From NCBI GenBank assembly GCA_963835575.1, contig CAWIGG010000002.1, forward strand, positions 1,312,001 to 1,376,000: a DNA stretch of 64,000 nucleotides, read 5' to 3'. Of this stretch, positions 1-64,000 are shown in pieces (within the stretch, counting starts at the first letter, position 1; each line of letters opens with the position of its first letter). The DNA comes from an uncultured Spirochaetota bacterium. Its GTDB lineage: Bacteria; Spirochaetota; Brevinematia; Brevinematales; JAOACQ01. Both the position numbers and the translations under genes were made by a program. The notes beneath the pieces are model-generated. The model was not told the DNA's origin. It saw only the letters and a program-made list of their open reading frames with translations, and ran no database searches.

Positions 1-1971
1 ATACCCGGCTCCAAGGACAAAATCGACACTGAAGACATCATTCAAAAACTTCTTCTTATAAAAAAACTGCCGATGCAGAAAAAGGAATCGGAAATCCAGG
101 ATTACAAACTGGAAAACGACCTGATCAAGGATTTTTCAAAATACCTCAGGGACCTGGATGAAAAATCCAGGGGCCTCTATGATTTTAAATCCCCCTTCCG
201 CGAAATGGTGGGAAACTCTTCAGACGCCTCCGTGCTTGATGTCATAGCCGGACGAAAAGCGAAAAAAGAGGATTATAAAATCTTTGTCATGCAGACAGCC
301 AAGCCGGATTCTTTTATGAGCGCCTCGACCCCGAAAAATAAAGCGCTGCCGCCATGCAGCTTCACGATCAGTATAGGCGGCACTGTTTATAAATTCAAAT
401 TCTCCGGCGGCACCATAATCCAGCTTGCCGATTCGCTTCAGCAGCAGGCCCAGGACGCGCTGGACATCCGTCTTGTAAACGATACCGCTTCCACGGCCGT
501 ACTGGTCATCAGCGGAAAACAGACCGGTGAAAAAAACAAGCTGAAATTCGACGGCGATGTCAAAGCCCTGATGGATATCAATCTGCTGGGCTTTAGCGAC
601 GCGAAAACCGACGACCGGAAGATTGATTTCAGCCGTATTGTGGCAAAATCCGCCAATCCCATCAACGCTACAGCGAGAAGCGTTGAATTGAAGCCCGGCG
701 ATGAAGGCGAAGTCGGCCTGTCCGATGAAAATATAAAGGTTGAAGACAATTCCATTCTCTATTTTAACGCCCGGATCGATCCGTTTAATCCGGAAGCCGC
801 CCTGTCCAACGTCGATCTGACCAATCTGGACATTTCACTCATGGAGCCGGTCAAGGTCAGCAATGTCACAGTGGCCGGCGGAAGCCTCATTACATTTTAT
901 GAGGAAAAAAAGGAACTGCCGCCTCTGGTCAGCAATTTTACCGAAATCCTGACGCTTAATTTCACCGACGGCACAGTCAAAACATATTTCATAGACGCTT
1001 CCGGCATGTTCAGCAACGCTTTGACCACTTATAAAGGAAAGACAGTTGAGAAAGCGGTTGTCCGGAATAAAAACACGGACCGTGAATTCATCATTTCAGA
1101 CGCGAGGATAGTCACAAAGATATCCGAAGGCGGGCTCCAGCCGAAAAACACCATCAGCAAGGCCTGCGACGCGATCATCAGCTTTGACGGAGTCGAAGTG
1201 AGAAGGGACAAAAATACCATTGAAGACCTTGTTGACGGCGTTACTTTAAATTTAAAGAATGAATCGAAAGACCCCGTCATGGTCAATATTGACCACGATT
1301 ATAAAAAGGTGGAGGATGCCGTACTGGCATGGGTGGACAGCTATAATAAAGCCATGGAATTTCTCTTTATCATCACAAAACCCAACCAGGACCGCACGCC
1401 CCTCAGCCAGAGAACCCCTGAAACCATGAAAGACGGCGTTTTTCAGACTGAAACCACATTACTGATCCTCAGGAATAAACTCCGATCAATCACATCAGAG
1501 CCGTATAAGACGGTTTATGAAAAAGCATTGAGCCTGCTTGAACAGATCGGGCTTTATACCAAGAAAACCGGGTCTTTCAGCTTGAGTTCAGATGAATGGA
1601 CTTCAGCCAAGATGGGCCTTCTGAATGTCGAGCTCGATAAATTCCACACGGTCCTGAAAACCAAATTTGACGGTGTTGAACAGCTGTTCGCCAATGATAC
1701 CGACGGAGACCTTGTAAAAGACTCGGGCGTCGCTGTAGCGGCCAACCAGAGCCTGAAATTAGGCATCGGCGCGGGCAGTTTTATAGATCGAAGGATAGCG
1801 TTTAATGACGCCAGAATTAAAGATGACCAGCGGGATATCGATAAAATGAACAGTGACCTTGCCAGCTATGAATTAGAGCAAAGAAAGAAATACGGCAGGA
1901 TGAACCAGGTGCTTTCCGAAACAGAAAATAAGCAGAAGTGGCTGAACAATCAGGTTAAAAGCCAGCAATAG
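1..1971 (+). CDS. fliD: Flagellar filament cap protein FliD (5' end lies before the window)
   Basis: Frame 1 is open from base 1 (IPGSKDKIDTEDIIQKLL, FliD N-terminus-like). It has NTIEDLVDGVTLNL and a C-terminal coiled coil typical of FliD_C. Confidence 0.9.
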   Translation: MPGSKDKIDTEDIIQKLLLIKKLPMQKKESEIQDYKLENDLIKDFSKYLRDLDEKSRGLYDFKSPFREMVGNSSDASVLDVIAGRKAKKEDYKIFVMQTAKPDSFMSASTPKNKALPPCSFTISIGGTVYKFKFSGGTIIQLADSLQQQAQDALDIRLVNDTASTAVLVISGKQTGEKNKLKFDGDVKALMDINLLGFSDAKTDDRKIDFSRIVAKSANPINATARSVELKPGDEGEVGLSDENIKVEDNSILYFNARIDPFNPEAALSNVDLTNLDISLMEPVKVSNVTVAGGSLITFYEEKKELPPLVSNFTEILTLNFTDGTVKTYFIDASGMFSNALTTYKGKTVEKAVVRNKNTDREFIISDARIVTKISEGGLQPKNTISKACDAIISFDGVEVRRDKNTIEDLVDGVTLNLKNESKDPVMVNIDHDYKKVEDAVLAWVDSYNKAMEFLFIITKPNQDRTPLSQRTPETMKDGVFQTETTLLILRNKLRSITSEPYKTVYEKALSLLEQIGLYTKKTGSFSLSSDEWTSAKMGLLNVELDKFHTVLKTKFDGVEQLFANDTDGDLVKDSGVAVAANQSLKLGIGAGSFIDRRIAFNDARIKDDQRDIDKMNSDLASYELEQRKKYGRMNQVLSETENKQKWLNNQVKSQQ

Positions 1972-1988
1972 CGAATAAGGGGCGGATT

Positions 1989-2213
1989 ATGAGCGAAGAA
2001 GGGAAAACCATCGGTAAAGTGGAAAACGGCAATATTCTTATCAGCATCATTGAGTTCAAGGATAAAAGATACCTCGACATCAGGAAATATTTCGCTGATG
2101 ATCATGAGGAACTCAAGCCGACAAAAAAAGGGATCGCTTTAAATAAGGATCAGTTTGAGTCTGTGCTCAAAATCCTCAATGAAAAAAAGGGCGATATAGA
2201 TAGTTCATTGTAA
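1989..2213 (+). CDS. PC4/YdbC-family ssDNA-binding protein
   Basis: EFKDKRYLDIRKYF...LKPTKKGIAL matches the PC4 (p15) motif. Confidence 0.85.
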   Translation: MSEEGKTIGKVENGNILISIIEFKDKRYLDIRKYFADDHEELKPTKKGIALNKDQFESVLKILNEKKGDIDSSL

Positions 2214-2258
2214 AATAAATAAAAACTTATCGAAAAACAATGAATTTCAAAACAAAGT

Positions 2259-2405
2259 CCGTCTTTGCGAGCACCTTGCTTTATACTCTGCCAAAAACTT
2301 TAGTGCGAAGCAATCTGTCTGCAAATAAAGCAATCTAATGATTTGACAGATTGCTTCGCGCTGTAGTCAGTGGCAAAGGAAATATCCGGTTGCTCGCAAA
2401 GACGG
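2259..2405. repeat. Palindromic REP/RPE-like element, copy 1
   Basis: GTCTTTGCGAGC...GCGAAGCAATCT...AGATTGCTTCGC...GCTCGCAAAGAC. Related copies at 13617 (inverted) and 40328. Confidence 0.8.
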
Positions 2406-2410
2406 CTTTA

Positions 2411-3034
2411 TCACTTATCCTTTTTCCAGTACATTTTCCAGTATTTTTCCATAAGGACGACCGTTTCCTGATCAAGAGGGTTGCCGCTTTTTTTCAGATT
2501 GTTAATGATAAGGCGGAGCTTGCCCTCGCTGAGCTGCTGGCCGAATTTAAATTTGGCTGTCATATCCGTAATCTCGATTTTAATGACCGCAGTTCTCGCC
2601 AGCATATTCTTGTAATCATGTTTGTCTTCTTCAATTTTTTCATAATGTCCTTCAGGCTGAAAAACCCGCATCATTTCATTCAGAACATTGATCTTTTCCT
2701 CCATCGCTTCCACAATTTCAGCTCTGCCGTTTATCATAACAGATTTATAAAGCTGGCTGGCGGAACAGGCCATATCGGCATCCAGAAAATAGGAAGGAAT
2801 GTAGGAATATTCCTTAATGACCGTAAACTGCACGGAAGGCTCCGTCCGGATAATATCCATTTTCTTCCCTTCAAGCGATGAATGAAAGTAGATGGATTTC
2901 TGGAAATAGATGTAATTTAAAGGGACCGCGTACGGTTTCTCTTCATTAATAAGGGCCAGTATACCTATCCTGCATTTTTTCAAGAAATCATTAATGTCCG
3001 TTTGATCAGTCACATTAAATTCTTCTCTTCTCAA
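2411..3034 (-). CDS. Pyridoxamine 5'-phosphate oxidase-like / NimA-family flavin-binding protein
   Basis: PYAVPLNY..IYFHSS.EGKK..YKSVMINGRA..MTAKFKFGQ. Confidence 0.8.
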   Translation of the reverse strand: MRREEFNVTDQTDINDFLKKCRIGILALINEEKPYAVPLNYIYFQKSIYFHSSLEGKKMDIIRTEPSVQFTVIKEYSYIPSYFLDADMACSASQLYKSVMINGRAEIVEAMEEKINVLNEMMRVFQPEGHYEKIEEDKHDYKNMLARTAVIKIEITDMTAKFKFGQQLSEGKLRLIINNLKKSGNPLDQETVVLMEKYWKMYWKKDK

Positions 3035-3042
3035 TTAAACCT

Positions 3043-4773
3043 CTATTTTGCCTTTTTTTCTTTCTTGGCCCATGTATCCGACAGAGAGACGGTCCTGTTG
3101 AATACAATCTTACCCTCCGCGCTGTCCATGTCAGCGCAGAAATAACCCTGGCGGAGGAACTGGAAGCGTTCGCCCGGCTTTACTTCTGAGAGTGAAGGCT
3201 CCGCCTTGCAGTTCTTTATGACAACCAGTGAATTTTGATTAATGGTATTTTTATAATCCTGACCGTCCTTTTCCTCGCCCGGATTTTCTAATATAAAAAG
3301 ATGGTCATAGAGCCTGACTTCCATATCCACGGCATGTCCGGCGGAAACCCAATGGGATGTTCCCATGACCTTGCGCCCGTCAGAAGACCAGCCGCCCTTT
3401 GATTCCGGATCATAAGTGCAGTGAAGCTCCAGTATTTCCCCGGTTTTTTTGTCCTTGATAACATCAACGCATTTAATATAATAAGCATGCTTCAGGCGTA
3501 TCTCCCTCCCGGGAGCGAGGCGGAAAAAATCCTTCGGCGGGTCTTCGCGGAAATCTTCCTTTTCTATATAGATGACTTTAGAAAACGGCACTTTCCTTTT
3601 GCCTGTTTCCGGGTCCTCCGGATTATTATCGGCGTCAAATTCCTCAACCTGACCTTCAGGATAATTATCGATGACAACGCGGAGCGGGTTCAGTACGGCC
3701 ATCCTGCGGAGGGCCCTTTTATTGAGGTCTTCCCTCAGACAGTGCTCCAGAAGGGCTATATCGACGATGCTGTTCGCCTTGGCCACGCCGATGCGGTCGC
3801 AGAACTCACGGATCGCCTCGGGCGTATAACCGCGCCTGCGCAGGCCGGAAAGCGTAGGCATCCTCGGGTCGTCCCAGCCGCTGACAAAATTGCCCTTGAC
3901 GAGCTCCAGAAGCTTGCGCTTGCTCATAACGGTATGATTGAGGTTCAGCCTGGCGAACTCGATCTGCTTCGGCCTCGGCTTGAACTTGAGCGTGTCCAGG
4001 GTCCAGTCGTACAGGGGCCTGTGATCCTCGAATTCAAGGGTGCAGATGGAATGCGTGATCCCCTCCAGCGCGTCTGAAATGGGATGGGCGTAATCGTACA
4101 TAGGGTAGACGCACCATTTGTCCCCGGTCCTGTGATGCGTGCTGCGGAGGATGCGGTATATGACAGGGTCGCGCATATTCAGGTTCGGCGACGCCATATC
4201 GATCTTCGCGCGGAGAGTGCGCGAACCGTCCGGGAATTCACCGGCCTTCATTCCCTCGAACAGCTTGAGGTTCTCTTCAGCGCTCCTGTTCCGGAAAGGG
4301 CTTTCCTTTCCGGGTTCTTTTAATGTCCCGCGGTATTCCCTGACCTGGTCGGCCGACAGGTCGCAGACATAGGCCTTTCCCATTTTGATCAGTTCCACCG
4401 CGTAATTGTATAATTCGCCGTAATAATCGGAAGCGTAAAAAAGCCGGTCCTGCCAATAGAAACCGAGCCACTTGACGTCTTCCATGATCGATTCCACGTA
4501 TTCGATGTCCTCTTTGGATGGATTGGTGTCGTCAAAGCGGAGATTGCAGAGACCGTTATTATTGGCCGCCGTGCCGAAATTCAGGCAGATGGACTTGGCA
4601 TGCCCGATATGGAGGTAGCCGTTCGGCTCCGGTGGAAAACGCGTGTGCACCTTGCCGCCGTAGGTATTATTCTTCATATCCTCGTTGATGATCAATTGAA
4701 TAAAATTAGTGGGAAGGGAGCTTTCCCCCTCCGGCTTTATCTCATTTTTATTAAACTCTTCATTTTTATTCAT
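3043..4773 (-). CDS. glnS: Glutaminyl-tRNA synthetase
   Basis: [18 protein letters not shown] (HIGH), [16 protein letters not shown]. Confidence 0.97.
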
Positions 4774-4889
4774 AACTTATTTCCCCTTTATTTTTTTACA
4801 AAATAATTGATGCTGCAATTCTTTATTATAATATCCTATTATTCTTAAGTTTGATTAGGCTTTCCAGACTGTATTAAAAGTTTAAAAAC

Positions 4890-5040
4890 GCTCCCTGAGT
4901 GTGTCCTCCCTGCTTTTACGCTTGTACTTGCGGTGAGCTTGCCGAATCCGTCGAAGGGAGCATATGTTAATGTTCCCTTCGATACAATTTGCCTTCGGCA
5001 AATCACACTTCGATGAACTCAGTGCGGCGCTCAGGGAACG
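4890..5040. repeat. Nested palindromic repeat cluster (CCCTGAG/GTCGAAGGG, GGTGAGCTTGCCGAA family)
   Basis: CCCTGAG...GTCGAAGGGA paired with TCCCTTCGA...CTCAGGGA, each arm carrying inserted mini-hairpins. Confidence 0.65.
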
Positions 5041-5212
5041 ATCTTTCACATAGTCTGATCGCTTAAAACATGTAACATTTATGATAACTCTAGATTTAAT
5101 CGGAATTTCTAAGATTACTTTCCGTAATATTATCCATAAAATATTTATTATATAAATATTTTAAATGATTCCCGAGGATTTCTCAATTATTGTTCATATC
5201 GGCAGGCCGAAC

Positions 5213-5241
5213 TTGAAATAATTCCACAGGCACTCTAAAAT
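5213..5241 (+). promoter_or_regulatory. Putative sigma70 promoter for gltX
   Basis: TTGAAA-N17-TAAAAT upstream of an AGGAG RBS. Confidence 0.5.
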
Positions 5242-5266
5242 AATAGGATTGTAAAAGGAGTATTGA

Positions 5267-6727
5267 ATGATCAGAACACGCTTTGCGCCGTCGCCGACGG
5301 GAAAACTTCATGTCGGAAACGTCAGGACCGCTTTATTCGCCTATCTTTACGCTAAACACACGAACGGGAAATTCGTCCTGCGGATTGAAGACACGGATAT
5401 GGACCGCTCGCACCCCGAGTACACCGAAAAGCTGATGAACGACCTCCTCTGGCTCGGCCTGGAATGGGACGAAGGCCCGAGGAAAGGCGGCCCCGCCGGC
5501 AGCTACCTGCAGAGCGAACGGCTTCCCATATATAATGAATACGCGCAGAAACTCATCCAGGAAGGCCGCGCCTTCCACTGCTACTGTACTCCTGAGGAAG
5601 TTGAGGAGAGAAAAGCGAAGCTGACCGCCGAAGGCAAACCTCCGGTTTACGACGGCAAATGCCGGCATCTAAAGCCGGCGCAGGTCAAAAAGTTCGAAGC
5701 CGAGGGGCGCAAGCCCGTCGTCCGCTTCATCGCCTATGATGAGGACTTCAGTTTTGAGGACAAGGTCAAAGGGCTCGTGAAATTCCCGAAAGGAATGGTC
5801 GGCGATTTTGTTATCGTCAGGGCCAACGGCGTTCCCGTTTATAACTACGCCGTGGTCGTGGACGACGCGCTGATGCAGATCACGCATGTGCTGAGGGCCG
5901 ACGAGCATCTTTCCAACACCGTGCGCCAACTGATGCTCTACAAGGCGCTCGGCTTTGAAGCGCCTTTGTTCGCCCATATGGCGCTTGTTCTGGGAACTGA
6001 CAAGCAGAAACTCTCCAAGAGGCATGGAGCGACGAGCGTCGACGAATTCCAGAACCTCGGCTACCTTCCGGACGCGCTTATCAACTACCTCGCCCTTCTC
6101 GGCTGGTCCAGCCCGGACGGCAAGGAAATACTTTCCCGGGAAGAGCTTATCAAGCTTTTCGATATCAGCCGCCTTTCGCCCAGCCCGGCGGTTTTCGACA
6201 CCGCCAAAATGGACTGGATCGCCAAGCATTATATCATCAATGAAGATATCGAGAAAATATATGAGATAGCCGTCCCTTTTATCAAACAAACCGGACTGAT
6301 CGACGACAATTATCTTCATACATTTGATAACCGCGCCTTCCTCAAGGGCGTGCTGGAACTGACGCGCGGGTACTGCTCGCACCTTTCCGAGATCAAGGCC
6401 CATATCAGCTACTTCCTGACGGACGAGTTTGAAATAAGCGAAGACGCCATGGCCGTCCTTAAGAAACCGGAATCGGGCAAGGTCATCGATAAATTCGACG
6501 AGCTGATCGGGAATGAAAGCCGCGATATCACCGAGGAGGTCTTCACCGGGATCATCACAAAGATCATAAGCGAAACCGGGATCAAGGGTAAAAACCTCTT
6601 TCTCCCCCTCCGTGCCGCGCTGACCGGACGGACGCAGGGACCGGAAACCTATTTTCTCATCCCCGTTATCGGTAAAGAAAGAACGCAAAAGCGCCTGAAA
6701 AAGGCGTCGGCGTTCTCAAAAGCATAA
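5267..6727 (+). CDS. gltX: Glutamyl-tRNA synthetase
   Basis: RTRFAPSPTGKLHVGN, LRIEDTD, KLSKRHGA. Confidence 0.97.
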   Translation: MIRTRFAPSPTGKLHVGNVRTALFAYLYAKHTNGKFVLRIEDTDMDRSHPEYTEKLMNDLLWLGLEWDEGPRKGGPAGSYLQSERLPIYNEYAQKLIQEGRAFHCYCTPEEVEERKAKLTAEGKPPVYDGKCRHLKPAQVKKFEAEGRKPVVRFIAYDEDFSFEDKVKGLVKFPKGMVGDFVIVRANGVPVYNYAVVVDDALMQITHVLRADEHLSNTVRQLMLYKALGFEAPLFAHMALVLGTDKQKLSKRHGATSVDEFQNLGYLPDALINYLALLGWSSPDGKEILSREELIKLFDISRLSPSPAVFDTAKMDWIAKHYIINEDIEKIYEIAVPFIKQTGLIDDNYLHTFDNRAFLKGVLELTRGYCSHLSEIKAHISYFLTDEFEISEDAMAVLKKPESGKVIDKFDELIGNESRDITEEVFTGIITKIISETGIKGKNLFLPLRAALTGRTQGPETYFLIPVIGKERTQKRLKKASAFSKA

Positions 6728-6938
6728 AATTAACTGGAAAATGGAAGACAGTAAGATAGCCGAAAAACTTAATAACAAATAATTTCACACAGAGTTCACG
6801 GAGTTTCCGTTTGGTAAATTTCTCTCTTTATTTAAAATTTAAAATATCTCTGTGAGCTCTGTGAGAAAAATGAATAATAATCAGTAGAGTTTTAAAATCT
6901 AAATTCAATAAACAATATTGTAAGTGAAGGAAAAAAAT

Positions 6939-7988
6939 ATGAAACTGCACCATATCGGCATCGAAGTCAAAGACAGCTACAAAATGGAACTGTTCTATAG
7001 AAAGTATTTTCAATTCAAAACCGTCTACCGCTATGTCAGCGTCCATCAGCAGGGCCTCCGGACCGTCATTCTCGAAAAGGACGGATTCCATATTGAGCTT
7101 ATGGAAAGGCCCGAAAATGAAATGAATACAAAAAAAGCCTTTCATATTTCGCTCGAGGCGAAAGACGTCCGGTCGGAATATTCCCGTCTGAAATCCCTGG
7201 AAGCGGCCGGTATAAAAGAACCGCGAGAAACAGGCGACGGATTCCTGGAAATGGAACTTAAAGACCCCGAGGGGAATATTATCGAGATTTCCAGAAGGAT
7301 TAAGCCCGTCCCCTGCTGCCCCATCAAAGCTGTCATCTTCGACCTCGACGGGACCGTCATCGACAGCGAGGGGAATTATTACGAGGCCGACAAGCTGATG
7401 ATGACCGATTACGGTGTCCCTTTCACGAAGGAAATGAAAAACAGGTACGTCGGCACCGGCAACCTGGAGATGATCAAGGACATCCGCAAACAATACGATA
7501 TAAAAGATTCCGTCGAGAACATGCTGAATAAGAAAAACGACTATTACCTTCAGATCGCCCGGACAAATACTCATGTCTTCACGGAAATGAAAAAGTTCAT
7601 TGAGCTACTTAAAAAGGCCGGATATAAACTGGCCATAGCCTCCGGCTCATCACCCCGGATACTTGACGAAATCATAGCCCTGACGGGGATTCAGGACTAT
7701 TTTTCAGCCGTCGTATCAGCCGAGACGTCTGCCAGGGGCAAACCCGCGCCTGACGTTTTCCTGGATGCGGCGCGCCGCTTGAAAATAGAGCCGCAATACT
7801 GCGCCGTCGTCGAGGATTCGCAGTACGGCGTCGAAGCGGCAAAAAGGGCTTTTATGCCGTGCATAGCCATTCCTTATATAACGCAGGCGCCGCTCGCGGA
7901 CAGCTTTTATATGGCGGAGCTTCTTTTTGAAAAAGGCATCAGCGCATTTAATACGAAGAAAGCCTTTAAGTGGGTACGCTCTTTCTAG
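6939..7988 (+). CDS. VOC/glyoxalase domain fused to a HAD-family (beta-PGM/CbbY-like) phosphatase
   Basis: N-terminal KLHHIGI..FHISL..KDPEGNIIE (VOC). C-terminal FDLDGTVIDS, GKPAPDVF, VEDSQYG (HAD motifs). Confidence 0.85.
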   Translation: MKLHHIGIEVKDSYKMELFYRKYFQFKTVYRYVSVHQQGLRTVILEKDGFHIELMERPENEMNTKKAFHISLEAKDVRSEYSRLKSLEAAGIKEPRETGDGFLEMELKDPEGNIIEISRRIKPVPCCPIKAVIFDLDGTVIDSEGNYYEADKLMMTDYGVPFTKEMKNRYVGTGNLEMIKDIRKQYDIKDSVENMLNKKNDYYLQIARTNTHVFTEMKKFIELLKKAGYKLAIASGSSPRILDEIIALTGIQDYFSAVVSAETSARGKPAPDVFLDAARRLKIEPQYCAVVEDSQYGVEAAKRAFMPCIAIPYITQAPLADSFYMAELLFEKGISAFNTKKAFKWVRSF

Positions 7989-8411
7989 GATTTGCCACGG
8001 AGGCACAGAAAGCGCGGAGATCGCTTTCACCTCAATTCTTTACAGCTATAAAAAAAGATTTTTATAAACAACTCCTTCATATAATATCCGATTCTGCACA
8101 CGGATGACGCGGATGCAGCGGATTTTAAAGGATTTAGTTTTATGCTGAGTGGCTTTTTAATTCAATCCAGGCTTTAATAAACCGAGGGCACAAAGGGAGA
8201 CGGAAGGATTGGACAGGTGGGCTACGCCCGGCGGACAAAATATTTTATGGAAGTGCCCCGCTTTTATTTGATTAAAGCTGTCGTAATGACCCCAATTTCA
8301 CAGGATTTTCACGGATGAAAGCGGATGGATTCGGCAAGACTTCGGCAGGCTCAGTCCGACGGCTCACCACAAGTTTTCACGGATTATCTATAAATTCACA
8401 ATTTATCTGAT

Positions 8412-8441
8412 TTGACATAATGAGTTATCATGATATAAAAT
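8412..8441 (+). promoter_or_regulatory. Putative sigma70 promoter of TA module 1
   Basis: TTGACA followed 16-18 nt later by TATAAA/TAAAAT. Confidence 0.45.
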
Positions 8442-8461
8442 TAATGATAGGAGATAATGAT

Positions 8462-8662
8462 ATGCTCATATCAGAAATACCGGTTGAAAAGGAAACAAGA
8501 GATTCCGTTACCATATCAAAAAAAAGCTGGAGGAAAATTGAAAAAGAATTGGGCAGGGAGCGTAAGAATCTGACCAAAAACGACCTTAAAAAGTTCGCTG
8601 GAAAATTAAGTCTGCCGGGTGATCCTCTCAAATATCAAAAGAGGATCAGAAATGAATGGTAG
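8462..8662 (+). CDS. Putative antitoxin (VapB-like)
   Basis: Small ORF after AGGAGA, ending DPLKYQKRIRNEW and overlapping the PIN gene. Confidence 0.7.
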   Translation: MLISEIPVEKETRDSVTISKKSWRKIEKELGRERKNLTKNDLKKFAGKLSLPGDPLKYQKRIRNEW

Positions 8663-9011
8663 CCTTGTACTGCTTGACACGAATATTGTATTATACATTC
8701 TAAGTAATAAATATGATATGAATAAACTTCCTGACAGTAAATTTTGCGTATCTTTCATAACTGAAATGGAATTATTATCCTATCCCAAGTTAAAAGATAA
8801 AGAAGATAAAATAATACGCAAATTCCTGAATTCCATTGATATTATTGAAATGAACGAAATCATAAAAGAAAAAGCCATTCAATTTCGTAAAAAATATCAT
8901 CTCAAGCTTCCCGACGCAATCATCTGTTCCACAGCGTATTCGGAAAAAGCCGTTCTTATCACGAATGACACTTCATTAAGAAAAGTTAAAGAGATTGAAG
9001 TTTTGAAATAA
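8652..9011 (+). CDS. vapC: PIN-domain VapC-family toxin
   Basis: LLDTNIV, ITEMELL, LKLPDAIICSTA, LITND. Confidence 0.88.
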   Translation: MNGSLVLLDTNIVLYILSNKYDMNKLPDSKFCVSFITEMELLSYPKLKDKEDKIIRKFLNSIDIIEMNEIIKEKAIQFRKKYHLKLPDAIICSTAYSEKAVLITNDTSLRKVKEIEVLK

Positions 9012-9109
9012 TGCCGCTTTATTGTACTGATCTGATTCAGCACACTGAGATGGCGGGGCCGTGCAGCTTCCCCCCGGTTAAACCGGGGGGCCAGCACGAC
9101 CACAGCAGG

Positions 9110-9520
9110 ATTGTCCGCCGACGGAAGGCAATGGCCGGAATTAATTTTTAATTTTAGCTCAAGATAATGTATTGAGCTTCTTTAAAATAAAACTATCCGC
9201 TTATCTGCTTCAGCGGCTCGGATTCTGCCTGACTGAGTCAGGCAGAGCATCTGTTCGCGGCCATACGCGGGAAACTCACCTGCCTCTTTAAAGTCATATT
9301 ATTTTTGATTCTATTTTGTACCTGTTTTAATTCTTTCTATTTTGACAAGAGGCAGGTTCAAACATTTCCCGCGTTCAAACTGGCCGCTCACAGGCAGTCC
9401 TACGCCGCTTCCGCAATAAGCTGCTTATAAATTAAAAATTCTTATTTTTATCGATATTCTTCCCAAAAATTAAAAATTAATTCCGGCCTCCAGCAGGGAG
9501 AAATCGCCGGCGGATGATAA
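9110..9520. repeat. ~400-bp imperfect fold-back (long inverted repeat)
   Basis: 9133-9155 is the exact reverse complement of 9466-9488. Nested complementary blocks continue inward (e.g. 9278-9288 with 9347-9357). Confidence 0.8.
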
Positions 9521-9876
9521 TGAAGAAAAAATAATAATATAAACGCACTTTGAGTGTTTTGGTAAATCAGATTTTCGCGGAAAAGCTTTTTTATGCTGTC
9601 CTCCTATCTGCCTGCATGTTGTCAGGCATGGCGCCATGCAGGCAATTCCGTAGGATCAGTATGATTGGCCAGGATTAACAGGAAAACATCCTTCGATGTT
9701 ATTCAGGGTGAACTCCGGCGGGAAGAATGAAATGGGGAAGCTTTGTCATGTGAATAGCATCATTGTTTATCCGGGATTTCCCAGATGAAATCTTGAAGAA
9801 TATCTGAAACCATGATATAACTAACGTACAGAGAAAGAGATAGGTTATAATGAGCAGCCAAAAAATGGAGAAATCA

Positions 9877-10815
9877 ATGGGTGAAAGCAGAAAATCGGCA
9901 TTTTGCCTAAATTTTGATAACACAATACGTCTCGAATTCCATGGAGCGACAATCACTTCAGACGCAGGCTTACTTGCATACCGTGAACTTGACCACGTAT
10001 TAGGACTCACACAAATCGCAGAACACTGTCTTTTTGATATCCGTCCTGGAAAAAATACCCGCCATTCTCTTGGTGCTCAACTACGACAGTCTGTTTTCTC
10101 AAGGATTGCCGGATACGAACGATGCAGACAGATTGTACGTTGATCCCGCAATGAGGCAGATTGTCGGAGGGCGATCTGTGGAACGAACAGCGGCATCAAC
10201 GAGCCAGATGAGCAGGTTCGAGACTGAAGTTCTAACAATACCTGATAATCTGAAAGCATTGATGCAAGTATCGGGAAAGTGGATTGACCGGATGAGAAGC
10301 ATTGAAGCCCATAAGCGGATTGTGCTGGATATGGACAGTTCGGTCAGTGAAACCTATGGGAATCAGGAAGGTTCCGCCTACAACGGTCATTTCGGCTGTA
10401 CCTGTTACCACCCGTTGTTCTGCTTTAACCAGTCAGGAGACCTTGAATCGGCCATGCTCCGTGAGGGGAATGTCCATAGCGCTCATGACTGGAAAACAAT
10501 GCTTAAACCTATTGTAGAAAGATATAGAGATCAAAATCTGGACCGATACTTCCGGGGTGATGCCGCTTTCGCGAATCCGGATATTTATGAATACCTTGAA
10601 TCTGAGAACTTCCTTTACGCGATCCGGCTTCCAGCCAACGATATTCTTCAAAAGAATATGTAAATCTTCTTAAACGCCCGGTCGGAAGGCCGTCCTTCGT
10701 TCCTGTTATGCTAAACCATGATTTCTTCTACAAGGCAGTAAGCTGGAACCGGGGACGTCGTGTGATCGCGAAGGTTGAATGGAATCGTTGGGAACTGTTC
10801 CCTCGCGTCAAATTT
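9877..10815 (+). pseudogene. IS1380 transposase pseudogene
   Basis: Frameshifts near 10115 and 10660. Truncated after ELFPRV compared with the copy at 32265-33617. Confidence 0.85.
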
Positions 10816-10879
10816 TATGAAACGGATGAATTTTACTGTTTTTCAGTCCGTCTTATACTGGAAAGATATGAAATTTATG

Positions 10880-10908
10880 TTGAAATATCCTGATAAGGTT
10901 GATAAAAT
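10880..10908 (+). promoter_or_regulatory. Outward-facing sigma70-like promoter in the IS1380 right end
   Basis: TTGAAA-N17-TAAAAT, 86 nt upstream of the GH43 start. Confidence 0.5.
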
Positions 10909-10993
10909 ATTGGTAGAATACATTGGGACTCGAATTTTTTGAGTTTCAATATTCTAAATGGGAAATCCCGAATAAAGGCTTTCAGGAGGTTCG

Positions 10994-11935
10994 ATGAAGA
11001 AATTTATATTATTCTTGGCTATTATACTTTTCTACCGATGCTCTTCATCGCCGCTGGGACAGCCAGTCAATCAATCGAGCACTTACAGCAATCCCGTGAT
11101 CACCAATCTGGCCGATCCAAGCGTACTCTACTATAACGGGAAATACTACCTGTCGGGCACCGGCGACACTGTAAGCTACGATATTTACACCTCCAGCGAT
11201 CTTGTCAACTGGGTTAAAGGCAATAAGATATTCACCCCCGCCGGGGGAATTAATCTCTGGGCCCCGGATCTATTTTATAACCCGACCGACGGGAAGTTCT
11301 ACCTTTATTATGCCATGAATTATTCCATAGGGGTCGCATGGTCGGATACCCCGGACGGCATTTACACCGATCTTGGATATATCATTAGCAATGCCATAGA
11401 TCCCCAGATGTTTCGCGACGACGACGGTTCGTATTACCTGTATTATTCCGGGATCAGAACCAACCTTTCAGACCCTGATTACAGCAGGATTTATGTCCAG
11501 CCCATGTCAAGCCCGACAAACTTGCAAGGGTCCCCGACTTTAGTTCTAAGTCCCGATCAGGCCTGGGAGACTTCCGTCCAGGAAGCCCCATGGTTACTCA
11601 AATACAATAATACCTATTACCTTCTTTTTTCAGCAAACAACACTGAATATGTTACTTATGCCGTGGGATACGCGACCTCTTCCAGTCCCGTCGGGCCGTT
11701 CGTGAAGTACGGGGGAAATCCGTTTCTTCAAGCGACCAATAATGTTTATGGCCCGGGTTCATGCACCGTAACGACCGATAAAAAAGGGACTTTCTGGATA
11801 ATTTATCATGAAAAAGACGATTCCGCAAACGACTGGTCGCGGTCTGTCGCCATTGACAGGTTATGGTTTGACACGAATGGGGTCATCAATGTAAACCCCA
11901 CCCGCGGCACGGCCGAAGCAGCGCCCTCGGAATAG
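10994..11935 (+). CDS. Glycoside hydrolase family 43, probable lipoprotein
   Basis: NPVI..LADPSV, LWAPD, AIDP..F.DDDG, QEAPW. Signal peptide ends in a Cys (FYRC-SS). Confidence 0.88.
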   Translation: MKKFILFLAIILFYRCSSSPLGQPVNQSSTYSNPVITNLADPSVLYYNGKYYLSGTGDTVSYDIYTSSDLVNWVKGNKIFTPAGGINLWAPDLFYNPTDGKFYLYYAMNYSIGVAWSDTPDGIYTDLGYIISNAIDPQMFRDDDGSYYLYYSGIRTNLSDPDYSRIYVQPMSSPTNLQGSPTLVLSPDQAWETSVQEAPWLLKYNNTYYLLFSANNTEYVTYAVGYATSSSPVGPFVKYGGNPFLQATNNVYGPGSCTVTTDKKGTFWIIYHEKDDSANDWSRSVAIDRLWFDTNGVINVNPTRGTAEAAPSE

Positions 11936-12365
11936 TTACCCGGCAGTCTGCGTCCTAATCCCTATCCATGTAAAACCTTTGACCCAATAATTTACTTATC
12001 AAGTCCGCTTTAGATTGATCAGCTATAGCAGCTTTGATATTTTAAGATTGTTGCCCTTAATCGTAGCTTTAAACCGGCAAAAATCGGATTATACTGTCAA
12101 TATATAAAATTAACTAAGTTTTTTTTCAATTAATGAATATAATTCTTTCGAGATTTCAGAAATTTGGTATATATATTTATTCCCAATAAAAACATTTTTA
12201 TTATTAACTTTGTTATAAATCCCTCTTCTAAATGTTTTTATCAATAATCCAATATATTTTCTTTCTTTTTTACTAAGATAAGTATATTTTTCAAAAGAAC
12301 TTTCAAGTCTTTTAAAAAAATCCTTTATCTTCCTTCCGTGGTTTTCCGTGAAATTCCATGGCTAC

Positions 12366-13580
12366 CTACCCCACCCAAAAATCAAATGTAAACAACGTCA
12401 TCAGCATCGCCGCTAACAATACGCTCCCATAACTCCACGCCCTGTCGAAGACTTTATTTTTCCCGAACTCCCCGAGGTACAGAAAGAGCGACGGCGCCGC
12501 GAGGACATAGCGTATCATCCCCTGCGCCGGGCCGCTTGCCAGGGATATAAAAATAACAAAAAAGCTGAATAAAGCGATATCAGGATATTTTTTGAAAGTG
12601 AAAATGACAGAGACCAATCCCAGAAATATGGAGCCGTACTCCATAGCATAATATACACGTGTGGAAGGATTGCCGCCGTATAAGAGCAGACTGAAGCCGT
12701 TAAGCCACTGGTCGATCGAGAAATACTGCAGAAGGCCCCTGTTAAAAAAGGTTGACTCCACCGCTTCGAATCCCTCGCCGAGGAGCGAGAATTTCCAGAT
12801 GAGGAACGCGGCTATTGGTATTACTATTAAAAGTCCTTTTAATAATTTCCATGGGAACGGTTTGAAGGACAATTCTTTCCAGTTAATTTCCTTGATAAAA
12901 GCGTAAGCCAGCGGGATAAATAAGAGTATGCCGACCGCACGGGTCCATACTGCCAGCGCCGCCAGGGCAGCGGCCCAGGCAAGTTTTTTATTACGGCAGA
13001 GCGCTATGGAAGAAAAAGCGAGCCCGATAAAAAGCCCCTCGGTATAAACCTGGGCCATAAAAAAGGCGCCCGGGAAAATAAGGAGATAAAACGAAGTCCT
13101 GAAAGCCCCCTCCTCTCCCAGGTCAGGCTTCGCTATATAATAGAGGGCTATCATGCCGGCCAGCGCGCCTAAAAGAGAAACGATTACACCCGCCAGCGAC
13201 GCCGCCGCGACAGGGTTTAACGGGCTGAGTTTCAGGGGAAAGGCGAATATTTTAATCATAAAGGGATAGAAAGGGAAAAAAGCGTAATTCAGGGAATATC
13301 TTTTCCCATCAGGACTGAATGTATACCGGACTTCCGGGTCGTCATAACCTTTGACGGCGATGGACAGGTAAAACTCCGAATCCCAGGCGACATGATTATT
13401 CATGAACGGTTCTTTTAAATAATACCGGCTGTCCTGCCCGCCTTTTGACGTCTCTGTAACGGTCCATCCGAGGGCCGTATCGGGAGACTTTAAAATAAAG
13501 CGCATCTTGACAATCGCCTGGTAACCCAGCGTGATGAAAGCCCAGCAGAGCCAGAGGATGATCAGTGGTTTTAATTTCAT
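12366..13580 (-). CDS. GT-C fold membrane mannosyltransferase (PIG-V-like)
   Basis: WDSEFYLSIA.KGY, YAFFPFYP, YTEGLF, multiple TM helices. Confidence 0.78.
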   Translation of the reverse strand: MKLKPLIILWLCWAFITLGYQAIVKMRFILKSPDTALGWTVTETSKGGQDSRYYLKEPFMNNHVAWDSEFYLSIAVKGYDDPEVRYTFSPDGKRYSLNYAFFPFYPFMIKIFAFPLKLSPLNPVAAASLAGVIVSLLGALAGMIALYYIAKPDLGEEGAFRTSFYLLIFPGAFFMAQVYTEGLFIGLAFSSIALCRNKKLAWAAALAALAVWTRAVGILLFIPLAYAFIKEINWKELSFKPFPWKLLKGLLIVIPIAAFLIWKFSLLGEGFEAVESTFFNRGLLQYFSIDQWLNGFSLLLYGGNPSTRVYYAMEYGSIFLGLVSVIFTFKKYPDIALFSFFVIFISLASGPAQGMIRYVLAAPSLFLYLGEFGKNKVFDRAWSYGSVLLAAMLMTLFTFDFWVG

Positions 13581-13616
13581 ATTGGTCTCCTGATTTAAAA
13601 TTTCACCTCAAAGTCT

Positions 13617-13785
13617 GTCATTGCGAGCGCCCTGTTCTTTCCTTTGCACCTGATTATAGCGCGAAGCCATCTGTCTACACATTAAGCAATCTTTATTTGC
13701 CGACAGATTGCTTCGCATCAAGATTTCCGTCAGGGTATTAAGCCGGATGCTCGCAATAGCCTGCCCTGAGCTTGCGAAGGGACGG
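13617..13785. repeat. Palindromic REP/RPE-like element, copy 2 (inverted, with a 23-nt insert)
   Basis: Reverse complement aligns with 2259-2405. AGCCTGCCCTGAGCTTGCGAAGG splits GCTCGCAAT^GAC. Confidence 0.8.
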
Positions 13786-13946
13786 CTTCTTTATATATAA
13801 TAAAATATAATTCAATCTTTTTCCATCCGCCGTAAGTATGAATTTATGTATTATAATAAAAATACAGCCTTTTTTCTTCAATAATTTCAGAAAATATTTT
13901 ATAATAATCTTTGTTTTGATATAATCATAAACAGTCTGGAGTTAAT

Positions 13947-15068
13947 ATGGAAATTCTTAAATCGATCCGCAAGGACATAATAAAACTTTATTATTATACG
14001 GCCGGAAAAAGCCCGCAGGCAAAAGGCGGGCGGAAGATCAAGCTGTCCTCGAATGAAAACCCGCTGGGAAGCTCGCCGCTGGCGCTCAAAGCGATGGAAG
14101 AAGAGCTGAAAAACGCCGTCAATCTTTATCCCGATTCCAAAATGAGGCTCCTCAGGGAAGCGGTTGTCACTTTCTGGAAAAAGAAAGGAATAGAAATAAA
14201 AGAAACGGAACTGCTTTTCGGCGACGCTTCGGGCGAGATCATCAATATGCTGTTATCGGCTTTTGTCACCGACGGCGACAATGTGATCATTTCCGAAAAA
14301 AGCTTCAGCCTATATACACTTCTTTCGGTATCAAAAGGCGCTTCCCTTATCGAAGTGAAGCGGAAGGATTACTGCGTGGACCTGGACGGCATAGCGGAAG
14401 CGGTGAAAAAAGCTGATAAGCCCAAGATGGTCATTTTTTCAAATCCCGACAACCCGACATCGACATTTAAGAACAGGGATGAAATAAAAGCTTTTCTGGA
14501 TAAAATTCCGCCGGCGACGGCCGTTCTTCTTGACGAAGCGTATATCCATTTCGCCGGACTGGAAAACTCGGCGATATCCTTTTTGAATGAATATCCCAAT
14601 TTGATACTGGCATATACTTTTTCAAAGGCTTACGGACTGGCCGGCCTGCGCGTCGGGTACGCCGTATTGAATGAAAAGATCGCGGAACAGCTGGAAAAGA
14701 TCCGCCTTCCTTTCAACCTCGGCCTTCTTCAGCAGAAAGGCGCCGCAGCCGCGTTGAATGACGAGGATTTCCTGGATAGAACGCTTAATGTTGTGGAAGC
14801 CGGGAAGGCTTTTTTATGCGGAGAACTGGACAAACTAGGCATCCGGTACCTGAAGCCGTACGGCAATTTCATTTTCGCCGATTTCGGCGGGAACAGCGCC
14901 CAGATCATGAAGCATATTGAGGAAAGCGGTATAACTCTGCGGCCGCTCGCGTCATTCGGCTTTTCAGATAATTTTGTCCGGATCAGCGTCGGGACACAGG
15001 TAGATAATCAATATTTGATAGATAAGATCAAAGAGGGCCTTGATAAAAGGCAGTTCCAAAAACCTTAA
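13947..15068 (+). CDS. hisC: Histidinol-phosphate aminotransferase
   Basis: IKLSSNENPLG, NPDNPT, LDEAY, TFSKAYGLAGLRVGY. Confidence 0.92.
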   Translation: MEILKSIRKDIIKLYYYTAGKSPQAKGGRKIKLSSNENPLGSSPLALKAMEEELKNAVNLYPDSKMRLLREAVVTFWKKKGIEIKETELLFGDASGEIINMLLSAFVTDGDNVIISEKSFSLYTLLSVSKGASLIEVKRKDYCVDLDGIAEAVKKADKPKMVIFSNPDNPTSTFKNRDEIKAFLDKIPPATAVLLDEAYIHFAGLENSAISFLNEYPNLILAYTFSKAYGLAGLRVGYAVLNEKIAEQLEKIRLPFNLGLLQQKGAAAALNDEDFLDRTLNVVEAGKAFLCGELDKLGIRYLKPYGNFIFADFGGNSAQIMKHIEESGITLRPLASFGFSDNFVRISVGTQVDNQYLIDKIKEGLDKRQFQKP

Positions 15069-15229
15069 AGTTTTTGGAACTGCCTGGTTATAAAAAACTT
15101 TTTGGATAATTTAAATGACGCTGCCGCAGAGAGTTCGCTGGTTGGTGAGCTTGTCGAACCACGAACTCGGCGGCCGCATGAACTAATACAAAATTGGCAG
15201 TTCTAAAAACTCATGTTTTTAGAACTGCC
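15049..15229. repeat. Two GGCAGTTC..GAACTGCC hairpins flanking a GGTGAGCTTGTCGAACC unit
   Basis: Hairpins at 15049-15084 and 15196-15229. Related copies at ~34405 and 35083-35141. Confidence 0.7.
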
Positions 15230-15252
15230 ATTAAGTAATAGCGGAGGACAGA

Positions 15253-15957
15253 ATGCAGGCAATTGTACTGGCCGGGGGAATGGGCCGGCAGATCAAATCG
15301 GACCTGGGAAACGCGCCCAAACCCATGGCGGTAGTCAACGGAAGGCCTTTCCTGGAATTTGTGCTTCTCTTTTTAAGGAAGAACGGGTTTGAGAATATCA
15401 TCATATCGACCGGGTATATGAAGCCTGTTATAGAAAGCTATTTCGGCAATGGAAAAGAATGGAAGCTTAAGATTAAATACACCGACGAGGATTTCCTGAG
15501 GGGAACGGCCGGCAGCGTCAAGCTGGCCGAGGATATGATCGAGGGGGAGCAGTTCCTTGTCGTGAACAGCGACACGTTCCATGATATCCCTGTTTATGAA
15601 CTCATTAAAGCCCACCTGACATACGGGGGTTTTGTCACCATGGCGCTTAAAGAAACATCCAGCCCGGAAAAATACGGCGCCGTCGAGCTTCTGGAGAATA
15701 AGCAGGTGTCGCGCTTCCTCGGGCGCGGCCATAAAGACTACGCCCGGCTTGTGAATACCGGGATTTATATTTTTAATAAGGAAGCCCTCAAGCTGATCCA
15801 GCCGAATGAGAATATATCGCTTGAGAAGGACATATTTCCCCTCCTCTCCAAATTAGGCAAGCTGTACGGCTATGTCTGCGACGGGTATTTCCTCGATATC
15901 GAGGTCCCCGAGAATTATGAATTGATCAAAAAGAAACTCAAGGAATTGATCCCTTAG
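15253..15957 (+). CDS. Sugar-phosphate nucleotidyltransferase (HddC/mannose-1-P guanylyltransferase-like)
   Basis: AIVLAGGMG, PKPMAVVNGRPFL, GTAG, NTGIY. Confidence 0.85.
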   Translation: MQAIVLAGGMGRQIKSDLGNAPKPMAVVNGRPFLEFVLLFLRKNGFENIIISTGYMKPVIESYFGNGKEWKLKIKYTDEDFLRGTAGSVKLAEDMIEGEQFLVVNSDTFHDIPVYELIKAHLTYGGFVTMALKETSSPEKYGAVELLENKQVSRFLGRGHKDYARLVNTGIYIFNKEALKLIQPNENISLEKDIFPLLSKLGKLYGYVCDGYFLDIEVPENYELIKKKLKELIP

Positions 15958-16766
15958 AGCAGCGGTTTTTTCCTGAATATATAAAGCTCGCCGTCGGGCT
16001 GATCGCTTAAGAGGACGAGCGAATAACTGCCTTTCCTCAGGGAGATCGAGCATTGGTCGCTCAAAGGATGCTTTTCATTGATGAACTCCAGCTCCTTGAT
16101 CGTCGTTCCCCGCAGGCGCACGGAAATACTGCCCCTCTTTATACTGCTGTAAACACAGAAAAATTCTTCGCCGGGCTTATCAATGCTGAAATTATATACA
16201 GTAAGATTCGTGCTTTCAACCTTAATCATATTGGTAAAAAAAACCTTCTCATAACCTTCGGGAGGGTTATTCAGACTGCCGGAATCAATTCTGGCAAGGC
16301 GCGAGAACATTTTTACATCCGGCTTTTCATTGCTGATATAAATATTAAATTCGCCCTTTAAATCAGGGTTTTGAGCTATAATTTCATAACGCCCTTTCCG
16401 CAGTAGAAAGGAGGATTGAGCGATCCAGTAGTCGCCCTTCAATAGATCGATTTCCTGCCCGTTCACTCCTATGATGTTCTGATCGCCTTTCAGCTGGAAC
16501 CATTTATCCCCGTCATACTGGGCCAGCAGGTAAATATAGACGACTTCCGGCTGTTTTAAGTCAAAGCGGTAGACAACCGGGTCGATCAAATTGGTTTCTC
16601 TGGCGGGTATGGAATATACCTGAGTATAACTTGCGTCAGGTTCATTGATTTTTCTCAGGTCATGGATGTTTTTCATATTCTCGACAAGGCCCTGGCTGAT
16701 GTAGTATGTTAAAATTCCGCCGCCGGCCAATACTAAGAAAAAAAACAATATTCTTTTCCAAAACAT
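15954..16766 (-). CDS. Hypothetical membrane-anchored protein
   Basis: 270-aa ORF with an N-terminal hydrophobic helix and two similar beta-rich halves. Confidence 0.7.
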   Translation of the reverse strand: MFWKRILFFFLVLAGGGILTYYISQGLVENMKNIHDLRKINEPDASYTQVYSIPARETNLIDPVVYRFDLKQPEVVYIYLLAQYDGDKWFQLKGDQNIIGVNGQEIDLLKGDYWIAQSSFLLRKGRYEIIAQNPDLKGEFNIYISNEKPDVKMFSRLARIDSGSLNNPPEGYEKVFFTNMIKVESTNLTVYNFSIDKPGEEFFCVYSSIKRGSISVRLRGTTIKELEFINEKHPLSDQCSISLRKGSYSLVLLSDQPDGELYIFRKKPLL

Positions 16767-16954
16767 ATTTTCCCGCCTTTTTTTATGTCAAAGAGGTTCT
16801 CTTCATCTTTCAGGAGAGAGAACTATCTTAAATATCAAGTATATTTCAGCCGGTGGAAAAAATCAAAATATTTTTAATAAAAGTCACTTTTTTTATGGAA
16901 AATATTTATAGAGAGTATTATAATATCATATATAATCTGATACACGGAAATAAA

Positions 16955-17596
16955 ATGGATAATAATGACGTATTCGGGGCGATACGGGAATCCATGGTCG
17001 AAGAACAGATCCGTTCAAGGGGCATACAGGACAAACGGATCCTGGATGTCATGAAAATAATACCGCGCCATCTGTTCATTCCTCAATCAAACTGGAAGGA
17101 AGCCTATAATGACTATCCTCTTGAAATCGGCCACAGGCAGACTATTTCACAGCCCTATATCGTCGCGCTCATGACCGAGCTTCTGCAGGTCAAGGGAAAT
17201 CATAAAATTCTGGAAATCGGGACCGGTTCAGGCTATCAGACGGCGGTATTGGCTTCCCTCGCTAAGGAAGTCTTTACTGTGGAGAGGATTGAAGGCCTTT
17301 ACAATCATGCTCAAGAAACATTAGACAAATTGTCTTTTAATAACATCCATTACCGCCTGGGAAACGGGTACACCGGATGGAAAGAAAATGCCCCCTATGA
17401 CGGGATTATCGTTACAGCGGCCCCTGCCAGGCTCCCGCCCGATCTGATTGCCCAGCTCAGGGTTAAAGGAAGGCTTGTTATCCCGGTCGGAGAACCTTCT
17501 CTTCAATTATTAAACGTCTATACAAAAAAAAGACCCAACTCCGTTCAAGAAGAAACCATCTGCGGCGTCAGGTTTGTCGAACTGGTCAAAGAATAG
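16955..17596 (+). CDS. pcm: Protein-L-isoaspartate O-methyltransferase
   Basis: QTISQPYIVA, LEIGTGSGYQ, APYDGIIVTAA. The ATG at 16955 is preferred as start. Confidence 0.95.
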   Translation: MDNNDVFGAIRESMVEEQIRSRGIQDKRILDVMKIIPRHLFIPQSNWKEAYNDYPLEIGHRQTISQPYIVALMTELLQVKGNHKILEIGTGSGYQTAVLASLAKEVFTVERIEGLYNHAQETLDKLSFNNIHYRLGNGYTGWKENAPYDGIIVTAAPARLPPDLIAQLRVKGRLVIPVGEPSLQLLNVYTKKRPNSVQEETICGVRFVELVKE

Positions 17597-17628
17597 CTTT
17601 TAGCCATTAGCCTTTAGCTGTTAGCTAA
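17594..17628 (+). repeat. Five tandem TAGCnnn heptamers
   Basis: TAGCTTT TAGCCAT TAGCCTT TAGCTGT TAGCTAA. Confidence 0.7.
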
Positions 17629-17679
17629 GCCGAGATTATTCATATCAATCGGTTCGTTAAAGAGGACAGCCTGGCCCTG

Positions 17680-17964
17680 TATGCTGGATTTGGCATGGTG
17701 GAAGATGAAACCGGGAAAAAGAAGCCGGGTCAAAAAAAGAAGATGAAACACTGCCACGAATATAACCGGCGATTGAAAAACGCGTTTATGAACGCTGCCA
17801 AGAACTTTATTCATTGGAATCCGGACCACCATCTTGCCGGAATGCATCGAAATTTGATAAAAAAAGGAATGAGCAGACTGGAAGCGAATAAAAGGGTTGC
17901 CAGAGCATTGGTTCGTAAGGTATTCCGAATGTTGAAGGATTATGCAGAGTCGGGAAATATATAA
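17680..17964 (+). pseudogene. C-terminal remnant of an IS110-family transposase
   Basis: YAGFG...ETG...YNRRLKNAF...ANKRVARALVRKVFRML resembles the IS110 C-terminus. Confidence 0.6.
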
Positions 17965-18156
17965 AAAAAGAAGAAAATGGGGTGGCAAAAGTGGGTTAGA
18001 AACCCTGCGGAAATTTTCCGCGTGCAACACCTCCATTTTCTTCAGATTTTATTATATCAGACTACTGAGGTTTGTTAAATATTTGATTGGAAATTATTTG
18101 ACTTAACTAAAACAATCTCTGTGGCAAGGAAATTAACACTATAATTAAAAAATCGC

Positions 18157-21100
18157 TCAATTTGGGTTAACAGGAAGTAAAATAATAAATTTTGTTCCTT
18201 TCCCCGGCACACTCTCTATTCGAATTGAACCCTTGTGCCTTTCCACGATTTTCTTGCATACCGCCAGTCCGATACCGTTTCCTTCATATTCATCCTTCCC
18301 ATGCAGACGCTGAAACATCTTGAATATTTTATCATAATCCTTCTCATCAATCCCGATGCCGTTATCTTCCACCGCCAGCATGCAGTGACCCTCCGGGGCT
18401 TCTTTCAAAGCATAGATTTTTATCACCGGAGGCTCATCCGGCTTATGAAATTTTACGGCATTGGCTATCAGGTTCTGAAATAACTGCATCATCTGTATCA
18501 GATCCGCCTCAATTATGGGTAAGGGGCCAGCTTCTACCCTCCCGGATGTCTTTTTTATCCGTAATTCCAGGTCAGATAAAACATCTTTTACCGCCAGATT
18601 CAGGTCCACGGAAGTATAAGGTTTTGCCTGAGTGGTAACCCTTGAATAAGTGAGAAGGTCATCAATCAAAGCCTGCATTCTTACAGTAGCGTTCTGCATT
18701 CTGTCAACGTAGCCGCTTCCCTCTTCCTCCAGGGTAGAATAATACTTCTTTTTCAGCATTTCCCCAAAAGTGTTAATTTTACGCAATGGTTCCCGCAAAT
18801 CATGAGACGCGATATAGGCAAATTGTTCCAATTCAGCGTTTGATCTCTCCAATTTTTTATTCGCGTTAAGCAGCTCGGCGGTACGTTCCTTAACCCTCAA
18901 ATCCAGTTCTTCATTCAATTTTCTCATCCCGTCGTATAACCTGGCGTTCTCTAATGAAATCGCGGCCTGAGATGATAAGATATTTAATACTTCAAGCCTT
19001 TCCGGCGTAAAAGCATCCGTCAGCAGATTATTCTCAAGATAGAGAATACAAACCAGTTCGCTTTGTCTGAAGACCGGCGTGCAAAGCACTGATTTTATCT
19101 GATTCTTTGAAATGTAGGAATCTGAGACAAACAAACCTTCCTGGGACGCGTCCCTCAGAACTATATTTTCTTTTGTCCGTTTTACATATTGTATGATTGC
19201 GGGTGAAAGTCCCTGGGATTCTGACACCGGCACGGCTTGGAAGCCGCCTTTTTCCTTCCCCAATAAGCCTTCAGCTTCAATAAAAAGATTTTCATCATGT
19301 TCTAAAATGAGAAATCCTTTTTGCGCTCCGGCGCTTTCTATTACAATATTCATTAAATTATTTAACAGCTTTTCCCTTTCTATTTCCTGTGAAATCGACT
19401 GCGACGCTTTTAATACGGCCGCAAAATCAAGGCTCATTAAAGAAGGAACCGCGCCTTTAGCTTCTTCCATCAGCAGATGGGGATATTTTTCCTCGAGGTC
19501 TTTGACTTTGGCCGTTGCTCCCCATTTTATATAGCAAAAGCGTGCTTCTACCATATATTTCTTCATATTTTCCATATCACCTGTTCTCTGCATTAATAAT
19601 GAGGCCCGTTCATTGGCAATTGCCTCGTTCTGCTTGTATCCGTTTTCACGCGCAGATTGAATCGCCTGGCCGTAAAGATTTTTTGCCTTTTTTAATTGTC
19701 CCTGGATAACAGCCAGTTCGGCTTCGACCAGAAGGTATTTATGCAGGAAGTTCTCGGGGCAGAACTTCGCCCACGTCCGTATCTTTTTCTGGTTTTTCGC
19801 GAGCTGTCTTATGTGACTGCGCCTTTTACCGGCAGATACGGAATTGTATCCGGCCGTCAGAGCGAGCGAATAATAAAAATAGAATTCCGCGACGTGCAGG
19901 GTGCCGATAGCAATCTCAATGATTTTTTCCATTTCTTTCGCTATCCCTATGCATCTGGTATAATTACCGATAAAAAATTGAATCCTCATCCTGACCAGGA
20001 GATGATAAAATACGCCGAGAAGATTGTTTGCTGCTCTATATTTTATCAGTTCATTCTCTTCATTATATCCGCCGCTATTCAGGGTATTGCTCCTTTCAGT
20101 CAAGCCTTTAAAATTCAAATACATCTGCGTGTTTTCATGATAATTGCTCGCCACAAAGGGGTCTTTCACGCCCAGTTGGAAATTCTTGTAATTTTTGTAT
20201 TCAGTAAAAATATCATCAAGATTGTCCCCGATCATGATACGATACATGCACAGGACATTGATGCTGTGGCCGCAATAAATCATGTCGCCCGATTCGAGGC
20301 CATACTTATAGGCATCCCGCAGGTATTGGATGTCTTCTCTCGCTTGCCTGGTCCAGTGAAGAATAAAATAGCCAGTGAGAAAATTTAACGTACACCTGTT
20401 TTTTGGGGTATTTAACTTTTCGTTCAGTTCAAGCGCGGCTCTGGCGAACCGATAGCCCTCGTTATAGAATCCAAGACCTGAACCGATTATGGGCCCCAAC
20501 GCAACCCATGCGAGAGACGATACTTCGACATTGCCTTTTTTCAGCATCATGTTTATAAGTTTAATGATGGTTACTGTCCACAAATTGGGATCAACATAAT
20601 AAGCCGCTGTGCCGGTGCTGAAGGATAGATCTCCGATAGCAATTCTCTCCGGATCCGTGTCTCTCGAAAGATTGATGATGTCTTCAATCCTCCTCCTGCC
20701 GAAGTTTAACCTGAGCCTTATGAGTTCAAGCAACACGTGTATTTTACCCGGTTTTTTCGGAATATGGTGCCCAACCATGTCGAAGCCCTCAAGGCCAAGC
20801 CTGATGGCCTCCTTATAGTCGCCGATGTTCGTATACAGGACGACCATGATGGTATATGCGTTCGTCTGATCAACAACGGTCTTCGCGTTTTTTGTAACAA
20901 TATCAAAGAGCGAAACAGCGACTTCGAAGTTGCCGGTAAGATATTCGCACTCCATCCGCTCACGGAAAAGCGAAAAGGTAAGTTCATATTCAACATCCCA
21001 GCTCTGCTCCGGAAGGAGTTCGATCCCTGTTGTCAGGTATCTCACCGCAGAGCCGTACGCCGTAGATTTCTTTGCCTTGATCCCGGCCATCCGGTTCAAT

Positions 21101-23298
21101 CGCGCCAGCTCAGTCCTTTCCGCCCGGTCAGTTATCATGGTCCTCCCGTTATTGAGCTGATTAACAATATAGAAGATCATATCTAAAAGTTTCTCATCAG
21201 CGGCAGCGGCGAGCACTTTCCTTCCGATCATGTAGTGTATTTTCGACTTCTCTTCATCGGGAATAAGCGAATAGGCAGCAGCCTGTATCCGGTCATGTTG
21301 AAAGTTATAGATTCCGCCCTGCAGGCTCACCAACCCTTCTTCTATAGCAGCCGCCAGATACACAAAGGCTTTTTCGATGGGAATGTCCGATACCAGGGAC
21401 AGCATCGCCAGGTCGAACCGGTTGCCCATGCAGGAGCAAACCTGGAGTATTCTGCGGGTATTTTCGGGAAGCTTTGATATCTTACCTGCCATCAACTCCA
21501 CAACGTTGTCGGTTACCTGCATCTGAGCTGCCTTTCCGATGTCCCATTTCCACCCGGATTCATAATCGAATTTGATCACCCGCTCATCATACAGTGTTTT
21601 TAAAAACTGGTTCACGAAAAAGGGATTGCCGTTTGTTTTGTTATATATATGTTCACCAAGCGGCATAGTCATTTTTTCATCTGTCCTCAGGGTGCTGGCG
21701 GTGAGCGCGTTTACATCTTCCTGCGTGAGCGGCGGAAGAGAGATGGTATTGATGACGACGCCCCGCTTCCTGATTTCATCGAATGTGATGATCATAGGAT
21801 GCGACTCATTGATCTCATTGTCGCGATACGTGCCTATGAATAAAAGAGATATATTCTCACGCTGGGTGGTCAGCGTTTTTATCAATTTGAGGCTTGCTGA
21901 ATCAGCCCATTGCAAATCATCGAGAAACAGAACAAGGGGGCTTTCTTCAGCCGCAAAAACGCTGGTAAAATTCCGGAATACCAGATTGAACCGGTTTTGT
22001 GATCCATCAGGGCCAAGTTCGGGTACGTCCGGCTGTGCGCCAACTATGAGCTCCACCTCGGGAATAATATCGGTGATGACTTTTCCAATATTCCCCAGCG
22101 CGTTAGCGAGCCTTTCTTTATACACCCGCAGATTCTCGTCGCTCTGTCCCAGAATCTGCTTCACCAGCCCCTGAAACGCCTGAATGATGGCGCTGTAAGG
22201 AACATCCCTCTTGAATTGTTCATATTGCCCCGCGATAAAGAAACTTCTTTTCGCGGCAATGGTTTTGTGAATTTCATTGACCAACGCCGACTTGCCGATA
22301 CCGGGATTCCCCGTGACAAGCATTATTTCACACGCGCCGCTTGCGGCCCGTTCAAACGCCGCCTGCAGCGCTTCTATCTCTTTTTCCCTGCCGTATAATT
22401 TTTCAGGAATATTGAATTTATCGGATATGTCTTTTTTACCCAGTGGAAATTTTTCTATTTTACCTTTTTCATTCAGCTGCCTCCCGCACTCTTCCAGGTC
22501 CGCCTTTAATCCTCCGGCGCTCTGGTAGCGTTCTTCCGCTCCTTTCGATAACAGCTTCATGACGATAGCTGAAACCATTTCAGGTATATCCTGTTTCACT
22601 TCCCGCGGAACTTCAGGTATTCCCGCGATATGAGCATGGATCAGCTCAAGAGGGTCCCTGGAAGAAAAAGGAAGGATGCCGGTCAGCATGGCATAAAATA
22701 CTACCCCGAGTGAATAAAAATCTGTCCGGTAGTCCACCGATCGGTTCATCCGGCCGGTTTGTTCCGGAGAGATAAACGGCAGTCTGTTTTCAATTACATC
22801 CTTATCATAAAAAGATTCCAGTTCTTTTGCTTCTAAAAAAGATAATTCAAAATCCCCCATCTTTATCGAGCTGTTCTCTTTGTCAATGAAAATTGATGAT
22901 AAACTGATATTCCCGTGATAAATATTGTAAGCATGTATTTCTTTCAGCGCTTCCGATAGCTGAATGACCATTGAAAGAAATGTCTTCAGGTCAATTTCTT
23001 CTTCTTTTAAAAATTCTTTTAATGGTATTCCGTTAAAATCTTCCCGGATCAATACAATTCCTTCGTTCGAATTTTGAATGTCGAGTATTTTAATGATCCT
23101 GTCTGATTTTATATCCATCAGTTTTCCATATACTGATTTAAACCGGGCGATATTTTCAGGCGTGTTATATAAGTCTTTTAAAATCTTAAATAATAACGGC
23201 TTTTTGTTTTTATCTGAATTGGAATATCCATGGTATGAATTCGAAACTGGATGTTCACCGTCCCTGACCTCTATTGTATAATCCGGAAGATTAATCAT
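18157..23298 (-). CDS. Ser/Thr kinase-like/AAA ATPase/GAF/histidine kinase multidomain sensor
   Basis: ISPEQTGRMNR, Walker A GNPGIGKS, LDDLQWAD, GAF (LYLENN), H-box ASHDLREPL, G-box GIGLAVC. Confidence 0.93.
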   Translation of the reverse strand: MINLPDYTIEVRDGEHPVSNSYHGYSNSDKNKKPLLFKILKDLYNTPENIARFKSVYGKLMDIKSDRIIKILDIQNSNEGIVLIREDFNGIPLKEFLKEEEIDLKTFLSMVIQLSEALKEIHAYNIYHGNISLSSIFIDKENSSIKMGDFELSFLEAKELESFYDKDVIENRLPFISPEQTGRMNRSVDYRTDFYSLGVVFYAMLTGILPFSSRDPLELIHAHIAGIPEVPREVKQDIPEMVSAIVMKLLSKGAEERYQSAGGLKADLEECGRQLNEKGKIEKFPLGKKDISDKFNIPEKLYGREKEIEALQAAFERAASGACEIMLVTGNPGIGKSALVNEIHKTIAAKRSFFIAGQYEQFKRDVPYSAIIQAFQGLVKQILGQSDENLRVYKERLANALGNIGKVITDIIPEVELIVGAQPDVPELGPDGSQNRFNLVFRNFTSVFAAEESPLVLFLDDLQWADSASLKLIKTLTTQRENISLLFIGTYRDNEINESHPMIITFDEIRKRGVVINTISLPPLTQEDVNALTASTLRTDEKMTMPLGEHIYNKTNGNPFFVNQFLKTLYDERVIKFDYESGWKWDIGKAAQMQVTDNVVELMAGKISKLPENTRRILQVCSCMGNRFDLAMLSLVSDIPIEKAFVYLAAAIEEGLVSLQGGIYNFQHDRIQAAAYSLIPDEEKSKIHYMIGRKVLAAAADEKLLDMIFYIVNQLNNGRTMITDRAERTELARLNRMAGIKAKKSTAYGSAVRYLTTGIELLPEQSWDVEYELTFSLFRERMECEYLTGNFEVAVSLFDIVTKNAKTVVDQTNAYTIMVVLYTNIGDYKEAIRLGLEGFDMVGHHIPKKPGKIHVLLELIRLRLNFGRRRIEDIINLSRDTDPERIAIGDLSFSTGTAAYYVDPNLWTVTIIKLINMMLKKGNVEVSSLAWVALGPIIGSGLGFYNEGYRFARAALELNEKLNTPKNRCTLNFLTGYFILHWTRQAREDIQYLRDAYKYGLESGDMIYCGHSINVLCMYRIMIGDNLDDIFTEYKNYKNFQLGVKDPFVASNYHENTQMYLNFKGLTERSNTLNSGGYNEENELIKYRAANNLLGVFYHLLVRMRIQFFIGNYTRCIGIAKEMEKIIEIAIGTLHVAEFYFYYSLALTAGYNSVSAGKRRSHIRQLAKNQKKIRTWAKFCPENFLHKYLLVEAELAVIQGQLKKAKNLYGQAIQSARENGYKQNEAIANERASLLMQRTGDMENMKKYMVEARFCYIKWGATAKVKDLEEKYPHLLMEEAKGAVPSLMSLDFAAVLKASQSISQEIEREKLLNNLMNIVIESAGAQKGFLILEHDENLFIEAEGLLGKEKGGFQAVPVSESQGLSPAIIQYVKRTKENIVLRDASQEGLFVSDSYISKNQIKSVLCTPVFRQSELVCILYLENNLLTDAFTPERLEVLNILSSQAAISLENARLYDGMRKLNEELDLRVKERTAELLNANKKLERSNAELEQFAYIASHDLREPLRKINTFGEMLKKKYYSTLEEEGSGYVDRMQNATVRMQALIDDLLTYSRVTTQAKPYTSVDLNLAVKDVLSDLELRIKKTSGRVEAGPLPIIEADLIQMMQLFQNLIANAVKFHKPDEPPVIKIYALKEAPEGHCMLAVEDNGIGIDEKDYDKIFKMFQRLHGKDEYEGNGIGLAVCKKIVERHKGSIRIESVPGKGTKFIILLPVNPN

Positions 23299-23322
23299 AT
23301 CGTCTCCTGAATAATAGGTTCA

Positions 23323-23515
23323 TATTGTCAAAAGTTTTCTTTGTGAAAACTTTTTAACTCTATATATAAAATATAAATAATGCTTATTTTCTTTTACTCC
23401 CCTTGATTTAGTTTATTCCCCCTGAAAAGGGGGAATTATTTTCCTAAAATCTTCTCCTTTGCTTCGATACGCCTGCGGGCTACTCAGCACAAGTTTCATA
23501 AAACTTTTAACATTA
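23323..23515. repeat. Short, ORF-less sibling of the 26230-26853 element
   Basis: Shares TGTCAAAAGTTTTCTT..GAAAACTTT, GGGGAATTATT..TTTCCTAAAA and AACTTTT.ACATTA with it. Confidence 0.6.
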
Positions 23516-23572
23516 CCAACAGATCTCATTTTAGTTATCAATATTTATTTAGTCAATTGAATGCCTTTATTT

Positions 23573-25337
23573 TTATTTATCCTGTTTAACAGGAAGTAAA
23601 ATAATAAATTTTGTTCCTTCTCCCGCCTTACTTTCCACCCGGATTGTCCCTCCATGCCGCTCCGCGATTTTCTTGCACACCGCGAGTCCTATGCCGCTCC
23701 CTTCATACTCATCCCTTCCATGCAGACGCTGAAATACCCCGAATATTTGATCATAATACATCTCATCAATGCCGATGCCGTTGTCCTCAACGGCAATGCT
23801 GATAAATCCCTCCGGAGCTTCCTTATAACTCATAGACTTTCACTATAGGCGGCACGTCCGGTTTGTGGAACTTAAGCGCGTTGCCGATCAGGTTCTGGAA
23901 CAACTGACGCATCTGAGTCGGCTCGGCTTTGATTACCGGCAGTGAATCAGTCTCCACTCTGCCGGATGCTTTTTCTATCCGCACCTCCAGGTCAGATAAT
24001 ACATCTTTCACTATCTGAGAAAGATCTATGCGGGAATTGGGTTCTGCCTTGGTGGTGACCCTTGAATAGGTGAGAAGATCATCAATTAAACTCTGCATCC
24101 TGATCGCGGCGTTCAGTATTCTTTCCAGATAATCCCGGCTTTGGTCTTCAAGGACGTCATAACTCTTTTCTTTCAGCCGCTCCCCGAAGGCTTTTATCTT
24201 CCGGAGAGGTTCCTGGAGATCGTGGGAAGCCACATGAGCAAAGTCCTGCAGATCCTGGTTGCTTTGCGACAGACTTTTATTCAGAAGCAAAAGGGCTTCT
24301 TCAGACTGCTTTAGTTCGGTAATGTCGTGTACGATGCAGACAAAGCCGATATTCCTGCTGCCCCTATGCCTGATTACCGAACTGGAAAATACGACCGGAA
24401 CAGTCCTTTCCGCCTTCGTTTCAAGCTCAGTCTCTAAACCAATGATTCTATTAGATAATAAAAGCTTGGTTCTTATTGTTTTTGCGGTTTCTTTATTTTC
24501 GAACAGGAAATCCATTGGTTTTCCAATAACCTCTTCCTCCGGGTAACCCGATGTTTTAACCAGCGCGGGGTTGACTCCCGCTATTTTACCCTCCAGATCA
24601 ACCAGGATTAAAGAATCGGACATAGTAGAGATTATATTCTCCACCGCTACTACCGGATCTATTCTGAACAGATCGTATTTCCAGATTCCGTAGCCGATAA
24701 AAGCATTCATCCAGAGTATCAAAAAAGGGGCCATCTCCGGAGTTTTGATTTTATTCATTATAGGAAGTGCTACCACAAAAACCAATAAAGACAAACAGAT
24801 CAGGAAAATTTTGATCATTTTTTTCTTGGCTTTGTTAGTTGTTTTTAAATAGTAATGAACGATAAGAATAAGAGATAGAGAAATGATTAAAAGTAGCCAT
24901 ATACCAATTATATAAGACATCCAAGGATTATGGGGAACGGCATAGGCTGTATACCCCATGTCGCCAGGCTTTAGCTGACCAGCCAATAAATCGGTTGTCA
25001 GAGCCATAATTGAAAAGAACAATGCCGGAATATACAAAATAAAATAAGTGAGTTTATTTTTCAACCATTTCTTTTTTTCTGTAAAGACTAATGCGAAGTG
25101 AAGAAGAAACACCGTTGAGCTGCTTCCCGGAGAAGCAACTTTTAACCATAATAAAGCGGTATAAGAATCGGCTGACTGTTGGGATAAAAAATAAAAAAAT
25201 AGATAATAAGCGGAAGATAAACATAACAGTGAAAAAACCTGATTCAAAGCTTCTTTCTTATTGCTGTGATAGACAATTTCAGCTATTAATAAACAAGATA
25301 AAGCGGATAATAAAGTGGTAATGGTAAATACATTCAT
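23573..25337 (-). pseudogene. 7TM-PAS sensor histidine kinase, frameshifted near the C-terminus
   Basis: TM region, PAS and ASHDLQEPL. One extra base near 23826 separates the HATPase end (EDNGIG, GIGLAVC); the paralogue reads YALKEAPEG here. Confidence 0.85.
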
Positions 25338-25369
25338 TGGAACTTACTCCTTTTATCTTTCCACGCTCT

Positions 25370-26203
25370 TTATTTATCTTTGTCAGAGAAATCCACTTTC
25401 ACTCTTGTACCCTGCTCAAATGATATTTCCAGGGTACCCTGCAGGCGGTGAACCAGGTCTTTCACCAGTTTCAGGCCGAAAGTGTCCGGTTCTTTCAAAT
25501 TAACATGAGCAGGTAAACCAACTCCATTATCAATCACCTCCAGAACATTATTACCCGCATCATTATGATAAAACTTTATTTCGATAAAACCGGGTTTGCT
25601 GCCGGGAAAGGCATATTTCAAGCTATTCGTAATCAATTCGTTCACGATCAAACCGCATGACAGCGCGGTGTTGATAGTTATAAACATTTTTTCCGCGCTT
25701 ATTTTGAATTCTATGGTACGGGTTGGAGATAGATAGCTTTCAAACAAATAGCCGATTAACTCCTTAATATATGCCGAAAAATCGATCTCAGTTTCATTGC
25801 TCAGGGTTTCATTCTTTTTTTTCTCGATAGCGTATCGAATGGATCTTTCCAATAGCTCAGCATTAACCTTACCCTTAATCAGGTAATCGGAAGCTCCCTG
25901 CTTCATAGCTAAAATATCTATCTCATGACTGTTCTGGCCGGTCAACATAATGGCGGGAATATTTTTATGCTTTTCGATTATCTTAGTAATCAATTCGATG
26001 CCGGTATTTGGCCCCAGGTTATAATCAACTAAAAACACATCATAATTGTCTTTTTGAATTTCTTCCATAGCTTCTTCAAAGTTTGATACCCAGGACATAT
26101 TATATTCCTGGTCTTCGATATCCGAAATGATGTCTTTAGTAATGATATAGTCCTCTTCATCGTCATCAATTAATAAGATTCTGATTCTTTCCTTTTCATC
26201 CAT
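25370..26203 (-). CDS. Receiver domain fused to a HisKA_2/HWE-type HATPase lacking the H-box (possibly internally deleted)
   Basis: LLIDDDEED (REC), then directly IDFSAYIKEL..GLIVNELITNSLKYAF..DNGVG. Confidence 0.75.
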   Translation of the reverse strand: MDEKERIRILLIDDDEEDYIITKDIISDIEDQEYNMSWVSNFEEAMEEIQKDNYDVFLVDYNLGPNTGIELITKIIEKHKNIPAIMLTGQNSHEIDILAMKQGASDYLIKGKVNAELLERSIRYAIEKKKNETLSNETEIDFSAYIKELIGYLFESYLSPTRTIEFKISAEKMFITINTALSCGLIVNELITNSLKYAFPGSKPGFIEIKFYHNDAGNNVLEVIDNGVGLPAHVNLKEPDTFGLKLVKDLVHRLQGTLEISFEQGTRVKVDFSDKDK

Positions 26204-26229
26204 AAGAGTTCTCCCTTCTATTAAAATCG

Positions 26230-26853
26230 TAATGTCAAAAGTTTTCTTGTCGAAAACTTTTATTTTTATAATCAACAATGAATTTTTAAATATGGCCTAA
26301 CTCCCCTCCTATTTTAGGAGGTCAATTACTCCATCCATAGGTGTAATTGAGGGGGTGGTAAAGAAGTTCCCGCTAATCTCTAATAAAACACCCTCAATAT
26401 TTTCAAACACTCTTTTATTTTCTATTCTACATACCCTGATACCAAAATCATTCAAAAATAATGTTCTTTTTTGATCATCATCATAGCCCGAAAGACTGTA
26501 ATGACCTTCACCATCTAATTCAACGCATAATTTTTCCGAAGGACAGTAAAAATCCAATATATATGAACCTACACTATGTTGCTGCCTCCGGCAGTCTAAA
26601 TTTTCTTCCTTCCAATCCTTTATTTTGAAGAAACTTCCATAACTTAGCTTCTTCTGGAGTCAGATGATTACTTAAGCATTTACGTTTATCTTTTAATTCT
26701 TTTTTATTGTGAATGATTTCTTTCATACACTTTTCTACCACCCCTCAATTAATCCTTTGGATGGATTAATTGACCCTCCTTCACAAGGAGGGGAATTATT
26801 GCTTCCTAATATTTTCCTAAAAACCCTTCTTTTTCATACAACTTTTGACATTA
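26230..26853. mobile_element. Inverted-repeat-bounded mini-element carrying a DUF559 nuclease gene
   Basis: Outer IR TAATGTCAAAAGTT / AACTTTTGACATTA. Inner ~65-bp IRs at 26299-26365 and 26731-26797. Confidence 0.6.
26309..26726 (-). pseudogene. DUF559 (Vsr-like) endonuclease, frameshifted
   Basis: MKEIIHNKKELK..TPEEAKLW..GRKFR / QHSVGSYILDFYC..VELDG..H, interrupted by the palindrome at 26582-26594. Confidence 0.82.
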
Positions 26854-26866
26854 TCTTTAAAATTTT

Positions 26867-28386
26867 GTAACTATCCAGCCACTAAAAAATAGTCACATGA
26901 AATATTTGCATTGAGCATGAAACCATGCTATTCTATAGCATGAATGAAGATAGAAGAGAAAAAGACTGTGCGGCCTGCTTAAAACGATTTGAAGGCATCA
27001 TTGCTGATTTACAAAACCAGATAAAGGAGCAGGGTTTAATCATTCAAAGACAAGCGGAAAAGATTAAGAAATTGGAAGAACAGCTTAATAAGGACAGCCA
27101 TAACAGCAATAAACCGCCGTCTTCCGATAATCCATTCCAAAATACAGTAAAGAATTTACGGAAAAAGAGCGGTAAAAAACAAGGCGGCCAGTTTGGACAT
27201 AAGGGAAATACTCTGAAGAAAGTAGAAAGCCCTGATAAGATCATAGAACATCAGGTTGAAAAATGTTCCTGTTGTGGAATTGATTTAAGTTCCGAATCAG
27301 TTAAGCGGACGGAAAGAAGGCAGGTGTTCGATATACCTCCGATAAAAGTGGAAGTTACCGAACATCGCTCGGAAGTAAAAGATTGTCCGCATTGCGGTGC
27401 GAGAGTAACGGCGGAGTTTCCGGAAGGCATAACCAATAAGGCACAGTATGGAAAAAACATTAAAGCGCATCTGGTCTATATGAAAACATATGGGTTGATA
27501 CCCTATGAAAGGCTTTCGGAATACGCCGAATGTTTATTGGGAGTGCCGCTCAGCAAGGCAACGATTGAAGGATTTATCCGGGAGACCTACAATAAATTAG
27601 AAGAGTATGAACAGAAAGTCATAGAACTGATACTAAAAGAAGTGGTTCTTCACTGTGATGAAACCGGTATTCGGATAAAAGGGTTATTAAAATGGCTCCA
27701 TGTTGCCTCGAATGAACGTTTTACCTATTATTTTTCTCATGACAAACGCGGCACAGAGGCGATGCGTGCGATGGACATTCTCACAAGATTTACCGGTATT
27801 ATTATCCACGATGGATGGAAAAGTTATCTGGAATTCTTATGCCGTCATGGATTGTGTAATGTACACCATTTGAGAGAGCTAATCTGGATACATGAGGAAA
27901 TGGGTCAGGAATGGGCTAAGGAGATGGGTAATCTTCTTATAAGGATTAAGAATGATAAAGAGGCAAGTTTTCCAATACCGGCGGAAAGGATTATAGAATA
28001 TGATACGGAATATGACCGGATCATCGCGAAAGGATTTGCTGTAAATCCAACGCCTGAAAAGCCGGAAGGACTTGTTAAACGCGGCAGAAAAAAGCGGGGC
28101 AAGGTTTTATGCCTATTAGACCGATTAAGAAAATATAAAGAATCTGTCCTTTTATTTATGCGGGAAAAAGATGTTCCATTCAGCAACAATTTGGCGGAAC
28201 GGGATATCAGAATGATAAAAGTCCAGCAGAAAATATCAGGTACATTCAGAAGCTGGAATGGAGCGGCTGCCTTTTGCAGAATCAGGGGTTATATATCTAC
28301 AGTAAAAAAGATGGGCGTCAGTGTTTATCAAGCCCTTATTGACGCGTTGAACGGCTCCGCTATTAAATATGCGGCTGGATAGTTAC
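26867..28386 (+). mobile_element. IS66-family element (single-ORF type), intact
   Basis: IRs GTAACTATCCAGCC / GGCTGGATAGTTAC. 8-bp target duplication AAAATTTT on both sides. Confidence 0.95.
26925..28382 (+). CDS. IS66 transposase
   Basis: DSHNSNKPPSSD, Zn ribbon, HCDETG, HDGWKSY, NNLAERDIR. The start may be 26940. Confidence 0.95.
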   Translation: MLFYSMNEDRREKDCAACLKRFEGIIADLQNQIKEQGLIIQRQAEKIKKLEEQLNKDSHNSNKPPSSDNPFQNTVKNLRKKSGKKQGGQFGHKGNTLKKVESPDKIIEHQVEKCSCCGIDLSSESVKRTERRQVFDIPPIKVEVTEHRSEVKDCPHCGARVTAEFPEGITNKAQYGKNIKAHLVYMKTYGLIPYERLSEYAECLLGVPLSKATIEGFIRETYNKLEEYEQKVIELILKEVVLHCDETGIRIKGLLKWLHVASNERFTYYFSHDKRGTEAMRAMDILTRFTGIIIHDGWKSYLEFLCRHGLCNVHHLRELIWIHEEMGQEWAKEMGNLLIRIKNDKEASFPIPAERIIEYDTEYDRIIAKGFAVNPTPEKPEGLVKRGRKKRGKVLCLLDRLRKYKESVLLFMREKDVPFSNNLAERDIRMIKVQQKISGTFRSWNGAAAFCRIRGYISTVKKMGVSVYQALIDALNGSAIKYAAG

Positions 28387-28417
28387 AAAATTTTGTATTG
28401 TTGAAAGTTCTCCTGTT

Positions 28418-28652
28418 TTAAAGAATAACATTTTGTTTTAACGGTAATTGGACGCAGAAAGTCGAGCCTTCCCCTTCTTTACTGAAAGCTTTTATAATGC
28501 CGTTATGCTGTTCTGCGATCTTTTTACATATTGCCAGCCATATGCCGGTACCTTCATATTCAATGCGCCCCTGGAGCCGTTGAAACAATCCGAATATTTG
28601 CTCCGAATATTTATTATCAAATCCAATCCCATTATCCGATATATTAATTTCG
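28418..28652 (-). pseudogene. Orphan C-terminal HATPase fragment of a histidine kinase
   Basis: Hand translation EINISDNGIGFD..FQRLQGR.EYEGTGI.LAICKKIAEQH.G..GEGSTF, in a different frame from the listed ORF. Confidence 0.75.
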
Positions 28653-28654
28653 CG

Positions 28655-29515
28655 GTTGTATTCTGAATTTGCTCGATCATCTGCCGAAGATTTGCCGTCG
28701 TATCAACAAATTGCTGCCCCAGGATAATTAATGAGGTATTCTGATCGTCGGATTGCGTTTCATCTCCCAGTTCCAGACGGGAATCCAGATTGCCTTTCTC
28801 TACTTCAATCATATAGTCAACATATTTCTTGACCGTTTCCTGCAAATACCGGCCGCGCTGTTCCAGTCTTCCTATTACTTCCCGCAGCTGCCCAGTCATA
28901 CTATTAAAAGCCTTCGCAAGCCTTGAGATTTCAAGCGGGCCGCCTGGTTCCGCATTTAATTCCATTTCACCTCCGGCAATCCGGGTGGCCGTTTCCATTA
29001 AGCTGACTATGGGCACGGACAACCGCCGCGCCACGCTAATACCAATCCAGCCTGCCAGCGCCGCCATAAGAATAGTAAATATTGCCGAGAAAAATATGGT
29101 CTTATTGAGCGCATCATAAGCTTCTGCCACAGGCAGTTCAATCATTACGGCCCAATCAGGGACTCCAAGAGAAACATAGGTGCCGAGGACCATCTTTCCA
29201 TTAATTCCTTTGAATACTTCCGACCTGGTTTCCTCAGCAGATACAGGATTGCCGATAAATTCATGAACAACCATTAAATTACCGGTATTTTCGCCCCGTA
29301 AAACGCGGGAGATATCATTAAACGCGATCAACTTTCCCTGCCTGTCTACCACATAGGCTAAGCCGGTTTTTTCAATCTTCATGCTTCCTACCAGGTCCCA
29401 CATAAATTTCAGGTTTACTTCTACTATCAATACGCCCTGGAAATCCCTAAAAACGTCTATTACAGGGACTGCCATAATGATCATCGGTTCACTGGTCAGG
29501 GTATCAACATATACA
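28655..29515 (-). pseudogene. dCache-TM-HAMP sensor/chemoreceptor fragment
   Basis: IIMAVPV..GVLIVEV, GLAYVVD..GKLIA, WAVMIE.P, HAMP EISRLAKAFNSM. Both ends are missing. Confidence 0.72.
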
Positions 29516-29519
29516 GGTA

Positions 29520-29965
29520 GCGGACTCCGGTGATATTCCCGCCCGGATGGCGCACGCTCTCTACTGGAATATTCCCTTCTACGCCGCACATATCAAAAAC
29601 CACAGGTATCCCTGTTCCCGTGGTTAAATTATAAACCGTAACACTTGCCCCTGTTGGAAAGGTGAAAATCAAATCAACCTTATCTTCCACAAATTTCTTG
29701 ACAGCTCGCTTTTCCCCTTCAGGATCATCGTCCTTTATTTGCGTACATAAATAATATTTTTGCCTTCTATATATCCCAGCCCTTTCATTCCGGACTTGAA
29801 GCTATCCGCTATACTGATCATAGGAGTAAAGCTGGTTAGAATACCCACATGGTAAACCTTTGGCTTTAAGCTGCACCGGCTCAAAAGCAGACCGAGAAAA
29901 AATACTCCCAGGAGCATAATAAATCCCCCGGAAATTTTGCCGGTTAATCCGCGTTTCACTTGCAA
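29520..29965 (-). pseudogene. Broken N-terminal part of an ABC-type substrate-binding protein
   Basis: Lipoprotein-like signal, FKSGMKGLGYIEGKNI, then in another frame VDLIFTF..IPVVF..PGGNITGV. Confidence 0.65.
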
Positions 29966-30022
29966 AATCTCTGCCTCCTCTAATCATTAAATACAGGTCC
30001 TTATAGTTAATTTCGCTGAATA

Positions 30023-31807
30023 TCACAGGCCTTCATTGAGCTTCTTTATCAGTTCTGCGCCTATGCCATCTCCATTTGCCTCTTTTTTTAATATCTCTTC
30101 TATATTTTCCTTCGGCAAGGGCTTGCTTAAAATATAGCCCTGAATATTATCGCAGCTGCAGCGCTTTAAAATCTCAAATTGCTCCGCTGTCTCAACCCCC
30201 TCCGCAATGACTTCCATATTCAATCCATGGCCCATGGTTATGATGGAATTAACAATAATTGTGTCGGTATTGTTTTCTTGAATATTATCGATAAAGAATT
30301 TATCGATTTTTAATATATTACAGGGGATTTCTTTCAACCGGTTCAGGGAAGAAAAACCGGTCCCGAAATCATCGATGGATATCTGGAAGCCCATCGATAG
30401 CAATTCATTTAATTTCTGGTTCGTCGCTTTCATATCGTCCATAAATATGGATTCAGTCACTTCCAATTCTAATAATTTTGAGGGAATATGGTAAGATTCA
30501 ATAATTTTTGCAAAGTATTGTACAAAATCCGGTCTTTTGAATTGATTAATAGGCAGATTGATGGAAACGGGAAGGGGCACCAATTTTGCTTTCTCCCATT
30601 GACAAAACTGTCTGCACACATCATGGATCACCCAATCTGTAATAAAAGACATTAAGTGATGCTCCTCTGCGAAAGGAATAAAATCTATGGGAGGAATCAT
30701 ACGTTTTCCGCCTTGATTCCATCGTATGAGTGCCTCGAATCCGATTATTTTTCCCGATTTCAGGTTCATTTTAGGCTGATAGTTCAGCAGGAATTCATTC
30801 TTGTCTATGGCTTTCCTGATATTATTGCCCATATTAATTATTTCCAGCACATTTCTATTCATGGACTTCTGGTAGTATTGAAAGTTATTTTTACCCTGCT
30901 TTTTTGCGTAGTACATGGCATTATCCGCATATTTTAAAAGGGTATCGGCATCACTGGAATCTGCCGGACATAGAGAAATCCCAATACTTACACCGGAAAA
31001 AATCTCAAAATTCTCTATTAAAAAGGGTTCATTGAAAGACTGGATAATTCTATTGGCTACTATGGAGGCATCATCATAACTCTTGATTTCAGAAAGAGAT
31101 ACGGTAAATTCATCTCCTCCCTGCCTTGCGACAGTATCAATCAGTGTTTTTAAATTATTCCTGGCAATGATATCGCCCTTTCTAATGGCCGCATAAACTC
31201 GTTTTGCCACTTCTTTTAGAAACAAATCCCCTATATAATGTCCATGAGAATCATTGATTATCTTAAAATTATCAATATCAAGAAATAGAATTGCCATTAT
31301 CCTATCGTATCGAACCGCATGGGCTAAAGCAAAGTTCAATTGCTCCTTAAAAAATACCCGGTTGGGAAGATCTGTCACCTGATCATAATAAGCAAGGTAT
31401 AAAATCTGGTTTTCTATTTCTTTTTTCTCTATCGCGTACCGGATGGAACGCTCCAGTAGATCCGCTTCTATCTTGCCTTTTATCAAGAAATCGGAGACCC
31501 CTTTTTTCATAGCCATTAAATCTATTTCCCGATTATCCTGACCGGTTAAAATGATAATCGGGATAGCTTTGTTTTTTTCGGTCACCTCATTAATTAAATC
31601 AATGCCTGTTTTAGCTCCCAGATTATAATCAATCAGAAATAAATCATAGCCATCTTTTTGCATTTCGATTAAAGCACTTTCATAAGTTGAAACCCAATCA
31701 ATTGAATACTGCTGGTTTTTGATGTCCGACAGGATATTTTTAGTGATGATATAATCCTCTTCATCATCATCTACTAAAAGTAACTTGATTTTACTGTCTT
31801 TAATCAT
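30023..31807 (-). CDS. REC-GGDEF-EAL diguanylate cyclase/phosphodiesterase
   Basis: LLVDDDEED, ARQGGDEF, FEALIRW, DDFGTGFSSL, VIAEGVE; all motifs intact. Confidence 0.93.
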   Translation of the reverse strand: MIKDSKIKLLLVDDDEEDYIITKNILSDIKNQQYSIDWVSTYESALIEMQKDGYDLFLIDYNLGAKTGIDLINEVTEKNKAIPIIILTGQDNREIDLMAMKKGVSDFLIKGKIEADLLERSIRYAIEKKEIENQILYLAYYDQVTDLPNRVFFKEQLNFALAHAVRYDRIMAILFLDIDNFKIINDSHGHYIGDLFLKEVAKRVYAAIRKGDIIARNNLKTLIDTVARQGGDEFTVSLSEIKSYDDASIVANRIIQSFNEPFLIENFEIFSGVSIGISLCPADSSDADTLLKYADNAMYYAKKQGKNNFQYYQKSMNRNVLEIINMGNNIRKAIDKNEFLLNYQPKMNLKSGKIIGFEALIRWNQGGKRMIPPIDFIPFAEEHHLMSFITDWVIHDVCRQFCQWEKAKLVPLPVSINLPINQFKRPDFVQYFAKIIESYHIPSKLLELEVTESIFMDDMKATNQKLNELLSMGFQISIDDFGTGFSSLNRLKEIPCNILKIDKFFIDNIQENNTDTIIVNSIITMGHGLNMEVIAEGVETAEQFEILKRCSCDNIQGYILSKPLPKENIEEILKKEANGDGIGAELIKKLNEGL

Positions 31808-32093
31808 ATAATATCCTTTATAAATTTTTTTTATTGGTTTCCGGATCTTGCTTTCCCCGATCTGATCAATACCTGCGCGGATGGCTTTCCTGATGGCGTC
31901 CGCAGGCGTAGTCACGGTCACACCGATAAAGGTGGGTGGATAACCGATCCCGAGCCCGCTCTTTTTCTCTGCTATTATTTTCCGGGCCCTTTCAATTTTT
32001 CGAAAATACTCAAAATCAAAACACCCTTAACAAAGTTATTATCCGATATTTCCCAAATGACTTACAGTATTCTCCCTTTTGAGAGATTTTCTT

Positions 32094-32122
32094 ATTATAA
32101 AACCGCAAAATAACCTTGTCAA
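32094..32122 (-). promoter_or_regulatory. Perfect-consensus sigma70 promoter in the IS1380 right end, facing outward
   Basis: Minus strand TTGACA (32122-32117), 17 nt, TATAAT (32099-32094). Confidence 0.75.
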
Positions 32123-32264
32123 TGGCAATTTCAGGTTTTCTTTTTCATGAAATTCCTTCATAGTTTTTATAATATCAGATTTCGGGCAATTTTCTGATAA
32201 CCTTTTTACAAAAACCCGACAGTAATCCCTTGTATAAATTATCTTTTTTCTGTTTTTAATCTTG

Positions 32265-33617
32265 TTATTCGCCAACTCCAAAAAGGAGCCGTAGTCTGCC
32301 AATTCTTCCAAGAATAGCGGCGAACATCTCTTGCGAAACCGCAACTTCGGCCATCTGAAAGACTATATATCGGGCATGTCGTACGATTTTAGCGCCGATT
32401 TTGATCAGTTTCTCCCTGAGAGTTGTCATTGTCCAATGTCGCATTGACCTGGGTAATGCTGACTTTCGAAAGAAGTTCCCAAGATTGTAAGCAAGAACAA
32501 ATAACTGGAGCCGGACATGATTATCGATAAAGTCATGGCACGATAAACGTGTCCACTTTACCGCATTCTTGCCCTCCTTGATCCATTGTTCCGCTGTTCC
32601 TCTCATATTGTAAAAACGGACAACTTTCCTCTTTTTGGATCGAAGATTTGTTACAATAAATCCAACACGGGGGAATAGTTCCCCCTGGTGCCATTCAACT
32701 TTTGCTATTACCCGGCGATTCCGATTCCATACTGCAGCCTTGTACTGGAATTCATGATACCAGACAACTGGTGCATGTGATGGCCGTCCTACCGGCCTTG
32801 TCATGAGATGATCGATTTCACGATGCAGGACGTCATTGGCTGGCAAGCGGATCGCATACCTGAAGTGTTCTGATTCCAGGTACTCATAAATCTCCGGCTT
32901 GGCAAAGCCGGCATCACCCCTGAAGTAATGTGGAAACTTTCAATTACGATAACGGGAAACTATTGGTTCCAGTACTGTTTTCCAGTCCTTAGCGCTGTGT
33001 ACATTACCTTCCCTCAGCAGTGCAAACTCGACATCTCCAAACTGGTTGAAACAAAAAAGAGGATGATAACAAGTACATCCAAAATGTCCGTTATATGCTG
33101 TCCCATCCTGTCTGCCATAGGTTTCGCTTACAGAACTATCCATATCAAGAACAAGATATCTCATGGGAACCTGTTTTCTTAGCCTGTCAATCCATTGTCC
33201 TGAAAGATTCATAAGGGCTTTGCTGTTATCCGGAAGGGTTAGAACTTCAGTTTCAAACCTTCCCATCTGGCTTGTTGACGCTGCCGTATGTGTAAGCGCT
33301 CTTCCCCCGACAACCTGTCTCATAGCAGGATCAACGGAAAGCCGCTCTGCATCATTTGTGTCCTCATACCCCGCAAGCCTGCTGAATACTGATTGCCGTA
33401 ATTCAGCTGCCATAGTATGCTGTTTATTCTTCCCGATTCTGATATCTTTCAAACTGCTTGTTGCGATATCAGTCAATCCTAAAGCGTCATCAAGTTCACG
33501 GTAGGCAAGAAGGCCGACATCGGAAGTTATGGATGCACCATGAAATTCCAGCCTTAAACTTCTATCAAAATCAACCCTTAATGCCTGATATTGGCTTTCA
33601 CCCATTGAATTCCCCAC
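32265..33617 (-). pseudogene. IS1380 transposase interrupted by one in-frame TGA
   Basis: ...SRYRN*KFPHYFRGDAGF... The two listed ORFs share a frame. Confidence 0.88.
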
Positions 33618-33710
33618 TTTTTAAAGTTTTCAAGTAGCCTAATTCCTAACCTGACAAATGATTATGACATGATTCCTTTAAGAAAACAATATTTCATCTG
33701 GGAAATGTGG

Positions 33711-33735
33711 GCTAAGAGCTAAAGGCTGACAGCTA
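33711..33735 (-). repeat. TAGCnnn heptamer array, inverted relative to 17594-17628
   Basis: Plus strand GCTAAGA GCTAAAG GCTGACA GCTA. Confidence 0.6.
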
Positions 33736-33829
33736 GTGTAGTGTCTTACATATAATAGTACAATATAACATATTGCAATATAAAGAATAACGATTCTATT
33801 GATTGTACTCTCAAATCAGAGACACTACG

Positions 33830-34297
33830 CTAGTTTTCCCATCCGAAGGCAAAAGCTTCTGAAATGAGCATATTGAGGACATTATCACGGCCCTTCATAC
33901 TGTTTAAAAGCTTTAATTGAATATTCTCCTGAGCGATCTTATTTATGGCATAAACCGCTTTGGCGTATTTTTCGGCATGCCGGGATGAAGTGACCAGCAC
34001 CGCGATAAAATGGGTGTTTTTATTGTCAATCGGAACAGGCTCTTTCGGAATGCAGATGCCGATGACCAGTTCCTTTATATTTTCAACCCGGAAAGACATC
34101 AGAAAAACGCCGTCCTCAAGAAAAGCGCTCTGGTAAAGTTTATTTTCAGACATTTCTATAATGTCATTAAAATTCAAAATCTCTTTTTTATATCCGGCGG
34201 GCAATTTATCTAAAATCAATTCCACCGCTTCTTCTTTTTTATCCAGCTGACAATCTTTAATAATGATCATGTGCTTCATTAAATCCTGCGCTTTCAC
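33830..34297 (-). CDS. PTS EIIA-like domain protein
   Basis: KEEAVELIL..SAFLEDGVFL..LVIGICIPKEP..FIAVLVT. The phospho-His appears absent. Confidence 0.6.
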   Translation of the reverse strand: MKAQDLMKHMIIIKDCQLDKKEEAVELILDKLPAGYKKEILNFNDIIEMSENKLYQSAFLEDGVFLMSFRVENIKELVIGICIPKEPVPIDNKNTHFIAVLVTSSRHAEKYAKAVYAINKIAQENIQLKLLNSMKGRDNVLNMLISEAFAFGWEN

Positions 34298-34551
34298 TGA
34301 AATCCTCCCTTATTGGTTTATTTCAACCAGATACTTACTATTATCTTATGAAATAAAAAATATGGGTATACTTTACATCAAAATAATATTTCTTACAAAT
34401 TTGCGGGCAGTTCAAAAAAACAAGGATTTTGGAACAGCCTTAAAATGTATTGTAAATTTAAATAAATTGATTTATAATTTTAGGGTAGCTCTAAAAACCA
34501 ACAAAATATTAGAGAATTAAGAACATCTTATTCTCTAAGTACAATATTTTA

Positions 34552-34625
34552 GGCGTTTCCATCCCTCACCAGTTTGTAAGCTTCTTTGGTTTAGCTCGAC
34601 AAACTGGTGAGGGATTGGAACCGCC
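34552..34625. repeat. Long hairpin upstream of the YjbQ gene
   Basis: ATCCCTCACCAGTTTGT / ACAAACTGGTGAGGGAT. Confidence 0.7.
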
Positions 34626-34658
34626 CTTTATTAATAAATCGACTTCGGGCTGGAAAAT

Positions 34659-35078
34659 ATGAAATCATATAAAAAAGAATTGACTTTTAATACCCATGAT
34701 CGGACGGCCTTTATTAATATTACCGGCGATGTGGAAAAGGCCTTGAAAGAAAGCGGCGTCAGGGAAGGGCTTTGCCTGGTTAACGCCATGCATATCACGG
34801 CCAGCGTTTTCATCAATGATGATGAAAGCGGGCTTCATCAGGATTATGCCGCCTGGCTGGAACAGCTCGCACCGCATGAGCCTCTCGGCCGCTATAGACA
34901 CAACAGGACCGGCGAAGATAACGGCGATGCCCATTTAAAAAGGCAGGTGATGGGCAGGGAAGTTGTCATCGCTATTACGGAAGGAAGGCTTGATTTCGGG
35001 CCATGGGAACAGATCTTTTACGGCGAGTTCGACGGAAGGAGAAGAAAAAGGGTTTTAATAAAGATAATCGGGGATTAA
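34659..35078 (+). CDS. yjbQ: YjbQ/UPF0047 family protein
   Basis: [39 protein letters not shown]. Confidence 0.92.
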
Positions 35079-35161
35079 TAAAAGGCAGTTCCAAAACTTG
35101 TGGTGAGTTTATCGAACCAACCTAAAGTTTTTGGAACTGCCCTAAAATAACAGGATTGTTA

Positions 35162-35737
35162 ATGAAAGATGATTTCTATCAGAATCTTTCTGACGATGAG
35201 CTTTTTCAGCTTTTAAAAAATGACAAAATCGCCGAGAATGAATTTTACAAAAGATATAAAGTAAAAGTTAAAAACATATTACGTAGATATAAAATTCCGT
35301 CTCTTGAAAGAGAGGACCTTATTCAGGAAGGTATGATAGGTCTTTTCCAGGCCATAGAAAACTATGATAAAGACAGAGGCGTTAAATTCTCAACATACGC
35401 GAATGTCTGCATTAAAAACAGAATATTGAACGCCCTGAATTTATACTGGCAGCAGAGAAAGAATATTGATAAGGACCAGGATATTGAAGAGATCATATCG
35501 GTCAATAATCCCGAGAATGACACTCTGAATACGGAATATTCCGAGATGATGAAAAAGGGCGTCCGGCATCTGTCGGAATTGGAACAGGAAATACTGGAAA
35601 TGTATCTCGATCATCAGAGTTATAAAACAATCGCATCAGAGCTTGAAATTTCGCCTAAAAAAGTAGATAATATTCTTGTAAAGATAAAAGTAAAACTGGG
35701 GGATTATATAAGACAGATAACAATGGATGCAAAATAA
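35162..35737 (+). CDS. Sigma-70-family sigma factor (SigH-like)
   Basis: EDLIQEGMIGLFQAI..YD..KFSTYA..CI.N and a C-terminal HTH (SYKTIA..KKVDN). Confidence 0.88.
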   Translation: MKDDFYQNLSDDELFQLLKNDKIAENEFYKRYKVKVKNILRRYKIPSLEREDLIQEGMIGLFQAIENYDKDRGVKFSTYANVCIKNRILNALNLYWQQRKNIDKDQDIEEIISVNNPENDTLNTEYSEMMKKGVRHLSELEQEILEMYLDHQSYKTIASELEISPKKVDNILVKIKVKLGDYIRQITMDAK

Positions 35738-35760
35738 AAAGTGTTAATGGAGTGTAAAAG

Positions 35761-36063
35761 ATGAAATTAAGTATCCGTTCTTTTGGAGGGGCTTGCGCCG
35801 TAATGGCGGGCTTTGTCACACTGATAATAGGATTATGGTACAGCCTTACAGGTTACGGAAGCCAGATTATGGAAATTCTTTCGGCTTTTTATGCCAATAT
35901 CATTCATTTTTCCTTTAATCCGCTCTCTTCAATCTGGAAAAATCTGGGTTCCAATATCCTCTCTGTTCTGCTTCTCTTCATTTTTTCTATGATAGACGGC
36001 TTTATACTGGGTGCCGTATTCAGCTTTGTTTACAATTTATTCATAGCCAGAGAGAAGCAGTAG
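35761..36063 (+). CDS. Small membrane protein
   Basis: Two hydrophobic segments; FSMIDGFILGAVFSFVYN. Confidence 0.7.
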   Translation: MKLSIRSFGGACAVMAGFVTLIIGLWYSLTGYGSQIMEILSAFYANIIHFSFNPLSSIWKNLGSNILSVLLLFIFSMIDGFILGAVFSFVYNLFIAREKQ

Positions 36064-36073
36064 GACCGAGGCA

Positions 36074-36865
36074 ATGGACAGGGTATCCGGATTTTTTGCC
36101 GGTATATTGAACTCCTTTAAACAAAAGTTTAAATACTACGGCGGCCTTGCCGCTCTTATCTTTTATTCTACCAGCAATTATTTTCTCGATAAGAGAGGAA
36201 GGGCCAGGATCAACAGGATCATTATCCTTCAGATCTATTTTACCGGCAATCAGGCTTTGAAAATCATCAGCCTTGTCGCTTTATCGCTGGGCATTGTCAC
36301 GGTCATTCAGTCGTATTATATATTGAGCAACTATGGGGTTTTGAAGCAGGTCGGGGATATCCTCAATATCGTCATCATCAGGGAGCTGGGACCGATATTT
36401 ACGGCTTTTATCATCCTCAGCCGGTCCGCTACGGCCATCGCGGCCGAGATCGGCACCATGATGGTCAATGATGAGATCAACGCCCTGGAAATGCTGGGGA
36501 TCAACGCGCTGAAATTCATCGTATTCCCAAGGATTGCGGGAATGGTTATCGCCAGCGTTCTATTGACAATTTACTTTAACGCCATCAGCCTGATCGGGGG
36601 ATTTATAGTCGGCAATATCATCGGCGGTATTTCTTTTGATACATTCCTCAATTTTGTGATTAATTCGATCACGCTGCTGGATCTTTTAACCAGCATAATC
36701 AAAAGCGCCATATTCGGGTTGTTTATATCCTCCATCGCCATATATCATGGATTTCAGGCTTTTACATCGACTCAGATACCGCAGGTAACGACAAGGTCCG
36801 TTGTGAGCTCTATTTTCGCCCTGTTTTTTATAGATATTCTCATGACGCTTGTTTTTTATTTATAG
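36074..36865 (+). CDS. mlaE: MlaE-family ABC permease
   Basis: IRELGP, RSATAIAAEIGTM, PRIAG. Confidence 0.9.
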   Translation: MDRVSGFFAGILNSFKQKFKYYGGLAALIFYSTSNYFLDKRGRARINRIIILQIYFTGNQALKIISLVALSLGIVTVIQSYYILSNYGVLKQVGDILNIVIIRELGPIFTAFIILSRSATAIAAEIGTMMVNDEINALEMLGINALKFIVFPRIAGMVIASVLLTIYFNAISLIGGFIVGNIIGGISFDTFLNFVINSITLLDLLTSIIKSAIFGLFISSIAIYHGFQAFTSTQIPQVTTRSVVSSIFALFFIDILMTLVFYL

Positions 36866-36872
36866 GGGATTT

Positions 36873-37598
36873 ATGGGTAGTATATATATTAAGGATGTCA
36901 CGCTTCAATTTGATAAAACAGTTGTAATCAATAGTTTAACCGAAAGGATATCCGACGGGGAAGTCTGTGCCGTACTGGGCCTCTCCGGGAGCGGAAAAAC
37001 ATCGCTTTTAAAGATCGCCACCGGCCTCACGCTGGTTAATTCGGGGGAAGTGGAAGTGAACGGGAAGAATATTTATAAATATTCACAGCGTCAGATGCTG
37101 GAATATCACAAGAATTGCGGTTTTGTATTTCAGAATTCGGCGCTGATCAGCAATATGAGCATATACGAGAATTTATCGCTTTACTATAACTATCATACCA
37201 ATATGAGTGAAAAGGAAATTTATGAAAAGATTAAAAAATACCTTGATTATGTCGGATTTAAGGATGACCTTTCCCAGAGGCCGGGCATCCTGAGCACCGG
37301 CGAAAAAATGCTGGTAAATATCGTCCGCGCGGTATCTCATTAGCCCGAGTTTTTGTTCTGGGACAGCCCGCTATCGAACCTCGATTTATATTATCAGAAA
37401 AAAGTTAAAAATATAATTTCTGATTTCAGGAAAGAAAAAAAGACCATGATTATAGTGACCGGTGATTTTGATTTTGCTTCGTCGGTTGCCGATAAAATAG
37501 GCATCCTCCATAAAGGCCGGATTATAGAAAGCGGTACTCCTGAAGAGATCAGGAACTCAAAAGATGATGCGGTAAAAGAATTTTTATTAAAAGAATAG
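36873..37598 (+). pseudogene. mlaF: MlaF-like ABC ATPase with an in-frame TAG at 37341
   Basis: GLSGSGKT, GFVFQNSAL, then VSH*PEFLFWDSPLSNLD continuing in the same frame. Confidence 0.8.
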
Positions 37599-37607
37599 GA
37601 GGGGATT

Positions 37608-38456
37608 ATGCCCTTCACATTTAAAAGCGCCCAGAAAGCGGTAGCGGCTTTTCTTCTCATCGGGGTATTTTTATTCATAGCCGTTCTTATACTGATTGGA
37701 AAAGGAAGCGATCTATTTACAATTAAGGATTATTATATAACCGAGTTTGATGAAGGCTACGGCCTCGCCAGCGGCAGCGCCATACGGTATAAAAGCATTG
37801 TCATAGGAAAAGTGAGAGACTTAAAGCTCACATCCGAGGATGTGATCCGGGTAACGGTCTGGTTCAATTCCGAATACCGTTATCTCATCAAGCAGGACAG
37901 TGTTTTGAAGGTGCAGTCATCGATCATCGGAACTTCCTACCTGATACTTGTGCCGTCCATCGATCCCAAATCAATGCCGCTTCTGCCGGGCTCGCTCATT
38001 CTCTCTTCAGATATGCCGGAAGGCCGCCGCCTGATGGAAAAACTTGCCGGATTGACCCCTGTCAAGAAGGACGATTTGAACGCCATGGCCCAGAAAATAC
38101 TGGGTAATATTGACAGGCTGGAACCGGTTATTAACAGCTCCATGTACAATCTTAAATCCATAACGGCCGAAGTACGCGATATACTTTCGAATATCAATTC
38201 GGAAGACACATCGATCGGGGCGATATTAAAAGACAAAAAGGGATTATACAACAAAATCGACAGCATGATGGCCTCTCTGGATTCCGTATTAAAAAGCGTA
38301 AAAACCGCGACAGACAGGCCGGAAGACCTGAGGAGCATTGTTATTCTGCTAAGGGAAAATCTTGTCGAGCTCAAGAGCACATTGAGCGGGGTTAAAAACC
38401 TTGTAGGCGGCAGCAAGGAGCTTGAAACAACCATTAAGGCGGGGGAACGTTTCTGA
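37608..38456 (+). CDS. mlaD: MlaD/MCE-domain protein
   Basis: N-terminal TM, GLASGSAIRYKSIVIGKV, SIIGTSYL. Confidence 0.88.
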   Translation: MPFTFKSAQKAVAAFLLIGVFLFIAVLILIGKGSDLFTIKDYYITEFDEGYGLASGSAIRYKSIVIGKVRDLKLTSEDVIRVTVWFNSEYRYLIKQDSVLKVQSSIIGTSYLILVPSIDPKSMPLLPGSLILSSDMPEGRRLMEKLAGLTPVKKDDLNAMAQKILGNIDRLEPVINSSMYNLKSITAEVRDILSNINSEDTSIGAILKDKKGLYNKIDSMMASLDSVLKSVKTATDRPEDLRSIVILLRENLVELKSTLSGVKNLVGGSKELETTIKAGERF

Positions 38457-39316
38457 TGAAATTTATTATATTTTTGATCCTGACAATAGTGATACTTTTT
38501 TCATGCGCTCAGCAGGTAAAGAATCCGTCCATACGCGAAACGGTCAAAAAGAGTATCTCAGAGAGCATATCTCTCGGCGTGAAAGAATATAAATCAGGCA
38601 ATCTGCAGTCCGCCAAAGGCTTTTTTCTCGAAGCTCTGAAAGAGGCGTACAGCATCGACAATACGGAAGAAATCATCAATATAGAACAGAATCTGGCGAT
38701 AACTACTTTACGCTCGACCAATCTCTCAGAGGCATCCAATTATATCTTTTCAGCAAAATTCATTGCTGAAAAAGAGAATATTACTCTTTATAATTACATT
38801 ATTTACCTTACGATTGGGAAATACTATGACAGGACCGCAGATACGCCGGATGATTTTGAAACAGCCATCAGCTGGTACCAGAAAGCGGCCACGGCCGCGA
38901 AAGATGACGAAGACAGGGCAAGCGCCTACAATAACATCGGCGTCACTAAAAGAAAGCAGAAAAAACTTGATGAGGCCGTCCGCTGGCTGGATCAGGCCAG
39001 GCGGATCAATGAGGGCGAAAAGAACTATGCCGCATTGGGAGATAATTACTATTATCTCGGCCAGACATATGAAGATCAAGGTCTGTTGAGTGAGTCGCTT
39101 AAAAACTATTTATCCGCCTTGAATTATGATAAAATAGCCGAAAAAAGCGTCTCCATCCTGGATGATTTAAAAAGAATCGCGCAAATTTATTCACGAATGA
39201 GCAAATTTGATGAAGCGCTTTATTATTATAAAAAAGCGCTGAATACGGCCCAGAGCATTGACAGAACACAGGATATCCAGTCATTGCAGAATACAATCAA
39301 TTCAATGCAGAAATGA
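38456..39316 (+). CDS. TPR-repeat lipoprotein
   Basis: Lipobox LFSC; TPR patterns AYNNIG and YYYLG. Confidence 0.8.
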   Translation: MKFIIFLILTIVILFSCAQQVKNPSIRETVKKSISESISLGVKEYKSGNLQSAKGFFLEALKEAYSIDNTEEIINIEQNLAITTLRSTNLSEASNYIFSAKFIAEKENITLYNYIIYLTIGKYYDRTADTPDDFETAISWYQKAATAAKDDEDRASAYNNIGVTKRKQKKLDEAVRWLDQARRINEGEKNYAALGDNYYYLGQTYEDQGLLSESLKNYLSALNYDKIAEKSVSILDDLKRIAQIYSRMSKFDEALYYYKKALNTAQSIDRTQDIQSLQNTINSMQK

Positions 39317-39741
39317 AAACGGACAGGATTATGGAAAAATCAACGGGCAGTGTAAATAAAGACATAAAACCGTCTATTACTCTTTTCAATACCGATCCCG
39401 CTGTATTATTAAAAGAAATGGTCATAAAGCCAGTTCTGGCCTCGGGACCGGGCGGCCAGCATATCAACAAGACCTCATCCGCCATTCAGGTATTCCATCC
39501 GCAATCCGGGATCCGCTTCCGCGTGCAGGACTCCCGCAGCCAGTTCATGAACAGGGAGACCGCGGTTGAACGGCTGAGTATGAAGCTTAAAAAACTTAAT
39601 GAAAAAAACAAACGTAAAATTGAAGAAGAGAAGAGGAAAAACAAGGTCGGTAAAAAACCCCGCCGCGTCAAGGAAAGGATCCTGAGGGAAAAACATAAAA
39701 AATCAGAAAAGAAAAAAGAAAGGAAATTTTCTGATGAATAA
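39313..39741 (+). CDS. RF-1 domain peptidyl-tRNA hydrolase (ArfB-like)
   Basis: ASGPGGQHINKTSSA, SRSQ..NR and a basic tail. Confidence 0.85.
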   Translation: MKTDRIMEKSTGSVNKDIKPSITLFNTDPAVLLKEMVIKPVLASGPGGQHINKTSSAIQVFHPQSGIRFRVQDSRSQFMNRETAVERLSMKLKKLNEKNKRKIEEEKRKNKVGKKPRRVKERILREKHKKSEKKKERKFSDE

Positions 39742-39800
39742 TAATTAAATATTTATATACAGTTAATTTAGGTAAAAAAATTAAATACAAGGTTTCTTTC

Positions 39801-39865
39801 TCACGCAAAGGCGCAAAACTCACAAAGAATTTTTCACCTTTGCGGACTTTGCGCCTTTGCGTGAA
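39801..39865. repeat. 9-bp-period hairpin repeat
   Basis: TCACGCAAAGGCGCAAA...TTTGCGCCTTTGCGTGA. Confidence 0.7.
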
Positions 39866-39867
39866 AT

Positions 39868-40305
39868 TTACCTTACCGGCCTGTCATGCCTGATTTCCAG
39901 CCAGTCTTCAGGCCTGCCGAGCGGTTTAAATCCGACTTTCTTATAAACTTCATGCGCGTCCTTTGTGATGAGCATCCATTGGTAAACATCGCTCAATTCT
40001 TTATGATTTAATATATATTTCATCATACTCTGCCCTATTCCTTTCTTTCTGTGTTTTTCATCGACATAGACATCCAGAATATATGCGAACCTCGTTTTAT
40101 CCGATATGACCCGCGCGTAGGCGATCTGGGTTCCTTCGGGAAGAAACGCGCCCAGGACAAGGGCCGAGTTTTTTGCCCCTTTTTCCACTTCTTCCCGGCT
40201 TATGCCCTTGCACCAGTAAGCCTGAGATAACATTGCAGCCGCTTCGCTGAAATTCATGCTTTCAAAGCCGTCTTTGATGATAAATTTAAATAATTTTTGC
40301 ATTTT
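39868..40305 (-). CDS. GNAT-family N-acetyltransferase
   Basis: ARVISD..FAYILDVYV..HRKKGIG..TKDAH..Y.K.GF. Start uncertain. Confidence 0.85.
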   Translation of the reverse strand, partial: KMQKLFKFIIKDGFESMNFSEAAAMLSQAYWCKGISREEVEKGAKNSALVLGAFLPEGTQIAYARVISDKTRFAYILDVYVDEKHRKKGIGQSMMKYILNHKELSDVYQWMLITKDAHEVYKKVGFKPLGRPEDWLEIRHDRPVR

Positions 40306-40327
40306 AACCGCCTTAAATTTAATAACA

Positions 40328-40471
40328 GTCATTGCGAGTCAAAGACCCGAAGTTTGCCGATATACCATGATACGAAGCAATCTGTCTATACATTAAGGTT
40401 CATAAATTATTAAAGAGATTGCCTCAGATTAAAGCCACCGTCAAAGCAGACATTCCTTTCCTCACAATGAC
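40328..40471. repeat. Palindromic REP/RPE-like element, copy 3 (degenerate)
   Basis: GTCATTGCGAG..CGAAGCAATCT..GAGATTGC..CTCACAATGAC. Confidence 0.7.
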
Positions 40472-40491
40472 GCTTCCTATGGCCGATCCCC

Positions 40492-42108
40492 TCAGAACAG
40501 CCCGCTGATATTCCCTTTATCATCCACGTCAATATTCAAAGCTGACGGCGCTTTCGGCAGGCCGGGCATCGTCATGATCTTGCCTGTATAAATAACGACA
40601 AATCCGGCCCCGGATGAGATCTTCGCGTTGCTGACCGTGATCCTGAAGCCCTTCGGCCTTCCGGCGAGCTTCGGGTTGTCGGAAAGGGACGACTGAGTTT
40701 TGGCCATACAGACGGGAAGGCCGCCGTAGCCCAGATTTTCTATCTGTTCAATCCGGGTTAACGCTTCCGCGGAAAAATCCACTCCGTCCGCGCCGTATAT
40801 CTCCCGCGCTATCGTTTCAACTTTTTCTTTAACCGGCACATTCAGTTCATAAAGCGGGCGGAATTTTTTCGTCCCTTGTTTCAGATTGCAGATCTTTTCC
40901 GCCAGTTCCAGGCCGCCCTCTCCGCCGCTTTCCCTGAAATCCGTAATGACAGCTTCCACTCCGGCGGAGAGGCATTTATCCCTTAATTCCAGAAGGTCTT
41001 TCTCTTTATCATCCAGGAAGCGGTTGACGGAAATAATAACAGGGACATTGAATTTCCGGATATTTTCCGCGTGCTTTAATATATTTTCAATGCCATGCAC
41101 AGCATAAGCCCTCAGTGTAACGACAAGCACAGCGGCCCTGGGTTTGAGGCCTCCGAGCCGGCATTTGATGTCGAAAAATTTTTCGGCGCCGAGGTCCGCG
41201 CCGAAGCCTGCTTCAGTCACAGTGTATTCGGAAAACTTCATGGCCATTTTTGTCGCTATCATTGTATTACAGCCATGGGCGATGTTCGCGAAAGGCCCGC
41301 CGTGGACAAACACCGGCGTGCCCTCTATTGTCTGGACAAGATTGGGATTGACGGCATGCTTCAGTAGCGCCGCCATGGCGCCCTGGATCTTCAAGTCCTT
41401 CGCGTAGATGGGCTTTTTGAGATAATCGTAGCCGATCATGATATTCCCTATCTTTTCCTTTAAATCCATCAGGTCTCTGGAAAGGCAGAGAATGGCCATG
41501 ATCTCCGAGGCCGCTGTGATCTCGAACCCGTCCTCCCGCATCACGCCGTTAATGCCGCGGTCTTCCAGACCGATTATCATGCTCCGCAGGGAGCGGTCGT
41601 TCATATCGATCGTCCTTTTCCAGACCACCTGCCGCGGATTGATCTCCGGCTCGTTTTTCTGGTGAAGATGGTTGTCGACGACGGAGGAAAGCAGGTTATG
41701 CGCGGTTGTCACGGCATGAATATCGCCTGTAAAATGGAGGTTGATGTCCTCCATCGGCAGGACCTGCGAATATCCTCCGCCTGCCGCTCCGCCCTTGACG
41801 CCCATACATGGGCCGAGAGACGGTTCGCGTATGGCGATCATCGTCCTTTTGCCGAGCTTTGCGAGCGCCTGGCCGAGCCCGATCGTGTTCGTCGTCTTAC
41901 CCTCGCCCAGCGATGTCGGGGTCATGGCCGTCACTAGAATGAGGCCGGCGTCGGGAGTGTCCGCATAGCGCTCCATAATGCCCAGAGGGACTTTCGCGAT
42001 GTACCTGCCGTAGGGTATGAGATCATTTTCCGTGAGGCCGATCGAGGCGGCTATATCGCCGATCGGCTTCATAACGCTTTTCTGCGCTATTTCTATATCT
42101 GAAAGCAT
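40492..42108 (-). CDS. fhs: Formate--tetrahydrofolate ligase
   Basis: SDIEIAQ, TPT..GEGKTT, KGGAAGGGYSQV, HGGPFANIAHG, MTMPGLP. Confidence 0.97.
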   Translation of the reverse strand: MLSDIEIAQKSVMKPIGDIAASIGLTENDLIPYGRYIAKVPLGIMERYADTPDAGLILVTAMTPTSLGEGKTTNTIGLGQALAKLGKRTMIAIREPSLGPCMGVKGGAAGGGYSQVLPMEDINLHFTGDIHAVTTAHNLLSSVVDNHLHQKNEPEINPRQVVWKRTIDMNDRSLRSMIIGLEDRGINGVMREDGFEITAASEIMAILCLSRDLMDLKEKIGNIMIGYDYLKKPIYAKDLKIQGAMAALLKHAVNPNLVQTIEGTPVFVHGGPFANIAHGCNTMIATKMAMKFSEYTVTEAGFGADLGAEKFFDIKCRLGGLKPRAAVLVVTLRAYAVHGIENILKHAENIRKFNVPVIISVNRFLDDKEKDLLELRDKCLSAGVEAVITDFRESGGEGGLELAEKICNLKQGTKKFRPLYELNVPVKEKVETIAREIYGADGVDFSAEALTRIEQIENLGYGGLPVCMAKTQSSLSDNPKLAGRPKGFRITVSNAKISSGAGFVVIYTGKIMTMPGLPKAPSALNIDVDDKGNISGLF

Positions 42109-42127
42109 CCATAAACTCCTTATTAAA

Positions 42128-43299
42128 TTACAGTATTACCGGAACGCCGAAGCTTCCCAGTAAACCGGCCAGGTTGTCCTCACTGATGACATGCTGGTTC
42201 ATATAATCCAGGACCGTTTTCATATCGAACTCCAGGGAAAAACCGGGCACCTGCTTGTAATTCTCGTCCGAATCATCAACAATGGTAATATTTTCACCGT
42301 CAACCGATTCGGAACGCATAATATCAGTCAGAATCTTATCCTTATTGATACCGTCGATTGCGGCTTTGAAATCCACAGGGCTCATTTCGCCGATAACGCT
42401 TTTCGAATCGCTGTCCGTCTGGATCTGAAAGCCGTAGCTGTAATCGAGCCCCAGCTTCGATTTCAGATAATCCGTAAAACATGAAAAAGCGCTAGAGACA
42501 ATCGCGATTTTATAACCCATCACCTTGAGGGTCTGGAGCAGCTCCAGAGTGGCGGGCATGGGTTTCACGGATTGTATGACTGTATTCAAAACATCAAACG
42601 GAAGATTATCAAGGCGCTTGAGGGCTTCTTTTATAAAAGAAGCGCTGCCGCCCGAAGCCATGGCTTTTATAACTGAAGGCTTGATATCCGCCTGCTTGAG
42701 TAATTCCTGAATGACAGCGGGCTCGATAAAACTTTTATTGATATGAAAGAGGATGACCCTCTTTTTTTATTGAAAACGTCTTCCGTCTGGAACATGGTAT
42801 TGATATTCAGGCTGTTCATTGTCTTCTTCAGCTCGGTCTTTAAATTCTGAACCGGAAGGGTACAGCGGCTGATGTCGGCCAGGAGCTCCATCAGGAACAT
42901 CCCGGCACGGGCGATGTTCTGTGAAAACTCAATATTGATATTGTATTTTGAAAGGCTTTCCGAAATTGCGGCGATGATCCCCGGCTTATCGCTTCCGATC
43001 AGGACAAGGAGCATATTCTTCTTGTCGGAGCTCCTCGGAACGGGATAATATTTGTCCAGGATAAGGTTCAGGTTCGTGTCCAGCGAAAGCTTTTCCACAA
43101 GCTTTTTAAGTCCCTCCAGGCCGATGCCGGAATTGGAAAAATCCGTCACCAAGAATATGGTAAAGAGGCCGTGCATAACGTCCTGGCGCATATCGACGAT
43201 ATTGCCGTTAATTTTCGAGATTTCCTTCGTTATCCTGCCGACCAGGCCGACGGAATCACTGCCTGTGCCGTAGATGATATAAAGACTATGCTCCAGCAT
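42128..43299 (-). pseudogene. ACT-ACT-HAD (SerB-like) protein split by a frameshift in an A7 run
   Basis: Two ACT domains (G.D..GLV, G.DKPGII). One added A near 42765 gives FNKKKRVILFHINKSF... and joins 42128-42661. Confidence 0.75.
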
Positions 43300-43831
43300 A
43301 AGGGCCTCCTGTTATTAAAAAAGCTATGCTGTTATTTTAACATTTTTAGATAAAATATTCTAATTTAAAGACTGCCGGGATATTTGCCGCAGAGGAGCTT
43401 AGGACGCGGAGTAAGGAATGGAGGTATTAACACATCTTCTATTATTTTATTGAATCTCATGTTTGGGAGTTTTTATTGTAAAATCTGATTTTATCATAGA
43501 CGGATTGGGTGAATGGATTCGGCAGAGCCTGCCCTGAGCTTGCAACGAAGGGCTCACCACAAGTTTTTAAGGATTTAGTTTTAAGCTTTGCGGCTTTTTA
43601 ATTCAAATCAGGGCTTTTGATATCTGAGATAGTTATAATAAATAACTGAGGGAGCTGAGATAATGGAAGGGTTGGGAATGCGGCTATGCCCGACGGATAA
43701 AATATTATTTTAGATGAGTTTATCCATTACCTTCCGACAACATGACAAATCTCTCACTTCCCTTTAAAATTATATCCTGTTAATCCTGCTGATCCTGATC
43801 TATTGGGGCAGTATAATAAAGGAAGGAACAA

Positions 43832-44566
43832 ATGTTCGACATGCTTTTCTTCATCATCACAACTTCGCTCTTTGACAGCGTTTCCACTACCCAGCAGATC
43901 ATCATATTCGCGCTCCTCCTGGCCACAAACCGTCCGGCGGCAAACGCTTTCAGCTTCCTGGCCGGTCTGTCCCTTTCCTATCTTGCACTCGGCATCATTG
44001 GACTTCTGGAAATCGGCAAACTGAACGCTCTGCTGGGCAATTTCATCAATATGCCTTCCATGATTTCTGATACCTCTTATTATAAAATACAGCTGATCAC
44101 AGGGGTCCTATTCCTGATCTGGGGAATTGTTTACGCCGTCAGGAAGAAGTATTCCAAAAAACCGCCGTCGGAAAACTCTCTGATCGCCCGTCTCAAGCGC
44201 ATCAATCCAGTTATCTGTCTCTTGATAGGCGTTTTTATCACCGTTTCCTGTTTTCCCGTTTCCCTGCCCTATATCGGCGCCATTGAAAAGCTGGACCATT
44301 CGTCGCTCGCGTTTCATTCCAGGATCCTCATGATCGTTTTATACAATATCGTTTACGCCCTGCCGATGCTCATTGTCTATCCGCTTTATCTATACCTCCG
44401 GTCTCACGTGGAAGACTGGGAGCATAAGCTTCACTTTCATATCAACCGCTGGAACGTCGTACTGACCTTCCTGCTCCTCGCCGGTATGGGACTTTTATTC
44501 ATCATCGATTCGGCCTTTTACTATTCAACAGCGCATCCTTTATTGAAAACCAAATTTCTCTGGTAA
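43832..44566 (+). CDS. GAP/Sap-family membrane protein
   Basis: DSVS..IIIFALLLAT.RP..NA.SFLAG, LPY.GAI, LYNIVYALP. Confidence 0.7.
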   Translation: MFDMLFFIITTSLFDSVSTTQQIIIFALLLATNRPAANAFSFLAGLSLSYLALGIIGLLEIGKLNALLGNFINMPSMISDTSYYKIQLITGVLFLIWGIVYAVRKKYSKKPPSENSLIARLKRINPVICLLIGVFITVSCFPVSLPYIGAIEKLDHSSLAFHSRILMIVLYNIVYALPMLIVYPLYLYLRSHVEDWEHKLHFHINRWNVVLTFLLLAGMGLLFIIDSAFYYSTAHPLLKTKFLW

Positions 44567-44720
44567 TACTGATAAACCGGTATCAGCATGGACGCGAAGC
44601 ATTGCGTCTCTGATTATATTGAGGAATCTCTATTTTATTATATTTTATTTTTTTACTTTCCGTCCGCCGGCGGACATGCTATGTTGAGGAACAGTGCAAC
44701 TGAGTTGTATTCTTTTCCCC

Positions 44721-44749
44721 TTGACTTATACAAACTTTGTATTTACAAT
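44721..44749 (+). promoter_or_regulatory. Sigma70 promoter with an overlapping palindromic operator
   Basis: TTGACT-N17-TACAAT. The spacer contains the inverted repeat ATACAAA-C-TTTGTAT. Confidence 0.65.
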
Positions 44750-44772
44750 TATACAATAAATCGGAGGATTTT

Positions 44773-45024
44773 ATGAGCGTCAATACAGTAAACATTTCCT
44801 TTAATAAGGAAATGCTAAATAAAATCGATAAAATCGCTAAGGAAGAGGATCGTACCCGATCGGATTTACTGCGTGAAGCTGCAAGGATGTATATTGAAAG
44901 AAAAAAAAGATGGGAACAGATCTTTTCTTACGGTGACAATCAAAAGAAAACCGTGAATATTCCCGAGCCAGAACTTCAAAATGAAATACACCAATACAGA
45001 AATCAGAAAAGGACTGAAAATTGA
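44773..45024 (+). CDS. Ribbon-helix-helix (CopG) antitoxin
   Basis: TVNISF..IDKIAKEE.RTRSDLLREA.R.YI; GGAGG RBS. Confidence 0.85.
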   Translation: MSVNTVNISFNKEMLNKIDKIAKEEDRTRSDLLREAARMYIERKKRWEQIFSYGDNQKKTVNIPEPELQNEIHQYRNQKRTEN

Positions 45025-45419
45025 TTAAAGCTGTTCTGGACTCAAACGTCATTATTTTCGGTATTGTGTTCGGCGGAAAACCGAGGAAATTGCTCCAATT
45101 GATTATTGAAGGCAGGGTATATTTACACATTTCAAAGGAAATAATCGATGAAATCCTGGAAATACTGGAAATCAAATTTAATTTTTCAAAAAAGACGCTA
45201 CTGGCAATTGAAAACGAATTAAGCTCGACAGCTAATGTGGTAGAACCGGAAATAAAAATAGATTTAATTAAAGAAGACACTGATGATAATAAAATACTTG
45301 AATGCGCCGCCGCCGCGGATTGCGATTATATCATTTCCGGGGACCATCATCTCCTATCCCTTGAAAAATATCAAGCAATAGAAATTATGTCCGTTTCTGA
45401 TTTTTTGGAGCTTCTGTAA
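45021..45419 (+). CDS. PIN-domain putative toxin
   Basis: AVLDSNVII, DDNKILECA, YIISGD.HLL. Confidence 0.88.
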   Translation: MIKAVLDSNVIIFGIVFGGKPRKLLQLIIEGRVYLHISKEIIDEILEILEIKFNFSKKTLLAIENELSSTANVVEPEIKIDLIKEDTDDNKILECAAAADCDYIISGDHHLLSLEKYQAIEIMSVSDFLELL

Positions 45420-45550
45420 TTCATCGTCCAATTATTCTTTTTTTTATTTATTATTTTACTTTCCGTCCGCCTGCGGACATGCCAGTCGTACGGAACAGCC
45501 GAAGGCTGTGCCGCCCTCCACTGCCATACCTGCAAAGGCGATAAAAAACA

Positions 45551-46336
45551 TTAATCCACAATCTTCTTCTTAAGCCGGCTGATCCCCAGATAGCCGAAGA
45601 TGAGAATAAAAGCGATGATGTACAGAATATCGAAAAGGAGAGAGATTTCATAACGATTGAAGCAGAGGGCGCGCGCGAGGCGGACGGTGTGCGTCAGGGG
45701 AACTATCTCCGCGATGATGCGGAAGGGCCCCGGAAGGCTTGAGATGGAAAAGACGATGCCTGAAAAAAAGAACATCGGCGAGAGAAAGCCAGTAAAAAAG
45801 AAATTGAACTGGTCTATACCGCTCACAAGAGAAGTGATGAACATCGCTATGGACGCGAACATCAGGCCGGTTAATAATCCGATAAAAGGGGTCAAAAAGC
45901 TGGTAAGGGAAGGGACAAACCCGAATAATTTAATGATGATCAACACCGCCAATGAGAAAAAGAAACCCTTGACGCCGGCCCAGAGTATCTCGCCCAGAAA
46001 GATATTCTCCGCCGTCAGCGGCGCGGCGATCATCCCGTCATAAATTTTGTCGAACTCAAGGCGGATATACGTGCCGTAGGAGCATTCAAAGGCCGAAGTG
46101 AACATCGCCGTTGAGACAAGAAGGCCTGTCGCCAGAAACTGCACATAAGGCACACCGTCCATGGTGCCGATGGAAACACCAAGCCCTATGCCGATTCCGG
46201 CCAGGAATATGAACGGGTCCAGAAAAGGCGGAAAGGCGTTGGTTATGAAATTCTTCGTATAGACGCGCATATGCCGGTACCAGACGCTGTATATCCTGTG
46301 AAAAAAAGAAGGGACGCACGGCTTATTGTTCCTCAT
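45551..46336 (-). CDS. ABC-2 permease (NodJ-like)
   Basis: Y..FLATGL, GEILWA, PMFFFSG, PLTH.V. Confidence 0.88.
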   Translation of the reverse strand: MRNNKPCVPSFFHRIYSVWYRHMRVYTKNFITNAFPPFLDPFIFLAGIGIGLGVSIGTMDGVPYVQFLATGLLVSTAMFTSAFECSYGTYIRLEFDKIYDGMIAAPLTAENIFLGEILWAGVKGFFFSLAVLIIIKLFGFVPSLTSFLTPFIGLLTGLMFASIAMFITSLVSGIDQFNFFFTGFLSPMFFFSGIVFSISSLPGPFRIIAEIVPLTHTVRLARALCFNRYEISLLFDILYIIAFILIFGYLGISRLKKKIVD

Positions 46337-47255
46337 TGAGGCTCCTCCCTGTCGTTTTAAGGAAGAGGTCTTCCAGGTTCGACTGCCGGATGTAAAAATC
46401 GCCCGCTCCCATGCATTCAGCCAGTTCTTCAAGATACCTCAGATCATTCGAATAGTAAACGATCATCTCCTCCGATTCCTCTTTCCGGCCTTTATCCGCG
46501 TTTATTTTTTTCTCAAGGCATTTCGCGTTCTCTTTATTAATGATCTGGAGAGCGTATTTTTCAATATGTTTCGCGATAAGCCCATGGGGATTGCCTTCCA
46601 TCACTTTGACGCCTTTGTCCATGATAATGACATTATCGCAGATCTCAAACGCCTCATCCATGTAATGGGTGGTCAGGAGAATAGTGACGCCCTCTTTTTT
46701 CAGCTTCCTGATCTTGTCCCAGATCAGGTGCCGGACCTGCGGGTCAAGGCCGGTCGTTGGTTCATCCAGAATGAGCAGGCTCGGATCATTAAGCAGGGCG
46801 CGCGCTATGATCAGGCGGCGCTTCATTCCGCCGGAAAGCTCGCGGACCTTCGCTTTCTTTTTGTCTGAAAGTTCCATAAAATCGAGCAGCTCACCTATCC
46901 TCTTCTTTGCCTCCGCGTCGGGAATTCCGTAAAAGCGTGAGTAAAGATAAAGGTTTAAAAATACATTGACTTCCTCGTCAAGATTGTCTTCCTGCGGGAC
47001 AACGCCGGAGAGCGATTTGATCTCGAGCTGATTTTCGGCCGGGTCAAACCCGAGAACATTGATTTTGCTGTGCACTAAATCGTCCCTGACGGCTTTTCCA
47101 TACAGCATCTTCATCATGGTCGTTTTGCCCGCGCCGTTCGGGCCCAGGAAACCGAAGCACGTCGCTTCCTCAACCTCGAAAGAGAGATTTTTGACAGCCC
47201 TGATGTCTTTATAGCTTTTGCTGACATTATTTACGGTGATAACGGTTCGACTCAT
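46323..47255 (-). CDS. ABC exporter ATP-binding protein (NodI-like)
   Basis: GPNGAGKTT, LSGGMKRRL, LDEPTTGLDPQ. Confidence 0.92.
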   Translation of the reverse strand: MSRTVITVNNVSKSYKDIRAVKNLSFEVEEATCFGFLGPNGAGKTTMMKMLYGKAVRDDLVHSKINVLGFDPAENQLEIKSLSGVVPQEDNLDEEVNVFLNLYLYSRFYGIPDAEAKKRIGELLDFMELSDKKKAKVRELSGGMKRRLIIARALLNDPSLLILDEPTTGLDPQVRHLIWDKIRKLKKEGVTILLTTHYMDEAFEICDNVIIMDKGVKVMEGNPHGLIAKHIEKYALQIINKENAKCLEKKINADKGRKEESEEMIVYYSNDLRYLEELAECMGAGDFYIRQSNLEDLFLKTTGRSLNEEQ

Positions 47256-47354
47256 TTTCCTTCCTTATTAATAATTGTCTTAACCTAATGATTATAACAA
47301 CCGGCCTTGATTTTGTAAAATTCAATTTATTTTTTTATTAAACAATCTTTTCAT

Positions 47355-47730
47355 TTACAACCAAGAACACTAAAGGGATCGGAGGCCGCAGAAAACCAGG
47401 AGAAATATTCGACCACAGATTTCACAGATTACGAAAGTGTCTAATTGGATGGACTCCACCCTTTATACAAAAGAACTCAATTAAGAATCCTTTTCAATCA
47501 TATTAAAGCTCATAGGCCAAACACAATTTAAATCGGGATTTCACTGATTATCCATACAGATATATTCCTTAAACCTAACTCCCAAATTCCATCTGTGCAA
47601 TCAGTGAAATCTGTGGTTCCCTCCGGTGTTCAGTGGTTAACCCCCGTTAGTGGTCTGCAACTTGTACTAGACCCAGGTCCCGGATTAAATCGGGGAGATC
47701 CGGGTTGCTCTTTGTTTCTTTGTGGTCAGA
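47355..47730. repeat. Nested 9-bp-period palindromic repeats
   Basis: ACCACAGATTTCACAGATT paired with ATCTGTGCAATCAGTGAAATCTGTGGT, plus outer degenerate arms. Confidence 0.6.
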
Positions 47731-47732
47731 AA

Positions 47733-49034
47733 TCAAGAAATCCCGATATCCGTCGGCGCCCTTCCCAGGCTTTTCAGCAGAGTCAATGTTTCCTCAATCT
47801 GTTTATTTAAATCCTCGTTCATATGCGCGCGGTACGGATAAATGGAGTATGCCTTTTTATATTGAGAAGGCGTCAGGTTGAGCATCACGGAGTTAGCGCC
47901 CGCCATCAGGCCTCTGCTCCGGGCCTCCTTACTGAGTGTTTCGAAGCCTGTCGTGACCAGTATCTTAGCGTTTTCCGGATCGGCGATCCTTGCCAGCGCG
48001 ATTGTTTTTAATATCAATTCAACGGGAGGTTTCTTCTGCCTTTCGAGGATCGTCCCCGGCGAAGGCAGGAACGGACCGAAGCTGTACATTTCCGTATGCA
48101 GTTCCCTGGCCAGGAGGATATCGTTCACAATGTCTTCCTCCGTCTGTCCCGGCAGGCCGATGAGCGAACCTGTGATGATGAGATAGCCTATTTTATAAGC
48201 TTCCCTCAAATGTTCCAGCCTTGTCCCGAGCGAATAGCCCGGATGAAGCTTTTTATAAATTTCCGGTTTCGATGTCTCGAACCGGAGGAGGAGTCCCCTC
48301 GCGCCGGCCTCATAAAGCTTTTTCAGTCCTTCGACGCCGGTCTCGCCGAAACTGATGAATATCAGCACAGGGTCCCTTTCTTTTATTTTCCGGATGATGA
48401 GAGCCAGTGCGTCAGAAGAATAACCGCAATTCTCGCCGCTCTGGAGGACAAGGGCTTTAAAGCCGTATGTCTGAATGGCTTCATGAGCGCTTTCCAGGAT
48501 CTCATTTTCCGTCATCCTGTACCGTTTGACGTTTTTAACTCCAATGGAAATACCGCAGTAGGCGCAGTTCCTGGAACATTGATTGGAAAACTCGATAATG
48601 CCATGGACACAGCATGAATTTTTATGGTACTTTTGTCTCAGCTGATTGGCGGTATGATAGAGTTCTTCCAGAGCACCGGGTTTCTTCATTTTCATCAGGA
48701 CCGTCATTTCCTGCCAAGTCAGTTCTTCACGGCGGAGCGCTTTTTCGAGCAGGTTTCCGGCATTTGAATCTATTGATTTGCCTTTACGATTAATACTCAG
48801 AAGCTCCTCGTCTTTTTTCTGGAGCTCAAAGAACAGTTCCCTCCAGGTTTTGAGTATCTCCTTCGCTTCCTTCGGCGCTATTTTTTCAATAACAAACCCG
48901 CCCTGAGCGTAGATATAATCGCCCGGAGTGAGGTCATGAAACTCGTTCAGCGCTTTCTTCTCCTCGCCGAAATAATCGACATACGCCCATTTTCCATCAA
49001 CAGACTTGACTTTACCCGGTATGGCATAACACAT
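47733..49034 (-). CDS. HypC/HupF-like domain fused to a HydE/BioB-like radical SAM enzyme
   Basis: N-terminus MCYAIPGKV..VDYFG..PGDYI..GF.IEKI. Then IIEFSNQCSRNCAYCG, LVLQSGE, LLRFETS, IGLPGQT, AGANSVM.NLTP. Confidence 0.85.
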   Translation of the reverse strand: MCYAIPGKVKSVDGKWAYVDYFGEEKKALNEFHDLTPGDYIYAQGGFVIEKIAPKEAKEILKTWRELFFELQKKDEELLSINRKGKSIDSNAGNLLEKALRREELTWQEMTVLMKMKKPGALEELYHTANQLRQKYHKNSCCVHGIIEFSNQCSRNCAYCGISIGVKNVKRYRMTENEILESAHEAIQTYGFKALVLQSGENCGYSSDALALIIRKIKERDPVLIFISFGETGVEGLKKLYEAGARGLLLRFETSKPEIYKKLHPGYSLGTRLEHLREAYKIGYLIITGSLIGLPGQTEEDIVNDILLARELHTEMYSFGPFLPSPGTILERQKKPPVELILKTIALARIADPENAKILVTTGFETLSKEARSRGLMAGANSVMLNLTPSQYKKAYSIYPYRAHMNEDLNKQIEETLTLLKSLGRAPTDIGIS

Positions 49035-49202
49035 GGCAATTGTCACCTCTTAACTGATAATTATACTGCATTTTAAACCAAGCGTCAAATTACATATCAT
49101 AGCTGTCCTTCTAATAATTTTCACAGGAAGGCCTCGCGGATAATTAATAAAAATATTTTATTAACTTAAATAGGGAATCTGTGTAAATCCGTTGAATCTG
49201 CG

Positions 49203-50598
49203 GAGTTATAATAGAAAGTTGTGTATAGGAATAAATATTATAAAAAAGATGGCGTACCCTCTATAATTTATTTACGACAATAAACAAAAGGAGGAATACG
49301 CCATATGCCGAAGCACAACGAAGATTTTAAGCTCTTAGAGGCTTTTAATCAAGATGAAACAGTAGAATTTTTATGTCTTGAAGAATTGGCAAGGATCGGG
49401 GCCAGGGAAATAATCAAGAAGGCTCTGGAAGATGAAATTAATGGGTTTCTTCAGGAGAGAGAGCATTTAACTATCGAAGACGGGAGAAAGGCAATAGTAA
49501 GAAATGGGTATCATAAAGCCCGTCAGATTCTCATTGGTGGAGGGGCTATTGATGTATGTATTCCGAGAACAAGGAACCGACTCGGAGGCGACAATTTTCA
49601 AAGCCTAATAGTACCGCCGTATATGAGAAAAAGCCTGAGAATTGAGGAAGCCATTCCATTGTTGTATCTCTATGGAGTCTCAGAGATGGATATGGAGAAT
49701 GCCTTGAGAGGATTGCTTGGTGAAGAAGCGAAAGGATTATCAGCCTCAAGTATAAGCAGAATGAAACAAGGATGGGGTAAAGAATATGATGAGTGGCGGA
49801 CATCCGATTTAAGCGATAAAAAGTATTGCTATATATGGGTTGACGGCATTTACTTCAATGTACAGGGCAGCGAAGACCGTTTATGCACTCTTGTAATGAT
49901 CGGAGCCAATGAGAATGGTGAAAAGGAGATTATTCTTGTTGAAGAAGGTTACAGAGAGAATTCCGAGACTTGGTTAGGGATATTAAGAAACCTAAAAGAA
50001 AAAGGTTTGAAAGGTCCTATTCTTTTTATCGGAGACGGAAGCCTTGGATTCTGGAAAGCAGCCAAAGAAGTATATCCTGAATCCAGATGGCAGAGATGCT
50101 GGGTTCATAAGATAAAGAACATTCTAAACAAGCTGCCCAAAGTATTACAGTCAAAGGCAAAAGAGATGCTTCATGAGATATGCAATGCTCCTGATAAGGA
50201 TAATGCTATCAAAGCTTTTGAATTATTCCAGGCGGTTTTTAATCCTAAATATCCAGCAGCTGTCGAATGTTTAGAAAAAGATTGGGAGCTTATGATCGAA
50301 TTTTATAACTGTCCGGCGGAACATTGGGTACATATCCGTACGACAAACGTAATAGAATCTACCTTCTCTACAGTTCGATTAAGAACTAAAAAGATGAGAG
50401 GCTGCGGAACCAGGGAAACGATTCTAATAATGGTCTATAAATTACTGGATAAGGCATCCAGGCGATGGAGAAAATTAAGAGGTTATGAAAAGATTTGCCT
50501 TGTATTGGAAGGCGCTGTTTTTGAGAACGGAGAGCTTGTAAAAAAGGCAGCATAAAAAAATGAGAGGGTATGTCATACACAACATTTGACAAAAACTC
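49203..50598 (+). mobile_element. IS256-family element, intact
   Basis: Imperfect 24-bp IRs GAGTT...GTTGTGTAT. 9-bp target duplication GAATCTGCG (49194-49202 and 50599-50607). Confidence 0.93.
49305..50555 (+). CDS. IS256 (Mutator) transposase
   Basis: RNGY, YIWVDGIY, GDG.LGFW, QRCWVHK, RTTNVIES. Confidence 0.95.
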   Translation: MPKHNEDFKLLEAFNQDETVEFLCLEELARIGAREIIKKALEDEINGFLQEREHLTIEDGRKAIVRNGYHKARQILIGGGAIDVCIPRTRNRLGGDNFQSLIVPPYMRKSLRIEEAIPLLYLYGVSEMDMENALRGLLGEEAKGLSASSISRMKQGWGKEYDEWRTSDLSDKKYCYIWVDGIYFNVQGSEDRLCTLVMIGANENGEKEIILVEEGYRENSETWLGILRNLKEKGLKGPILFIGDGSLGFWKAAKEVYPESRWQRCWVHKIKNILNKLPKVLQSKAKEMLHEICNAPDKDNAIKAFELFQAVFNPKYPAAVECLEKDWELMIEFYNCPAEHWVHIRTTNVIESTFSTVRLRTKKMRGCGTRETILIMVYKLLDKASRRWRKLRGYEKICLVLEGAVFENGELVKKAA

Positions 50599-50740
50599 GA
50601 ATCTGCGAAAATCTGTGTTAAATTGGGGTTTAATAATAAGGGGCCTTTGAGCTTATGAATTTCATATATTACAGCATTTTTTGGAAAAACCGCCGGAATA
50701 AAGTTATAATATCTCCTTATTAGAATTAAAGAGGACATCT

Positions 50741-53700
50741 ATGCACAGCCTCGGCATCGATATCGGTTCGACAAGCCTGAAGCTTGTCCTTCTTGAGGGC
50801 GACAGCATTATATGGAGTTTTACGGCCCCGCATGAAGGCAATTATCAAACCGCGCTCAAGAACGCTCTCCGGAGCCGCAGTTTCCCGCAGGATTTAAAAT
50901 CTATCGCGACCGGCACAGAAGGCAGGCTCTCGCTAAATGTCAATAATGTCATCGAATCGGTCTGCATTGAAGAGGCTTTACGCCATTCAGGCTTATCAGC
51001 CGACGCGGTGATATCACTGGGCGGAGAGGACCTGATCGTCTATACCGTAGATAAGAACAATAAGATCATTACCAGCATCTCCGGCAATAAATGCGCCTCC
51101 GGCACCGGCGAGTTTTTTAAACAGCAGCTCGGCAGGATGAATTTGAGTCTTGAGGATATCCCCGGCATCCCGGATGATTCGAAGGTATGCCAGCTTTCAT
51201 CCCGCTGTTCGGTTTTTATGAAAAGCGACTGCACCCATAAACTCAATAAAAATGAAGCGACGAAAGAGGATATCGTCGTGTCGCTTTCCGATGTAATGGC
51301 GACAAAGGTGATCGACTTTCTCAAAAGGGCCCGAGTATCAAGCGGCCGGGTCCTCTTAACGGGCGGTGTTACACACAACAAATTCATCATCAGGTTTATA
51401 AAAAAGCGTTTCCCGACCATAGATTTTATAGTGCCGGAAACAGCCCCTTATTTTGAAGCCTATGGGGCCGCCATCCTTGCCAGAAAAGCCGGAAGCATCA
51501 TGCCTCCCGCCGGCAGGCTGATCAAACAGAACCGGATTTATTATGAAAGATACCCCGGCCTCTTAACCTCACACGGGAAGGTCACTTTCATTCCTTCCAG
51601 AAAAGGGAAAGTTAAAGACGGCCATGAATACATCCTGGGCGTCGACGGCGGGTCCACTACTACTAAAATCTGCCTGATCGATATTGAGACAAATGAGATA
51701 ACCGCCTCGCATTATGACAGGACGCACGGCGATCCCGTCGCCGCGCTCAAAAAATGCCTGTCTGAGGTAAATAAACAGATAAAAGCGGATATCGGCGATA
51801 AAAAGATCAAAATCTCTCTGGCTTCGGCGACCGGTTCATCCAGGGAAATACTGGGCGTATTTCTGGAAACTCCCGCCGTCTATAACGAAATCATCGCGCA
51901 CGCGGCCGGCACGACTTATTATAATCAGGAGATCGATACTATTTTCGAGATCGGCGGCCAGGACGCCAAATACACCCTTTTAAAGAACAAGGTGCCCATC
52001 GATTACGCGATGAATGAGGCATGCTCGGCCGGCACAGGGTCTTTCCTGGAGGAATCCGCCTCCGGCGACCTGAATATCAAAGAGGCGCGGGATATCGGCG
52101 GCATAGCCGTAAAAGCGGAGGCCCCGCTGAAATTCGGCGAGCACTGCTCGGCTTTTATCAACTCCGACATCCGTAAAGCGATACAGCAGGGCGCAACTAA
52201 GGAAGACATCACCGCGGGTATTGTTTTTTCCATCGTATCCAATTACCTGAACCGCGTCGTGGGCAACAGGACCATCGGCAGTAAAATTTCCCTGCAGGGA
52301 GGCGTCGCCAGGAACCAGGCCGTACCGCTGGCTTTCGCGATGCTTCTCAATAAGGATATTCTTGTGCCGCCGGACCCTGAGCTGATGGGGTGCTTTGGGG
52401 TCGGCATTCTGGCAAAGCAGAAATACAATGACGGCATCCTGGAGAAAACTTCTTTCGATATAGATAAAATAATCAATACCGAAATCATTTATGAAAGGGA
52501 ATTCAAGTGCGGCGCCTGCGATAATTACTGCCCGATCAAAGTGCTGAAGGTCAACGAACATAAATATATGTTCGGAGGCAGATGCAATAAATACACCAAT
52601 CTCAGGAAAAACGCCCCAGTCAATGAAAGCACGGCGAAAGATTATATCGCGATGCGGTCGGAGCTTTTATTCTTTGAATGCGCCCCGAAGCATGAAGAAT
52701 TGAATAAAAAACGCGGTTTTACCATCGGCATCCCGAAGGTCTTTTCAGTCCATACTCTTTATCCGCTCTACGCATGGTTTTTCATGAACTCGGCATTGAA
52801 ACGGTCCTTTCTAAAAACATCTCTCATGAAGGCACTTCCCGGATTGAAAGCGCGTACTGCTACCCCGCGGAGATCGCCCATGGCGCGTTTCAGGACATGA
52901 TCGACCAGGGAACGGATTATATATTCCTTCCTCATTTTAAATTCATGCCCAGTTATGAAAAGACTGTCCATGCGAACTTCTGCCCGATCACACAGGCGCT
53001 GCCCTATTATCTTAAAAAAGCCTTTTCAGAAATACCCTCTGGAAAAATACTCTCCCCTGTTATTTCATTCAATAAAGGTCTTGAAAGCGGTGAGGATTCT
53101 TTTATCGAATTGGCCGGAAATCTCGGTATCGGCATTTCCGAAGCAGTTAAAGCATTTCAGAAAGCCGTTAAAAAACAGAAGAAGTTTTTAGAAAAAGCGT
53201 CGGCCCTCGGCCTGGAAGCGCTGGAAGAATCGAGAAAATCGGATAAGCCTGTAATAGCCGTCCTCGGCAGGCCTTATAACGCCTTCACCCCCGAAGCCAA
53301 CATGAGCATACCGAGGAAATTCACCAGCCGCGGCTTTACGGTTGTCCCTTTTGACATACTCCCTTTCCATGACGAGGAAATTTACGATAATATGTACTGG
53401 TATTACGGCCAGCAGAACATCAAGTCCGGCCGGTTTATAAAAAAAGAACCCAATATCTATCTGACATATATCACCAATTTTTCATGCGCTCCCGATTCAT
53501 TCCTTCTGCATTATATAAAGTGGACCATGGGCGTAAAGCCATTTCTGGTGCTTGAGCTTGACTCCCACACGGCCGACGCCGGGGTAGATACGCGGGTGGA
53601 AGCCTTTCTGGATATCATAGACGGCTACAAATCAAAGTTGAAGTATTTAAAGGATGAAAAATACGATAACGGGCTCAGATTTATAAACAATGGAAAAGAT

Positions 53701-55017
53701 GAGTTTCATATAAAAAATATCCTAACCGGCGAAAAAATTAAAATAAGGAATAATCCCGGAACAAAGCTTCTTCTTCCGAACATGGGCAGGCTTTCCGCCG
53801 AGTTCATCGCGGCCGCCAGCAGAGGAAGCGGCTATAACGCCGAAGCGCTGCCCGTGGCCGACATTCATACGCTTCAACTGGCAAGAAACCTTGCCTCCGG
53901 CAAGGAATGCGTGCCTTCCCTCCTCGTGCTGGGAAGCGTACTGCAGTTTATAAATTCCCCCGGATACAAAAAAGACGAAATATACCTGGTGTTCATTCCG
54001 ATCACAACAGGCCCATGCCGCACAGGGCAGTATTATATATTCTATGAAAACCTTTTCAGGGACCTCAGAATAGACAATGTCGTATTCCTGACCTTAAGTT
54101 CAGATAATTCATACAATGAGCTCGGCCCGAATTTTTCAAGAAACGGTTGGTGGTCAATGATCGTTGCCGATTATATGAAGGATATAGAGATAACCCTCAG
54201 GACTTGCGCCCGGGACCCTGTTGATGCCATGAGAAAATATGACGAACTCTGGCGCTCCATGGTTTCAATAGCTGAAAAAGATATGTCCAAGATTATCCCC
54301 ACGCTTAAGAAAACAGCGATGGAACTGCAAAAAATCCCTCTTAAAAAGAAGCCGGAAGAATGCCCGAAGGTCCTGATAGTCGGCGAAATATATGTCAGGC
54401 GTGATGATTTTGCCGTTGATGAACTGATCCGGCTTTTCAGTAAAAAAGGCATTATCGGTAAAATATCCGGAATTACGGAATGGATTTATTACTGTGATTA
54501 TGTCAGGGAATATCAAATAAAAAAAGAGCTGAAAAAAGAAAAATTCATCCGGAAAATATTTTCAAAACCATTGAGGAACTTGGTTTTTTACAAAATCGAA
54601 CAGCTTTATAAGCATTTTGTTGATTATAAAATCAGAAAAGCCCTGGATGAAAGCAGGCTCCTGCCGCATTATCCCCGCAGCATGTATAAGATCATGAATA
54701 ACGCCAATAATATCTTTGTCGCGGGCGAGCTTAATTCAGAAATTTCAGTATCAAGCGGCGCCGCCGTTACGGCCATGCTGGAAGACTATTCCGGGATCGT
54801 TAATACCTATCCCTTCGCCTGCCTGATTGGAAGGGTCATAGAAGGTCTCATCACGCCCTATTTCAGGGAAAAAAGAATGCCTGTCCTTTCAGTGGAAATT
54901 GACGGCAACCTTTTACCCCCGACAATTATCAATAAACTCGATATCTTCATGCTGAACGTCCTCCGCTACCGCTCAAACCCCGATGCAGAAGACCTGATAG
55001 AGAAAGAGGAAGAATAA
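50741..55017 (+). pseudogene. 2-hydroxyacyl-CoA dehydratase activase-like multidomain protein (two ASKHA ATPase domains plus DUF2229-like domains), split by a frameshift near 52780
   Basis: GIDIGSTS, KCASGTG, GVDGGSTT, EIGGQD, NEACSAGTG. One added T in TGGTTTTTC joins the two ORFs (WFFHELG). Confidence 0.85.
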
Positions 55018-55029
55018 CACTTCAAAAAT

Positions 55030-55151
55030 AGCCACAGAATGACGCAGAAAAACACTGAATATTTATAAAATCACTTATTAGCTTAGATAATTCCTCATAA
55101 CATTTATTATTGAAGTCCTATTTCAGTGTTAATCCGTGAAATTCTGTGGCC
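55030..55151. repeat. 9-bp-period hairpin repeat
   Basis: GCCACAGAAT..AACACTGAA / TTCAGTGTT..ATTCTGTGGC. Confidence 0.7.
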
Positions 55152-55215
55152 AAATTATTTTTTCATTTTATGATATGAGCAAGCAATTACTTATCCATAG
55201 AAATTAATGATTGAA

Positions 55216-56760
55216 TTAGAAAGGAAAATCCTTTGAAGAATCCTTTTTATTTTCCAAAAGCTTTGTTTCCTTCTTTTTTTCAGCGATTTTATGGACAGGA
55301 TTTCCGTCGACATAAATCGCTTTATTCGGGCGGGCCGGGCAGACAAATTCGCAGGCGCCGCATCCGATGCAAATCTTGGTATCCGTTTCAGGGGCATGAA
55401 GGTCCTTTTTGTAAGGTACCAGGTAAACGGCACTGGTCGGGCAGTATTCCGCGCAGATCCCGCAATGCTTGTCATCGGCGTAAACAATGCAGATTTTTTT
55501 GTTTAAATTGACCGTGCCGAGCTGGGTCAGCTTTTTTTCAGCAAGAGGAAGCTCCTTCAGCGCGCCTGTGGGACAAACGCCGGTACAGACAGCGCATTCG
55601 TAATTGCAGAAGCTCGAGTCGTAATCCATCATGGGCTGGAAAATGCCGGAAAGACCGTACTGCATCAGCGCCGGTTTGATCACATGGGTCGGGCAGGCCG
55701 TCACGCAGACATGGCATGCCGAGCAGTTTTCGGTAAAATGAGAGATACTTCCGCCGCCGGGAGGTATTACAGGATATTTCCTTTTTACAGGCAATAAGGG
55801 TGTTATAGACTCCGCTATGGATCTGTTAAAAATAAATGGCAATAAGAGAAAAACGGCCGAGCCTTTGAGCATTGTTGATAAGGCTTCTCTTCTGACGGTG
55901 TCAACAGCTTTTTCTTTTTTTAAAGATTCATGAAATTGAAAACGGATGGCTTGTTTAGGACATGCGTCCAGGCAGTTATAGCAGTGGACACAGCGGCTGA
56001 AATCAAGCGCCCTGTTTTTGACGTCGATACATTCGGCCGGGCATACTTTTTCACAGAGTAAACACCCCGTGCATTCTTTTTCTACAAACCGGAGCTTCCA
56101 GATTGAAAAACGTGAAAAGAGGGAGAGCAGTGCGCCTGCCGGGCAGAACATATTGCAGTAAAACCTTCCCCTGAAAGCGGACAAAAAGAAAAGAAAAATG
56201 ATGCATACCCCTGTCAGGATTAAAATGCTTCCTTCAATCCTATGAAGAGGATAATTTGACGAAATATAGATATGAAACTGGAGCAGTATTTTAGAACTCA
56301 TATTGAAAATGAATACCGCCATTGGTTTGATAAGATTAGCGGCAATCCGGCCGAAAAAGCTGAAAGGTTCAAGAAAGTTAAGAAAAATAAGACTGCCGGA
56401 AACATAAAGAACTGCTGTGACCGTAAGTACAGTATATCTGATGATATTCCGGGCTTTATGAAAAGAGAAGAATCTCTTTTTAAAGACCCTATTCCTGGCA
56501 GAGATAAATAGATCCTGAAGCGTGCCGAGCGGACAGAGCGACGAGCAGTAGAACCGGCCGAATAGAACCGTTAATACAAGGATCAGACCCAGACCGGCTA
56601 AGGCGGTCATACCGCCGCCGATTATTTTTAAAATGGATGGAATAAACTGCAGGCCTGCCAATAAACCTATTGACCAGGTAATGCCGTTCAACAGGCCTAA
56701 AAACAGCAATGTATATAAGATTAGAAATATCAAAGATATCAACAGTCTAATTTTTTTCAA
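55216..56760 (-). CDS. Membrane polyferredoxin (NapH/MauN-like plus NapF-like 4Fe-4S domains)
   Basis: GRFYCSSLCPLG, GRFYCNMFCPAG and several CxxCxxCxxxCP motifs. Confidence 0.88.
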   Translation of the reverse strand: MKKIRLLISLIFLILYTLLFLGLLNGITWSIGLLAGLQFIPSILKIIGGGMTALAGLGLILVLTVLFGRFYCSSLCPLGTLQDLFISARNRVFKKRFFSFHKARNIIRYTVLTVTAVLYVSGSLIFLNFLEPFSFFGRIAANLIKPMAVFIFNMSSKILLQFHIYISSNYPLHRIEGSILILTGVCIIFLFFLSAFRGRFYCNMFCPAGALLSLFSRFSIWKLRFVEKECTGCLLCEKVCPAECIDVKNRALDFSRCVHCYNCLDACPKQAIRFQFHESLKKEKAVDTVRREALSTMLKGSAVFLLLPFIFNRSIAESITPLLPVKRKYPVIPPGGGSISHFTENCSACHVCVTACPTHVIKPALMQYGLSGIFQPMMDYDSSFCNYECAVCTGVCPTGALKELPLAEKKLTQLGTVNLNKKICIVYADDKHCGICAEYCPTSAVYLVPYKKDLHAPETDTKICIGCGACEFVCPARPNKAIYVDGNPVHKIAEKKKETKLLENKKDSSKDFPF

Positions 56761-56771
56761 ATAAAAAACCT

Positions 56772-57695
56772 TCAGAGTGAAATCTTCTGGATCTTCAACT
56801 GGGCCAGGTCGCTGTTTCCGAGCAGCTTCTTTTCCGCCGCCCTTTTAATATAACCGATATTCATAGGATTTGTACCGAATATCTTTGCGGCCGCGACATC
56901 CGCCGCCAGCATATCCGTGGAAACCAGCAGATTCTTAAAAAGCTTGACATCCCCCTTTGAAAATCCCCGCGGCCCGTTTGTCGCAAGAACAGCATAAGCG
57001 TCCACCACCGTCAGATCCGGCTTGCGGATGAGCGGGCAATCGGCTATGCACTGTTCCAGATCGCTCCTGTGCCAGAATCTCCTGTCCCATACCACGCCCA
57101 TATAGTTTTTCATTCCGATTGTCAGCTGTGTCGAACCATGGCTTTTCAGCACCGGAACATTAATGAATACATTGGCGTCCATAAAGGTCTCATGAAAATC
57201 AGCGCTCTGCAGAAGAGATGCCCCGGGAATTTTTGCTGTTTTATAATAGCTGGGGCTGTTTGCCACCATCACGCCCCCGGCGTTTTTTACGGCGTCTTCG
57301 ATGCCGCTTAATTTATAGCATGACTGCCAGGAATCGCAGGAATTATCAAAAACATAAACTTTCTTAGCTCCGGCATCCAGGCAATGCTTGATGACCTGAG
57401 CGACCAGTTTCGGATTGGTATTGGCCGCGCGTTCTGGTGAAACGGCCCAGCCGATATTCGGCTTAACAAGAACAGTCTGTCCGGCCTTGACGAAATTCTT
57501 CATGCCGCCCATTTCTTTCATCGCCGCGTCGAACATGACTTCCGGTTCACCGCCTTTTACTGCCACCATATCATAAGCGCTCTTCAGGGAATCGGCTTCC
57601 AGCCCGAAGACCGGATTAAAGTCCTTTAAAAGAAAGGCGGCGCCTGCCGCAAGACCGTATTTTACTGTGTTTTTTAAAAATTCCCTTCTATCCAT
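56772..57695 (-). CDS. DUF362 protein with a Tat signal
   Basis: MDRREFLK, VLVKPNIGW, TNP, INVPVLKSH, MKN.MG. Confidence 0.88.
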   Translation of the reverse strand: MDRREFLKNTVKYGLAAGAAFLLKDFNPVFGLEADSLKSAYDMVAVKGGEPEVMFDAAMKEMGGMKNFVKAGQTVLVKPNIGWAVSPERAANTNPKLVAQVIKHCLDAGAKKVYVFDNSCDSWQSCYKLSGIEDAVKNAGGVMVANSPSYYKTAKIPGASLLQSADFHETFMDANVFINVPVLKSHGSTQLTIGMKNYMGVVWDRRFWHRSDLEQCIADCPLIRKPDLTVVDAYAVLATNGPRGFSKGDVKLFKNLLVSTDMLAADVAAAKIFGTNPMNIGYIKRAAEKKLLGNSDLAQLKIQKISL

Positions 57696-58066
57696 AAAAC
57701 ACCTCTGCTCTTATTAATCAAATTATCCCGATTGCAATATGAAATTTTATCATTATTTTTTTAATTTGTAAATCATCCTTTTGTATTATTTTACATATAA
57801 GGTTATGCAATGCTTTTAGAAGCTGAAACATTTATCACAACAGATATCTCTCCTGTAAAAAGTAATTATTTTTTATCGATGTGGTGATAAAATAATCTTT
57901 CCGTTTAAGGATTTTATGCTTATACTGTTATATAATTTTATATTATATTCATGCCTGAATTGAATGGTTTTTTCTTTATTTATCTGCAGTATATACTTAG
58001 GGGCATTTTTCTAATAAAACCGCTCTATTCCGGTCATATTTTATTAATGAAGATTTCAAAATAGTA

Positions 58067-58095
58067 TTGACTATTTTTTAAATTAGAGGTAGAAT
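58067..58095 (+). promoter_or_regulatory. Putative sigma70 promoter of the sugar ABC operon
   Basis: TTGACT-N17-TAGAAT, with an inverted repeat (AAAATAGT-ATTG-ACTATTTT) over the -35. Confidence 0.5.
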
Positions 58096-58204
58096 TGAAA
58101 TCATTTTAAATTATCTGTCATGGACTTTAATCTTTTTATAAACAGGCTTAACTGGGCGTTACAATATCTATGTCATTATAAATATTTTATAAGGAGGAAC
58201 AGCC

Positions 58205-59473
58205 ATGAAAAGTAAAATTTGGCGTATTGTTGCTTTACTTATTTGCGCATCTTTAGTCACGACTGTCATGATTTCTTGTGCGAAGAACAAGAAAACCGAA
58301 AAGAAGCTGGAAATCTTCAGCTGGTGGACAGCAGGCGGAGAGGCTGACGGTTTGAATGAGATGTTCAAGATTTACAAGGCTAAAAATCCTGACATCGAAA
58401 TCGTTAATGCAACTGTCGCCGGCGGAGCCGGGATGAACGCGAAAGCCGTACTCGCGACCAGAATGCAGGGCGGAGACCCGCCGGATTCATTCCAGGTCCA
58501 TGCAGGTCATGAACTGATCGATTCATGGGTAGCGGCTGGAAAAATGGAACCCATTACTTTCATATTCAGCAGTAATAATTTCCTCAGCGCTTATCCTAAA
58601 GGCGTCATTGACATTATTTCCTTCAATGGAGAGATTTACAGCGTGCCGGTGAATATTCACAGGGCCAATGTATTATGGTACAACAAAAAAGTATTCAAAG
58701 ACAACAAGCTGAACGTCCCCAACTCGCTGGAAGACTTTTTTGCCGCCGCTGAAAAGCTGAAAAAGAAAGGAATTACCCCGCTGGCATTGGGCGATAACGG
58801 CATCTGGTCAGCCACACAATTGTTTGAGACTGTTTTACTGGCAAAACTTGGAGCGGACGGCTACAAGGGTTTATGGACCGGTAAAACGGCATGGGATTCA
58901 GCCGGTGTTAAAGACGCAATCGCGGCTTTCATTAAAATGCTCGGCTATGTCAACGCAGACCATGCCGCTCTGAGCTGGGACGCAGCCGCGCAGTATGTGT
59001 CCGACGGAAAAGCCGCTATGACCGTTATGGGAGACTGGGCTGAAGGCTACTTTAAATCCAAAGGCCTCAACCCTGATGTGGACTTCGGCTGGGCTCCTTC
59101 TCCCGGCACAAAAGGATCCTATGATATGCTGTCCGATTCTTTCGGCCTTCCCAAGGGCGCTCCCCACAGGGATAACGCCATTAAATGGCTGACAGTCTGC
59201 GCTTCCAAAGATGGTCAGGACGCATTCAATCCCAAGAAAGGGTCCATCCCCAGCAGAATGGATGGAGATAAGAGCCTTTATGACAAATATCTCCAGTCTT
59301 CAATGGCCGATTTCGCAAATAACAATATCGTACCGAGTTGTGCTCATGGCGCTGCCGCAGCTGAAAGCTGGGTAACGATGATAAACGATGTGATGACTCT
59401 GCTCGTTACAGAAAAGAATGTTGATAAGGCTGTTGAAGGTTTTGTCAACGCGGCCAAGAAATCTCTAAAGTAA
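58205..59473 (+). CDS. Sugar ABC substrate-binding lipoprotein (glucose/mannose type)
   Basis: Lipobox ISC, EIFSWWTAGGE, VPVNIHRAN, VMGDWA. Confidence 0.9.
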   Translation: MKSKIWRIVALLICASLVTTVMISCAKNKKTEKKLEIFSWWTAGGEADGLNEMFKIYKAKNPDIEIVNATVAGGAGMNAKAVLATRMQGGDPPDSFQVHAGHELIDSWVAAGKMEPITFIFSSNNFLSAYPKGVIDIISFNGEIYSVPVNIHRANVLWYNKKVFKDNKLNVPNSLEDFFAAAEKLKKKGITPLALGDNGIWSATQLFETVLLAKLGADGYKGLWTGKTAWDSAGVKDAIAAFIKMLGYVNADHAALSWDAAAQYVSDGKAAMTVMGDWAEGYFKSKGLNPDVDFGWAPSPGTKGSYDMLSDSFGLPKGAPHRDNAIKWLTVCASKDGQDAFNPKKGSIPSRMDGDKSLYDKYLQSSMADFANNNIVPSCAHGAAAAESWVTMINDVMTLLVTEKNVDKAVEGFVNAAKKSLK

Positions 59474-59485
59474 GTCAGTATAGAC

Positions 59486-59523
59486 AAACAGCGGACATTT
59501 ATGCGATGTCCGCTGTTTTTTTT
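59486..59523 (+). terminator. Intrinsic terminator-like hairpin between the binding protein and permease genes
   Basis: AAACAGCGGACAT-loop-ATGTCCGCTGTTT followed by a T-tract. Confidence 0.7.
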
Positions 59524-59555
59524 AAAATCAAAATATTATATACAGGCAGCTGATT

Positions 59556-60455
59556 ATGTTCCGTTCAAAAAAAGAATTCTATACCGCTTTTTTTACCCTT
59601 CTTCCTTCCGTGGTTACGCTTCTTGTCTTTGTTTACGGGTTTATTCTATGGACGATACGGGTTTCTTTTTCAAAATGGGTGGGTGTTGAACCAAATTTTA
59701 CATTTAACGGTTTATCCAATTACATTGATATTTTTTCAAGCCGCAGGTTCCAGATCGACCTCTGGAACACCTTCTATTTTACCCTCTTTTTTCTGCTTGT
59801 CTGCGTTTTCGCAGGATTGATGCTGGCTATTTTCTTAGACAGGAAATTAAAGGGCGAGAGTATCTTCAGGAATATTTTCCTCTTTCCGATGGCTTTATCT
59901 TTTGTAGTGACAGGCATAGTCTGGAAATGGATTTTCACACCCTCCACAGGTATAAATTTACTGTTAACTAACATAGGTCTTTCAAAACTGACCTGGGGAT
60001 GGTTTACTCAGCCTTTTCAATTTCTCCACTTTCATGTAGCCCTTATCCCGGTGATCATAGCCGCTTCATGGCAATTAACCGGATATACAATGGCCATGTA
60101 TCTTGCCGGCCTGACGGGAATCCCGCTTGAACTTAAGGAAGCGGCGCGTATAGATGGAGCGTCGGAGTTTAAGATGTACCGTTATGTCATTATTCCCATG
60201 CTCCGCCCGATCACTCTGAGCGTATTGATCGTTCTGGGCCATATTTCACTCAAAATATTCGACCTTGTTTACACAATGACCGGTTCCGGTCCCGCTTTTG
60301 CCACGGATGTGCCGGGTATCAATATGTTTGAAATAACCTTCAGGGGAAACCGCTACGGAGAAGGCGCGGCAATCGCCGTCATTATGTTTATTATGGTCGC
60401 GGTAATAATAGTTCCCTATCTCTATAACAGCCTGAAAAAGGAGAAAAGTAAATGA
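59556..60455 (+). CDS. Carbohydrate ABC permease
   Basis: EAA motif ELKEAARIDGAS. Confidence 0.92.
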   Translation: MFRSKKEFYTAFFTLLPSVVTLLVFVYGFILWTIRVSFSKWVGVEPNFTFNGLSNYIDIFSSRRFQIDLWNTFYFTLFFLLVCVFAGLMLAIFLDRKLKGESIFRNIFLFPMALSFVVTGIVWKWIFTPSTGINLLLTNIGLSKLTWGWFTQPFQFLHFHVALIPVIIAASWQLTGYTMAMYLAGLTGIPLELKEAARIDGASEFKMYRYVIIPMLRPITLSVLIVLGHISLKIFDLVYTMTGSGPAFATDVPGINMFEITFRGNRYGEGAAIAVIMFIMVAVIIVPYLYNSLKKEKSK

Positions 60456-61294
60456 AACCGAAAGGCTATGAGGCTAAAAAGATTATCTCCCGGGCTATTC
60501 TTTATATGATTTTGACATTAGCGGCTCTTTATTTTCTGCTCCCGATTTATGTGCTTCTGGTTACAGGTTTGAAAAGTTTTAAGGAAGTCAATCTCATGAC
60601 GATGTGGTCTCTTCCAAAGGAAATTACCATAGATTCATTCGTCAAAGCCCTGGAAAAACTGGCCCCCAACCTGATGAACAGCTTCTACCTGACAATACCG
60701 GCAACAATTATCTCGGCATTCATCGGCTCCGTTAACGGCTATATACTTTCAAAGTGGAAGTTCAGGGGCGCGGATATCATTTTCCCTTTTATCCTCTTTG
60801 GAATGTTCATACCTTACCAGAGCATCCTGATCCCGCTGGTCCAGTTCCTCAGAATGATCCATCTTTACGGGACGATCCCTGGTCTTATCCTGACCCATGT
60901 CATCTACGGCATACCGATTACCACGCTGATTTTCAGGAATTATTTCGCCGAGGTCCCGAATGAACTGATTGAAGCGAGCATGATTGACGGCTGCGGTATG
61001 TACGGGGTCTTTTTTAAGATCCTGCTGCCGATTTCCGCGCCCGGTTTCGTTGTCGTCATCATCTGGCAGTTTACAAACATATGGAACGAGTTTCTATTCG
61101 CAGTCACCATCACTCCCAACCAGAGCCTTCAGCCTATTACTGTGGCCCTGCAGAACCTGGCCGGAAGCCAGATCGTGGAATGGAACGTTCAGATGGCCGG
61201 GGCTTTGATAGCAGCTCTTCCCACATTGATCATTTATATCGTCCTGGGCAAGTTTTTCATTAGAGGGCTCCTGGCGGGCTCGGTCAAAGCTTAA
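60452..61294 (+). CDS. Carbohydrate ABC permease
   Basis: ELIEASMIDG, WNEFLF, FIRGLLAGSVK. Confidence 0.92.
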   Translation: MKPKGYEAKKIISRAILYMILTLAALYFLLPIYVLLVTGLKSFKEVNLMTMWSLPKEITIDSFVKALEKLAPNLMNSFYLTIPATIISAFIGSVNGYILSKWKFRGADIIFPFILFGMFIPYQSILIPLVQFLRMIHLYGTIPGLILTHVIYGIPITTLIFRNYFAEVPNELIEASMIDGCGMYGVFFKILLPISAPGFVVVIIWQFTNIWNEFLFAVTITPNQSLQPITVALQNLAGSQIVEWNVQMAGALIAALPTLIIYIVLGKFFIRGLLAGSVKA

Positions 61295-61510
61295 TACTTC
61301 TTTTTTTGACAATTATTGAAACGAAGAGTAAAGTATAACCGATATGGAATTTAATAATATTATCAGTTGATTATAAAAAATCCTTTCGTTTTTTTACGGA
61401 TTTTTGTTCTTTTTCCAAGAAAAAAAGTTTCGTTTTTTTAGTAATTTAAGGTGTCTATATATTATGAATAAAAAGAAGGGGGCTTTTTAGTTCATGATAA
61501 GGAACTGAAC

Positions 61511-64000
61511 ATGAAAGATTTTAATTTGATCAAGGATGATTTTTACAAAAACAATTTGTTTAAAAATATTTCCAAACAGAAGGAAATACCGGTCCTCATC
61601 CTTTTTAAACACAAACAGTACAATGCAAGGATGCTCTTTGATTATAAAAAGGGAAACAATCCTTATTTAAACAGCAATAGTGAAATAATCCCGTTTTCAA
61701 ACGGTGAAAAAATACAAATATCGTTTTTTTATAAAGACATCTTTTTTACTTTTGAGACAGCTATTATTGATTCATCCGAAAGCACTTATCATATTCAGAT
61801 GCCTTCCATGATCCATACTTCATCTAAAAGAATGATCAGCCGCTATACATTCGATGAAACTGTAAATAATTCTGTTTCTTTTCCAAACCGTCCTGAATTA
61901 TTCAAGTTAATTGATATCAGTACCGGCGGTATTTCCTTTATTTCAGAGGAAAAATTTCTCCATAAAAATGAAATCGTCAGAAACATATTGATCAAAATAA
62001 ATGATGACCTTGAGGTTTATACTGACGCGGCCGTGGTACACATTAAAACGATTAAAAGCGAATTAATTTACGGATTGACTTTTCATCAGATGGATTGGCC
62101 GGCCTACAGGAAAATCTTTGCCTTTATTTTCAATAAAAAATATCCTAATTTAAAGCTTTTAAGCGAGTTTTCAAATGATGAGGTAATTCATCTCTATGAA
62201 GAATCCCGCCATATCAGCCTGAAATCGAAGGATGAAGCCGATCAATCCTTTTTTAATATAGTCCGGAACCTTGCCAAAATAAAAAACAATCCCATGCTCG
62301 CGTTCAACCTGGTGTATCAAAAAAGCGGTAAACTGCTCACGATCGGCTCCTCTATCAGAATCTATAACCGGAGTTTTTTAGGCCAGCCGCTCCTCACCGC
62401 TCCGGGCGTTACTCTCAATCCCAGGGCAAAAACCGATGTCTATATCGGATTGGCGGACTTCATACTGAGCCATCCCTATTTTAGATATTATATTACCTAT
62501 ATAATCAGGGATTATGAATGGCATCACGATATTTTTAAAAACATGAACGGATTGATCCATAACCGCGGCAAATTCATTTTTGATGAATTACAGCTATTTG
62601 AATGCGATATGGATAAGATGGAATTACCGGACCAATCCGCGGATTTTGAAGCCGAAGTTCTGGACAATCCGGAAGAATTTATCCGTTATTGCGAAGAGAA
62701 AATGCCGGTCCTGGAAGTTCAAAGTTATAACTATGATATTGATAATTTTGATCTTGAAGCGACAAGCCAGATATACCAGATCCTGGATTTTTATCTGACA
62801 AGAAGATTATGGAGGATCAAAAAAAATAACCGAACGACAGCTTTTGCCGTGGCTGAATCATTTCAGAATGATATTACAATCAATAATATAATGGATTCCT
62901 GCAAATTATATTTTATAGAAGGCATCGAGGACATTCAAGAGGTATTAAAAACCGTACTGCCGGTTGTTTCACAGTTCTACAGTCATTATCAAAAAAGAAT
63001 TTTTAATATCATGTTTAAAATACAAAAGAAAGTAATACAGCCGGTTGAACTGCCCGGATTATATAATAAAGGTCCTCTCAGCAGAGTGTTAATGAACAGG
63101 GATGGTCTCTCTCTCTATAAAAACCTGATGAAGGCTAATTTTGAGTATTACACAAAGTATTACCCTCTCAGCCATCCCCAGAAAGGGATCTGGTATATCG
63201 AAAAAATGTATCCGAATACCAGTATCGGGAATATTGCCGGGACAATAAGATTCAAAAGTAATTTTGATTTCAGCATAATAGAAAAAGCTCTTAATATTGC
63301 GATTGAAAAAAACGATGCTTTACGTCTCAGAATAACAGGAGAAGAAGGAGAACCAAAGCAGTATATAGCGGATTATCAATATAAAAGCTTTACCGTTCAT
63401 GATTTCTGTGATAAAGATAAGAGCGAACTTTATCAATGGGAAGATGAAATGACTAAAATCCCATTTGATTTAATCAATTCGGATTTATTTTATTTCGCAC
63501 TGATTAAAATCAGTCAGACCGAGGTTGGTATTTATGCAAAATTTCATCATTTAATCGCCGATGCATGGACAATTATGCTCCTGGCGGAACAGGTTTTCGG
63601 TTATTGTACCAGATTATTAAATAAAGAAGAGATATCACAGGATAATATGCCTTCTTATATTGATTATATTTTAAAAGAGGAAGAATATAAATATTCAAAA
63701 GTATTTGAGGACGATAAAAAATTCTGGAATGAGAAATTCGCATCAATTCCGGAAGGCATGCACTTTAAACCGAGAAGTACATATTTTACAAGCACAGAGG
63801 CTGTGCGAAAAACATTTATTATTCCAAGTAATTTAGCTAATAATATCTATCATTACTGCAAAAAAACCAATATCTCTGTTCAAACTCTTTTTTTGTCCAT
63901 TCTCATAGTATATATAAGCCGCGTGACTATGAAAAACGACATTTCAATCGGCACTCCTGTATTAAACCGTTCCAGCGCAAAGGACAAAGAGACCGCCGGC
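61511..64000 (+). CDS. NRPS-like protein (partial, >830 aa): PilZ domain, unknown domain, starter condensation domain
   Basis: Hand translation is open from ATG 61511 (TAAGGA RBS) to the window end. RMISR and DISTGG are PilZ motifs. YPLSHPQKGIWY, HHLIADAW, DKKFW and IGTPVLNR are condensation-domain motifs. Confidence 0.88.
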   Translation, partial: MKDFNLIKDDFYKNNLFKNISKQKEIPVLILFKHKQYNARMLFDYKKGNNPYLNSNSEIIPFSNGEKIQISFFYKDIFFTFETAIIDSSESTYHIQMPSMIHTSSKRMISRYTFDETVNNSVSFPNRPELFKLIDISTGGISFISEEKFLHKNEIVRNILIKINDDLEVYTDAAVVHIKTIKSELIYGLTFHQMDWPAYRKIFAFIFNKKYPNLKLLSEFSNDEVIHLYEESRHISLKSKDEADQSFFNIVRNLAKIKNNPMLAFNLVYQKSGKLLTIGSSIRIYNRSFLGQPLLTAPGVTLNPRAKTDVYIGLADFILSHPYFRYYITYIIRDYEWHHDIFKNMNGLIHNRGKFIFDELQLFECDMDKMELPDQSADFEAEVLDNPEEFIRYCEEKMPVLEVQSYNYDIDNFDLEATSQIYQILDFYLTRRLWRIKKNNRTTAFAVAESFQNDITINNIMDSCKLYFIEGIEDIQEVLKTVLPVVSQFYSHYQKRIFNIMFKIQKKVIQPVELPGLYNKGPLSRVLMNRDGLSLYKNLMKANFEYYTKYYPLSHPQKGIWYIEKMYPNTSIGNIAGTIRFKSNFDFSIIEKALNIAIEKNDALRLRITGEEGEPKQYIADYQYKSFTVHDFCDKDKSELYQWEDEMTKIPFDLINSDLFYFALIKISQTEVGIYAKFHHLIADAWTIMLLAEQVFGYCTRLLNKEEISQDNMPSYIDYILKEEEYKYSKVFEDDKKFWNEKFASIPEGMHFKPRSTYFTSTEAVRKTFIIPSNLANNIYHYCKKTNISVQTLFLSILIVYISRVTMKNDISIGTPVLNRSSAKDKETAG

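Follow-up and report, generated by a model that had tools for sequence, protein, structure and literature searches.

To our knowledge, the HypCDEF route has been treated as the universal way to the Fe(CN)2CO unit of [NiFe] hydrogenases. In the HydG-HydE-HydF route of [FeFe] hydrogenase maturation, HydG makes Fe(II)(cysteine)(CO)2(CN) from tyrosine. Cys2 of HypC bears Fe(CN)2CO and brings it to the large subunit in E. coli (PMC11565642 and PMC8692609), and the [NiFe] center is described as being made without any radical SAM enzyme in a review (PMC8855341). For HydE, one paper reports a direct transfer from HydG to HydE, a first radical step that almost detaches the sulfur from the iron, and dimer cyanides that are contacted by R54, T134, R155, and T269 (PMC11826987); another describes an exit site, S3, formed by a threonine and 2 arginines, mutation of which impairs maturation (PMC10114646). 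Here, we analyzed a gene in a 64-kb stretch of DNA (the window) from an uncultured Spirochaetota bacterium. The initial annotation, made from the window alone, had proposed an uncharacterized metallocofactor enzyme uniting these 2 pathways. This proposal was borne out, whereas the absence of a hydrogenase, which it had also invoked, turned out to be local to the window.

Results

A HypC domain is fused in frame to a HydE-like radical SAM barrel

The gene (P0001; 47733..49034, minus strand) has a stop-free translation of 433 amino acids with the N-terminus MCYAIPGKV. A ribosome-binding-site-like GAGGTG is located at 49044..49049 (minus strand), 9 nt upstream of the ATG at 49034, and a sigma-70-like promoter identified by consensus match only (TTGACG-17-TATAAT, 11/12) at 49060..49088 (minus strand). 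Because both sites lie ahead of this ATG, Met-Cys is the likely N-terminus of the protein. The Pfam scan proposed in the initial annotation matched all 3 domains named there: HupF_HypC at amino acids 1–64, covering 65/65 profile positions (53.8 bits versus a cut-off of 28.5) and thereby confirming the HypC pattern read from the N-terminus, Radical_SAM at amino acids 147–306, and BATS at amino acids 324–424. The radical SAM domain is in frame and contains CxxxCxxC and every HydE-style motif that had been quoted (IIEFSN, LLRFETS, AGANSVM.NLTP, and YSIYP). Among NCBIfam families, HydE (TIGR03956) scored highest, with 239.7 bits, slightly below the cut-off of 254.6, and the protein fell far below the other radical SAM families (score/cut-off in bits: PylB 135/348, BioB 106/225, HmdB 80/321). 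Its predicted structure has a pLDDT of 91.4 and a pTM of 0.92. Both domains are present in 120/120 of the best homologues listed (identity 57%–71%), which rules out a chance read-through or an assembly artifact, and 470/565 candidate stretches of the metagenome collection encode a relative. The source names of the homologues include Omnitrophota, Margulisiibacteriota, Saganbacteria, Nitrospirota, Parcubacteria, and Deltaproteobacteria. The protein is an in-frame fusion of HypC with a HydE-like radical SAM enzyme, and it belongs to a family that extends across several phyla. A plasmid search gave zero matches at E 1e-60, and a scan of the genome contigs with one protein query returned only 2 plain HydE-like loci. 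Our literature search, whose scope lay outside subscription journals and supplements, found no paper describing a HypC-HydE-like fusion. Databases label proteins of this family as HydE, HydG, HypC, or biotin synthase, and these mixed labels conceal it.

To compare residues, we used 138 fusions and 135 non-fused relatives. Within the HypC domain (amino acids 1–64 by Pfam; 48843..49034, minus strand), Cys2 (49029-49031, minus strand) is present in 138/138 fusions, a set selected on the Met-Cys start. The usual HypC His had been reported as replaced (YAQGGFV); in alignments with 4 solved HypC chains this position indeed corresponds to Gln44, and Gln takes the place of the His in 133/138 fusions. 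As in the HypC/HybG/HupF chaperones (PF01455, TIGR00074; 2Z1C, 2OT2), the domain has a Met-Cys start, a full-length profile match, and a β-barrel plus helix fold. Unlike these chaperones, it carries Gln instead of the conserved His (VHxGF), is fused to another domain, scores below the TIGR00074 cut-off (41.5 versus 48), and has a HypD partner in 0/25 fusion-carrier genomes tested.

The HydE-like barrel comprises amino acids 93–427 (47754..48758, minus strand; phmmer and Foldseek). Its closest solved relative by sequence is Thermotoga maritima HydE (phmmer, E 6e-67), and its top Foldseek match is 3cix (rmsd 1.4 over 336 columns). The radical SAM cluster ligands C153, C157, and C160 of CxxxCxxC (48555..48578, minus strand) occur in 138/138 fusions, and so does a signature, C142-x-H144 (48603..48611, minus strand), which replaces HydE His52 and Arg54 and is also found in 12/12 Planctomycetota fusions. 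With HydE numbering hand-read from the T. maritima HydE alignment, the H52 position is an invariant Cys, and the Arg54 position is His in 138/138 fusions and Arg in 116/135 non-fused relatives. The fusions keep E58, Q107, S136, R159, E161, M224, T269, M291, Y303, and Y306, and mostly have Arg at the K309 position (96/138). Three HydE residues are replaced, R54 by His, T134 by Phe or Cys, and R155 by Gly or Ala; Thr at T134 and Arg at R155 are absent from the listed top residues of the 138 fusions. We infer that T134, R54, and R155 are the threonine and the 2 arginines of the S3 exit site. Since the entry residues are kept and these 3 are replaced, the barrel looks, from its residues, as if HydE-type entry chemistry has been retained and the exit rebuilt.

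A tree of HydE-like proteins (FastTree, 101 rows, every second non-fused representative omitted, HydG as outgroup) placed the fusions and 7 relatives with the same His signature in one clade (SH 99). This clade lies among HydE-like proteins and apart from the plain HydE of the same genome (351.5 bits), so that the fusion does not group with ordinary HydE, as the initial annotation had anticipated; of the families suggested there, the tree covers HydE, with PylB and BioB outside its scope. Three HydE-like proteins (P0141, P0144, and P0171) have the Cys-x-His signature and no HypC domain and are possibly split or mis-started. Compared with HydE (TIGR03956; T. maritima 3CIX and 7O1O), the fusion shares the barrel fold, CxxxCxxC, and the upper-pocket and relay residues. 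It differs from HydE in its added N-terminal HypC domain, in the exchanges R54H, T134F, R155G, and H52C, and in forming its own clade, which is found in [NiFe] operons and alongside a plain HydE in the genome. The fusion is HydE-like at its entry and HypC-like at its exit, yet it lacks defining features of both families.

The genome keeps [NiFe] hydrogenases without HypD, HypE, or HypF

The genome that contains the window (94% complete, 7 contigs) has 2 [NiFe] operons, a group-3b-like one at C4:572965-577373 and a group-4-like one at C2:1042261-1052342, both labels being our reading, mainly from subunit content. Each encodes a large subunit with RxCGxC and DPCxSC, in which all 4 Cys are retained, and one HycI protease; hypA and hypB are located at C2:138972-140101. 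No hydrogenase or further hyp/hyd gene was found within the 64-kb window, as had been noted. The orphan status that this implied did not hold, because the genome has the 2 [NiFe] hydrogenases and hypA/hypB, and homologues of the fusion end [NiFe] operons. The sole HypC of this genome is the fusion. HypD was searched for in the genome and not found, and HypE and HypF gave no match over the cut-off. Two candidates for hidden maturases were rejected: the best HypE-like match is ThiL, and the HypF match is missing its N-terminal half and turns up in 4 searched genomes without [NiFe] as well. The latter is a 526-amino acid protein with the C-terminal (Kae1-like) half of HypF only (G000:C4:643407-644987, L231); similar matches occur throughout the order, including genomes without [NiFe] hydrogenase, and it was not found in G046 or G058. 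The genome therefore retains [NiFe] enzymes and nickel delivery, while the known route to the iron unit is missing. It also has a plain hydE, hydG, hydF, and 2 [FeFe] hydrogenases. Behind the 3b-like operon lie an NfnAB-like pair and a multimeric [FeFe] hydrogenase with TSCSPGW as its first motif (G000:C4:564348-577373). A hydrogenase-large-subunit-like protein without NiFe cysteine motifs is encoded at G000:C4:901300-902700 and is presumably Ehr-like.

Fusion and HypD exclude each other across genomes

In a phylum sample of 401 genomes with completeness of at least 90%, [NiFe] subunits were detected in 119, HypD in 103, and the fusion in 13. A 14th carrier, G058, was added afterwards and had been examined because it is [NiFe]-positive and HypD-negative; its fusion, located downstream of a 3b-like operon, is truncated by a contig end, and finding it there was one successful prediction from the exclusion pattern. 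With G058 included, HypD was found in 0/14 fusion carriers versus 103/105 other [NiFe] genomes. The Fisher p of this cross-table overstates the association because the carriers represent few lineages, with 12/14 in one order; the carriers' kin are not independent, and the counts reflect a handful of lineages. All fusion carriers of the sample have a [NiFe] subunit. The 16 [NiFe]-positive, HypD-negative genomes are the 13 carriers, G058, G325 (HypF present, plus a short match to HypC where a contig ends), and G395. The last is a real exception: this genome is 97% complete and encodes an intact Ech-type large subunit, and HypC, HypD, HypF, and the fusion were searched for and not found. This large subunit without maturases (G395:C128, L189) may be a relic or point to a further route, or it may be explained by a gap in the assembly.

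Among 41 relatives, the fusion is present in 13, [NiFe] in 21, and HypD in 6, all 6 belonging to a fusion-less family. Two [NiFe] genomes of the order have no fusion; their completeness is 57% and 73%, and the contig of the latter stops within the large subunit. In the 26 genomes searched for HypF and HypE, neither exceeded the cut-off in any of the 14 carriers, and the 6 HypD genomes contained HypF in 6/6 and HypE in 5/6. All 14 carriers tested also have HydF and HydG, and for this reason the co-occurrence of HydG in carriers of this phylum does not discriminate. A separate HydE-like gene is present in the 13/13 carriers examined.

Among Planctomycetota, 12/401 genomes have the fusion, and HypD was found in 0/10 carriers tested, including the single-contig G534; the background rate of HypD is known for the phylum sample (103/105), with none for Planctomycetota. 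Together with G006, this brings HypD to 0/25 carriers. In the fetched stretches, an intact [NiFe] large subunit lies near the fusion in 2/12 Planctomycetota genomes (G791 and G763), and 6 carriers show no hydrogenase. The fusion remains intact in G534, G655, and G697, while hypB, hydG, or hydrogenase genes next to it are disrupted or absent from the locus. Across the loci L207-L210, L215, and L217 (G534, G763, G697, and G655), a fusion-hydG-hypA-hypB-hydrogenase-sensor kinase arrangement has decayed step by step, and restriction-modification-like genes have entered behind the fusion; the arrangement is intact in G763 only, where the large subunit lacks the C-terminal extension. A subfamily in which the stretch linking the HypC domain to the barrel is about 40 amino acids shorter (L192 and L202-L206; G576, G650, G560, G427, G509, and G462) stands alone among housekeeping genes.

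These exceptions bear on the idea that the [NiFe]-like proteins contain no metal, or that unseen genes mature them, and that the fusion performs unrelated chemistry. G395, with its large subunit lacking known maturases, and the 6 Planctomycetota carriers without a hydrogenase in the fetched stretches fit this idea, as does the MAG-like, incomplete state of the genomes. We nevertheless regard it as very improbable, given the retention of all 4 Cys, of the C-terminal extensions and proteases, and of HypA/B, and a background loss of HypD of 2/105.

Homologues of the fusion lie in [NiFe] operons and are fused to HydG

We clustered 80 metagenome loci into 65 groups at 90%. A [NiFe] large subunit is encoded in 37/45 locus groups having 2.5 kb upstream, and the large subunits beside fusions belong to 3 types, among them 3b-like and group 4-like. 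The 28 locus groups with 5 kb on each side contain the protease in 20, HydG in 17, Rex in 15, and HypA in 12 (HydA in 3, HydF in 2, and plain HydE in 2), and HypD, HypE, and HypF were found in 0/92 fusion loci (1.17 Mb). The commonest order is hydrogenase, protease, short HypA, fusion, Rex, and HydG, homologues of the fusion being usually last in [NiFe] operons and often next to HydG. In G006, hydG adjoins hypA-hypB-fusion, and G763 has the order fusion, hydG, hypA, hypB, small and large subunit. All longer homologues found (20/20) are HypC-HydE-like-HydG triple fusions, which occupy at least 4 places, or changes, on the tree. The neighboring HydG proteins keep the dangler His motif and the auxiliary-cluster cysteines. 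The comparison of neighborhoods and co-occurrence envisaged at the outset thus yielded a [NiFe] operon context and carriers without HypD, HypE, and HypF, and the [NiFe] hydrogenase itself is the most likely client of the fusion.

Some HydG neighbors (L058, L071, L095, L097, and P0282-P0285) have CX5CX19C in place of CX2CX22C as their auxiliary motif, which we take to be a known variant. An 80-amino acid HypA without the zinc-finger cysteines, encoded at L071:9647-9889 and in many other loci, directly precedes the fusion in 24/65 locus groups.

The window copy of the fusion, like the copies across its genus, lies outside the [NiFe] operon. A tie to its upstream neighbors was rejected since the IS256-type transposase and CoA-activase genes are not conserved. 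The transposase (49305-50555, Mutator/IS256 family) is divergent from the fusion and has near-identical starts at C4:381228 and C4:383460. A tie to the downstream ABC pair was also rejected: the pair follows the fusion in 5/5 genus genomes and has its own promoter-like site, and we read this as local synteny. A search of the fusion gene with a Rex box pattern yielded no clear site. Elsewhere in the window, a formate-tetrahydrofolate ligase (40492-43299) is preceded by an ACT-domain ORF and a following ORF in another frame, and these 2 ORFs may represent a single gene that is split or frameshifted.

A second HydE that serves the [FeFe] hydrogenase, with the HypC domain as passenger or adaptor, would explain why TIGR03956 is the best family, with 4/11 fusions exceeding its cut-off by a narrow margin, and why carriers have HydF, HydG, and HydA, the last near the fusion in 3/28 loci. 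This explanation is highly unlikely in our judgment, because the carriers already possess the separate HydE-like gene, R54, T134, and R155 are replaced, and the [NiFe] enzymes would be left without a maturation route. Moreover, in its own order the fusion follows [NiFe] rather than HydF, and both fusion and [NiFe] are missing from 10 genomes that have a HydF match.

Discussion

A role of the fusion in [NiFe] maturation, in place of HypDEF, is highly probable. That it replaces HypD, HypE, and HypF in providing the iron-carbonyl-cyanide unit, using the product of HydG, is a more specific proposal that we consider reasonably probable. Compared with the HypCDEF route, the proposed one would likely have the same client and end product and retains HypA/B and the protease; it differs in that HypD, HypE, and HypF were not found in the carriers searched. 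With the HydG-HydE-HydF route and natural HydE-HydG fusions (P0146), it shares a HydG placed beside or fused to a HydE-like barrel. It departs from that route in that HydF rarely adjoins the fusion (2/28), the proposed acceptor is HypC, and the unit would be a single iron, not a dimer.

Gene order and the triple fusions point to HydG as the partner that would supply Fe(II)(cysteine)(CO)2(CN). The upper pocket of the barrel would bind this synthon, and the adenosyl radical would add to the cysteine sulfur as in HydE; judging from the kept residues, the cysteine thiolate would become a thioether and the iron would be loosened. A single iron unit could then pass, with no dimerization for HydF, via Met384/Met316 to Cys142/His144 and from there reach Cys2 in the HypC domain. 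The same pieces might be assembled differently, with the fusion acting as a scaffold only: HydG would provide free CO and CN, the barrel (C142, H144, and Met) would assemble Fe(CN)2CO as HypD does, and the radical chemistry would be secondary or directed at another substrate. The new invariant Cys and His ligands, the exclusion of HypD, and the release of free CO and CN by HydG reported in PMC9431212 agree with such a scaffold. It is unlikely nonetheless, since CxxxCxxC and the entire HydE upper pocket are almost invariant and the neighboring HydG proteins retain the dangler His motif and auxiliary-cluster cysteines.

The weakest step of the mechanism that we favor would be the exchange of one CO for the spare second cyanide of HydG, giving Fe(CN)2CO. 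The HydG product has 2 CO and one CN and the [NiFe] site needs the reverse, a mismatch that counts against this mechanism. According to PMC8855341 and PMC10114646, HydG produces 2 CO and 2 CN per cycle, the second CN lying outside the synthon, so the exchange is stoichiometrically possible. Delivery of the HydG Fe(CO)2(CN) unit unchanged, to give an NiFe(CO)2(CN) active site, would need no exchange of CO for CN and fits the same profile and neighborhood data. In standard [NiFe] enzymes, the motifs E-[VA]-P-R-G and [IV]-P-T bind the 2 cyanides, and both are kept in 27/27 aligned group-3b-like large subunits, which favors a standard Fe(CN)2CO site. A two-CO site would also have to be tolerated by 3b-like, group 4-like, and third-type large subunits alike, and we hold unchanged delivery to be quite improbable. 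To complete the favored mechanism, the HypC domain would, by analogy, insert Fe(CN)2CO in the large subunit, with HypA/B adding nickel and the protease acting last; the genes for this step (hypA/B, protease, and large subunits) are present in the genome. We also count against the mechanism G395, the presence of the full [FeFe] set in all carriers tested of the phylum, the lost HypC His, the HypF C-terminal-domain protein of the genome, the intact fusions that persist at 3 Planctomycetota loci with a decaying hydrogenase module, and the 6 other Planctomycetota carriers with no hydrogenase in the fetched stretches.

It is likely that many uncultured anaerobes of several phyla build [NiFe] sites without HypD, HypE, HypF, and carbamoyl phosphate, HydG and the fusion, sometimes as one 900-residue polypeptide, making the iron unit of the NiFe site from tyrosine, cysteine, and iron and bridging 2 maturation systems thought unrelated; the boldest form of this view has a unit with 2 CO and one CN. 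If true, a two-gene or one-gene replacement would overturn the universality of HypCDEF and the view that no radical SAM enzyme takes part, and it would account for [NiFe] hydrogenases in genomes without hyp genes. Heterologous hydrogenase production would gain a compact kit, and the fusion would be a naturally occurring HydE variant in which the first radical step is isolated. For the anaerobes themselves, such a replacement would give a defined source of both CO and CN and link the evolution of the 2 maturation systems.

Follow-up and report, generated by a model that had tools for sequence, protein, structure and literature searches.

A gene that runs off the 3' end of the window (the whole 64,000-nucleotide stretch of DNA analysed, C2:1312001-1376000 of the host contig) encodes an NRPS that opens with a PilZN-PilZ unit and a tandem GNAT fold, an architecture that is apparently undescribed. 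That the PilZ-GNAT-NRPS fusion is real is virtually certain. The comparative evidence suggests that a c-di-GMP site is under selection inside an NRPS, and we give even chances to the fuller proposal, in which c-di-GMP switches lipo-initiation via a degenerate GNAT pair and the product of the family serves as a signal feeding back on c-di-GMP.

The frame starting at the ATG at 61511 (+) is free of stops to the window end, as the first-pass annotation had claimed, and when it was read onward into the same contig it continued to a gene of 2456 aa ending at C2:1380881, past the window. The domain order PilZN-PilZ-GNAT-GNAT-C-A-T-E-R was assigned from Pfam, NCBIfam, structure search and motifs; PilZ, two condensation-family stretches, AMP-binding, PP-binding and thioester reductase scored over the Pfam/NCBIfam cut-offs, and the second condensation stretch, going by the names given to its motifs, is presumably an E domain. 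The A-PCP module that had been expected downstream was thus found beyond the window, followed by E and R. The features are:

61306..61334, + strand: sigma-70-like promoter candidate with 10/12 consensus bases, in the gap 3' of the sugar ABC genes (weak)
61511..64000, + strand: 5' part of the 2456-aa gene (frame, genome continuation, domain searches)
61511..61822, + strand: PilZN (YcgR-N-like) barrel, aa 1-104 (VIA against 5y6h; Pfam PilZNR weak)
61823..62143, + strand: PilZ barrel, aa 105-211 (Pfam, Foldseek, VIA, conservation)
61829-61843, + strand: RxxxR, residues 107-111, within the PilZ barrel
61913-61930, + strand: DxSxGG, residues 135-140, within the PilZ barrel
62144..63139, + strand: predicted tandem GNAT fold, aa 212-543 (AlphaFold, Foldseek, VIA, language-model search)
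63158..64000, + strand: condensation domain in first position (starter-type), aa 550-988, truncated at the window end (Pfam, C-domain tree)
63545-63565, + strand: HHxxxDA of the first C domain (motif)
aa 1008-1517, + strand, beyond the window: A domain (domain searches)
aa 1547-1604, + strand, beyond the window: T domain, GGDSI at 1570 (domain searches)
aa about 1625-2065, + strand, beyond the window: E domain (E-type motifs in the second condensation stretch)
aa 2085-2454, + strand, beyond the window: thioester reductase R (domain searches)

The scan that gave the promoter candidate found 3 sites against 1.4 +/- 1.3 in shuffles, a weak signal. The GC content of the gene is 35% (genome 42%), and tblastn with each domain as query found no second NRPS in the host genome. 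The core motifs of the C-A-T module are present and the host encodes a PPTase; its genome has 2 PPTase-family genes, 39 GGDEF matches and 14 PilZ matches, and 4 matches to FlaA (0/14 control genomes), which is in line with a spirochaete. Nearby in the window lie a Mutator-family (IS256-like) transposase (49305-50555) and the overlapping ORFs of a BcrAD_BadFG ATPase and a DUF2229 protein (50741-55017), which look like one CoA-enzyme activase gene with a frameshift. The radical SAM gene immediately 3' of the NRPS (L001:8886-10544, -) is split into frames of 107 and 424 aa by an in-frame TGA beside homopolymer runs; the pattern resembles mutually compensating indels, introduced either by misassembly or by decay.

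A search of aa 1-549 against 1.84 billion representatives gave 106 proteins including the query; once loci had been added, rows not covering the GNAT part dropped and duplicates removed, the set again numbered 106 rows. The architecture that the first-pass annotation proposed to seek elsewhere, PilZ with condensation, was common among them: 44 are fused directly to a C domain, so the two parts are not always separate in homologues, and the remainder are 49 stand-alone-sized proteins and 13 larger ones of about 700 aa, the latter being distant relatives of the PilZ-GNAT unit. Distant relatives of about 700 aa are encoded in two other genomes of the host phylum (L028, L029). The fused forms comprise one to three modules, end in R, TE or E, and some have an embedded methyltransferase. 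The close family occurred in 3/401 genomes of the host phylum, in 23/149 of one Bacillota order and in 5/399 scored genomes of a class-wide sample; the fetched loci came from Clostridium, Eubacteriales, Bacillota, Nitrospiraceae and Brevinematales. A metagenome scan yielded 17 pattern matches, none confirmed, and a viral scan and a plasmid search gave no match.

The N-terminus had been read as a YcgR/PilZN-PilZ unit, and the analysis bore this out. Pfam PilZ matched over its cut-off at residues 130-207 (E 4e-8), PilZNR matched weakly (E 0.052), and both motifs lie where they had been placed, at 61829 and 61913. An AlphaFold model of aa 1-549 from a 71-row alignment had a pLDDT of 92.9 and a pTM of 0.90, and its residues 1-212 matched MrkH, YcgR and PP4397 (Foldseek E 2e-11 to 1e-9; VIA Z 14.7-15.3) and also MotI, several of the matched structures having been solved with c-di-GMP. 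The PilZN barrel aligned with YcgR-N 5y6h (VIA Z 11.8, rmsd 2.8 over 103 aa) and the PilZ barrel with 5y6g (VIA Z 14.5, rmsd 1.9 over 107 aa); the sequence profile found 0 matches in the PDB at E 10, so the fold calls rest on structure search. By predicted fold and by motifs the query N-terminus is a member of the PilZN-PilZ fold family.

The query keeps R107/R111 and D135-S137-G140. Where the columns are present, fused rows retain RxxxR in 38/39, at about 25-48% identity to the query, [DN]xSxxG in 32/39 and [DN]xxxxG in 38/39; in the core stand-alone rows (4 distant stand-alone and 7 in-branch non-fused rows being tallied apart) the counts were 35/36, 18/36 and 35/36. The query's PilZN-PilZ part has four further Arg, which only 3/39, 4/43, 6/39 and 21/39 fused relatives retain, and so the retention of both motif Arg is more than chance. 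Four fusions are without the PilZ barrel, and both motif Arg are lost there too. Judged from this conservation, the PilZN-PilZ unit probably binds c-di-GMP, and that such binding controls the output of the synthetase is a reading we favour with rather less assurance.

The 330 or so residues that follow had been described as of unknown function; indeed, aa 212-543 had no Pfam or NCBIfam match over cut-off, whereas the model predicts a tandem GNAT fold there. The best VIA match was the histidine acetyltransferase 9emd (Z 13.9, rmsd 4.7 over 262 aa), followed by 3tt2 (Z 11.0) and 6wqb (Z 10.9), all three over 262-270 aa; Foldseek matched tandem GNATs at E down to 7e-10, and a language-model search gave a weak GNAT lead (score 0.88; Acetyltransf_1 on 37% of members). 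A His at 292/293 (62384-62389) of the first GNAT, whose catalytic role is presumed, occurs in 37/38 core stand-alone rows versus 5/44 fused rows and is absent from the query, and G233-Y234 occur in 30/35 stand-alone versus 0/38 fused rows, the query likewise lacking the family's SGY motif. The GNAT pair of the fusions thus appears, somewhat on balance, to be inactive. Since the c-di-GMP motifs are kept and the GNAT His is mostly lost in fusions, the pair is probably a dead scaffold that relays a signal; the simplest reading of the alignments would be ligand site retained, scaffold retained, and GNAT chemistry lost or changed.

It is unlikely, though the best surviving of the alternatives, that the tandem GNAT is still active and c-di-GMP-gated, supplying or loading the acyl starter or acylating the product. 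Mean column identity of the GNAT part is alike in fused (about 0.45) and stand-alone rows (0.46-0.50), R283 and R431 are kept in 40/44 and 43/44 fused rows, the top tandem-GNAT match (9emd) is a histidine N-acyltransferase, entry 9emp binds N-myristoyl histidine, and PixB and CurA (see below) provide precedent. Against this, the two motifs were lost specifically in the fusions, there is no carrier between GNAT and C as in CurA-type loading modules, and sensor-less C-A-T-R relatives exist without any GNAT.

In the preferred reading a degenerate pair acts as relay. Between the last strand of the GNAT pair and the first motif of C lie 26 residues in 29/29 measurable fusions (out of 44). A model of aa 1-988 had a pTM of 0.78 versus the roughly 0.56 that we infer for freely floating halves; because a free hinge should cap pTM near the latter value, the C domain is predicted to pack against the PilZ-GNAT unit.

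Gene neighbourhoods were counted at 23 other fused or split loci, of which three contig-edge loci (L013, L078, L095) were excluded to leave 20; these related loci are kin, and their counts overstate independence. A membrane histidine kinase lies no more than two genes downstream in 15/20; 4 of these kinases are of HisKA_7TM type, and the other 11 belong to a family in which the sensor region matches nothing in Pfam. A REC-(DUF3369)-HD-GYP regulator is in the same cassette in 9/20. The GYP motif was intact in 16 matched HD-GYP ORFs, where the HD pair rests on Pfam. The synthetase-kinase link is present in both phyla. The main kinase family, found in 34/149 genomes of the Bacillota order, is headed by a membrane sensor region of ~340 aa without a Pfam family (L020:2670-3689 and relatives) ahead of HAMP-HisKA; these kinases occur beside NRPSs and as orphans and are a candidate lipopeptide receptor family. 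Stand-alone units adjoin ThiF, methyltransferase or radical SAM genes and sensors, with an HD-GYP neighbour in 4/11; in one such case (L016:10001-18878) the PilZ-GNAT gene shares an operon-like stretch with genes for a B12 radical SAM protein, a hybrid kinase and a FIST protein, where a comparable circuit may operate without an NRPS.

At the query locus neither the membrane kinase nor an HD-GYP partner adjoins the gene, and this counts against the preferred reading. A convergent radical SAM gene and then a kinase-GAF-PP2C gene lie 3' of it. Searches of the host genome (94% complete) detected neither DUF3369 nor a member of the main kinase family, although 7 HisKA_7TM proteins and many HD-GYP domains are encoded elsewhere in it. 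The PilZ unit might instead bind c-di-GMP and serve in docking or localisation, to the kinase or the flagellar motor, leaving catalysis unchanged. Such a role would suit the closest folds, YcgR, MotI and MrkH, which act through partners, and the kinase genes adjoining most of the related loci; coupling within the protein is suggested instead by the constant distance between GNAT and C and by the packing in the model, the query locus lacks the kinase, and we hold docking to be a still poorer prospect than an active GNAT.

Internal switching by c-di-GMP, the reading we prefer, also has to be set against relatives that do without the sensor. Among 20 loci of the main kinase family away from a unit gene, 9 have a full C-A-T-R synthetase immediately upstream without the sensor unit (8/9 with HD-GYP), 1/20 has an R fragment and 10/20 have no NRPS. 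The sensor-less cassettes (L099, L103, L105, L107-L112) lie mostly at one conserved chromosomal position and differ in their A pockets; an apparent NRPS-kinase fusion in L099 was ruled out, as a stop separates the genes. Beside two PilZ-deleted synthetases (L097, L098) the place of HD-GYP is taken by REC-HDOD and REC-LytTR genes, which looks like a loss of the wiring to c-di-GMP; a third, L096, keeps its HD-GYP neighbour. The existence of sensor-less and PilZ-deleted versions indicates that the sensor is not needed for chemistry. In a quick tree all 44 fused rows fell in one 51-row branch (SH-aLRT 92) nested among stand-alone rows, and the 7 non-fused rows in this branch may be fissions or truncations. 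The sensor-less C domains nested inside the gated ones (quick tree), and forcing the gated C domains together gave a higher likelihood (p-AU 0.757).

These relatives could be taken to mean that a PilZ-GNAT gene was joined to a neighbouring NRPS as a non-regulatory passenger, the product being an ordinary lipo-amino aldehyde (protease inhibitor, surfactant or antibiotic). The persistence of versions without the sensor, the 5/20 fused loci and the query locus that have no adjoining kinase, and the non-fused rows inside the fused branch are compatible with it. A passenger would not be expected to keep RxxxR across such divergent fusions and to let it decay when the barrel is lost, nor does it fit easily with a fusion spanning two phyla, and we rank it slightly below docking.

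The first C domain begins at residue 550/551 (63161), where it had been placed (Pfam Condensation, E 5e-57). The first-pass annotation also likened it to the surfactin SrfAA starter domain. Of that description the first position stood, there being no carrier upstream, and the clade of this domain is separate from internal C domains (support 100) and includes N-terminal C domains; the best PDB match by sequence is an internal C domain, that of tyrocidine (104 bits), with 7c1k, 7c1h and 7c1p at 84-89 bits. Special closeness to SrfAA was not borne out, the surfactin synthetase chains scoring only 52-56 bits. The HHxxxDA in place of HHxxxDG was correctly noted; it is carried by 30/39 gated first C domains, as the norm of the family, and does not signal decay. 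In the fusions at L076:7893-13982 and L077:5779-10575, glyoxalase-like or unclassified domains occupy the position after the first C domain where A would normally lie. The query A pocket (D1230, G1231, T1234, I1273, T1298, A1300, E1324, V1332, V1333) resembles what we take to be a tyrosine pocket, and 28 proteins of the family have 20 distinct first-module pockets.

The query is an NRPS with a terminal reductase, but where the family usually ends in T-R it carries an intervening E, atypical in this position, about 20 residues before R. This T-E-R ending was seen in no other protein. Motif searching turned up three further long proteins with an E domain, all of which stop at E; in one case a second C-A-T-R gene follows, and a deletion within such a pair of an E-ending synthetase and a C-A-T-R gene could have given rise to the query. 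Delivery of the carrier to R may be inefficient or broken in this arrangement, which counts against the preferred reading. By NRPS logic, A would activate one amino acid and load T, the first C domain would couple a fatty acyl donor, E would possibly invert the residue to D, and R would release an N-acyl amino aldehyde or alcohol; the product expected here is thus a one-residue N-acyl (possibly D-) amino aldehyde or alcohol and no surfactin-like peptide.

A chimeric PilZ-C or E-R join from misassembly, to which the likely indel breaks in two nearby genes and the occurrence of the direct E-R join only in the query might point, is very improbable, for 43 further dereplicated proteins share the PilZ-GNAT-C join and a small indel cannot delete a whole module between E and R. 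Neither a stop, a frameshift nor a chimeric join was encountered before 63161. In one DNA sequencing run, none of the 8 identical short pieces listed (of 10) bridges a domain join, and no RNA run was listed as containing the sequence. Judged by the tree, the fusion is old and conserved and no artefact, because all of the fused rows share one branch nested among stand-alone rows.

The mechanism that we favour would run as follows. Binding of c-di-GMP at RxxxR/DxSxGG would reorient PilZN against PilZ; the conservation pattern suggests that this change would be relayed by the degenerate tandem GNAT, with the fixed-length linker holding GNAT to the C domain, and would switch initiation, on being the likelier sign. 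In most relatives the product would probably be a secreted signal, sensed by the adjoining membrane histidine kinase, whose partner REC-DUF3369-HD-GYP would degrade c-di-GMP and so close a feedback loop. The frequent kinase and HD-GYP neighbours and the varied A pockets are what suggest that these enzymes are signal synthases forming a family under feedback from c-di-GMP, and we lean towards a signal role for the product in the family. The query locus would be an orphan synthase, probably acquired, without its cognate kinase. More tentatively, and with the odds on the other side, the fusions may constitute an undescribed family for signalling between cells of anaerobes, namely Clostridia and some spirochaetes, in which NRPSs switched by PilZ and a dead GNAT make strain-specific N-acyl peptide aldehydes or alcohols, each with a dedicated membrane kinase of no known class and an HD-GYP loop, as chemical dialects.

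YcgR, MrkH, PP4397 and MotI act on flagellar motors or DNA. They have the two-barrel fold and both binding motifs in common with query aa 1-212, whereas the query's PilZN-PilZ unit heads a protein that continues into a GNAT pair and an NRPS. Lipid signalling is tied to c-di-GMP turnover elsewhere too: DSF signalling in Xanthomonas reportedly comprises the synthase RpfF, the sensor kinase RpfC and the HD-GYP regulator RpfG (PMC5391125, PMC3609779), to which the cassette of the relatives is alike in this respect. It differs in that the synthase is an NRPS with variable amino-acid pockets and its own putative c-di-GMP sensor, in that the main kinase, compared with RpfC, has a sensor region without a Pfam family, and in that the synthase-kinase-HD-GYP cluster is absent at the query locus and present in relatives. 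In PixB of Myxococcus xanthus, as far as the excerpted account goes, PilZ domains are joined to a GNAT, c-di-GMP is bound in vitro, and the authors propose that binding boosts GNAT activity (PMC8316039); by this description PixB is without an NRPS and needs its own GNAT, whereas the query fusions lack the GNAT signature. The CurA and Apr polyketide loading modules, in the portion of the source consulted, have a GNAT that loads the adjacent ACP (PMC3075265), and so, like the query, begin an assembly line with a GNAT fold; in the query the tandem GNAT abuts the C domain with no carrier between. A clostridial NRPS that produces an N-acylated dipeptidyl alcohol (Li et al., in PMC11063209) is, like the query, from an anaerobe with an N-acylated reduced short peptide product; the summary given there, on which this comparison rests, mentions no PilZ, GNAT or kinase/HD-GYP link.

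NasP is a stand-alone synthase with no NRPS. It is summarised as a cAMP-activated N-acyl amino acid synthase (Clardy and Brady 2007, PMID 17586635; cited in PMC8762209), and on that summary resembles the proposed query in having a second messenger directly gate N-acyl amino acid synthesis, the messenger being cAMP. By analogy, the query would work like a YcgR-type receptor, a second-messenger-gated acyl-amino-acid synthase and an RpfF/C/G-type circuit joined together. No PilZ-NRPS fusion, in these hosts or others, was found in the literature at the level of titles and the start of abstracts, subscription papers and bioRxiv supplements being outside this scope.

Transcription and the priming of carriers are, to our knowledge, the main means by which NRPS output is controlled. 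If an assembly line does contain a second-messenger site, this would be a new layer of NRPS control and a transferable switch for engineering, and, as far as our literature search reaches, the first NRPS with a built-in second-messenger switch. The fused Pseudobacteroides cellulosolvens protein WP_036940527.1, which has both c-di-GMP motifs, and the natural PilZ-deleted versions of Ruminiclostridium cellobioparum form a ready pair for comparing sensor-bearing with barrel-less synthetases. The synthase-kinase-HD-GYP cassette with its variable pockets is a candidate quorum-sensing-like system of cellulolytic clostridia and spirochaetes.
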